Assembly: GCF_000400465.1 (NCBI RefSeq)
Contig: NW_008806274.1
Location: 240,244 to 272,243 of the forward strand
Source: Wallemia ichthyophaga EXF-994
Taxonomy: Eukaryota; Fungi; Basidiomycota
Direction: 5' to 3'
Length of the DNA stretch: 32,000 bases
Shown here: piece by piece, positions 1 through 32,000 of the stretch
How the letters are laid out: every line of letters starts with the position of its first letter
Numbering within the stretch: the stretch's first letter is position 1
Notes under the pieces: model-generated
The model's database searches: none
Told to the model about the DNA's origin: nothing
Seen by the model: the letters and a program-made list of their open reading frames with translations, nothing else
Program-made: the position numbers and the translations under genes

Positions 1-57
1 TATCCAATACCAACCTAACAATACCAACAAGCATAAAGCTTTCTTCAATCCTTGCAG

Positions 58-1067
58 AATTGGCTGAAATGGACTCTCTAATAACGTCATCAGACGACGA
101 CAGCGATAGTCATGTTGATCAGCCAATGCCAGTTCCATCGCTACTGAAAATAGGCCATGAGCTATCTGCGGCCTCTATCAAGTTTATAATTCATGATCAG
201 CGACCAGACATACATCTCTATTTGACGCGTCTATCGCGAGAGGAAGTAGCCGAATCGGATTCGAGGATAAAGGGTCAGCTAGAAACTCTAAATCTCTATG
301 GAATTCAGGTGCATTTCGGTATACCAACATACGACCTAAAAGTTTCACAAAAGCAGCCTAGAGTGGCGTTGAAACCAACTACCAATATCAATTTAGACGT
401 ATCGATACTCATAGCATTTACATCAATCACTACTCATATCTACAATCCCGCAGAGGCCTCTCTCAAGCCCAACAATGCCACTGAACACATCAGAGCCATC
501 TCCAATCAGCTATACCAAGAGTCTGGCGTATGTGCATTGTTTGATTTGATTAAGGAGACGTGTGATACTGAAACATTACAATTCTGGACTACACAAGAGA
601 ACAAAGATCGCACATACAGCATACTTGACAAAATCGGAGGAGCTACCGAAAAGCTCAGACTAGAAAGCATCTTTGAAGGAGGCAACGATAGCTTTTGGGA
701 TGGTAGCAGATACTTTAGCAATCAGATGGGCGGACTACCCGTGAAGATTATCAACGACTCTGGTGATGATGTCCCTACAGCCAGCTTTGATGATTTTGTG
801 CTAAGGAGAGCTCACAAGGCGCTCAACTCAGACGGCAACATGGGATCAGCGGGTAAGTTGACACCTCATACACTTCGCACTGTAATAGCAGGATTAGAGA
901 GGGGCTGGACGACACTCACCTCGAATCGGCAATCAATTAAGGCTTTAGTGCAAGGATGGCATACGCATGTCAACAACAACAGCTCACTGGCGACATTCTG
1001 GTTGGTAGAGCCGCGATCGCTCTCGGAGCAACTGCTAGAAAAATCTGATAGAAAATCGAACAAATAG
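58..1067 (+). CDS. Hypothetical protein, probably 5'-partial
   Basis: Open frame of ~335 codons. The ORF-track start at 60 is TTG and the first ATG is at 69. A pyrimidine-rich CAG acceptor ends at 57 with a CTAAC upstream, suggesting an upstream exon outside the window. No recognisable family motif. Confidence 0.55.
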
Positions 1068-1088
1068 ATAGAAACATGCATAGACTCA

Positions 1089-1957
1089 TTAAGCTTTCAC
1101 ACTATTTTCTAATACTTCAACGCGTGCATTCAGTTTGAGATCGTTGAGTGTTTTGAACGAAGATGGATCGATAAGACAAATATACTCCCACTCATCGCTC
1201 CAATCCTCGACCTCAACTTTATTTATAAAGTCGCTAATCTTATCCTTAACGTTCTTGCCTTGTTTCGAGGCACAGGTTATGCGCACCCTCATCTGAGCTC
1301 TGGCGAGTGGGAGAACACCTTTATCCTGTATCTGCTTGATAACTTCACCACTCTGTGACTTTGCGTTTTTGTTGGCATTCACGCTGTAGTGGATATCGTG
1401 CATGGCCTTCTCTACCATTGACACTGTGACTGGTCTGCCGCTCGATGGATCGACACAGCGCTCTGCTACGATTGTTGCGATCTCTCTCCACTTATTGGAC
1501 AAATCATGTCCGCGCTCCTTCTCACCGACTTGCAGCTCGCCTTTCTTGAGAATTTGTTTGATTATTTCATCGTTATCGGATGTACCAAAAGCTTTCTGAA
1601 GCTCGTCGTTATTGCATACTGCACCTTTGGACACGTTCGTGAATACAGAAGATATCTGCACGACATTATCGATATCGCTTTCGCTGTTGTGTTGTGAGAT
1701 TATCAGTGTTTCGTGGGTACACATGTACCCACGAGCCATTTCTCCATTCACCAACTTTGTTCTTGTAGCAAGCTATCTAAAATGCCGTCATTTAGTCTTA
1801 AAGTCAGAAACTGTGTCCAAACTCACTTCAAATCTTTTACCGGCCTTCTTGAGACGCACGATAGAGACATTTGTGAGCTTGACTAGATATGTGTGAGCTG
1901 TAGCTCTATATACGTCACATCCACCTCACTCTGATTCGATGGCTGATTAATGGGCAT
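1089..1957 (-). CDS. SDO1: Ribosome maturation factor SBDS/Sdo1, 3 introns
   Basis: Splicing three short GT-AG introns gives [42 protein letters not shown]..., the classic SBDS N-terminus. It continues into VFTNVSKG...QIIKQILKKGELQVGEKER-like and ARAQMRVRI motifs. Confidence 0.95.
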
Positions 1958-2092
1958 CCGGGATGACGTTCAATTATAAGCTGAGCAAAAACACATATAC
2001 ATTCATCATAGCTTCCATCTATCGTGTAAAAACAAAAAGCGCAATTCATAGGTTAGAGCCAGTGTTTAATTTATTATCGTTGCATGAGGACT

Positions 2093-3721
2093 CTAGAAGT
2101 TTGCAAATTTTCCAGCATCCTTTCTAGCCTTGGTCATAGCGGCAATAATAGCACAACCGACACCAGAACCATCTTCAGCGTGTCTAGAGACAATCTTTTT
2201 ACCATTTTCACCGAGAATGTCGACCAATGCATTGTGCATCTTTTCGGAATAGCCAGGGTACTTTTCGTAGAGAGATCCATCGACGGCGACATCACAACCG
2301 TCTTCTTCTATACCCTTGTGCTGAACAATGGCAGCAATACCACAAGCAGAGAGTCTTGCTGCACGCACACCGATCAACTCAGCCATCTTTTTGAAGAAGT
2401 GACGCTCCTCTTGGGTGGTGTTGAGGTCAAAGAAGTGAACAAACAATCCTGCACTAAGTAATTGCTCGTCAGTTGAATCAGTCTCCATCAATGACAAGAA
2501 GGCTGTTTGGAATACGAATGGCTTCTCAATCTTGTAAGTGTCTTGACCAAGGAAAATGACACCCTCATCGATCATTTCACAGAGAATCAATCTGAATACT
2601 TCACCAAGGTAGAGACCAGCAATCATCTTCTCGTAAGCTTGCTCGTGTGGCTTGTTGGAGGTAAGATCGATAACTTCGTCGTACTTGGTGCGTGGAAGGT
2701 GCTTGTGGTCGAATGAGTCAAAGGCACCGTATTCACAGTTGATAGCCATTCTTTCATCCGCTGGACAACCGTCGATTTTGAGCTTGGTGATATTGTGCAT
2801 CTTGTCCATGTAAGCAGCGTTACAACCAGTACCCAAGATCAAACCAATGCGTGTGTTAGGGTGGGTGTACCTCGATGCAATCATAGTACCGGTAGTGTCG
2901 TTGATAATGGCAGTGACGGTAAGGGGGCACTTGACCTTTTGGAGTGACTGGTTGAAAAGCTCGCTAACATCCTTTCCTTCAACGCCTGGGTTTCCGAAGC
3001 CCTTTGTCCATCTAACGAGAACACCCTGGTCAATACGGTCTTGGAGGGTTGGGTAAGAGAAAGTGAAACCTAAAGCCATGCCCTCTGGAGTGCCATTAGG
3101 GAAGTGGTCATTTAAGAAAGTCATGAGACACTGAGCACAAAAGTCGAACAAAGAAGCACCATCTTCTTGCTTCTGTTCCTCGGTCAAACGGTACTTGGAT
3201 TGAGTAACTTCGAATTTTCCAGCACCCTTCAATTGTACGTGACAAACACGAAGATTTGTGCCACCGAGATCCAAGGCGATAAAGTCACCCTTCTCTTCGC
3301 CAGTTGGATAACCAAACACGTATGTTGGAATCATAGGCACAGTCTGTTCAGGCTCTCCCAAGCCTTTTCTCAGTGTCTTTACAAAGGCGTTTGTGATCAA
3401 GCGAAGACGAGCAGGAGAAATGCTAAGCTGCTCGACCAAGCCTTGGTAGTGGTCTTCTAATTCTGCAGGGATGGCGTGTGGAATGTCGCCAGTTTCATTT
3501 GAGCGGGTGTGTGATGCTGTGGTTGTACCGAGGATCGCAGAAGCAACTTCCTTCCTTGGTACGCTAGTTGAAGAGCGTCTTTGGTTCTGTAGAGGTGTGT
3601 CAGTGGGGCGTGGAAATGACTGGATTGGAGTGTGCAACGATATCGATTTGGATATCGATCGACACAGGTAAAATCACAGTCTATTATTACTCATACTCAC
3701 GTTTTGTGAGCTAACAGACAT
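2093..3721 (-). CDS. HXK: Hexokinase, 1 intron (3620-3700)
   Basis: Motifs ALDLGGTNLRV, LGFTFSYP, WTKGF, INDTTGT, ILGTGCNAAY, INCEYGAFD and DGSGVG. Short exon 1 (MSVSSQN) joins in frame through GTGAGT...CAG. Confidence 0.95.
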
Positions 3722-4482
3722 TCTGCAGTGTTGAAAGTTGTAAACCAAGCGCGGCTTTAAGGGTCATGACGATCAGCAAACTCCGCGGAATCGAGTTTTC
3801 GGTTGTTCAGAAAATGCAGAATATACTTTGAAAATAACAGCGTCTATATCTGCCAATATTTGCTACTCATGTAGGTACAAATTTTCTATTCCAAGGAACA
3901 CACCAATTGGACAGAGTTAGAAGCCTTGAGAGGTCATAGGGAATAAAGAAAATCGCTAGCTTCAAAGGGAGCTCTGTCCGGGAACTTATACATCGATAAA
4001 CGTGTTGGTTAATCTGCAAGACACTCATGTTGACGCCAGGCATTGGCGTATGCTTTTCTAGTTTTTGGAAGCGGCCAAAGCTGAGTTATCACTGCTTGCA
4101 CTGCCTGTGGACGATTTCGCGCTTTATGCGCTCGCATTGGATCGGTCCTGGGCATGTGCCAGCTTAAGGGCATAATTCGCGTTCCTTTGAGCAAAAAAAA
4201 AAAAACAAAAGCAGCCGAAGTCTTACGGCCTTTGAGATGCTCGAAATGATAATGCCATATAAGAATCCCATCACTCCCCAGAAACTCCATCTTTCCACTC
4301 GGTTGAGCTAACCGCAACACAGCTGAACATCTGCGCAGAAAGAGGCTACTTGAAGATTTCAGATGCCATCATATACATCGCTTTACCATATATCCATCCA
4401 CACCAAATATCCTTGTCTGGTTTTACATTTTTGTGATTCTGTGCTGGCGCTACTTCTTGGACAAGTACTAGCATCAGCGGCA

Positions 4483-6108
4483 ATGTCGTCGTGTGAGTTG
4501 GCTTCAGAGTGTTATATATCACTGACACATCTACAGTCCGTTTCCTTCAACTCGTTAAACCGTTCCAGCAGGTGTGCTATCTTGGATGATTGGGGAACAC
4601 GACTCACACAGCTCACAGATTCTCCCTGAAGTTTCTGCCCCAGAGCGCAAAGGTGGGATTGGCGTTACAGCACAGATTCCCCTAACAGTCCTCCCACACA
4701 GTCCCTTTCAACCAGAAAGTAGCCTGGACAGCAGTCACGCTTCTTATTTTCTTGGTTTGCTCACAGGTTCCGCTTTATGGTATCGTGTCCAGTGATAGCT
4801 CTGATCCTTTATATTGGATGAGAGTTATCCTGGCCTCAAATCGTGGTACTCTTATGGAACTCGGTATCTCTCCAATCGTTACCTCTGGAATGATTATGCA
4901 GTTATTGGCAGGCGCTAACTTGATTGATGTTGATTTCTCTCTTAAGGAAGACAGAGCCTTGTTTGGCGCCGCTCAAAAATGTTAGTCTGCTGTCTCCGCC
5001 CGACACGTCGCTTACCAGCCACCAAAAAGTATTCGCGTTGATCATATCTCTCGGTCAAGCAACCGTATACGTCTTGACTGGCTTGTACGGCCAGCCATCT
5101 GACCTCGGTGCCGGTGTCTGCTTGCTTTTGGTCGTACAACTTGTTGCTGCTGCTCTGATTGTCATTCTTCTCGATGAGTTGCTTCAAAAGGGTTACGGTC
5201 TTGGCTCTGGTATTTCTCTCTTTATTGCCACCAACATATGTGAATCTATCGTCTGGAAAGCTTTCTCACCAACGACAATCAACACGGGCCGTGGTCCAGA
5301 GTTTGAGGGTGCTTTGCTTGCTCTCGTCCACCTCCTCTTTACCTGGAATGACAAGACTAGAGCACTCAAAGAAGCCTTCTACAGAGACAGACTTCCAAAT
5401 GTCTCAAACTTGTTGGCTACTCTCGCAATATTTGCTGCCGTCATCTACTTGCAAGGATTCAGAATTGAGATTCCGGTAAAATCCAACAGATTTAGAGGCC
5501 AACGTGGAACATACCCAGTCAAGTTATTCTACACATCTAACATGCCAATCATGTTAGAATCTGCACTTAGCTCAAACGTTTTTATCATTTCTCAAATGCT
5601 CTACAGCAGATTCCCTGATAACCTCCTTGTGAAGCTTATCGGTATTTGGGAACCATTGGAGGAGTCACCACAACTATTCGCTACTTCTGGTATCGCTTAC
5701 TATATGTCACCACCACACACACTGCATGCGGCGTTAGTTGACCCATTCCACACAGCCATTTACGTTGCGTTCATGCTCTCTGTTTGTGCCATCTTCTCCA
5801 AGACATGGATCGAAGTTTCAGGTTCAGGTCCAAGAGAAGTTGCTAAGCAGTTGAAGGACCAACAAATGGTTATGGCTGGTCACAGAGAAGGATCGATGTA
5901 CAAGGAGCTTAAGAGAGTTATTCCAACGGCTGCTGCTTTCGGTGGTGCTACTATCGGTGCTCTTTCCGTCGTTGCCGACTTGATCGGTGCTTTTGGTTCA
6001 GGCACTGGTATTCTTCTCGCCACTACCATCATCTACTCATACTTTGAAATCTCTTCGAGGGAGAATCTTAGTCCGGAGATGGCTTCGATGGGTGATATGA
6101 TTGGGTAA
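4483..6108 (+). CDS. SEC61: Sec61 translocon alpha subunit, 4 introns
   Basis: Spliced product [53 protein letters not shown]...[23 protein letters not shown]...AQKLFALII...[17 protein letters not shown]...GSGTGILLA. Confidence 0.97.
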
Positions 6109-7111
6109 TTGACGTAGGAAAAGTAATTAATCAATTTCATTCTTAATACGTGAAAAAAGGGGATATACAAATAAAGTATTGGCGTATATAGCATACATTT
6201 CTGAATATTTAGCTCACTTAAACGAAAGATTGAATAAAAAGTCATGCTCTCCTTTCCCTTTACTTGTACGTCTTGAGTATCGTGTCTTATCTCTTAGTGT
6301 GCGTCTGAGGCCACTACGTGCTTTATGATGTTTGCTGTGAAATTCCCTTTGGTTCTCATCGAAGTTGATGTTGAGTTAGACAGTGTTGAGGAGCCAGACG
6401 AGATATTTCTGTGGTATTCTCCGTTGGCTTTGTTCGGCTTCTCTATTTGCGAGTGGCGTCGATAGCAGTGCCTGGCAGAGCAAGTACACCACCAATAGCA
6501 GTAGAGGCGAGTCTAAAGCAAGTTCTAGTTGTTGAGCTCGTGAGGTTTAAAAGGCGCTTGCTGGGGAGACTGAAGGTGATTAGGGAATTTGCGCTTAAAT
6601 GCGCTGCCCAGTGAGTTTCTAAAGCTTTTGTAACTCTGGATTTGCTCGGCTTACTCAAGCTGTTCAAGCCGATATTCCGGTGGAGGCGTTTCGCTTCTCT
6701 CGGCAGCTGAATTATTTCCATATCTTTCAAACTCTTTTCCTCTATTATGCCCATTGCATTATTCACAAAGTTTCATTTGCAGACTTGCAGGGCTGTGCAT
6801 ACAGGAGACCAAGAACACCGAGAAGACCAAACAGAGAGTAGAGAATGAGGCTAACATGCTTGAGATATTTTGTTACCGTTGCCAATATACATGGCCATCT
6901 CTTCGGACTTATAACGGTGGCGGATGAGATCGACTAAGTCAAAGCATATAAGCGGGAGATGAATGCAATAAATCTCTACAGAGCCACACTGATAACCCAC
7001 AAACATTTGAAAAAGATATTTAAGATACCGCTACTGAAAATAATATTCTCGCTAACGCTGTCGTGATTCCTCTTCATAACACGGTCATCTCGGACTTTTG
7101 AGTGAGTGGCG

Positions 7112-10100
7112 ATGGAGATATATATTAACCCACTGAACATCGGCTCACTGCAGAATATGCCAGGATCTCTCAATCCGCCAATAAGCTCCGAAGGTCCTTC
7201 TACTTTAGCCCATTCGGTCAACGAAACAAGACAGAAATTTGAAAGCATGCCAATTATAGACTCAGGTATAGCAACTCCCAACGATTCCGATAGATCGAGG
7301 CCAACTTCCACTCCAATCGACAAGGAAGAGCCTTCAGCCTCACTGAGGTCTCCAATCGTCGCTGTACAGCGTGCTGTGTCTGAAAAGTCCAACACCATCT
7401 TTGTCTACGATTCTGCCAAGTTTGACGGCTTCGGTGAGGATCTCAATGACGATCGTGTAAAGTTTATGCAGGATAGACAAGGCTCAGGCGCTGCGATCGC
7501 TGGTTATTCAAGAGCCAGCCAAGTTGGAACCATTTCAGTTCTCATCAACAGCCAATCACTCACCAATTTCATCCCAGCTTTGAAATCTTACTCTGAGAAG
7601 TCAAAATTGGTGTTACAAGTCAACAGTTACGATAGAGACGCTGATCTTAACATAAGAAGCGGTATTTCAACCATTTTGGACGCTGCACACCAACTCGAAA
7701 ACTACACTATCTTGTTATCAGCAAGCGCCGAGGAAGTTGTTCTTAACTCCCAACTCGCTTATGATTTGCCTGGAAACGTCATCCACGCATTTGATGGTAT
7801 TTACGCTGCTAGAGAGAAGTCTAGTCTTCGCAACATCAAGCCGTCCTCAGGAGCTGCTGTCACATTCCACAGCTCAGAACCTGTCACAAAAGCTCTGGTC
7901 GTGCCTGGGTCTGATATCTCTAACGCCTTAATTGCTGGCTTAGACAAGTCGTATGGTTTGTTGGTCATTCACAAACTTCGTCCAACCAACTTGAAGGCTC
8001 TTAGCGAGAGCATTCCAGCCTCGATTGAAAATTTATTGGTCTACAACGATGAAAGGGCACAGGGAGTACTCTTGAATGACGTTGTATCTGCCGTTTTCAC
8101 CGCTCAACGTAAAATCAAGGTTAATGCTTTCAGCGACCCTGCACCATTCACCGCTGCTGTTCCTCAAGATCAATCTAAGTCATGCGTGTTTGTTGAGCAA
8201 CCAAACCAACTTACTGCTGATTTAGTTGGTTGTCTCTTTGCTCAAAACAAGAACCTTTCAACCAAAGTTCAAACTGCATACGATCACTTCATCGGTCAGA
8301 CCGGATTGTCATTGTCTCATTTAAAGATTGGCAAACAAGACTCAGGCGCAGCACTTGCACTTCCTGTCGAATCTTCAGTTGACTTCCTCAGCGTGAATAT
8401 TGCATCTTTGAAGCAAACGAATGTGTTCAAGTATGTGAAGGATGGTGGTATTGTTTTACTCGATGGCCCACTTCAGACACCCGAGGAGGTTCCAGCGAAG
8501 CTTTCATATGCCGACAAGCAGACTGTTATCGAGAAGAGATTGAGATTATGGGTTGTTGACTCTGTTGCAATCTCAGAAGATCACCAATCTGTCGCGCTTC
8601 TCGTTGCCTTCTTGCTCCTCTTCACATCTTCAGTCCCAAGGTTGCCAACAAGCGTCAAGGGCTTGCTCAAAAACTTCCTTCCAGCGTTGCAAAAGATAGA
8701 CACCATTATCACACACACGGAGGAGTCATTGTATGAGTCCGTCGTCGATAAAGCGTCTTGGTTAGCTGTGCAACCCGGCAAGGAGATCAAACCTGACTCG
8801 AGAATAGTTGGTATCAGCTTTAATGGATTATCTCCAGTCGCAGTCGGCACTCAGGACGAGAATCTCAACAGCAAGGTTCATGCAATTAAAGGAAGTTGGG
8901 TAGAGCCAGCATGGCAATTGATGTTCAACGAATCTTTTACAACTGGTGCATCGGAGTACGAAAGACCACTCGCAACTCTCAAACCATCGATCCCAGAGGA
9001 CACACATCTCATCACTGTCCAGGAAAACCGCAGACTCACTCCAGATGACTACGACAGAAATGTTTTCCATATTTCATTCGATACGAACGGAACAGACTTG
9101 AAGTACGAGATTGGTGAGGCTTTGGGTATCTATGGACACAACGATGAGAGTGAAGTGAAGGACTTCTTGCAGTGGTATGGTCTCCCAGCAGATGGAGTGA
9201 TTTCTGTCGAACATGACAATGGCAGAGTAGAGTCTAGGACTGTTTTCCAAGTATTCCAACAAGATGTCGATATCTTTGGTAAGCCACCAAAGTCATTCTT
9301 CGGCGCTCTTGAGGAGTATGCTTCGAGTAGAGAAGAGCAGCGCACATTGCGTTTCATTAGCTCAGCTGAAGGATCATCGACCTTCAAGAAGATGTCTGAA
9401 ATTGACACACTCACATACGCTGATGTGTTGAAGATGTTCCCATCGGCACGCCCACCAGCTTCCGAGTTATTGCACATGATCGGCGAGATCCACCCACGCC
9501 ACTACTCCATAGCCTCCTCGAATGCGGCAGTCGGTAACCAGGTAGATCTGCTAATTGTGACAGTAGAGTGGAAGACACCATCTGGTGAGTGCAATTAGGT
9601 TTTTTTTTGTCGATTAACAAAAGACACAGGCTCACCACGCTACGGTCAATGTACGCGCTATTTGGCTGGTCTCGCAGTCGGTACCAAGGTAGCGGTATCT
9701 ATCAAGCCATCAGTGATGAAGCTGCCAGAGCGCGACGATGCCCCTATCGTTATGGCTGGTCTGGGTACGGGAGCAGCGCCATTCAGGGCGTTCATTCAAC
9801 ACCGCGCATGGCAACGCGAGCAGGGCGTCAACGTAGGACCGCTCTTGTACTACTTCGGTAGCAGATACAGAGCCGCAGAGTACCTGTACGGCGAGGAACT
9901 AGAGGCTTACATGGCCGATGGCGTCATTACACATATGGGATTGGCTTTCTCGCGTGACGGCAAGGGTAAGGTGTACATCCAGCACAAGATGCTCGAAGAT
10001 AAGAAGATGTTGCACAAGATGCTGGCTTCTAAGGAGGAAGGTGGAGACGAGGGTAGCTTCTTCCTCTGTGGTCCTACTTGGCCAGTTCCAGATGTTTATG

Positions 10101-10210
10101 AGGCCCTCTGCGGCAGCTACGTCGAAGCTGCTGGCAAATCACGCAAGGAGGCCGAAGACGCTATCGAGGATATGAAGGAGCATGAGAGATATGTTCTTGA
10201 GGTGTACTAG
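7112..10210 (+). CDS. MET10: Sulfite reductase (NADPH) flavoprotein alpha subunit, 1 intron (~9585-9630)
   Basis: ENRRLTPDDYDRNVFHISFD, YEIGEALGIY, PRHYSIASS and, after the intron, GSPRYGQCTRYL, IVMAGLGTGAAPFRAF, LAFSRD and RYVLEVY* (FNR-type C-terminus). The long N-terminal extension is typical of fungal Met10. Start could be 7112 or 7157. Confidence 0.92.
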
Positions 10211-10755
10211 GAGGATTTACTTTTACTTTTAAGTAGAATGTCAAAATGAATTTTCTTTCTGGGGATTACATCCAGTGTGTGTTTGTTACAAATGTGGAAA
10301 TGGGCTATGTCGGATCAGGAAGCACTGCGAGCGCGTCGGATAGACGTTTGAAAGTGACGACATACAGAATTACAGCGTGACATAATAATATCGTAATATC
10401 CTTAATAACGTAATATCTTAATATCTCCCAGTCTACCCGAGTTCAGCCTCGTGATCTCAAGAACACGAATGTCGTGAAAAAGAAATATCGAGCAATCGGA
10501 AAGGCCCGGGGAGAGTGGCTTAGTGGCTGTGAGAGTGTGTGGAAATATTCTGAGTAGATGCACAGTGTTTTCGCCCTGGTGAGGTACATATCGATGACAT
10601 TGATCGATGGAATTGGAGTGGCTGGGAGTAGGAAATTGTGCAAATACACTGCAATGCATAGATGAAAACAGGGAATGCATTTATGAAAAGTTTTAAAATA
10701 AAGAGACAATTGGATATGCTGGCATAGAGAGAAGATGTCTAGCGTTGAAATTGAC

Positions 10756-11381
10756 TTAACGGCTGTCCAAACGAGCGAATTGAGGGCGTTTTTGGAGAGT
10801 AACGACTGTCTGTGGAGATTTAGAAGAATATAATCGTAACACACACTACTTACACCGCTAGCAACCCATTCATAGAATCTGTGGCCATCCATTTCCAAAG
10901 AAGGAGAATACTCGAGCTTAACGCCAATAACAGCATTACCACCTCTAGTTCTAGCGACAACCTTGAGTTGATCGAGAGCTCTCTCCCTGTACTTCTGTGA
11001 CTGCTTCTGAATGGTCTCTCTCTTAGTTTTAGCGTCGACGTCGTGAGGGATCTGCTTATCCATTTCTTCAACAACCGAAGTGAAAGCAGCGCCTAGAATC
11101 TCTCTAACATGCCAATGAGAGAAAACCTCTTCAATGGTGAGTAAATCAACGTCAGTTGGAGAAGGAGGACCAGAGGAAATGGCAGGAGTTGAAACATCAG
11201 AAACGGACATTGCTAATGAAGGTCTATTTTGCATTGATGGGCGCCTAAAGAGCGCGTTCTCGTGCCATGAAGGCTTTCTCTCCATTCTTGAGCCAGGCGT
11301 TGGAGGGGAAGGGGAAGGGATAGGACTGCCACCTTCAGTTCTATTAGATTGTGATTGCACTCGCTGTAATTTGTCTGTCAT
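10756..11381 (-). CDS. Protein with C-terminal YbjQ/UPF0145-like domain, 1 intron (~10811-10853)
   Basis: The C-terminal region YRERALDQLKVVARTRGGNAVIGVKLEY...EWVASG plus spliced TVVTL matches the UPF0145 pattern R..A...L...A...G.NAVIGV..Y...V.ASGT.V. The N-terminus is Ser/Pro-rich. An upstream in-frame ATG exists at 11453. Confidence 0.65.
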
Positions 11382-11550
11382 GGATGAAAAAAAGGGTGAT
11401 GATCGCAACGGAGTAGGCGATGAATGGATGAAGGTGGCTAAAGGAAATGGCACGTCATTATCGATTGAATGCCCAAAAAAGGAATTTAATCAGATGATTT
11501 GGGTTAAATTAGTTTTTATGTCCCAGTCCAATTGAATAGGAATACTCCTT

Positions 11551-12367
11551 ATGTCTTTGCTATTACTTCATCAGCCCCATCTGTCTATTGATTTATTAGA
11601 ACGTCAGTCTACAAATCTAACAGGGATTTTCTAATAAATTACTAGTAAATATAATTAAGAATATATGGCACGTTGAAAATAAATATTACTCAGCCAATGT
11701 TCAAGCGTCGATTCATTCTACACTTGCGCTGAGTGAAGTTCACTGGGATGATATCGCTGCTGTCGTTATAATATTCGATACGTCATTACCCATTGATGAC
11801 CTCGATGAATCTCTCGAGTGTATAAACAACTACAGCGACTCAATCCAAGTTAAACTAGCTGTAGGCTTTGGCGAGAGTAATGAAAGTAAAAACTCAGTTA
11901 GCAATCAAAGCCTTCTCAGCGATATTGACAGTGATTTGGATTCTCATTTTATCGCTCGTCAAGTTGAATTCATTGATCCAAATTCATCAGATCAAGGTGG
12001 TTTAAGTAGGGTACATGACTCACTCAGTACTGTTATGTGGGATGGCATGCAGATGACTGATAATAGTGGCGAAAATAGTGGCGATACTAGCGTAAAGGAC
12101 ACCTCGAAGAACACCATGAAACCTTCAAAGGTTATAGCTCAAAGTGATAATCCATTCGACGACGACTTTGATGACATTCTCAGTGATCCTTCTGACCCAC
12201 TCAACACTTCCCAAGACGATCTATCACATCTTCTCTCAAAACTAAACACTATATCAGCTAAAGTTCGCTCAATCGACAACATCCACGAGCGTCACAGTCT
12301 AGCAGAATTCTTCGCGGATGACTTAGCTTCGTACCTCAAATCAGACCAAGAAGATGAAATAAATTAA
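11551..12367 (+). CDS. IRC6: Alpha/gamma-adaptin-binding protein p34 (Irc6/AAGAB-like), 1 intron (11603-11645)
   Basis: The frame is open well upstream of the ORF-track start, giving WHVENKYYSANV (the p34 W.I.NKYY.A motif), GLSRVHDSLSTVMWDGM and a C-terminal helical DDLSHLLSKL...ERHSLAE segment. Confidence 0.65.
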
Positions 12368-12388
12368 AATTTTCACTAGCTAAGACTA

Positions 12389-13151
12389 TTACGACATTTG
12401 CACATCTTTATCTAAAACTTGTATTTCGCCTTCACCAGCATTCCCTTCATTCCAGTACGCCTTGACTTGTAATTTGAATGTAGACATCATGATACCGAGG
12501 TGTTTGAGTATCTGAGCCTGTTCTGCGCTGAGGGTTTGTCCCTCTTTGCATATTGTGTGAGGAGAGAGCAGTGTGGGTACACCCTTTAACAATGATGTGC
12601 TCAGACCAAGTTTGCGCAGAGCTGGTTCGAGGGTGTGAGGGAGAGTGTCACCACTTGGTCTGTGAATGACTGGCCCTTCATCCAATTCCACCGTGGATGT
12701 TGCTACATTCCCAGTTCTTGCAAAATCTGGCTTAGAAAAGTCATCAAACCACTCCTTCACCTCCTTCTCATCCCAATTAGTAAAAAACAAACCAGCGCTG
12801 CCAGTCAGTAGCTCTGAAAGCCTGTAAAGTTCTGGTTTGTGAGACGTTTCCGGCGTTGTGCCTAGCGCTAATGCCATGACTTTCAACCTCCCGAAGAATA
12901 ACCTTCCGGTGCCTTTCCAAGCCGCACGAACATCTTTCAAGCCGGAGTTACGCATATCACCAGCCTCAATAATCCAGCAATATTTGTTATCGTCTGCCGC
13001 TTGTCGTATCTGCGCGAGTTGAGTGTGTCAGTACGCCGTACAAGCCCGGGGAAACCACACCAACCAGATCAACCAGAGCCTCCTTGTGCTCTCTAGTCTT
13101 CTTCTCAGTCTCTGTGAGCGAAACGAGTTTATTCCTGCGTGATTTTGGCAT
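12389..13151 (-). CDS. MRT4: Ribosome assembly factor Mrt4, 1 intron
   Basis: Spliced N-terminus MPKSRRNKLVSLTETEKKTREHKEALVDLIRQAADDNKYCWII...MRNSGLKDVR; also RLFFGRLKVMALALG, GLFFTN, DFARTG and LSAEQAQILK. Confidence 0.95.
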
Positions 13152-13227
13152 TTTTTAAATTTTCTGTGGTTGCGAAGGGAGGAAGAGAAGGGCAGGCTAT
13201 TTTGATTGTTATCAATCATCTTAAAAA

Positions 13228-14205
13228 ATGACAATCGATAGCAGCAAATTGGATGTGATCAGATTGCGTTTACTCAACGACGACAACCTCGCTGATCAAT
13301 ACAGAGCGCTATTCACCTTGAAATCTATCGGTCAACAAGGCGATAACAGGGCGATTGACGTTATATACGAAGCATTACAGAAGTCCAATTCAGCGCTGCT
13401 TAAGCATGAGCTGGCTTATGTACTCGGACAGATAAACGACACCTACGCACTTCCTCTCCTTAACGACATTCTCCAAGACACCGAGCAGGACGTTATGGTT
13501 AGGCATGAAGCTGCTGAATCTTTGGGTGCTATATCTTCCCTCAGTTCTCTCGATATTCTTAGCAAATACGCAAATATGCCTGACATTGACATCAGCATCA
13601 GAGAGACTTGCGACATTTCCATCAAAAAAATTCAATTCGATCACCGCGACGGCAAAACTGCCGATGGCGACAACGAGCAGAATAAAATACCGGTTATAGA
13701 TCCAGCTCCTGCCACTAAATCGACAGACGTTACCGCCAACAATGTCGAAATTTTGCGCGAGTCTTACCTCAACGATCAACTCCCCCTATTTGAAAGGTAT
13801 CGAGCTATGTTCGGCTTGAGAAATATAGTACTCAATAGCAATTCTAATCAGTCTATTCATAACGCTGCTCTCAACAGCATAGCAGATGGTTTCGCCGATA
13901 AGTCGGTCCTTTTCAGACATGAAGTCGCCTATGTGTTCGGTCAGATCGACTCTCCAGCTGCGATACCCGCTCTGCTTAAAGTCCTCTACGATGACAAAGA
14001 GCATGAAATGGTAAGACATGAGGCTGCTGAAACTCTCGGCGGTCTCGGTGCCGATAGTGCTGATGCAAAGAATGCTTTGCTCGACTTTGCCAAGAGTATA
14101 GACGCCCCTAAGGTGATTAGAGATAGTTGCATCGTCGCACTCGACATGTTGGCGCATGAGCAGAGCGGTGCTTTCGAATACGCGGATGGAATTGAGAAGG
14201 CATAG
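13228..14205 (+). CDS. LIA1: Deoxyhypusine hydroxylase (HEAT-repeat), intronless
   Basis: Four HE motifs (LLKHELAYVLGQ, MVRHEAAESLG, LFRHEVAYVFGQ, MVRHEAAETLG), plus YRALFTLK, ERYRAMFGLRN and a C-terminal FEYAD. Confidence 0.95.
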   Translation: MTIDSSKLDVIRLRLLNDDNLADQYRALFTLKSIGQQGDNRAIDVIYEALQKSNSALLKHELAYVLGQINDTYALPLLNDILQDTEQDVMVRHEAAESLGAISSLSSLDILSKYANMPDIDISIRETCDISIKKIQFDHRDGKTADGDNEQNKIPVIDPAPATKSTDVTANNVEILRESYLNDQLPLFERYRAMFGLRNIVLNSNSNQSIHNAALNSIADGFADKSVLFRHEVAYVFGQIDSPAAIPALLKVLYDDKEHEMVRHEAAETLGGLGADSADAKNALLDFAKSIDAPKVIRDSCIVALDMLAHEQSGAFEYADGIEKA

Positions 14206-14267
14206 ATTTTTTCTCAATAAATAAGCACATGTATATTAATTTTCTTTTGGTCTCCCTACAGAATACT

Positions 14268-15867
14268 CTAAATGGTCAAACTCTCCAATCCGAATCCACT
14301 CCTCACTACATTCAAATCGGTTTCTATTTTTTGGAGCGTGTTTGTGAGATGACTGAGTCCTGTTTGTTGATTGCGCAATATATCTGACAGCTCCATCATA
14401 CCGTCATCATCCACAACCTGCCAACCTGCGCTTTTAGATGCAGTACCTTCCTCTTTCCTGCTCTTAAGTGCGCCGACGAGTGCCCAGCTCTCATTGACTC
14501 TACCACCAATCCTCGCCTTCTGGATTGTGTTGTTGATATGCTCGTACTCCGTACCCAGCTTCTCCTCTTCTAGCTTTATGCCGCTAGCGCGGAGATTAGG
14601 GAGGAGGAGGTGCAACCGTTTGACAATCTTGAGTATACGTGCGCTGAGTTGAGCATGCATAACCGCCGCTCTCTGCAAACGAGGGCTGTGATCGAGCGAG
14701 GTGTTAAGGAGCATCTTGCGCAATTTCTCCTGTAGTTCACTAAGACGCACAAGGTGGGCCGTCGCTTGCTTGCCTTGAGCTATCGCGCGCTTCTGTACAT
14801 CGTCCAAAGAAAATGCTGGTGCGGGTACTAAGCGTGTTGGGTCGGGGTTCTCGGATACTGCTCGCGCCCATGACTTGTCGTTCTTCACTATTGCTGGTCT
14901 TCCATATTGCGATACTTGCTCGGGCGGTACGAGGTTGTAGAAATAGAGCTGGAATGCACATGATGGGTGGTTCGGGTCCCATGCATTCTTGATTTCTTCT
15001 ATCACCGCTGCTATATCCTTATTCGAGGATTGTGGTGGTCTGCCGACGCTTTGTGAAAGTGTGCTCTGTTGCAATTGTTGGGGTTGCTGGGGTTGCGTCT
15101 GAGCCTGTGATTGACCGAATAAACTGCTCTGTGGCTGTGCTTGTCCAAACAAACTACCTTGAGCTGGTGGTTGCGACTGTCCGAACAATCCTCCACCTGC
15201 TTGCTGAGGTTGTGATTGTCCAAACAATCCTCCAAGTCCACCTGAAGGTGCAGCAGGTTTCTGTCCAAACAAACCGCCCCCAGATGGCTGCTGTTGCTGA
15301 GTGCTCCCGAATAATCCACCTCCGCCAGCTTGTGGTTGCTGTTGTTGTTGTTGAGTCCCTCCAAATAGTCCACCACTACTTGGCTGTTGTTGTTGCTGCT
15401 GCGTGCTACCAAAGAGTCCACCACCAGTATTGCCATTGTTAGCGCTATTCGCGCCGCTCGCGCCAAACAGACCACCACCACTCTGCTGCTGCTGTTGTTG
15501 GCCAGGCTGAGCGGAATTTTGGGTATTCTGGGTATTACTAAACAGGCTTGATGGTTGTTGCGAAGGCTGTCCAAATAGTCCACCCGATGGCGCAGTTGGT
15601 GCAGACGACTGTTGTCCGAAAAGACCTCCACCTGCTTCTGGTTTAGGTGCGGTACTACCGAATAATCCACCACCTGTTGCTGGTTGTGGAGCCGCTGGCT
15701 GCGCTCCTGCTGGCTGTTGTGCTGATTGTCCAAATAGACCTCCGCCGGTCGGTTGGTTAGGTTGGCTCGAGCCTGCACCCGCTGCTGCTCCACCACCAAA
15801 TGAGAAGCCTTGTACGCGTCAATCGCGCTTTCTGCGTCACTTCTTTTCACTCACCACCGAATGACAT
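14268..15867 (-). CDS. NUP57: GLFG nucleoporin Nup57/Nup54, 1 intron (15809-15854)
   Basis: MSFG exon, then an in-frame array of GGLFG repeats separated by Q-rich spacers, then the Nup54-type domain IKNAWDPNHPSCAFQLYFYNLVP...YGRP...NPDPTRLVP and a coiled coil. Confidence 0.92.
15200..15800 (-). repeat. GLFG/Gln-rich coding repeat region of Nup57
   Basis: Repeated GGT/GGA-CTN/TTN-TTT/TTC-GGN units interleaved with CAA/CAG runs; boundaries are approximate. Confidence 0.85.
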
Positions 15868-16220
15868 GTTGGACGTTTGTGTTGATGAGCCAAGTGAGCG
15901 GGTTCAGAAGCGTTAAGTGGATAGTTGAGCTATCAAATACTTGAAACCTACAGTTTAGTTTTACTTGTACCAAGTCGTCCTCGTTATCCCGCACGACGTG
16001 ACATGAACTCAAAGAGTTTTGTATAGCTTTTATTAACCTAATTGCATCCCGAGAATTCACAGATGACTGATTCTGCATACTTAAAAGCAGCCGCGACAGA
16101 GCAAGCAACAGCTCGTGGCTGGTAATTAAAGAGGGATGAAGATTTGCGCGTTTTTTAAAACGATGAAAGAAAAACCGCTGATATATACCAAGCTTCATAA
16201 CGTAAGTATCAACAATCGAA

Positions 16221-16231
16221 TAGTACAGCGG
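16221..16231 (+). promoter_or_regulatory. Pol III A-box-like element in the leader of the permuted tRNA
   Basis: TAGTACAGCGG fits TRGYNNARNNG. It starts 43 nt before G53 of the B box (16264), versus 45 nt from U8 to G53 in the mature tRNA. Confidence 0.6.
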
Positions 16232-16248
16232 GTGCAACTTGCTAGTTC

Positions 16249-16327
16249 ATGATGAGGTCCCAGGTTCGATCCCTGGTATCTGCAGATCTAGCAGATATAG
16301 CTCAGTGGTAGTAGCGCATCACTAGTA
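16249..16327 (+). tRNA. Circularly permuted tRNA gene, predicted tRNA-Thr(AGT): 3' half 16249-16284, 6-nt spacer 16285-16290, 5' half 16291-16327
   Basis: Acceptor GCAGATA/TATCTGC (7/7 WC), anticodon stem CATCA/TGATG (5/5), T arm CCAGG-TTCGATC-CCTGG (5/5), D arm GCT...AGC with GG, variable loop AGGTC and discriminator A. Joining the 5' half to the 3' half gives a 73-nt cloverleaf with loop CT-AGT-AA. Confidence 0.88.
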
Positions 16328-16332
16328 TTAAA

Positions 16333-16337
16333 TTTTT
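16333..16337 (+). terminator. Pol III oligo-T terminator
   Basis: TTTTT begins 5 nt after the end of the tRNA 5' half. Confidence 0.65.
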
Positions 16338-16648
16338 GTCTCTAATTGGAAGATATCATAGGACTCATTTTTACCTCTGTCAATGAATGTTCATTCTTTA
16401 CGCATTTCGGAATGTACGTGTGGGCATTGACTTAGAACGGTGGTCTATGAAGGATTTAGAACAAGTGACGCTTATAAAAGTATTAATGCTCAGGCTAGCT
16501 GTGAATGTGTGAGAATATATGCATTAATACAGCAGTATAAATAGTGTCTGTGTGTGTTGATACTGGTATATCTTTAGAGAGAGAAGAGAGTTCGAAAAAG
16601 AAGAAACAAGTGTTCAGTACTTGAGAGATCGCTGTGGTTGCCTACCAT

Positions 16649-17338
16649 CTAGCGTCTACCACCAGCTCCGCCGCCTACGCCTCTCAAAACCGAGTAACCG
16701 GAGAAGAGAACGAGTGAGAGTGTGACGACCCAAGCGACGCTTGCGAGAGGTAAGCTTCTAACGGCGGAGGAGCAATTAGGGCAGACCCATTCTGTTGAAG
16801 AAGAGAGTGGTGAGCGAGAAGACAACAGCAGGACACTCAACTCACCATCTAAAGGTGTGTACGACTGTGGTTTGTATAGCGCGAATCTGATATTGGTGTT
16901 TGGCATGAAAGTGCCAGGTGCGGGTGCAGCACTAGGACCATTCTTGTCATAAACTCTAAGCTGGTATGTCTCGTAAACGAGTGGCGGTGAGTTATTCTCA
17001 GTGTGGTATTTATAAGGATCCCATTCGAACGTGGATTCTCCACCTCCTACAGAACCCATAGTATATGTATTATCTGAATCCGTGTGCACAGCATCAAATG
17101 TCAAGCTGTCTGGTGTGCTATAAAGAGAAGTCAAATTCCATCCAAACGTTATTGCGTTGTCTGGTGCTACTTTGTAATAACTCGTCTTCGTTTGCGGTGG
17201 CTCTGTGAACGTTAGCCCACCGACTGGGGCTGATGCTCTGCCACTTGTCAGCGTGTCATTGAGCTATTGGAATACCCATACCCACGGGATTGATGGTGAG
17301 GTGCTGCTACTCTTGTCGTCACCGCCGTTGCTTGACAT
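16649..17338 (-). CDS. Fungal membrane/secretory protein, DUF7137-like, 2 introns
   Basis: Spliced product ...PVGGLTFTEPPQTKTSYYKVAPDNAITFGWNLTSLYSTP...YTPLDEWVCPNCSSA followed by a hydrophobic C-terminal helix. The start is uncertain and a further 5' exon is possible. Confidence 0.6.
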
Positions 17339-17500
17339 TGTGGTCGTTATCAACTAGTGTAGCTAGACCTAGACAATTTGAAACGCACACGAAAATTAAA
17401 TAAAACACGCAATAAATCATTTTCGTTCAGAATACATATTGTCATTATAATTGTAATTATCACAAGCAAGTAAAAACACCAACAGCACCGTCACCATCCT

Positions 17501-19604
17501 CTACTTCACTTGCCCCTTGGCAAACTTATCCTTTATATCATCCACAACAGCCGGATCACCCAATGTAGACAGATCACCAAGCTGGTCGCCCTCACCAGCG
17601 ACAATCTTCCTGATAATCCTGCGCATAATTTTCCCACTACGCGTCTTAGGGAGATCACCGACAACGTAGAGACTCTTAGGAGCAGCAAATGGGCCTATCA
17701 CTTTACGCACCTGCAGAGTGAGTTCCTTGACGAGATTCTCATCCACACTGCCCTTGAACTCCGGCTTCATAGTCACCCATGCGCTGATTGACTGGCCCGT
17801 AAGCTCATCCTGCACACCCACAACAGCCGCCTCTGCGACACCTGAGTGGAGAATAAGCGCCGATTCTATCTCAGCCGTTGACAATCTGTGTCCAGACACG
17901 TTGATAACGTCGTCCACACGACCCTTGATGAATATATACCCTTCATGATCTCTACCTGCTCCATCTCCTGTAAAGTAGTAGCCTGGGTATGGCTTAAGGT
18001 ATGTGTCAAGGAAACGCGCATGATCACCAAACACCGTTCGCGCCATTGATGGCCATGGCTGCTTCACTGCGAGTACTCCCTCAACATCATTGCCTTCGAG
18101 CAGATGACCTGTAACTGGATCCAGAATAACCGGCTCAACACCCCAGAATGGGAACGTCGCACTACCTGGCTTGCATGGAATAGCTCCAGGCATTGGTGAG
18201 ATAATGATTGATCCTGTCTCCGTTTGCCAGTATGTATCTACGACCGCACACTCCTTCTTGCCTACCTCCTCATTATACCAATCCCAAGCTTCGGGATTGA
18301 TGGGTTCACCAACCGAGCCAATCACGCGCAGTGAGGACAAATCGTAGCCTTGCAGATGCTCCTTTCCAAGACGACGCAATAATCTGATAGCAGTTGGCGC
18401 AGTATAGAATTGTGTCAATTTGTGCTTTTGTACTACATCCCAATATCTCGATGGATTTGGGTAGACGGGGGTAGATTCGAAGACGGTTGTTGAGACACCA
18501 TTGAGTAAAGGACCATAGACGATATAAGTGTGCCCAGTAATCCAACCGACATCCGCCATACACGCATATCTGTCATTTTCGTGGACGTCGAAAACATACT
18601 TGACAGTGAGTGCTGCACCAAGCAAGTAGCCACCCGTTGTGTGCACAACACCTTTAGGTTTACCTGTTGAGCCTGAAGTGTAGAGAATGAAGAGAGGGTC
18701 TTCGCTACTGACAATTTCTGGTGCACAGTAAGGAACGACCTTTGCAGTCTCCTCGTGCCACCAGTAGTCCCTACCTTGTTGCATGTTTACAGGATTACCG
18801 GTACGTTGTAGGACGAGGACATTGTTGACGTCTGGACACTCCTTGAGAGCAGCATCGACGATGTTCTTAGTGGCAATTGTCTTACCACCTCTCTTTCCTT
18901 CATCTGAAGTTATAATCACGGTGGATTTCCCGTCGATAACACGGTCTCGGAGGGATTCGGCAGAGAAACCTGCAAAAATGACAGAGTGAACAGCACCTAG
19001 ACGAGCAACTGCGAGGAAAGCGACAACAGCGTGCCAAGTCATAGCTGCATTGTGTGTTGTGTAAGACATAAAAATATCAAAGACATAGCAACTCACGCAA
19101 GTAAATGGACACGACGTCGCCCTTCTTGACGCCCATGTTCTTGAGAACGTTTGCAACCTTGCAGACTTCTCTTAGAAGTTCGCCGTAGCTAATTTCCTGG
19201 TGGTGGCCCGGTTCATCAGCTTCATAGATGATTGCAGTCTTGTCTGGGTTCTGAATAGCCCATCTGTCTACGCAGTTATAACATGCATTGAGACCGCCTT
19301 CTTGGAACCATGCTGTGTCTCCGTGCTCGAAACCACCAGTGAGAACGGTAGAGAAAGGTCTGTGCCAGTAGAGCGTCTCCTTAGCTGCCTGTGGGTTGAT
19401 TTAACGTACGTATCGCTGCACTATTCAAATTCCTACCTTCTCCCAGAAAGAGTCTCTATGCTCGCCAGTCGTCAGCGCGTGTGCCTTCTTGTACGCATCG
19501 ATATCTGGACCAATATGAGGCGTGGGCAGGCCATTTCCTGCCTTGAGTTTCGTTGGAATTGGGTGTGTTACAGAGGACATGGTTGTGAGATTTGAAGAAG
19601 TCAT
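17501..19604 (-). CDS. ACS: Acetyl-CoA synthetase, 2 introns
   Basis: [61 protein letters not shown] and [12 protein letters not shown]. Upstream exons recover [17 protein letters not shown] and [10 protein letters not shown]. Confidence 0.97.
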
Positions 19605-19932
19605 TTCGAATACCGCGTTTTTTAATTTACACTACGTCATCTGACAACGGCATCCATGTGAGTTATTTCCTATATGTCCCGAGTCTGTCTATGTGGTTGA
19701 TGGTGGCTGGGATTATTAGTTCCATAGATGCCGCAATCTTCCGTGGCTCACGACGTTAGTTCAGCAACACATCTTCTCTCTTCCCCGCATCAGGCTACCA
19801 GGCTCCAAAACAGGCAAGTGCATTAAAATCGCATATTGTACAGCGTATTAAGTATAATGTATTTCTCTATATATCCGAATCTGCTCCGATGCAATCCGGT
19901 GCCCCTCCACGTCTCTCATACTCTCCTCACTT

Positions 19933-21699
19933 TCACAGCGTCAAACCCCGCATTGTGAAATCACTGGCAGCCATCCCATCGAGTATATCGAGCTCCGTCT
20001 GCGTGAATCCGCATTTGGGCACGATATAAGTCCTGAAAGGTATGAGGAGTATGATGATAACGGGGAAGCCAATCGCCGATCGCTGAATGACACTGACAGC
20101 ATAAGTAGCACCGAATCCAACCAGCTCGAACAGTACAAACAGCCATATCCTGCTCTTGCGCACGCGGTGATACTTATCATCGCGCGCCGTCTTGTGACGG
20201 TCTTTAAGGAGGTAGCTGATGTGCTCCGTGATCATGTTCCCGTAGAGTGCCTGCAGACCTAGTGACCAGAAAAGCCCGGCTAGCACACCCGTAGGTATCT
20301 TGTTCACAGCTTGTAGGAACGGACCCGTCGCAAAGGCTAATGCTAGCCCACCCTGTGCGAGATTCGTCACGCGCTGCTCTACTACTCCGGCAGGCTCTTC
20401 TATCTTGCGGCGGTGAGTAGGCTGAGAGACTTTTTCGTGTGCTGCGTCTGCTTCTGTGCGCGCCTCTGATGATCCTAGTGCATTTCCGTCGCCGGTTTCT
20501 CCATCAACTTCATCCGGCTCTTCTACCACCCTCGTCTCAGTATACACGAGCGACTGTGTATGTATAGGAGTCTGTGGAATGAGACCATTCGGGGCGATCA
20601 GTCCAAATACGCCTGCCAGCAAAGTCGTGACACCGAGAAGAGCGAAGTCCCAATGAAACCCAGGTGGTTTCTTCAGCTTAAATTCGCTCCCCTGACCGAT
20701 AATAGCGCTGACCTGGTGATCAAATAGGAAGAGGAGGGTGAGGAGAGCAGCGAATGCGACTGCGATGCCTACCCAACGCGCGGGAGTGTTCCAAAAATGC
20801 ACCACCCACGTCTGTCTATCTGTAGCAGTATAAGCGAATCCTCCTACAGTTGGTAGTTTCTGCGCATCGATTTCGACGAATCGCCCCCAATAACATAACC
20901 CACTCACCGCCACGACGCTGATAGGCAGGCCGTAGTCAGCGAGGAAGCGGCGTACGAGGTGTGTCCAGAAAGGTGATATACTCGCGAACATGAATATATG
21001 GTGCAGAGTGAAGAACGTTGCCGCAAGGAAACAGCTGAATGTAAGACTGGCTATAGGAGCATTCGACTCTGACTCGCGCGCTATGACCTGCACTCCCAGT
21101 AAAAGATAGATCCATCCGACGTAGAACCCGAACGTCTGGCAGGTGAACTTGGTCACTCCCCTCAGACAGTTGCTCAGGTTGAACACGGCGATGAGCAAGT
21201 GCATGATGGCGCTGATTACATACACCCAGCCTACAAACTCTAGGTAGTCGGGCTTTGGGTACGGCCCGTCTGCTTCTTGGATGATGGTGTACATGGAAGT
21301 GTTGAGCACTGTGATGGGTCCCGTAACGCCTACTATGGTCAGTGGCTGCGCGCCAATTATGGAAAAAGCTGCTGCAGCCATGAATGTCGATATTAATATC
21401 TCGTTTACCCCATACTTGCCCGTCTTCTGCTCAAGCTCATACGCGAAGGCGAGCGCTGGGAGTATGTTGGCGAAAAAAGTGAGCAGCGTAGATGGAATTA
21501 CTCTGTAGTTGAGCGCGTCTGTCCAGTCCGAGATATAGTACGGCAGGCGATTGCGCACATCGCGGTACATGCCTAGAAACGGCGTATATGCGCGCCATGA
21601 GAGCATAGTGAAGGGTACTTGGGAGTGTTCTGGGCTGTGATTTGAATTGTATTTAATCCTACTCGTCCTGGCTTCCATGTCTTCCACGTCTTCTTCCAT
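19933..21699 (-). CDS. BOR1: SLC4/HCO3- transporter family borate exporter (Bor1-like), intronless
   Basis: DVRNRLPYYISDWTDA, FFANILPALAF, GAQPLTIVGVTGP, FLFDHQVS, LKKPPGFHWD, PNGLIPQTPIHT and VVEQRVTNLAQG, with multiple TM segments. The start is taken at MEEDVED; upstream in-frame ATGs exist. Confidence 0.88.
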   Translation of the reverse strand: MEEDVEDMEARTSRIKYNSNHSPEHSQVPFTMLSWRAYTPFLGMYRDVRNRLPYYISDWTDALNYRVIPSTLLTFFANILPALAFAYELEQKTGKYGVNEILISTFMAAAAFSIIGAQPLTIVGVTGPITVLNTSMYTIIQEADGPYPKPDYLEFVGWVYVISAIMHLLIAVFNLSNCLRGVTKFTCQTFGFYVGWIYLLLGVQVIARESESNAPIASLTFSCFLAATFFTLHHIFMFASISPFWTHLVRRFLADYGLPISVVAVSGLCYWGRFVEIDAQKLPTVGGFAYTATDRQTWVVHFWNTPARWVGIAVAFAALLTLLFLFDHQVSAIIGQGSEFKLKKPPGFHWDFALLGVTTLLAGVFGLIAPNGLIPQTPIHTQSLVYTETRVVEEPDEVDGETGDGNALGSSEARTEADAAHEKVSQPTHRRKIEEPAGVVEQRVTNLAQGGLALAFATGPFLQAVNKIPTGVLAGLFWSLGLQALYGNMITEHISYLLKDRHKTARDDKYHRVRKSRIWLFVLFELVGFGATYAVSVIQRSAIGFPVIIILLIPFRTYIVPKCGFTQTELDILDGMAASDFTMRGLTL

Positions 21700-21780
21700 G
21701 ATGTTGGCCGATAAGAGGAAAGAAACGATTAAAAAAACAAATGACATCATCAAAATAATTTAGATTGCTACACCGCGCCT

Positions 21781-22788
21781 TTAAACACCCATCCAATCGT
21801 TCAGAAGATCAACAAGTGGCTTTGATATTTTCACCGATTCCATGAGCGTGTCGAGGAAACCTTCACTTGTAACTTCATTATCGCTGAAGCGGCTTTCAAC
21901 GATAAAAGAGCGCAACTTGAGGAGGTCAATGTGAGGGTGATCTTTAGCGCAACCCTTAGGTGCCACCTTGAGCTCGTCGTCCATCTGTAGAGCTGGTTAG
22001 CGTGGATTATTATCAAAGGTCCACCTTCAACCCACCCCAAAAAGACTCTCGCGCTTCCCTTTCTCGCGTGCGTTAGGGCTGCCGAAATTTTTTACAAACG
22101 CGTCTTCCCCGATCACATCAAGCAGTGGTTGTGGGTCGGTGAGGATGTGATGGCGTATGCTCGCGAGCTCGTCCTTCTCTGCCTGCCACTTACCGACTGC
22201 AAAGAGAGTCCTACCGTTTGGTTGGACCATTAAATGATAGCCTGCACATACACCCTTCCTGCCAGTTTTTGAGAAGGTCATCATGAATTGCTTCCGATAG
22301 GGAGTCTTGTCATGAGCAAAGCGCAGATCACGTGAAAGACGGTAGACGAGGTCTTTTGAAGGGTATGGGGGGAGGTTGTCGTCCAAATCGATTGCACGGG
22401 TGACGAATTGCTGGGTAAAGTCGTTGAATTCGCTAAATTGACATTTGTAGGTGGCGTTGTTGAATTCATCATTAAGCCAATCACGCTGGTTACAGTGCTC
22501 GTATCTCAAACAATTGAGGAAGTCGAGCGTGTTACGTGATATTTGGCCTGGAGGAGCTTTGTGAGGAGGAGGGCATTGTGGGTGAGATGCAGTGTGTGCA
22601 GTGTTTGCTTCATTTGGTTTCTTTCGCTTGGTTGTTTGTTTTAAGTCAGATTCCGAATCAGATTCTGACACAGGTTCCGACACAGGTTCCGACTCAGGCT
22701 CCGAATGCTCCGAGTGCTCCGAGTGATCCTCGAACTGGCTATCGTCTGAGCTGGACTCTTGCTGCTGTTTACGCTTCCCAGACGGCAT
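21781..22788 (-). CDS. DUF2461 (CHP02453) family protein with acidic/basic N-terminal tail, 1 intron (~21985-22036)
   Basis: DLVYRLSRDLRFAHDKTPYR, FSKTGRKG..AGYHLMVQP and, after the intron, ELKVAPKGCAKDHPHIDLLKLRSF. Confidence 0.8.
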
Positions 22789-22839
22789 AGGTGATGGTGG
22801 TTAGAAGTTAAGAGAATGAGTGCGTCATTACAAAACAGA

Positions 22840-23269
22840 CTAATTTGGTTTCATGATGAGTGGGAGCTGATTGGTGGATTAGAAGGGTGTTTGATGGCTG
22901 ATACATGCACTCACATAAGAAGCAGTCACTGCGCCAATTCCTCTGTAGTTTATATTAGCAAATTTCACCACCGACAACACCCAAAACTCACAAGATCAAC
23001 GACGTTAAAGGTGACGTAGCCTCTGAGCATTTCAATGGGCTGTAGTTTATGAAGCAAATGGCAGCGGATATAATCGTTGGTATTGCGATACTCCAGTTCT
23101 TGCTGAATACTGTGAGTACACTGAGGAACATTACGCTGTTACCCGCTGAGTCTGCGATTCCAGAGGTGCCTGTAGGTTTACAGAAGTTTTTAGGCACAGT
23201 GAATTCTCTAACATTCTTCTCTTCAACTGGATTTGTACTGTCAATTAGCTTGAATGTCTGTGTAGTCAT
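22840..23269 (-). CDS. PAT complex subunit Asterix/PAT10 (UPF0139)-like small membrane protein, 2 introns
   Basis: Splicing two GTGAGT...CAG introns extends the ORF to ...SAAICFINYSPLKCSEATSPLTSLILGIGAVTASYLPLIMKPN*, which parallels the Asterix C-terminus (SFISFAN...MSSFMLSISAVVMSYLQ). It has three hydrophobic segments. Confidence 0.65.
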
Positions 23270-23290
23270 CGTCGTTCGAGGGCAACCATC

Positions 23291-23944
23291 ATGTCATCTG
23301 CACCAGCCACCCACAACTACACAGACACTGCCCACAGACTTATCCACCAATCAAAGCGCTCTATTCTCACATCCTCGCTCTACAACTACGACGACGCGTC
23401 CATCCGCGAGATCACGCGCGAGTGTCGCTACTTGAATGGCCAGATAAACAGCGCGATTGATGCACTCAGCAATCTCACTGAACACTCTTTACTAGACACC
23501 GACAAGCCCTCACTCGCACAGCTCACCATCCTCACTCTTAGTGCTCAGCGTAACAAACGGTGTCTTCTCGCATACCACCACCACCGCCTGTCCAAGCTAT
23601 CCACCCTCTACTGGCAGTCTGGCGCTGCACTCGCACACCTCCTCAACGAACACAACGGTAGCGGTATACGCCAGCTGATCAGCCCTCACGAACTCGACTA
23701 CCTCCGTTCATATGCGTCCCTCATCACCCAGTTCAAATCGCCCTTTCTCGATGTCGTCGATATCTCCTCTACCAGTCTCGAACCGCCGAAGGACCTGCAC
23801 ATATCAGTGCGCGTCGTCCGCGATGCTGGTCTCATCGAGACACACGGCGGCCCTGTCCATTTCAAAATTGGTCAGCGTTTCATGGTCGCCCGCTCGGATG
23901 TAGAGAGGTTACTCGTGCAGGGTTATTTGGAAGAAGTCGAGTGA
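23291..23944 (+). CDS. PSF1: GINS complex subunit Psf1, intronless
   Basis: RNKRCLLAYHHHRL, ISPHELDYLRSY, LEPPKDLHISVRVVRDAGLIETHGG and C-terminal DVERLLVQGYLEEV. Confidence 0.95.
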   Translation: MSSAPATHNYTDTAHRLIHQSKRSILTSSLYNYDDASIREITRECRYLNGQINSAIDALSNLTEHSLLDTDKPSLAQLTILTLSAQRNKRCLLAYHHHRLSKLSTLYWQSGAALAHLLNEHNGSGIRQLISPHELDYLRSYASLITQFKSPFLDVVDISSTSLEPPKDLHISVRVVRDAGLIETHGGPVHFKIGQRFMVARSDVERLLVQGYLEEVE

Positions 23945-23984
23945 GAATATATCATATGCCATTGTTTATTTACCATTAACTTAT

Positions 23985-26035
23985 TTAATACGTCACTTCG
24001 AGATCGAGCACGCCTGTGTTCATAGGCCTACTCGTCTCTTCGCCTCCCGCCAACGTCCTCCCATCCAGCTCCCAGCTGATGCTCGCGAGCGAGAAACCTT
24101 GTGTGCCTAGCTTACTCCCGCCGATATACTGCTTGTGTGTGTCCAGACCTTCCACCTCGGGTCCTACCGAAACCTTTTCCCACGTAGCCTCTGTTGATTG
24201 GTGTTCTAGTGTCCTGTGTGCCGTGTTGGTGTATATATCCAGCCTGCCGAGCTCATTGGTGCGCACATCCTCAAACCTGTGCTCAATCGGTGCCGCGTAT
24301 TTATCCTTCTTCTTCTTACTGGGAGGCGGAGGGCGGGGAAGCTTGACTTTGTGAGGTTTTGGTTGAGGAGTAGGAGTGAGTTGGGTGTGCGAGGAGTGCG
24401 ATGGTGCTTGTGAGTAAGACTGAGGCGAGCCTGATTGTAGCGCAGAGGCAACACCTTCACTTCCACTCGTGTCCATTCTCGCATCCTCATTCTCAGGTGT
24501 GTTGGGAGTGGCAGTACCATCTGTGCCGCTCACCCCAACCGTCGACTCCACCTTACTTTTGTTCTTCTTCATCCCAGCCATTTCCGCCTTCACAAGCACA
24601 CTGTGTGCCTCCTCCAGTCGCAACCGCTTGAGATAAGCTATCTCGTCATTCGTCGCGCGCACCTCGCGTGCATACACACTCGTCCAATTTTCGTGTGTGA
24701 TATTCTGACCGAGGAGTGCGCGTTTAGTGGCGTACGTTGTGGCTGGCGAGAAGAGGGCCGCACCGATATCGTATGCCCAGCCTCCGACAGCGCGCGACAG
24801 GAACTTTGTACCAAAATTGGGACCTGCGTTTGACAGTCCAGCTAGTTCCAAATCGTCATACTGCCCTTCATCCTCTACCGTGCATATCGTTCCTGGCTCT
24901 ATCTTCCTGTCCGCGCAGTACCGCCTCGCCCTGTCTTCGTAGTAGTCATCTTCGACGTGCTTCCCATTGACGAGGACCTTGGCGCCGAACAGCTTGTATA
25001 CGTTGCGCGCAGCGACTATCGTTACCGAGCGCGAACGCGAGTTGGCCGCTAATTTGCCTTCTCCTATCAACCTCTCCTTCTCATCTTGCTCCAAAGTCAG
25101 CTTGACGAGGTGCAGATTGCGTCTGAACATGTACAGACTGTCCTTAAACCCAGCACCGCGAGCAGCATCTATGGACAGCATATAAACTTTCTCCCGATCG
25201 TGGCGTAGGGATGATGTGAACGTGGGCATCTTGTAGCACCGTCCACCTAGCAAATTACCGTGCATGTCTACTTTTTGGTCACCGCGTACGTCATCGTCGA
25301 TCTCCAGCTCGTCTTCCGTATACCAGTAATCGTTGCCGCCTATCGAGCGCAGGATGCGTGGAGCTGGCTTTTCGGGAGCGATGTAGCCGACTAAGTGGGA
25401 GTGTGAGCGATACTAATAAACATTCGCTAGCACTCACAGTTTATCTCCTCCGTGCCATCCTCGTCACGGCGTCTGTTACCGAATCGACCGACACCCTTGG
25501 CGCGGTCTTTGTTGCGCGCGGCTGCTCGCCCTCTGCCACGTCCACGCCCGCGTGGCCGTCCAGATGGGGTGCCGCGCGGGGTTGATAGCCCCCTGCCGCT
25601 GCCTTTAGGTCTGCCACGGGGTCTACCTCTGCCTCGCTTCACTGGTGTTTCTGCTGTGTCTGGGGCGTCCGCTGTGTTTGCTGTGTCTGCAGGCGGGTTG
25701 TTGTCTGCAAGCAAATTCGTAAAGAGTACTACAGTGCGCTATTTGACCAACTCACTCGCTGTCTCTGCTTCTACTTGGCCATCTTGGGCGTTATCGTCGC
25801 CGTCTTCTACGTCGTTTTCGGCATCGTTTTCGGCGTCGTTGTCGGCGTCACCGTCGTTGTCGCCATCTCCATCGCCATCTCTCCATCTCCCGTCATCTCC
25901 ATCTCCATCTCCGTCTCCGCCGTCCTCCTCAGGATACTCGTCGCCGTCATCGTCGTAGTACTCATCGCCTTCGACATCCTGGTCGTGGTCGAAACCCGCG
26001 TATTTCTGGCGCGGTGTGCTGATTCTGCTGGACAT
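23985..26035 (-). CDS. RSC7: RSC/SWI-SNF subunit Rsc7/Npl6/Swp82 family with AT-hooks, 2 introns
   Basis: Three exons join in frame: an acidic N-terminus, a GRGRP AT-hook exon, then DELEIDDDVRGDQKVDMHGNLLGGRCYKMPTF...YMLSIDAAR..GFKDSLYMFRRN...RSVTIVAARNVYKLFGAKV...DDYYE. Confidence 0.85.
25800..25990 (-). repeat. Asp/Gly/Asn low-complexity coding repeat ((GATGGA)n-like)
   Basis: GAGATGGAGATGGAGATG and AACGACGCCGA-type repeats in Rsc7 exon 1. Confidence 0.7.
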
Positions 26036-26221
26036 TTAGTGATTGTGGTCGAGGTGCAAGGGGGAATGGCCGGGATAAACAATAAATAAGCCGCTTACAA
26101 TCAGCTACATTTATTCATTTAATATAAATTACACTCGCTGGAATCTGTGACGTATGCGTGGCTCACAGTGAGTGTTGCCCGTCTTCTCTTTCCACCGCGA
26201 CCACGACCAACAAACACAAAA

Positions 26222-26758
26222 ATGTTCTCAAGAATAGCACTCAGATCAACTCAAGCAGCCCAGCAAATCCCACGCCAATCCATCTCCACACCAAGAACGA
26301 TGCTCACTGCCGCAAAGAGTTTATACACAGCCAAAGCCTCAGCTACGGGCGGAGGACGCGCTAACGGCACCGCAAAATCGGAGACTACATCCTTCACAGT
26401 GTCCATTCAGCCACCAGGCAGTGAATCGAACACTAACCCAGAAGAACTCGTCGCCTTGGGCTACTCGACGTGTTTCCTTGGCGCTATGAAGGTGGCTGCT
26501 CAACAAATCGGCAAGAGCGGTCCATCCGATGCTGCCAAGTCATTTGCTGACGTTACGCTCAACAGCACTGACAGCAAGACGTCTCCTTTCACTATCTCCA
26601 CTCACCTCACTATCGAGGACACCAAACACGACATTGACACTCTCGTCGCCGTCGCGAAACAAACCCACACCGTTTGCCCTTACGAGATCGCCTTCAAGGG
26701 CAACATTAAGCAATCTTTCACTGCGATTGCCAAGGACGGCAAGAGTGAGTCATGGTAG
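26222..26758 (+). CDS. ohr: Organic hydroperoxide resistance protein (Ohr/OsmC family) with putative mitochondrial presequence, intronless
   Basis: LYTAKASATGGGR, TNPEELVALGYSTCF and HTVCPY...GN contain both catalytic Cys plus the conserved Arg and Glu. The N-terminal 26 aa are Arg/Ser/Thr-rich with no acidic residues. Confidence 0.85.
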   Translation: MFSRIALRSTQAAQQIPRQSISTPRTMLTAAKSLYTAKASATGGGRANGTAKSETTSFTVSIQPPGSESNTNPEELVALGYSTCFLGAMKVAAQQIGKSGPSDAAKSFADVTLNSTDSKTSPFTISTHLTIEDTKHDIDTLVAVAKQTHTVCPYEIAFKGNIKQSFTAIAKDGKSESW

Positions 26759-26823
26759 AGACAAGCTGTTTGTATGAATGAGTAATGCATCTTATTTGCC
26801 ATATATGTCTCATCTGCTATATC

Positions 26824-27920
26824 TCACAACCTCAGCCTCTCTGAAAGTGTCTTGGCTGCATGACTGAAAACTTTCCTCGCTTCTGCCGCTCCATTTGAAA
26901 TACTTGTTGAGCGTTCACTCTGACTCATAAGCGGACGCCCGTCATCACCGCCGCTGCTGACCTCCTTAGTCAGGGGTAGTCTACCGAGATCGTCCAAATG
27001 CAATTCGCGCAGTGCTCTATCATAGTTGCTGACGTCGCCGAATATCTCGTGTGGGTGTGAGCAGTGATCGCAGAGAAAGTGGGACATGTTGAGCATCATG
27101 CCTAGTATCTGTGGAAGGTGTGAGCAAGCCACATGGCACGAAACCCAATCCCACCTCGATATTCAGCTTGGAAAAGGTCGCTATGCCCTTGCGCGTGTCC
27201 AACAGAGCTACATCTTGAGGAGATGTGACTATGAGAGCGCCTGTGGTGGATGAGAAAGGAAAAAGGAAAAAGGAAAATTTTAGTGGTCAGCGGTTGTAAT
27301 CCATTTCAAGGAAACATCACCCACCACTGCTCTGCACTAGCTGTCCAACTGTGAGAGGCACATCACCTGTGCCGGGAGGCATGTCGACGACTAGATAATC
27401 CAGCGGTCGGTCGTGAATGCCCCTCCAGTCAGTATCGAATAGGAGCTGCTGGGTTGCTTTTTGCACAAGCAAACCGCGCCATACAACAGGCGTATCTTGT
27501 GCCTTGGGCCCGTTTTGAAGTAAGTAACCGATCGACATTGACGCAATGCCGTGGTTGGAGAGGGGCTTGAGTGCACCTTCACGCGTCAACTCAGCTTCCA
27601 TACCCTCCTTATCCAAACCAAGGAGTTTTGGTGTCGATGGACCAAATATGTCGAGATCGAGAAGACCAACCCGAGGGGAATTGTGCAGTTTGGATAACGA
27701 GAGTGCCAGATTGGCTGGTGGGGTGATTAGTGCGTGTATACAGCACTCCACACACACAGCACTCACTCGCTACTGATGACTTTCCAACGCCTCCTTTGGC
27801 GCTGGCTACGAGTATGGTGTGCTTGACGTGGGGAATTGGACGTTTCTTCAATGGCTCTGGTTTCTTCTTGGGCAAACCAAATGGATTTTCATGGGAAAGG
27901 CGTGATAGTGTTCTTAACAT
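26824..27920 (-). CDS. IND1: Mitochondrial Mrp/NBP35-family Fe-S carrier Ind1/NUBPL, 3 introns
   Basis: Deviant Walker A VASAKGGVGKSSVATNLAL, VGLLDLDIFGPS, VVWRG, DYLVVDMPPGTGD, GALIVTSPQDVAL and CxxC (FLCDHC), with a basic presequence. Confidence 0.92.
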
Positions 27921-27947
27921 TCACCACGTTGTATTTGAAAGAGAGAA

Positions 27948-28637
27948 ATGCGGGGATGGCTGGTGGCTGTGTATTTGGTGATTGTTGGGGTATATTTGAG
28001 TGGTAGACGGCCACCATACAGCTACTCAAATAGGCAGAACACATTACTCGTTATCGCCCACCCAGATGACGAAGTTATGTTCTTTGGGCCAGCGTTGAAC
28101 TATTTCCGAGGAGAGAGCAATTTACACGTTCTGTGCTTATCAACTGGAAACTCTAATGGATTGGGCATTGAACGTGAACAAGAGCTTTATCGCAGTCTGC
28201 GTGTATTTGGAGTGGAAAACAACAGGATTAGAGTGGTGGATGACGCGTTACTGGAGGATGGAATGGATTGGAGTACTCAGTACATTTCAAGTTCAGTCAC
28301 AGAGTACACAAACGCTCATAACATCCACACTGTCCTCACATTTGACCAATCAGGCGTGTCTTCTCATCCAAATCACATAGCCCTGAATAAAGGAGTTACG
28401 GCTATTGAGACGGTTGATATACGTAAATGCTTCCTCAGAACACACAGCATACCGATAAAGTACTCTTCGTTCACTTACCCGTTGCAAACTTCAGAGCTGA
28501 GCATATCGTCCACTTTCACAGAGTACGCTAGGTCTGTGGGTGGAATGCGTAATCACCAAACACAGCTTGAATGGTATAGACTGGGATACATACTCACAAG
28601 CCGTTATATGTGGATGAATGAATTTGATTGTATTTGA
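27948..28637 (+). CDS. GPI12: GlcNAc-PI de-N-acetylase (PIG-L/Gpi12), intronless
   Basis: N-terminal TM helix, LLVIAHPDDEVMFFGP, LCLSTGNSNGLG..RE.EL, LTFDQSGVSSHPNH, HQTQLEWYR and SRYMWMN. Confidence 0.93.
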   Translation: MRGWLVAVYLVIVGVYLSGRRPPYSYSNRQNTLLVIAHPDDEVMFFGPALNYFRGESNLHVLCLSTGNSNGLGIEREQELYRSLRVFGVENNRIRVVDDALLEDGMDWSTQYISSSVTEYTNAHNIHTVLTFDQSGVSSHPNHIALNKGVTAIETVDIRKCFLRTHSIPIKYSSFTYPLQTSELSISSTFTEYARSVGGMRNHQTQLEWYRLGYILTSRYMWMNEFDCI

Positions 28638-28643
28638 ATACGT

Positions 28644-28965
28644 TTAGTGATGCTGGGCTGGCGTGTATTCCTCCTTCCTTTGCCCCAGTTTACCCTCTCT
28701 AAACTCCCTAGCCCAGAGCATCGATGGTATCCACCTTGATGGCTCACGTGTCCTGTTCTCCTTGGCCGCTGAGTAGCTCCAAACGCCGTACGTCAGAAAT
28801 CCAATGCCGGTGAAAACGACGGCTGTGTTAGCCTTCCAATTGCGTGGATTAGTCCACCAGCCACCTGTTGGTGTCCAAACATCTTTTGGTACTGGGAATT
28901 GTGCTCCACCGCCCTACAAATGCGTGTTATAGACGCTTCATCTATAATCTCTCCGTTCTCACCAT
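28644..28965 (-). CDS. Small single-TM protein, probable complex I accessory subunit (NUUM/NDUFC1-like); absent from the ORF track; intron 28914-28962
   Basis: An ATG-only first exon plus a 49-nt intron gives MGGGAQFPVPKDVWTPTGGWWTNPRNWKANTAVVFTGIGFLTYGVWSYSAAKENRTREPSRWIPSMLWAREF...*, the MGGG..P.PK.VW...GGW...P.NW..NTA family. The gene call is firm; the subunit name is from memory. Confidence 0.75.
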
Positions 28966-29031
28966 TTTATATTTCCAGCGTGATTGTATTGGTGCAAGCG
29001 TATGAGCCCCTCCTTGATCCTGTACTATCAC

Positions 29032-30380
29032 ATGGAAAAACTTAGAAAAGCAGTTTACGATAGAAGACGAGGAATTGGCATCCTCGCTGCCGTAGCCACT
29101 GGCAGCTACTTTATTTGCTCCTATCTTAGCTCGAAATTGTCTGAGATCCAGGATCAGGCAGATAGAGATAGAGTCGCAAAGCAGAGGTGCGTTCAGAGTA
29201 TTCCAATGGCCCTACATAACCCCAGCTATCCAGCCTACGTCGCAAATTTTACCAAATTCTCCAGGATTCCACTTTCACAGTTATGGCTCTTCTACCTCCC
29301 CTTGAATCTCAACTCGATGGCATCTTTAACGTACATGCCATCACCGAAGAATTGAAAGAACGCGCTAAATCCCCATCAATGTCTCACTCTGCTGTTTTCT
29401 CAGAATCCTCACTCGCCCCGTCATCAGATGATAATGGCATGCATTCATCCGCAATCAGCAATGATTCCTCTGCTATTTCTCTTGGTGGTCACTCTGAGCA
29501 GTCTGCTCAATCTGAACACTCTAATTCCCTTCCCTCTTCAGATGCCTCCCCTTCAAGTCCACTTGCGAGCAAAATTTCGCAGCTAAAACTTAAGTCGAAA
29601 AAAGATCTCTGGGAGGAGCTCAAGGTTAGGACTGTCGCACAAACTATCACCATTCACTACGCCGTTACGTTGCTCACTCTTCTTACTCACATTCAATTAT
29701 CCCATCTTGGCAGAGAAGCATACATTGCTCAGCTGCGCGCACTAGCCAGATCCAGGGCACCAGTGCCATTTGAAACCGCAGATTATAGCAACAGCGACAG
29801 TGACACTTCGGACAAGACCTACCTCAGCCTCTCATGGTGGTTCATTTACTCAGGTCTTCCGAGACTATCTGAGCGTATCAAAGGGGTTGTAGATGATGTG
29901 ATTGGTGGCGCATCGCTCAGGGACACCATAGATGGATCTCGTCTGATTCAGTGGATTAAACAGATCAGAGCCAAACTCGACTGCGGTCCTGTCGAGGAAT
30001 TCCTCGACGAACTTTTCCCAATGACAGACAAAACGCTGATGGAGACCCTGGATGGTAACCAACATTCCAACAACGTGCATACGGGTGAGATGTTTGTCGA
30101 TTTAGTCGAGCAAACCCGCACCTCGCTCCTAACGTCCGACTTGAAGAGCATCATGACTGACTGTCTCAATAAGAGCTTCGATCAATTGGCAGCCTCACTT
30201 TCTCACCTCCCATCTAACAAACTTGCTTCGCAATTACCGAAAGTTAAAAAAAGCGGTCAGACATCCCTCCATTCTGTACCAAACGAGATGGTCGAAATGC
30301 TCGCAAATCACGACGATCTGCTCGCTTTTGACGCCCTTATCCAAACCAACTACGAATCTGCCATTGATAAGGTCAAGTGA
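29032..30380 (+). CDS. PEX3: Peroxin 3, 1 intron (29187-29233)
   Basis: Basic RRRG plus a TM segment, spliced AKQSLRRKFYQILQDSTFTVMALLP, then KKDLWEELKVRTVAQTITIHY, HIQLSHLGREAY and YLSLSWWFIYSG. Confidence 0.9.
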
Positions 30381-30611
30381 AAGTGAGTCATGTAATGGAG
30401 TGGACACGCCTATCCTATCTACTATTCTAGCATTCTAGTATCACAAATTGTATATCAAATCATACTTGTACTTGTATACGTTTAAATGAACGTGTATGTA
30501 ATTGCATTCGGGGCCGTTCAAGTGGCCGTGAAAATATTCAGCTCCGGAATGCATAACCTGAAATGGGACGGAGATGTCATTGTCGACATAAACCATCGAG
30601 ACAGCACACCA

Positions 30612-32000
30612 ATGAATGAGAAGAGCAACGAATTTTACTCTCTCAATGATGAAGAGTCGCTTCAGCCGCGGTCTAAAAGTAAGGGCAAAGATAGAGGAAA
30701 TGGCAACGGCAAAGGCAAGCAACGCATGTCCAATTTCTATCTCGGAGACAAGTACGACGAGACGCTAGAAGATCTAGAAGACAGTTTCTTCAATGCGTCG
30801 ACGTCCGCCAACAACAGGCACCACAGCACCACCACCAATTCACCATTACGACCAATCGGCAGCGAAGATTCCATCCAGCAGCTCAAAACTCATGCGGAGA
30901 ATTTCGTCAGCCATCACTCCCAACGTCTCTCGGAGACAGCGACAACAACGACGCCGAACAATAGCAGTCCCAGTGCTAGCACGACGACAAGCAGTGACAA
31001 CATATCCAATTTCTCCAATGCATGGGCGAATGCCAAGGCGCATATGAATTTGGGTGGCAGAAACAGCTTTGTTTCAGTTGATTCAGAGGATGGGGAAGGT
31101 AGGTTGCCACGGCCAGTCACCGCCCTAGGTGAAACGTCTATTCTGGGCAATTTGCTTGATCTTTACGCTCATAAAATCGTTGGGCAGCGTGTGTTGGCAG
31201 ATGGTGCACCAGCAGAAGCAGAAGCAGAAGCAGCAGTAGCGCCACTTCCATCACCACCACAGGGAAATATCTCAGGTAACGTGCCCAGGAATGACAGCCC
31301 AGCCGCACCCGAACAGGTCAAGATACCAATGACATCCCTTAATCGCCAGAGCAACCAGGAAACAGTGAGGAGCACGCCTAGTCACTCATCTATTCCCGCC
31401 GTGCGTAGCAGGTCGAACAGCCTGCCGGACGAGACTGGCGTTGCTGCTTCCTATCCACCCAGACCATCCCCAGGCAGGGATGCTAGACGCACATCGCAGC
31501 CTCCCAGGCCGAGCTTTAACATAAATTTTCCTCTCACGCCTGTCGATGAAAATGTTCCTGCGAGGAATAAACCTAACTTGAACATAGAAGTGAACAGGAA
31601 TAGGAGCATGGACTTGAGTAGAAATAGGAGCATGGATATTGAAAGAAACAGAAGCAGAAGCAACTCGGCTGAAAGCACCAAATCTTACACCTCAGTCAAT
31701 CATCTCCTCAAGTCTTTTCCAAATCACTCAAATTTTCACGGGGGCGCTGAATACGACGATGATGACGAAGCCAGTCCTGATGATCTCGCCGAGAATCATC
31801 CTATTAAGAAACTTATATCACCCAGAATGAGTACCGAAAGCGGCCCAAGAGACACATATCCACTTCTCGGAGGAGAGAAAGAAGCTAACGACCCAAAACG
31901 TCCTTCTGATCCGGTGAGCTTAGCTGGATAGAGTCTGTAGCGTCACTCACTTAACTCAACGCAGTTCGAAGATGAATTGGTTAAGAAGATCTCAGATTCA
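30612..32000 (+). CDS. Hypothetical protein with long disordered N-terminus, 3'-partial (possibly Prm10/DUF1212-type membrane protein)
   Basis: Long Ser/Pro/Asn-rich frame. An intron GTGAGC...CAG near 31914-31962 continues into FEDELVKKISDS at the window edge. The family guess rests only on SILGNLLDLY and is weak. Confidence 0.5.

Follow-up and report, generated by a model that had tools for sequence, protein, structure and literature searches.

How can a tRNA gene be transcribed when its two halves stand in reverse order? This question is raised by a locus in Wallemia ichthyophaga EXF-994, a halophilic basidiomycete, where the 3′ half of a tRNA gene with its B box precedes the 5′ half with its A box. 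A 2014 review regards this inverted B-then-A order as unsuitable for TFIIIC, and holds that permutation at position 37/38 is plausible in any eukaryote and that most eukaryotes have none (PMC3978253). For the permuted genes of Cyanidioschyzon merolae, in which TFC1 and TFC3 were not found, an upstream TATA-like element and TFIIIC-independent transcription have been proposed (PMC3978253). The stretch of DNA analyzed here, referred to as the window, comprises 32,000 nucleotides (matching record GCA_000400465.1, KE007224.1). Its first-pass annotation had suggested another arrangement, in which a second A-box match in the leader restores the A-then-B order and forms an internal type-2 promoter with the B box of the tRNA.

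A circularly permuted tRNA-Thr(AGU) gene in Wallemia

The genes around the element encode hexokinase, Sec61, DOHH, Nup54, acetyl-CoA synthetase, and an Rsc7-like protein. The permuted gene (16249–16327) is flanked by Nup54 and a DUF7137 gene, runs antisense to the two of them, and is organized as leader, 3′ half, 6-nt spacer, 5′ half, 5-nt trailer, and T5 (Table 1). Joining 16291–16327 to 16249–16284 yields a canonical tRNA-Thr(AGU) that ARAGORN accepts; the gene is a circularly permuted tRNA gene of type II with its junction at 37/38, the halves of which reassemble into a canonical cloverleaf. The upstream half holds the 3′ strand of the anticodon stem, the variable loop, the T arm with the B box, the 3′ strand of the acceptor stem, and the discriminator A. 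The B box conforms to the consensus GGTTCGANTCC, reading GGTTCGATCCC at 16263–16273 and GGTTCGATTCC and GGTTCGAGTCC in other lineages, and the tRNA's own A box, in the D arm, follows it 34 nt downstream. In the native gene order, neither ARAGORN nor Rfam at gathering thresholds calls a tRNA in the window, and standard tRNA finders therefore miss permuted genes. A scan of the window and the related loci for permuted tRNAs returned no permuted gene other than tRNA-Thr(AGU). With relaxed E-values, Rfam places YrlA first over 16231–16345 (21.7 bits against a gathering score of 69, E = 0.018), followed by tRNA at 18.9 bits, all below threshold and neither of them informative about the motif; the tRNA-like module of YrlA, a bacterial Y-RNA-like RNA, runs in the order T arm, closed stem, D arm, a likeness of layout and not homology.

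Table 1 Features of the permuted tRNA-Thr(AGU) locus of W. ichthyophaga, in window positions.
Feature	Position	Strand	Basis or remark
T6 run upstream of gene	16151–16156	+	Sequence read
TATATA, possible TFIIIB/TBP site	16182–16187	+	39 nt before leader motif
AACAATCGAA, 10 nt directly 5′ of motif	16211–16220	+	8/10 positions match L090
Leader A-box-like motif TAGTACAGCGGGT, equivalent to positions 8–20	16221–16233	+	Conserved in other lineages
Rest of leader GCAACTTGCTAGTTC	16234–16248	+	Sequence read; one SNP at 16241 in L004
3′ half of tRNA-Thr(AGU), positions 38–73	16249–16284	+	ARAGORN (de-permuted), covariation; no variation in six W. ichthyophaga strains
B box GGTTCGATCC	16263–16272	+	G53 is 16264
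Spacer GATCTA, position 73 to position 1	16285–16290	+	Sequence read; one SNP, strain L001
5′ half of tRNA-Thr(AGU), positions 1–37	16291–16327	+	ARAGORN, covariation; no variation in six strains
Own A box of tRNA TAGCTCAGTGG	16298–16308	+	Inside 5′ half
Anticodon AGT	16324–16326	+	Inside 5′ half
Trailer TTAAA and T5 Pol III terminator (16333–16337)	16328–16337	+	Sequence read; trailer base 1 is T or A by strain

Orthologous intergenic regions were fetched through the neighboring proteins, and four Wallemia lineages were compared. W. ichthyophaga is represented by six strains (L001–L006) and W. mellicola by L007, L079, and L091–L099, with motif polymorphism scored in nine strains. Of the other two, L081 is a Wallemia-like lineage from ENA metagenome assemblies whose DOHH is 70% identical to that of the window, and L090 is a W. 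hederae-like Logan assembly with a DOHH 88% identical, the contig of which ends inside the T arm. All four carry the permuted gene at the same place. The W. hederae reference contig (L080) stops 750 bp upstream of Nup54 and has no tRNA on the stretch present, and L100, which is 94–97% identical to L081, departs from it ahead of the tRNA position and is without a tRNA. When metagenomic DNA was scanned for a B box with the D-arm sequence of this tRNA-Thr behind it, 69 matches were obtained, none of them permuted; all are ordinary tandem tRNA genes, apparently bacterial or phage, and the scan added no lineage to the four. Because the four lineages belong to one genus-level clade, independent replication is limited. 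Identity at four-fold sites of DOHH between W. ichthyophaga and the other lineages is 0.33–0.43, close to saturation.

The contigs differ in places around the locus. L081 (11209–11392), L082 (11393 onward), and L100 (7566 onward) are 94–99.9% identical until 450–630 bp upstream of the leader motif. Past this point they continue in three ways, and the tRNA and the DUF7137 gene are kept only in L081; the divergence could be structural variation or could come from assembly chimeras. Several independent assemblies also stop within the permuted gene: L090 does so in the T stem (end 9494), and L097–L099 of W. mellicola in the 5′ half. This hints at repeats of parts of the tRNA at other sites in these genomes, such as additional tRNA-Thr copies.

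ARAGORN calls a tRNA-Thr(agt) from the de-permuted halves in each of three lineages, and 98.8% of the stem cells in the de-permuted alignment are paired. Four pairs that join the two halves (4:69, 5:68, 29:41, and 30:40) have changed on both sides, which argues that the gene is real, and the observed covariation score was reached by none of 500 shuffles. Within each species both halves are constant, with the exception of one variable-loop site in W. mellicola, while the spacer differs by lineage, being CAC or CACA in W. mellicola and GTGCAAA in L081. By these patterns the permuted gene is under tRNA-type selection and appears functional. The earlier argument for function rather than debris is thus borne out by the covariation between the halves, the stem pairing, and the invariance of both halves.

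The leader match in the window is not beyond chance

The leader match TAGTACAGCGG spans 16221–16231, and the conserved form TAGTACAGCGGGT extends it to 16233. Its position, those of the B box, the tRNA's own A box, and the TATATA, and the distance of 43 nt from T16221 to G53 all agree exactly with the first-pass annotation. Against the strict consensus TRGCNNAGTGG it has two mismatches, a score reached with P = 0.12 in dinucleotide-shuffled 70-nt leaders; against TRGCNNAGYGG it has one (P = 0.02, shuffled leader). Across the whole window, 22 A-box matches with at most one mismatch are observed where 18.7 are expected. In the W. ichthyophaga sequence alone, the leader match is not beyond chance, and since a match in a single sequence is unremarkable, an outside test is needed. 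About one perfect A-box match is expected by chance in a window of this size; the one found, TGGCTTAGTGG at 10516–10526, is part of a coding ORF on the minus strand, has no B box close to it, and was treated as chance. As judged from the orthologous leaders described below, the motif gains its significance only through recurrence in the other lineages.

Conservation of the leader motif

The leaders read aaTAGTACAGCGGGTgc in W. ichthyophaga, aaTAGTACAGCGGGTac in L090, ggTAGCCCAGCGGGTta in W. mellicola, and aaTGGGTTAGTGGGTtc in L081. Within them the motif is TAGTACAGCGGGT in W. ichthyophaga and L090, TAGCCCAGCGGGT in W. mellicola, and TGGGTTAGTGGGT in L081, so that the 11-mer, whose conservation had been predicted wherever the permuted gene is conserved, is present in all four Wallemia lineages examined. 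MAFFT aligns the motif block unprompted, and almost no other leader sequence aligns. When the three full leaders are searched without reference to the motif, it ranks first among shared 13-mers, with eight invariant columns, at a modest significance of P ~0.03–0.04 by shuffles. In a BLAST comparison of the ~400 nt of intergenic sequence in W. ichthyophaga and L090, the sole conserved non-coding block is window 16211–16262, which takes in the motif with the preceding 10 nt and the beginning of the tRNA. Conservation does not extend to the remainder of the leader (16234–16248), and the other lineages rely on different leader–trailer helices.

The substitutions within the motif follow the A-box consensus. 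Positions T8, G10, A14, G15, G18, and G19 are constant in all lineages, position 9 is R (A or G), position 16 is Y (C or T), as it likewise is in the genuine A boxes of the same tRNAs, and positions 12–13 vary freely. The strict consensus is missed at two positions in W. ichthyophaga and in L090 and at one each in W. mellicola and L081; when Y11, R15, and Y16 are allowed, the single off-consensus base in the four lineages is G11 of L081. The out-of-sample probability of the strict TRGCNNAGTGG in a 70-nt leader is 0.012 for W. mellicola and 0.006 for L081, and the product of P over three lineages is ~1e-5 for the strict consensus and ~1e-7 with Y16 allowed. Among the six W. ichthyophaga strains the motif has 0/13 variable sites as compared to 11/60 in the 60 nt upstream, and it is invariant in the nine W. 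mellicola strains. Given that four-fold sites are near saturation, an unconstrained 13-mer would have been randomized. These patterns indicate that the motif is under purifying selection with an A-box-like pattern of constraint.

Could the motif nevertheless be a chance match, or a neutral leftover of an ancestral duplicated 5′ half that has no function today? In a single species it is not significant, as noted above, and the tandem-duplication model predicts a decaying 5′ half exactly at the leader (PMC3978253), of which CTAGT in W. ichthyophaga and CATCA in L090 could be remnants. Against this stand the presence of the A-box part in all four lineages despite the near-saturation of four-fold sites, the joint chance of ~1e-5 together with zero polymorphism in 15 strains, and the rest of the presumed relic, which is not significantly similar to the 5′ half (P = 0.13–0.98). 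We consider this explanation very improbable.

A probable DNA element within the predicted transcript

A conserved leader element may act in DNA or in RNA. One alternative is that the motif acts in RNA, as a leader hairpin or a D-arm mimic that guides co-transcriptional folding of the 3′ half or handling by the splicing endonuclease, RNase P, or La. In W. mellicola at least, the motif is predicted to lie within the transcript (see below), some local hairpin is possible in each lineage, and the constant GG could in principle mimic G18–G19. Yet a conserved RNA pairing partner of the motif, sought in the four lineages, was not found. The local hairpins are GUAC/GUGC in W. ichthyophaga, GUAC/GUAC in L090, GGUAGCCC/GGGUUAUC in W. 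mellicola, and AGUGG/CCACU in L081; their register and partner differ between lineages, and there is therefore no conserved pairing or covariation. Conservation tracks the A-box consensus position by position and not a stem pattern, and a genuine D arm is already present in the same transcript. The A-box-like substitutions and the lack of a conserved partner favor constraint at the DNA level, and an RNA role is unlikely.

The geometry of the two boxes agrees with a type-2 promoter. The first T of the motif stands 43 nt from G53 in W. ichthyophaga, 38 in L090, 53 in W. mellicola, and 57 in L081, so that in all four lineages an A-then-B order is found on the same strand at 38–57 nt, inside the ~30–60 bp usual for such a promoter. 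This spacing is within the range that yeast TFIIIC tolerates.

The transcribed extent is indicated by T runs and by the predicted fold of the precursor. A T run terminates Pol III, and the T6 run upstream of the gene would stop Pol III transcripts coming from further upstream, thereby bounding the possible start site. Between 25 nt upstream of the motif and the last base of the 5′ half, T runs do not exceed three in any lineage, and five or more consecutive Ts follow within 6–11 nt after the 5′ half in all of them. The minimum-free-energy fold of the predicted W. mellicola precursor is a cloverleaf (−53 kcal/mol) in which the 9 nt directly 5′ of the motif (AGAUCAUCC) pair with the trailer (GGAUGAUCU), and a population SNP (C to U) turns a G–C pair of this leader–trailer helix into G–U and keeps the helix. 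Such pairing would place the W. mellicola motif inside the transcript and the start at least 12 nt upstream of the motif, as expected if a tRNA-type A box sets it, implying, on the modeled fold, that the motif is a transcribed and later discarded internal element. In the window, these observations are consistent with a start ~12–20 nt before the motif, near 16200–16212 as first proposed; the 10 nt directly 5′ of the motif fall in this predicted start-site region. The W. mellicola trailer (L007 ~7125–7105, minus strand; L091–L096) also contains a polymorphic 7-nt tandem duplication, CTTTTTG, which gives two consecutive T5 terminators in some strains and one in others.

Each lineage can form helices near the splice sites, which may take part in a bulge–helix–bulge-like structure, canonically of the 3-4-3 type, and which differ between lineages: the 9-bp leader–trailer helix with CAUGCU/AGUAUG in W. 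mellicola, CUUCG/CGAAG in L081, and pairing of GCUAGU (16241–16246) with the anticodon loop ACUAGU in W. ichthyophaga. All four lineages have a G at leader position −3 or −4 that might pair with C32, G16245 being the candidate in W. ichthyophaga. The leader CUAG (16242–16245), a palindrome, recurs as C32–U33–A34–G35 (16322–16325), and pairing between the two may have eased the permutation of tRNA-Thr(AGU).

TATA-like elements upstream of the leader motif

As a further alternative, upstream TATA-like or AT-rich elements together with the B box might drive transcription, the motif being kept for another DNA-level reason such as binding of another factor or nucleosome positioning. TATA-like elements lie 30–39 nt before the motif in three lineages (TATATA at −39 in W. 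ichthyophaga, TATATAA at −38 in L090, TATAG at −30 in L081), and transcription from an upstream promoter, of the kind suggested for C. merolae, might be sufficient. The one ordinary tRNA gene available from the L081/L082 lineage has TATTAAAA 30 nt before its T8, and TATA-dependent tRNA transcription has been reported in some fungi and plants (PMC3978253). These elements are conserved only in part: strain L005 of W. ichthyophaga has TGTATA instead of TATATA, and W. mellicola has no TATA-like sequence at the corresponding upstream position. Moreover, the upstream 60 nt that contain the element are the most polymorphic stretch measured, and the A-box likeness of the conserved block is left unexplained. 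We regard this alternative as decidedly unlikely; an upstream element may contribute to transcription, though it is not the conserved feature.

Two observations concern the flanks themselves. The ordinary gene mentioned above is a tRNA-Asp(GTC) (L082 11774–11845) whose offset is almost that of the permuted tRNA in L081, and the distance from its TATTAAAA to T8 equals that from TATAG to the motif in L081. Upstream of the permuted gene, a 20-codon ORF on the + strand, MTDSAYLKAAATEQATARGW (16063–16125), overlaps a segment (16063–16118) that is constant in the six strains and is followed by 100 polymorphic nt; 16063–16125 may belong to the promoter or 5′ region of Nup54 on the other strand.

A model for expression and origin of the permuted gene

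Comparative evidence thus supports the proposed type-2 internal promoter in the leader: the motif is the sole conserved island in otherwise unalignable leaders, its substitutions are A-box-like, and it stands at promoter-like spacing from G53. We put the probability that TAGTACAGCGGGT (16221–16233) is a working TFIIIC A box, paired with the tRNA's own B box, at about 0.6. In this model, the leader motif 43 bp upstream of the T-arm B box would restore the A-then-B order for TFIIIC, which would place TFIIIB upstream, over TATATA in W. ichthyophaga. TFIIIC binding and the start site are here inferred. Pol III, starting ~10–20 nt before the motif, would read the leader, 3′ half, spacer, 5′ half, and trailer and stop at T5. 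The precursor would fold as a cloverleaf with the spacer closing the acceptor stem; the tRNA splicing endonuclease would cut before A38 (16249) and after A37 (16327), and a ligase would circularize the excised RNA. At the acceptor stem this circle would then be opened by RNase P and tRNase Z, removing the spacer, and CCA would be added, while the leader, including the A box, would be discarded. The processing steps with their circular intermediate are drawn by analogy from C. merolae (PMC3978253).

Where the leader A box came from may be read from the tandem-duplication model, in which the 5′ half of a copy lying upstream gave rise to the leader (PMC3978253). The W. mellicola motif is identical to the genuine A box at 10 of 11 positions, the CTAGT of the W. 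ichthyophaga leader matches the anticodon loop, and the CATCA of the L090 leader matches positions 27–31. The leader after the motif shows no significant similarity to its own 5′ half in any lineage, leaving a relic origin plausible and suggestive only. It is in this sense that the motif may survive from the D-arm region of an otherwise decayed upstream tandem tRNA copy; if the leader is a relic, only its A-box part is preserved.

Relation to known Pol III genes and permuted tRNAs

In the literature searched, with reviews up to 2026, the only hosts recorded for permuted tRNA genes are red and green algae, chlorarachniophyte nucleomorphs, and one archaeon, and there is no fungal report; fungi are therefore a new host group. 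The comparison set comprised C. merolae, prasinophytes, chlorarachniophyte nucleomorphs, and Thermofilum pendens (Soma 2007; Maruyama 2010; Chan 2011; PMC3978253). Shared with Wallemia are a 3′ half upstream on one strand, a short spacer from 73 to 1, the type II junction at 37/38, a T run after the 5′ half, and the possibility of leader–trailer pairing beside the splice sites. The known genes differ in their spacers, of 7–74 nt as compared to 3–7 nt in Wallemia, and in their hosts, that of the Wallemia gene being a fungus. In contrast to C. merolae, the Wallemia leader has a conserved A-box-like element in the right order and at the right spacing with the B box, and the difference from an upstream-TATA reliance that the first-pass annotation anticipated agrees with the literature (PMC3978253).

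Other Pol III genes share single aspects of this arrangement. The consensus of both boxes, their order, the 38–57 bp spacing, and the terminator are those of an ordinary type-2 tRNA promoter, from which Wallemia differs in that its proposed A box is not the one encoding the D arm of the product. In the RPR1 gene of S. cerevisiae, the tRNA-like leader promoter of which was originally described by Lee, Evans, and Engelke in 1991, a Pol III promoter element is transcribed and then lost with the leader, as proposed for Wallemia. [quoted passage not shown] In RPR1, both the A and the B box lie in the leader, whereas in Wallemia the proposed A box alone would be discarded, the B box being part of the mature tRNA, a product that needs splicing-type processing. 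As such, the Wallemia gene resembles RPR1 in one respect and is not an RPR1-type leader promoter. S. cerevisiae SNR6 (U6), with an internal A box and a B box beyond the terminator, shows that TFIIIC accepts unusual box placement (PMC5095917); there the displaced element is the B box, a strong TATA box takes part, and the order is still A then B.

The proposed type-2 promoter, whose A box would be discarded and whose B box is retained in the product, would be a new arrangement. We give even odds to the wider proposition that this is the first permuted tRNA gene known outside algae and archaea and owes its persistence in a TFIIIC-dependent eukaryote to the A box of an upstream copy since lost, retained in the leader as an element that can be discarded and forming a hybrid promoter. 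The leader A box is a testable answer to how a permuted gene is expressed where TFIIIC is used, and it suggests a route without a non-functional intermediate, in which the outer halves disappear after a tandem duplication and the upstream A box is kept. If the hybrid-promoter reading is true, tandem duplication could yield permutation without ever interrupting Pol III transcription, and Wallemia would offer a culturable fungal system for the circular-intermediate tRNA pathway.

Follow-up and report, generated by a model that had tools for sequence, protein, structure and literature searches.

A candidate circularly permuted tRNA-Thr(AGU) gene in the halophilic fungus Wallemia and the predicted architecture of its precursor

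Results

Locus and gene layout

The window, a 32,000-nucleotide stretch of the genome of Wallemia ichthyophaga EXF-994, carries open reading frames that encode hexokinase, Sec61, a sulfite-reductase flavoprotein, a Nup57/Nup54 protein, acetyl-CoA synthetase, a Bor1-type transporter, Rsc7 and Pex3. The fungal host assumed in the first-pass annotation is borne out as a halophilic basidiomycete, both by the Nup57-like reading frame, which is 99% identical to W. ichthyophaga proteins and 64% identical to those of W. mellicola, and by the identity of the scaffold, the region around the gene being identical to the EXF-994 reference scaffold KE007224.1. At the Nup57/DUF7137 intergenic site, positions 16249-16327 of the forward strand hold the two halves of a tRNA-Thr(AGU) gene in permuted order, i.e. 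the 3' half, a 6-nt linker and the 5' half, followed by a T5 run (Table 1).

When 16291-16327 is joined to 16249-16284, ARAGORN accepts the 73-nt product as tRNA-Thr(agt), in support of the earlier proposal that the pre-tRNA is permuted and joined at 37|38. The arrangement is that of a permuted gene, in which both halves lie on one strand with the 3' half first and, once joined, form a standard cloverleaf; 37|38 is the sole junction that yields a 7-nt anticodon loop with a purine at position 37. The 3' half contains A38, the 3' strand of the anticodon stem (TGATG), the variable loop, the T arm, the 3' strand of the acceptor stem (TATCTGC) and A73, and the 5' half contains the 5' strand of the acceptor stem (GCAGATA), the D arm with the true A box, the anticodon-stem strand CATCA and the loop nucleotides CTAGTA (C32-U33-A34-G35-U36-A37). 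No T4 run is present in 16205-16332, and the T5 run lies 5 nt past A37.

In its native order the sequence yields no tRNA with ARAGORN and no Rfam match at the gathering threshold; at E<=10, Rfam returns sub-threshold matches only, to tRNA (18.9 bits, 3' half plus leader) and to YrlA (21.7 bits). As both programs are silent at the locus, standard annotation misses such genes. With introns allowed, ARAGORN reported a 'tRNA-Cys with 442-nt intron', an artefact in which the real T arm is merely reused.

The gene is found at the syntenic site in eight W. ichthyophaga assemblies (EXF-994 and seven more) and in four W. mellicola-type contigs (L001 and L021-L023), as well as on an ENA metagenome contig (L019). 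The presence of the same arrangement in other assemblies, in W. mellicola and on the ENA contig excludes an assembly artefact. The Logan contigs, whether W. ichthyophaga-like (L003-L007) or W. mellicola-like (L008-L010 and L020), end at or before the gene, and a search with DUF7137 returned the same two species only, together with a short ENA contig that ends short of the gene. A simple permuted-tRNA scanner found no further permuted genes in ~90 kb of Wallemia DNA. A metagenome scan with the 5'-half pattern gave two matches, both of them chance occurrences in GC-rich bacterial coding DNA.

Table 1. Features of the candidate permuted tRNA-Thr(AGU) gene; positions are those of the window, nucleotides are numbered as in the tRNA, and negative and positive numbers count back into the leader and forward into the trailer.
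Feature	Position	Strand	Basis
Upstream block GATATATACCA, TATA-like, possible TFIIIB site	16180..16190	+	interspecies conservation, spacing
A-box-like block TAGTACAGCGGGT in the leader (putative pseudo-A box, possibly a relic of a 5' half)	16221..16233	+	conservation, spacing
Leader 3' end CAACTTGCTAGTTC, -14 to -1, presumed to be removed at -1|A38	16235..16248	+	constrained folds
Leader CTAG, candidate partner of C32-G35	16242..16245	+	sequence and fold
Predicted 4-nt bulge U,U,C,A38 with the presumed 3' cleavage site 16248|16249	16246..16249	+	constrained folds
tRNA 3' half, A38 to discriminator A73	16249..16284	+	ARAGORN on joined halves, 12 sequences, 8 strains
B box GGTTCGATCCC (T stem-loop)	16263..16273	+	sequence
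Linker GATCTA between A73 and G1; no CCA, no T-run	16285..16290	+	sequence
tRNA 5' half, G1-A37	16291..16327	+	ARAGORN, conservation
Trailer TTAAA and T5 Pol III terminator; presumed 5' cleavage site 16327|16328	16328..16337	+	sequence

Conservation of the tRNA halves

Among the eight W. ichthyophaga strains, none of the 79 gene positions is variable, versus 14 of 93 sites in the flanks (hypergeometric 1e-4). In W. mellicola, a linker indel (CAC versus CACA) is the sole variable position of the gene, and 18 of 120 columns vary in the flanks. The tRNA halves share 88% identity between the two species, which are deeply diverged, and the flanks, at 29-40%, are essentially unalignable. All 20 cloverleaf pairs are kept in 12 of 12 sequences, with double compensatory changes between the species at 4:69 (G:C to U:A), 5:68 (A:U to C:G) and 29:41 (U:A to A:U) and a shift from A:U to G:U at 7:66. 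The pair 29:41 unites the first and the last parts of the transcription unit, which argues that the ends have been selected to meet as an anticodon stem. CTAGTA and A38, the two parts into which the anticodon loop is split, are conserved as well between W. ichthyophaga and W. mellicola. The trailer, with T or A at +1, an A insertion, A or G at +5 and T4 only in two strains, appears weakly constrained, and the polymorphism at +1 is what would be expected of a discarded base.

Based on these comparisons, we regard it as probable that the locus is a functional circularly permuted tRNA-Thr(AGU) gene, the precursor of which would resemble an ordinary eukaryotic intron-containing pre-tRNA and not an archaeal-type bulge-helix-bulge substrate. 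We note that the annotated tRNA genes of the genome total 11.55 kb; intact tRNA-Thr(AGU) genes may exist elsewhere, and gene conversion from them could mimic compensatory evolution.

A native intron-containing pre-tRNA as yardstick

A native Wallemia tRNA-His(GUG) gene with an 11-nt canonical intron (complement of 2799-2883 on L019) implies that Wallemia must have a tRNA-splicing machinery. Its pre-tRNA folds, unconstrained, into the anticodon stem, a 3-nt bulge (U,U,C38), a 6-bp helix of nucleotides 32-37 with the intron, and a UUU loop, where U32:A-3 closes the bulge in agreement with the rule that nucleotide 32 pairs at -3. The permuted precursor is predicted to be alike in its anticodon stem, in the bulge that holds nucleotide 38 and in the helix over nucleotides 32-37, closed at nucleotide 32. 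It differs in that the helix would end in free leader and trailer, whereas the intron of pre-tRNA-His is a closed hairpin, and in a bulge of 4 nt (U,U,C,A38) instead of three. Owing to the shared architecture, the permuted precursor is best described as a eukaryote-type substrate, in which the mature domain is intact and splicing would take place at 37|38. This accords with the view that eukaryotic Sen complexes find their sites by measuring from the tRNA body, a ruler mechanism with roles for Sen2 and Sen34, and that a strict local bulge-helix-bulge is unnecessary.

Predicted leader-anticodon pairing in W. ichthyophaga

For the permuted precursor, the first-pass annotation had proposed a bulge-helix-bulge-like motif, in which the leader CTAG pairs with the CTAG of the anticodon loop as a central helix, U36-A37-U+1 form a 3-nt bulge, TAA/TTG and, beyond a mismatch, TT/AA form an outer helix, and UUCA is the other bulge. 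The bases are all present, i.e. AA at 16236-16237, TTG at 16239-16241, CTAG and TTCA at 16242-16249, and, on the 3' side, CTAG at 16322-16325 (C32-G35), TAT at 16326-16328, TAA at 16329-16331 and the T5 run at 16333-16337. The UUCA bulge was correctly given as 4 nt; the canonical motif is a 4-bp helix flanked by two 3-nt bulges.

Fold energies were computed on the window allele, with 45 nt of leader included and the cloverleaf kept as a constraint. The cloverleaf alone has -18.6 kcal/mol, and addition of the CUAG:CUAG central helix (C32-G35 with 16245-16242), which spans the first two anticodon nucleotides, brings it to -21.0 kcal/mol, a gain of -2.4 kcal/mol. With a 3-bp outer helix on top, the energy returns to -18.6 kcal/mol (+2.4 relative to the central helix alone), and with the full motif, i.e. 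a 5-bp outer helix, to -17.2 kcal/mol (+3.8). A continuous helix of C32-A37 with -4 to -9 reaches -23.7 kcal/mol, and continuous helices of 6-7 bp range from -23.7 to -24.6 kcal/mol. The preferred fold hence adds U36:G-8 and A37:U-9 to the central helix, so that the leader pairs over -4 to -9 or -10, with +1 included when it is an A. When the leader is cut to 19 nt and the cloverleaf is enforced, the ensemble probability of C32:G-4 is 0.79-1.0 in all seven alleles and that of A37:U-9 is 0.74-0.95 in six of the seven; the outer-helix pair +3:U-9 stays at or below 0.002 in the six NCBI alleles and reaches 0.23 in the Logan lineage L007/L027. With the 45-nt leader, the window allele and L017 favour pairing of G35 to +3 with UAGUAC of the A-box-like block, and the central helix drops to a probability of ~0.2. 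Unconstrained RNAfold of 16200-16337, which had been put forward as a check on the motif, gives neither the cloverleaf nor the motif (z=-0.80), an uninformative outcome that is common for unmodified tRNA.

All eight W. ichthyophaga assemblies across the gene, and the Logan lineage L003-L007 too, keep the leader CTAG unchanged. The central helix is plausible and is available to all W. ichthyophaga alleles. The outer helix does not hold up. In the window allele it is unfavourable by +2.4 to +3.8 kcal/mol, and the strain variants in it show no regular pattern of compensation: it is weakened by G-8 to U (L013) and by one more A in the trailer (L015 and L017), and its internal mismatch is closed by C-11 to U (L016) and by A+5 to G (L007/L027). 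The 3-nt bulge U36-A37-U+1 falls with the outer helix that it needs, U36 and A37 being predicted to pair. In W. ichthyophaga the partner of C32 is -4, which leaves the 4-nt bulge and departs from the -3 rule seen in pre-tRNA-His. From base composition, a 4-mer able to pair with CUAG in the register of a 3- or 4-nt bulge is expected in ~3% of random leaders with G.U allowed and in 0.8% with strict Watson-Crick pairing. Compared with 1500 random flanks, the ensemble stabilisation in W. ichthyophaga has p=0.13 in the window allele, against p=0.07 and p=0.52 in two others; in W. mellicola the values are 0.001, 0.027 and 0.038, in a bulge-free register. The predicted leader-loop pairing in W. ichthyophaga is hence not clearly above chance.

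Predicted leader-anticodon pairing in W. mellicola

In W. mellicola, the leader ends in CACATGCT or CACTTGCT and has CATGCT or CTTGCT instead of CTAG. The canonical register offers the pairs C32:G-3 and G35:C-6, plus A34:U-5 in L022 and L023, and as the central-helix positions read C:G, U.U, A.A and G:C, no 4-bp helix is formed. The canonical conformer is 3.7 (L001) and 1.8 (L022) kcal/mol worse than the cloverleaf alone, and this register is 6.7-12.6 kcal/mol worse than the favoured fold. The latter is shifted by 2 nt, with A38:U33, U-1:A34, C-2:G35, G-3:U36, U-4:A37, A-5:U+1 and C-6:G+2 paired and C32 bulged, and it gains -8.9 (L001) and -4.9 (L022) kcal/mol over the cloverleaf alone. The shifted helix would bury both presumed cleavage sites, a point against the splicing route proposed below; it is weakened by either of two natural variants, A-5 to U and G+2 to C. 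With no leader CTAG in W. mellicola and a register shifted by 2 nt, the orthologous loci, to which the earlier annotation had looked for compensatory changes, supply no covariation in favour of the motif, and the central helix is 71% paired in the aligned register. Common to both species is only that the last 6-7 nt of the leader are predicted to pair with the anticodon loop.

What stands of the proposed substrate is thus a predicted leader-anticodon helix that starts from C32 beside a bulge with the 3' site, and what lacks support is the full bulge-helix-bulge. A literal version, in which the endonuclease recognises a complete local hBHBh' (a 4-bp central helix, bulges of 3 and 4 nt and an outer helix), draws on the presence of every named base, on the closed mismatch of L016 and on L007/L027, where the outer helix amounts to six contiguous pairs and where, as in no other allele, the energy of the full motif lies no more than 1.2 kcal/mol above the optimum (P=0.23). 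We nevertheless consider it unlikely, since in six of the seven alleles forming the outer helix on top of the central one carries a penalty of +1.7 to +5.4 kcal/mol, at P<=0.002, the L013 and L015/L017 variants weaken it, nothing equivalent is seen in W. mellicola, the 3' bulge has four nucleotides and eukaryotic Sen complexes need no local motif of this kind.

Origin and copy number

The leader runs on to CTAGT directly before position 38, and its A-box-like block lies at the distance of a 5' half. The sequence suggests that the leader is a decayed upstream 5' half, and that the gene goes back to a tandem duplication at close spacing and has retained its A/B-box promoter. CUAG is palindromic, so that any remnant of a copied loop would pair with the real one automatically, which makes 'relic' and 'selected helix' inseparable in W. 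ichthyophaga. A crude global alignment of the leader to the 5' half lacks significance: out of 2000 shuffles, 731 and 775 scored equally well.

The same features could belong to a decaying relic of a tandem tRNA-Thr duplication that yields no tRNA and in which the leader CTAG(T) is a leftover anticodon loop; the spacing of the A-box-like block, the CTAGT before position 38, a pairing stabilisation not above chance and the W. mellicola leader without CTAG all fit such a relic. We judge this to be quite improbable, because neutral decay would be expected to have proceeded as in the flanks, yet the gene has kept its identity between the species, is free of polymorphism and has three double compensatory changes, including the one at 29:41 across the ends of the unit. 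The terminator that directly follows and the non-significant alignment of leader and 5' half also count against a dead relic. A relic origin, on the other hand, may be compatible with a functional permuted gene.

For SRR25394065, the left Logan contig ends at 16264 and the right one begins at 16299. The Logan k-mer length is 31, and at this length the contig ends fit a segment, 16235-16328, that is present twice with different flanks. This contig-end arithmetic suggests that the 14-nt stretch 16235-16248 is common to a second gene copy, and the branch at +2 speaks against an intact tRNA as the other copy, as an intact tRNA would share T39. In addition, the 5' half is where six W. mellicola NCBI contigs break off, and in L019 the gene with its Nup57-side flank continues into another downstream flank. 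From the contig ends and the L019 join, more than one permuted copy per genome is likely. A search via DUF6736 for the suspected second locus found no NCBI assembly.

Proposed promoter and maturation route

The upstream block is conserved in W. mellicola as GATACACACCA, amid an otherwise unalignable flank; both forms fit GATAYAYACCA and sit 41/43 nt upstream of the A-box-like block. At the place matching the latter, W. mellicola has TAGCCCAGCGGGT, and the common form, TAG..CAGCGGGT, fits the A-box consensus and resembles the D arm of the same tRNA. The A-box-like pattern has a frequency of 2.2e-4 per position in the window, and 16214-16237 has no variable site among the eight strains. The distance from the A-box-like block to the B box is 42 nt (52 nt in W. 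mellicola), versus 54 nt in the native tRNA-His gene with its intron, and TATATA lies 39 nt upstream of the A-box-like block, as does TATAAA relative to the A box in tRNA-His.

Based on the layout and on analogy with known systems, we propose that the gene is expressed as follows. The promoter would consist of the A-box-like block, at a canonical distance from the B box, and of the TATA-like block ~40 nt further up, and Pol III would start ~10-15 nt upstream of the A-box-like block in the leader, at a predicted 16205-16213, and stop at the T-run. In the transcript, the acceptor, T, D and anticodon stems would form, giving an intact mature domain that is closed by the linker loop, and the last 6-10 nt of the leader would pair with C32-A37, so that -3 to -1 and A38 bulge beside the anticodon stem. 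The Sen complex, positioned by the mature domain, would then cut at A37|+1 and at -1|A38, and Trl1 would ligate A37 to A38; because the two halves are already linked, this ligation would yield a circle. Next, RNase P and tRNase Z would excise the 3-6-nt linker, prior to the addition of CCA. Circularisation by TSEN and Trl1, as advanced in the first-pass annotation, is a reasonable inference by analogy.

The steps could also take place in another order, with RNase P and tRNase Z cutting the linker first, so that split-tRNA-like paired pieces are spliced and no circle is formed. The acceptor stem with its loop of 3-6 nt would offer both cleavage sites in the primary transcript, and in S. cerevisiae nuclear end processing precedes splicing, which is cytoplasmic; if the same were true of Wallemia, a circle would meet RNase P and tRNase Z only afterwards, which counts against the route proposed here. 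We still find linker-first processing unlikely, as a circular intermediate that retains the linker has been detected directly in algae and a 3-nt linker would be a very short substrate arm for each enzyme. It is highly improbable that the locus makes a non-coding RNA that persists in tRNA-like form, akin to a module found in Y-RNA-like RNAs, and never becomes a decoding tRNA. Stem covariation would fit any structured RNA, but the YrlA match (16231-16345, E=0.057) falls far below the gathering score of 69, owes its bits to the T-arm/acceptor/D-arm module that YrlA contains, and leaves the conservation of both sides of the split anticodon loop in two species, as a decoding tRNA needs, unaccounted for.

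Discussion

Permuted tRNA genes were described in C. merolae in 2007, where an endonuclease and a ligase are proposed to generate a circle from which RNase P and tRNase Z release the tRNA ends before CCA addition, and for algal permuted tRNAs the circular intermediate that retains the linker was detected directly (PMC3978253). C. merolae seemingly operates without the box-binding subunits of TFIIIC and relies on a TATA-like element (PMC3978253). The genes of C. merolae and Wallemia are alike in that the 3' half, the intervening sequence and the 5' half follow each other on one strand, with leader and trailer meeting at the junction. They differ in the linker, which measures 3-6 nt in Wallemia and 7-74 nt in C. 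merolae, in the fungal host, in a junction at 37/38 only, in the lack of a clean bulge-helix-bulge and in the A-box-like block, which in Wallemia precedes the B box at canonical spacing. Whereas the circle is known for algae, it is proposed for Wallemia by analogy.

Permuted tRNA genes were reportedly also described by Maruyama et al. in 2010 in prasinophyte green algae and in the nucleomorph of Bigelowiella natans. Circular intermediates were detected for these as well. Likened by description only, they are permuted genes of eukaryotic nuclei or nucleomorphs as in Wallemia, but algal. The archaeon Thermofilum pendens has permuted tRNA genes, too (Chan, Cozen and Lowe 2011); the arrangement is as in Wallemia, but the archaeal endonuclease depends on a true bulge-helix-bulge, from which the predicted fold of the Wallemia precursor departs. 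Work on tandem tRNA copies has found that the 3' half of the first copy folds with the 5' half of the second, in agreement with a ready origin for a leader that resembles a 5' half; that work used an archaeal enzyme and a designed bulge-helix-bulge, and for Wallemia a tandem origin is suggested by the leader.

In the literature searched for fungi, Basidiomycota and Wallemia, no fungal permuted tRNA gene was found, and the eukaryotic cases in it are confined to a few unicellular algae and a nucleomorph. The Wallemia gene would thus be a known type of gene in a new kingdom. The complete reading, i.e. that these are the first permuted tRNA genes in fungi (opisthokonts), probably in more than one copy per genome, with a promoter made of a relic A box and the B box, and with circle formation by a ruler-type Sen complex and Trl1 at a site that is no true bulge-helix-bulge, is in our judgement about as likely as not.

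Permuted tRNA genes are usually treated as ancient or as specific to algae, and tied to enzymes that recognise a bulge-helix-bulge and to TATA-driven transcription. If the reading is true, an ordinary ruler-type Sen complex together with Trl1 can support gene permutation, and permutation can arise recently, from a tandem duplicate. The A/B-box promoter would in this case have been preserved via a pseudo-A box, a solution compatible with TFIIIC, unlike the TATA-only solution of the algae. These fungi would have to decode ACU and ACC by way of the permuted-gene pathway, should they lack an intact tRNA-Thr(AGU) gene. The fungi would furthermore provide culturable hosts, and S. cerevisiae a heterologous system, in which to address where and how circular tRNA intermediates are made.

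Upstream promoter-like blocks and transcript ends

Two blocks upstream of the permuted tRNA-Thr(AGU) gene, one resembling an A box and the other TATA-like, are retained in W. ichthyophaga and W. mellicola (table). Their spacing from each other and from the B box is as in the native tRNA-His gene, in which the TATA element lies 39 nt from the A box. The two blocks may represent a TFIIIC-compatible promoter of the permuted gene. In one W. ichthyophaga strain (L015, GCA_004918415.1), the putative promoter block carries a 16-nt tandem duplication (GATATATACCAAGCTT twice).

Coordinates of features around the permuted gene
Feature	Location	Strand	Remark
TATA-like/GATAYAYACCA block	window 16180-16190; L001 (W. 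mellicola type) ~9334-9324	L001 complement	kept in W. ichthyophaga and W. mellicola
A-box-like block in leader	window 16221-16233; L001 ~9291-9279	L001 complement	kept in W. ichthyophaga and W. mellicola
ORF, 128 aa, TTG start	window 15851-16237	(-)	overlaps permuted-gene leader and promoter region
tRNA-His(GUG) gene, 11-nt intron	L019 2799-2883	(-)	reached via divergent flank past permuted-gene terminator

In W. mellicola, leader positions -45 to -38 (GAUYAUCC) can pair with trailer positions +3 to +10 (GGAUGAUC) over 8-9 bp (L001 complement), and two hairpins of the leader lie inside the region thus closed. Pairing in this distal helix is preserved at a U/C polymorphism, which turns G:U into G:C, and in a single W. 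mellicola strain (L023) one pair is broken; an equivalent helix is absent from W. ichthyophaga. The terminator is reduced to T4 in two W. ichthyophaga strains (L015 and L016), and their transcripts might therefore run on to the next T5, ~35 nt downstream.

Copy number and flanking sequence

In several assemblies made independently, contigs terminate within the permuted gene or at its edge, as seen at the ends of L003-L007 and L031-L033 and at the start of L027. Two contig ends from one sample imply that the stretch from leader -14 to trailer +1 (window 16235-16328) is present twice with differing flanks. The additional copy is thus more likely to be another permuted gene than an intact tRNA-Thr. 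In the W. mellicola-type ENA metagenome contig L019 (~3990-4200, minus strand), the Nup57-side flank and the permuted gene are unchanged and the sequence past the terminator is different, leading to the tRNA-His(GUG) gene and to a DUF6736 gene without a Wallemia counterpart in NCBI. L019 therefore represents a second locus, a rearranged one or a chimera produced by joining unrelated sequence.

Overlapping ORF and Rfam match

The 128-aa ORF is probably spurious, as it lies in the intergenic region upstream of Nup57 and no gene is called at its position in related loci. The Rfam model of the Y-RNA-like YrlA matches window 16231-16345 at 21.7 bits, below the gathering score of 69. The match arises because the model includes a module of T arm, acceptor and D arm, arranged as in a permuted tRNA. 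The YrlA model might aid genome screens for permuted tRNAs.

Follow-up and report, generated by a model that had tools for sequence, protein, structure and literature searches.

Organisation of the locus

The window analysed here, a 32-kb stretch of Wallemia ichthyophaga DNA, includes on the + strand the two halves of a tRNA-Thr(AGU) in reversed order. Read directly from the sequence, the 3′ half (tRNA positions 38-73, ATGATGAGGTCCCAGGTTCGATCCCTGGTATCTGCA) lies at 16249-16284 and is separated by a 6-nt spacer, GATCTA (16285-16290), from the 5′ half (positions 1-37, GCAGATATAGCTCAGTGGTAGTAGCGCATCACTAGTA) at 16291-16327. An original prediction, made before any database search, had proposed exactly this permuted order, and it is correct to the base. 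The 3′ half comprises the 3′ strand of the anticodon stem, the variable loop AGGTC, the T arm, the 3′ strand of the acceptor stem (TATCTGC) and the discriminator A73, with a B box (GGTTCGATCCC, 16263-16273, + strand) in the T arm. The 5′ half comprises the 5′ strand of the acceptor stem (GCAGATA), U8-A9, the D arm, the 5′ strand of the anticodon stem (CATCA), C32-U33, the anticodon AGT (16324-16326, + strand) and A37, and contains the true A box (TAGCTCAGTGG, 16298-16308, + strand), which takes in D-arm sequence. Reading the sequence bears out the predicted Watson-Crick pairing between the halves at 7 of 7 positions in the acceptor stem and 5 of 5 in the anticodon stem, and the consensus residues listed in the prediction (U8, A14, G18G19, G26/A44, C48, U33, T54-T55-C56 and A58) are all present. 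The W. ichthyophaga D stem has three good pairs and a C13/T22 mismatch.

The break falls at the canonical 37/38 site, as had been proposed, and the split is the same in W. ichthyophaga and in the two other lineages described below: the 5′ half ends in CTAGTA, with the last A at position 37, and the 3′ half begins with ATGATG, with the first A at position 38. Any other 7-nt loop with a purine at position 37 is ruled out by the bases at -1 of the leader (C/T/T) and +1 of the trailer (T or A/T/C). Directly 3′ of A37 is a trailer, TTAAA (16328-16332, + strand), followed by a T5 run (16333-16337, + strand), the RNA polymerase III (Pol III) terminator. The T5 run that had been placed after the 5′ half is present, but the five bases of TTAAA separate it from position 37; as it begins at 16333, it starts 5 nt past that position and not immediately after it. 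The next T5 is approximately 45 nt further on in W. ichthyophaga. The spacer region includes neither a T run nor a promoter, and the layout is that of one transcription unit, in which a T stretch comes only once the 5′ half has ended.

The locus is flanked by the Nup54 and DUF7137 genes, both on the opposite strand to the tRNA. The DNA is nuclear, and that it is fungal, as first supposed, is supported by the deoxyhypusine hydroxylase (DOHH) gene at 13228-14202, which matches W. ichthyophaga assemblies exactly, including GCA_000400465.1, and has its closest homologues in W. hederae and W. mellicola. Wallemia is a salt-loving fungus.

Conservation of the permuted arrangement

Conservation in relatives had been named as a test of the prediction. 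All W. ichthyophaga assemblies examined carry the permuted arrangement, as do at least 10 assemblies of W. mellicola, two de novo metagenome contigs and a third lineage of the Wallemia clade, L013, so that chance does not account for it. All three lineages carry it in the same intergenic slot between Nup54 and DUF7137, on the opposite strand to both, and their DOHH proteins are 69-79% identical. W. hederae was left out of the comparison, as its Nup54-side and DUF7137-side contigs both end before the site. The flanks and spacer have diverged almost past alignment between lineages, and the tRNA has been kept. The spacer varies freely in length and sequence, being GATCTA (6 nt) in W. ichthyophaga, with TATCTA in the L001 haplotype, CAC or CACA in W. 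mellicola, and GTGCAAA (7 nt) in L013.

When the three lineages are aligned, 98.3% of stem cells are in standard pairs. Double-sided changes occur at four pairs, namely 4:69 (G-C/U-A/C-G), 5:68 (A-U/C-G/U-G), 29:41 (U-A/A-U) and 30:40 (C-G/G-C), a count that rests on only three distinct tRNA sequences. All four belong to the acceptor and anticodon stems, helices that exist only if the permuted halves pair with one another. Slid controls were 25-59% paired with at most one double-sided pair, and the shuffle control gave 4-7 of 500 shuffles, a figure that is not a probability. The L013 acceptor stem includes a U6/U67 mismatch and a U5-G68 pair.

Among 11 W. ichthyophaga sequences, variable sites number 0 of 73 in the tRNA, 1 of 6 in the spacer and 24 of 141 (17%) in the adjacent flank (tRNA versus flank, Fisher p = 3.9e-5). 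Variation within W. mellicola consists of one SNP, at unpaired position 47, the CAC/CACA spacer indel, and SNPs and indels in the leader and trailer. These population data show purifying selection on the tRNA positions and, taken with the compensatory pairs, the contrast of 0/73 with 24/141 indicates that the locus is maintained by selection as an RNA gene.

Candidate promoter elements and terminator

The original prediction had found no 5′ half upstream of the locus. This holds for a complete copy, but the leader retains an A-box-like remnant, TAGTACAGCGG, at 16221-16231 (+ strand), 42 nt before the B box, which is a candidate TFIIIC tau-A site. Counterparts are located 52 nt before the B box in W. 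mellicola (TAGCCCAGCGG) and 56 nt before it in L013 (TGGGTTAGTGG), and the AGYGGGT core is the sole invariant block in otherwise diverged upstream flanks. Positions -28 to -18 are invariant in all 11 W. ichthyophaga sequences. The pattern TRGNNNAGYGG occurs five times on both strands of the window, against 2.9 expected, and two of the five occurrences are the leader motif and the true internal A box. We infer that the leader motif and the B box together could form a TFIIIC-compatible promoter; the leader motif may also be what remains of an ancestral tRNA copy that lay upstream, namely of its 5′ half.

A TATATA sequence at 16182-16187 (+ strand), 39 nt upstream of the leader motif, is tentatively a TFIIIB/TATA element. 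A TATA motif is found at a similar distance in L013 and is absent in W. mellicola (GATACACACC), so it was rejected as a conserved promoter element and is not relied on as a promoter. In W. ichthyophaga strain L007, a 16-nt tandem duplication takes in TATATA.

The T5 run of W. ichthyophaga, 5 nt past A37, corresponds to a T5 in W. mellicola and a T6 in L013, each 10 nt past A37. Two W. ichthyophaga strains have a shorter run, T4, and one has a longer run, T7. No T run was found in the 3-7-nt spacer of any lineage. A Pol III terminator is conserved in all lineages. A bacterial-type promoter/terminator scan, which has no bearing on this locus, gave no intrinsic terminators.

Detection by tRNA and RNA-family scans

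It had been anticipated that standard scans would overlook the gene. ARAGORN without introns predicts 0 tRNAs in the native window, and nothing in it reaches an Rfam gathering score, as is expected of a permuted gene. Once the halves are exchanged, ARAGORN reports a 73-nt tRNA-Thr(agt), the isoacceptor named in the original prediction, on the rejoined W. ichthyophaga sequence, and tRNA-Thr(agt) of 72-73 nt across W. ichthyophaga, W. mellicola and L013.

At a relaxed threshold the tRNA family RF00005 aligns to the leader and 3′ half with 18.9 bits, compared with a gathering score of 29, and with the absence of an ARAGORN call without introns this places the locus outside the conventional collinear tRNA genes. 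That alignment pairs GCGGGTG of the leader with the 3′ strand of the acceptor stem, which is impossible in W. mellicola and L013, so the pairing is coincidental. Allowing introns (ARAGORN -i) produces a tRNA-Cys(aca) at 15752-16284 with a 442-nt intron; this is an artefact that reuses the Thr 3′ half and has no counterpart at the orthologous loci of W. mellicola or L013.

A rotated-duplicate ARAGORN scan of approximately 145 kb of Wallemia-clade DNA returned only this locus and one poor false positive. The latter, a candidate tRNA-Tyr(gta) on the minus strand at approximately 26.3-26.5 kb, was rejected: the same 11 nt are used twice, mismatches and G-U pairs are numerous, the "intron" is placed at 34/35, and the candidate falls within an ORF. 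A metagenome scan for a T arm and a D arm separated by 15-40 nt brought up neither additional permuted genes nor other relatives of Wallemia; its six matches are junctions of two complete bacterial tRNAs, mostly Ile then Phe.

Predicted folding at the splice junction

The proximal leader (16232-16248, + strand) is the part predicted to be removed by a cut between the leader and A38. In a constrained fold of the W. ichthyophaga precursor, GCUAG(U) in the leader can pair with C32-A37 of the anticodon loop, which puts the 3′ cut site within a bulge of 4 nt, UUC|A38. Constrained folds for W. mellicola and L013 place a leader/trailer or leader/anticodon-loop helix against the anticodon stem. A G at -3 can pair with C32 in these two lineages, in the manner of an anticodon-intron pair, and the corresponding G is at -4 in W. 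ichthyophaga. Without constraints, the minimum free energy (MFE) structure is the permuted cloverleaf for the precursors from W. mellicola and L013, with a leader-trailer helix beside the cut sites; for the W. ichthyophaga precursor it is not the cloverleaf (-30.1 versus -25.2 kcal/mol when constrained). In all three lineages the predicted junction helix has a 2-4-nt bulge at leader|A38, and none is a canonical 3-4-3 bulge-helix-bulge (BHB).

Interpretation of the locus

The anatomy of the gene, its conservation, covariation and selection, and its terminator are established directly. The reading of the locus as a type II (37/38) permuted tRNA-Thr(AGT) gene, put forward in the original prediction, finds support in the cloverleaf, the synteny, the compensatory changes, the purifying selection and the terminator. 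The locus is very probably a conserved, functional, circularly permuted nuclear tRNA-Thr(AGU) gene of Wallemia.

A decaying pseudogene left by tandem duplication or rearrangement, acting at most as a chromatin site where TFIIIC binds the B box, would account for the silence of ARAGORN and Rfam at the locus and for the apparent decayed 5′ half or A box in the leader, and the tandem-duplication-and-loss model predicts such a layout as an intermediate. However, 73 positions without variation beside a flank in which 17% of positions vary within one species are not those of a relic, and neither are four double-sided compensatory changes confined to the inter-half helices of lineages with unalignable flanks, nor a terminator kept in all lineages. 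A B-box chromatin site has no need for covariation of the acceptor and anticodon stems at the DNA level. A non-functional relic is therefore very unlikely. Artefact or engineering can be given almost no weight. PstI (CTGCAG), BglII (AGATCT) and SpeI (ACTAGT) sites all fall within the 79 nt in W. ichthyophaga, and at or close to the locus there are breaks in several contigs of W. mellicola and in both of W. hederae. The restriction sites are unconserved across haplotypes and species, the L001 haplotype lacking the BglII site, and a polylinker origin was rejected. Misassembly, a concern raised at the outset, is contradicted by the same order, with natural polymorphism, in every W. ichthyophaga assembly examined and by its presence, with different spacers, both in assemblies of W. 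mellicola and in metagenome contigs built independently with MEGAHIT.

The RNA might instead be transcribed and never spliced to a tRNA, as a permuted-form tRNA-like ncRNA resembling the bacterial YrlA Y RNAs. The best relaxed-threshold Rfam match is indeed YrlA (21.7 bits, E = 0.025, 16231-16345), and the two have a common topology of T arm, closed acceptor stem-loop, D arm and a stem formed from both ends. That score falls well short of 69, the gathering score for YrlA, and YrlA RNAs are known only from bacteria, lack an anticodon loop and carry a Ro60-binding module. In Wallemia no lineage departs from the anticodon-loop sequence CUAGUA|A, whose break falls precisely between 37 and 38, and the acceptor stem retains 7 bp and the discriminator A73. 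The trailer has only 5-10 nt before the U run, which leaves no room for a long Ro-type stem. A YrlA-like RNA is accordingly a most improbable explanation.

Proposed expression and maturation

For the permuted tRNA gene we infer transcription, a promoter role for the leader motif, each of the RNA processing steps and aminoacylation. RNA polymerase III would produce a single precursor consisting of the leader, positions 38-73, the 3-7-nt spacer, positions 1-37, a short trailer and a U run. The promoter is probably composed of the T-arm B box and the leader A-box-like motif 42-56 nt upstream. The true A box comes after the B box; the leader motif would restore the A-then-B order that TFIIIC needs. 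The precursor is predicted to fold as a cloverleaf in which the spacer loop closes the acceptor stem and the ends of the tRNA-coding part form the anticodon stem. The Sen complex (tRNA-splicing endonuclease) would cut at leader|A38 (16248/16249) and A37|trailer (16327/16328), A37 and A38 would be joined by the fungal tRNA ligase Trl1, followed by Tpt1, and RNase P and tRNase Z would take out the spacer before CCA is added. The predicted spliced tRNA has the junction ...CACUAGUA|AUGAUGAGG... and the 3′ end ...UAUCUGCA plus CCA, and A34 would be expected to become inosine and A37 to become t6A, as in other eukaryotic tRNA-Thr(AGU).

Two orders of events can be envisaged. Splicing could come first, via a 76-80-nt circle, as in algae, or the ends could be processed first, via a two-piece base-paired intermediate, as the yeast layout would predict. 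In yeast-type cells tRNA ends are processed in the nucleus and splicing is cytoplasmic, so ends-first maturation of two pieces may occur.

Most of the expression may come from conventional Thr(AGT) genes. A more far-reaching reading, which we consider possible but doubtful, is that tRNA-Thr(IGU), the main Thr isoacceptor, is produced only from permuted genes, with a split promoter that uses a vestigial A box in the leader and with ends-first maturation. Under this doubtful reading the gene would still be transcribable because the leader retained a vestigial A box when the upstream 5′ half to which it belonged was lost.

Implications

Permuted tRNA genes have so far been reported only from six unicellular algae and one archaeon, and this narrow host range fed the idea that they require TATA-dependent, TFIIIC-independent transcription and broad-specificity splicing endonucleases. 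A conserved basidiomycete gene would show that the canonical opisthokont machinery, which comprises TFIIIC, a heterotetrameric ruler-type Sen complex, Trl1, RNase P and tRNase Z, supports permuted genes, and that such genes arise independently and recently from ordinary tRNA genes. It would also show that standard annotation pipelines silently overlook them, so that fungal tRNA sets seemingly lacking an isoacceptor deserve re-examination.

If the main Thr(IGU) tRNA were encoded only in permuted form, an "algal/archaeal" oddity would be essential to translation in a fungus with the standard toolkit of TFIIIC, Sen, Trl1 and RNase P. A promoter split between a leader A box and an exonic B box, if true, would be undescribed for any permuted tRNA gene, and a vestigial A box in the leader, if true, would be direct molecular evidence for an origin by tandem duplication and loss. 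The system is experimentally convenient, with a 250-bp locus and mutants for every processing enzyme available in S. cerevisiae and S. pombe.

Comparison with known permuted and intron-containing tRNA genes

All of the 34 permuted tRNA genes listed in a 2014 review are from algae or Thermofilum pendens (PMC3978253), and a 2026 review limits such exceptions among eukaryotic tRNA genes to "certain unicellular algae". The original prediction knew of no fungal case; none of the papers listed by literature searches links "permuted tRNA" to Wallemia or Basidiomycota, and no report of a fungal permuted tRNA gene was found in the searchable literature.

The closest counterparts are the type II genes of Cyanidioschyzon merolae, Ostreococcus, Micromonas and the Bigelowiella natans nucleomorph (Soma 2007; Maruyama 2010; PMC3978253), which include a permuted Thr(AGT) in C. 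merolae. They share several features with the Wallemia gene. Both halves lie on one strand, the 3′ half first, and the junction is at 37/38; the acceptor stem is closed by a short intervening sequence that has neither promoter nor terminator; the gene does not encode CCA; the 5′ half is followed by a run of T; and the exons carry all the eukaryotic consensus residues. Pairing of leader and trailer beside the junction is possible in the algal genes and is likewise predicted in Wallemia. The known type II hosts are algae, whereas Wallemia is a basidiomycete fungus, and spacers of 3-7 nt compare with a eukaryotic range of 5-74 nt (PMC3978253), so that the 3-nt CAC of W. mellicola would be the shortest eukaryotic spacer. 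The algal genes are thought to depend on upstream TATA-like elements without TFIIIC; in Wallemia the TATA is unconserved, and the A-box-like motif of the leader is conserved and at a canonical distance from the B box. Unlike the algal type II genes, the Wallemia junction exhibits no clean BHB. Algal expression and the circular intermediate have been proven by RT-PCR, northern and aminoacylation assays; in Wallemia expression is predicted from the DNA.

The permuted genes of Thermofilum pendens resemble that of Wallemia in their very short intervening sequences (1 and 7 nt), but differ in a 59/60 junction in the T loop, in place of 37/38, and in having an encoded CCA, additional introns, archaeal BHB endonucleases and an archaeal promoter. 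YrlA (RF02553), a Ro60-associated bacterial tRNA mimic with a Ro60-binding stem and no anticodon loop, has a permuted topology with a closed acceptor loop, which explains the sub-threshold Rfam match; by the features that define that family, the Wallemia locus falls outside it.

Fungal intron-containing tRNA genes, which are interrupted at 37/38 and processed by Sen2/34/54/15, Trl1 and Tpt1, have the same cut sites, after position 37 and before position 38. In these introns a helix between the excised sequence and the anticodon-loop side places the 3′ cut site within a small bulge, as is predicted in Wallemia, and the possible C32:G(-3) pair of two Wallemia lineages is of the anticodon-intron type. 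The mature domain that is read by the ruler mechanism of the Sen complex is intact in the permuted gene. Unlike a fungal intron, however, the Wallemia "intron" is open, its ends being the leader and trailer of the transcript, and the acceptor ends are joined by the spacer; ligation would therefore circularise the RNA or join two pieces, with no removal of an internal segment.

Anatomy and genomic setting of the permuted tRNA-Thr gene

Re-reading of the window confirmed to the letter the order originally predicted at 16249-16327 on the + strand, namely tRNA positions 38-73, a spacer and positions 1-37. The 3' half (16249-16284, ATGATGAGGTCCCAGGTTCGATCCCTGGTATCTGCA) is followed by the spacer GATCTA (16285-16290), the 5' half (16291-16327, GCAGATATAGCTCAGTGGTAGTAGCGCATCACTAGTA), a trailer TTAAA (16328-16332) and, directly 3' of it, a T5 run (16333-16337), all on the same strand. 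It had been claimed that standard tRNA scans would miss such a locus or call it a pseudogene, and ARAGORN indeed found 0 tRNAs in the native 32-kb window, where no Rfam match reached the gathering score. With the halves swapped, ARAGORN returned the expected tRNA-Thr(agt) of 73 nt, with acceptor, anticodon and T stems of 7, 5 and 5 bp, and a D stem of 3 bp plus a C13/T22 mismatch.

The gene is located in a 780-bp spacer separating two minus-strand genes, Nup54 (5' end at ~15867) and DUF7137 (3' end at 16648). The intronless deoxyhypusine hydroxylase (DOHH) gene at 13228-14205 matches residue for residue on 16 W. ichthyophaga contigs, including KE007224.1 of GCA_000400465.1. Closest DOHH homologues are from W. 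hederae (84% identity), W. mellicola (79%) and then a third lineage (69%) represented solely by metagenome assemblies; the next matches are other basidiomycetes, at ≤50% identity. The DOHH tree places the third lineage inside the Wallemia clade (support 100/100), approximately equidistant from the three named species. Given these matches and this placement, the window belongs to the nuclear genome of a basidiomycete in the class Wallemiomycetes.

Conservation and covariation

The permuted order is found at the syntenic site in two further lineages, W. mellicola (L012 13304-13379, spacer CAC) and the third, metagenomic lineage (L013 13882-13960, spacer GTGCAAA), each with the 3' half, spacer and 5' half in that order and each giving a tRNA-Thr(agt) when swapped. 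Conservation in relatives, the lack of which (together with intact conventional Thr(AGT) genes carrying all expression) the original prediction had named as a possible refutation, was therefore observed. Both W. hederae contigs stop short of the site, in the Nup54-DUF7137 intergenic region. Between lineages neither the length nor the sequence of the spacer is kept, and the flanks can hardly be aligned.

In the swapped alignment of the three distinct sequences, 98.3% of stem cells hold standard pairs. Double-sided changes occur at 4:69 (G-C, U-A, C-G), 5:68 (A-U, C-G, U-G), 29:41 (U-A, A-U) and 30:40 (C-G, G-C), all in the acceptor and anticodon stems, which require pairing of the upstream 3' half with the downstream 5' half. 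In controls with the partner shifted by 1-3 columns, pairing fell to 25-59% and no more than one pair showed double-sided changes. The pattern is consistent with that expected of an RNA under structural selection, though three sequences do not amount to statistical proof.

Among 11 W. ichthyophaga sequences, 0/73 tRNA positions and 1/6 spacer positions are variable, compared with 24/141 positions in the adjacent flanks (-110 to -1 and +1 to +31; Fisher p = 3.9e-5). The sole change within the tRNA in W. mellicola is U47C, an unpaired variable-loop position, in one strain; in that species the spacer is CAC or CACA through an indel, and SNPs and a 7-nt duplication occur in the leader and trailer.

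Three metagenome contigs (L013, L014 and L015) with an identical DOHH gene of the third lineage are 99.96% identical until ~13392, ~490 nt short of the permuted gene; beyond that point all differ. L013 keeps the Wallemia synteny (permuted Thr, DUF7137 and ACS), and L014 goes on with a conventional tRNA-Asp(GTC) gene (13774-13845) and one resembling DNA polymerase zeta. The cause is structural variation or a chimeric assembly.

In several W. mellicola assemblies, Nup54-side contigs (3' ends of L031-L033) end within the 5' half, 68-77 nt past position 38, and DUF7137-side contigs (reverse-complement starts of L034-L035) begin 41 nt upstream of position 38, at an A-box-like motif in the leader. 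The stretch common to both extends from this motif to position 37 (window ~16208-16328). Further near-identical copies of the whole unit elsewhere in the genome could produce this overlap, as could a mere k-mer overlap at a graph branch.

Transcription signals

A T5-T6 run lies 5-10 nt beyond A37 in every lineage and all the spacers are free of T runs; a single transcript across both halves is therefore expected. The W. ichthyophaga terminator (16333-16337) is polymorphic, being T5 in most strains, T7 in one (L005) and T4 in two (L007 and L008), and the next T5 is ~45 nt further on. The first trailer base is T in 4/11 sequences and A in 7/11, the latter adding one pair to a predicted leader-trailer helix.

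The sole invariant upstream block, AGYGGGT, belongs to the leader A-box-like motif, which is TAGTACAGCGG in W. ichthyophaga (16221-16231, + strand), TAGCCCAGCGG in W. mellicola and TGGGTTAGTGG in L013, and does not vary among W. ichthyophaga strains. TRGNNNAGYGG has only five matches in the 32-kb window, both strands counted, two of them being this motif and the true A box of the 5' half. Distances from the leader motif to the B box are 42 nt (W. ichthyophaga), 52 nt (W. mellicola) and 56 nt (L013); in a collinear tRNA the A-to-B-box distance is ~44 nt. The TATA motif at 16182-16187 has no counterpart in W. mellicola. In one W. ichthyophaga strain (L007), a tandem duplication of 16 nt (GATATATACCAAGCTT) some 70 nt ahead of position 38 (window ~16178-16193) doubles a TATA-like element.

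The true A box of permuted genes is downstream of the B box, an arrangement unsuitable for TFIIIC according to a 2014 review (PMC3978253), which proposed TATA-dependent, TFIIIC-independent transcription in algae. We infer that Wallemia differs, its leader A box probably restoring the A-then-B order. The duplication-and-loss model predicts a leftover 5' half from an upstream tandem copy, and the leader motif may be its last remnant.

Precursor folding and proposed maturation

For the W. mellicola and L013 precursors, unconstrained MFE folding predicts a permuted cloverleaf in which the T arm is followed by an acceptor stem that the spacer closes, then by the D arm and by an anticodon stem that both ends close; an extra leader-trailer or leader-anticodon-loop helix adjoins the cut sites. 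The W. ichthyophaga MFE is another fold, 5 kcal/mol below the enforced cloverleaf. When the cloverleaf is enforced, the leader|A38 site of all three lineages is predicted in a 2-4-nt bulge beside a helix, which is not a textbook bulge-helix-bulge. A leader G at -3 (at -4 in W. ichthyophaga) can pair with C32 in two lineages, resembling the anticodon-intron pair of ordinary eukaryotic pre-tRNAs.

The Pol III product would comprise leader, positions 38-73, spacer, positions 1-37, trailer and U run. Sen endonuclease would recognize the intact mature domain and cut 5' of A38 and 3' of A37, Trl1 (with Tpt1) would ligate A37 to A38, and RNase P and tRNase Z would excise the 3-7-nt spacer before CCA addition. 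Algal precursors are spliced first and pass through a circle, which has been detected as an intermediate. Budding yeast trims pre-tRNA ends inside the nucleus and carries out splicing in the cytoplasm, so in the fungus the spacer might instead be opened first, the precursor then moving as two base-paired pieces.

Alternative explanations

The locus cannot be an assembly artefact or engineered sequence, given how many independent assemblies carry it and that it shows natural polymorphism. Nine of the 10 W. ichthyophaga loci compared share one and the same 79-nt unit; in the tenth, the sole differences are the first spacer base (T in place of G) and the first base past position 37. The order recurs in W. 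mellicola assemblies and in two MEGAHIT metagenome contigs obtained independently. These observations contradict the misassembly that had been named as a possible refutation. The covariation, the invariance within species and the retained terminator contradict a reading of the locus as a tandem-duplication relic in decay.

The best relaxed-threshold Rfam match (RF02553, 21.7 bits, E = 0.025) points to a tRNA mimic like the bacterial Ro60-associated RNA YrlA, whose topology is permuted in the same way. That model aligns over the entire gene (window 16231-16345, + strand), since a T arm, a closed acceptor stem and a D arm follow one another in it. The score, however, falls far short of the gathering threshold (69); an anticodon loop is missing from YrlA, whereas the loop CUAGUA|A is invariant here, and the trailer is too short for the Ro60-binding stem that YrlA carries. 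Relaxed YrlA matches in eukaryotic genomes might nevertheless flag 37/38-permuted tRNA genes cheaply. With considerable confidence, the locus is considered a real, conserved and very probably functional permuted tRNA-Thr(AGU) gene of the fungal genus Wallemia.

Searches for further permuted genes

No other credible permuted gene was detected in ~145 kb of Wallemia-clade DNA, where the tRNA-Asp of L014 was the one conventional tRNA. A "permuted tRNA-Tyr(gta)" called by rotated-window ARAGORN at 26296-26500 (- strand) is a false positive within an ORF (26147-26758), using 11 nt for both acceptor strands and having poor structure; such calls matter if the rotated-window scan is extended genome-wide. 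Matches in the metagenome scan were junctions of complete bacterial tRNAs only. A bacterial metagenome contig (L024) has, in a tRNA array at ~8190-8260 (- strand), a perfect tRNA 3' part ending GAGGTCCCAGGTTCGAGTCCTGGTACGCCCACC, preceded by sequence that ARAGORN does not recognize as a 5' half; this is possibly a tRNA-Ile-like gene that has been truncated or interrupted, and it has no connection with Wallemia.

Comparison with known permuted tRNA genes

The genome paper on W. ichthyophaga, which relied on tRNAscan-SE 1.23, reported nothing unusual. No report of a permuted tRNA in fungi, Wallemia, Basidiomycota or opisthokonts was found in the searchable literature (paywalled papers lie outside it), in agreement with the original prediction, and within that literature the Wallemia gene is new. 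The 2014 review considered 37/38-permuted genes possible in principle for eukaryotes, most being without them, and a 2026 review confines rare eukaryotic departures from ordinary tRNA-gene structure to certain unicellular algae. A 2014 listing has 34 permuted tRNA genes, all from six algae and Thermofilum pendens, including a permuted Thr(AGT) of Cyanidioschyzon merolae. The anatomy of the Wallemia gene matches that of type II permuted genes (junction 37/38). It differs from those listed in its host, which belongs to another kingdom, in a spacer of 3-7 nt against a listed eukaryotic minimum of 5, and in the leader A-box-like motif. A known gene type thus appears in a kingdom without earlier description of it, with what seems to be a promoter arrangement of its own.
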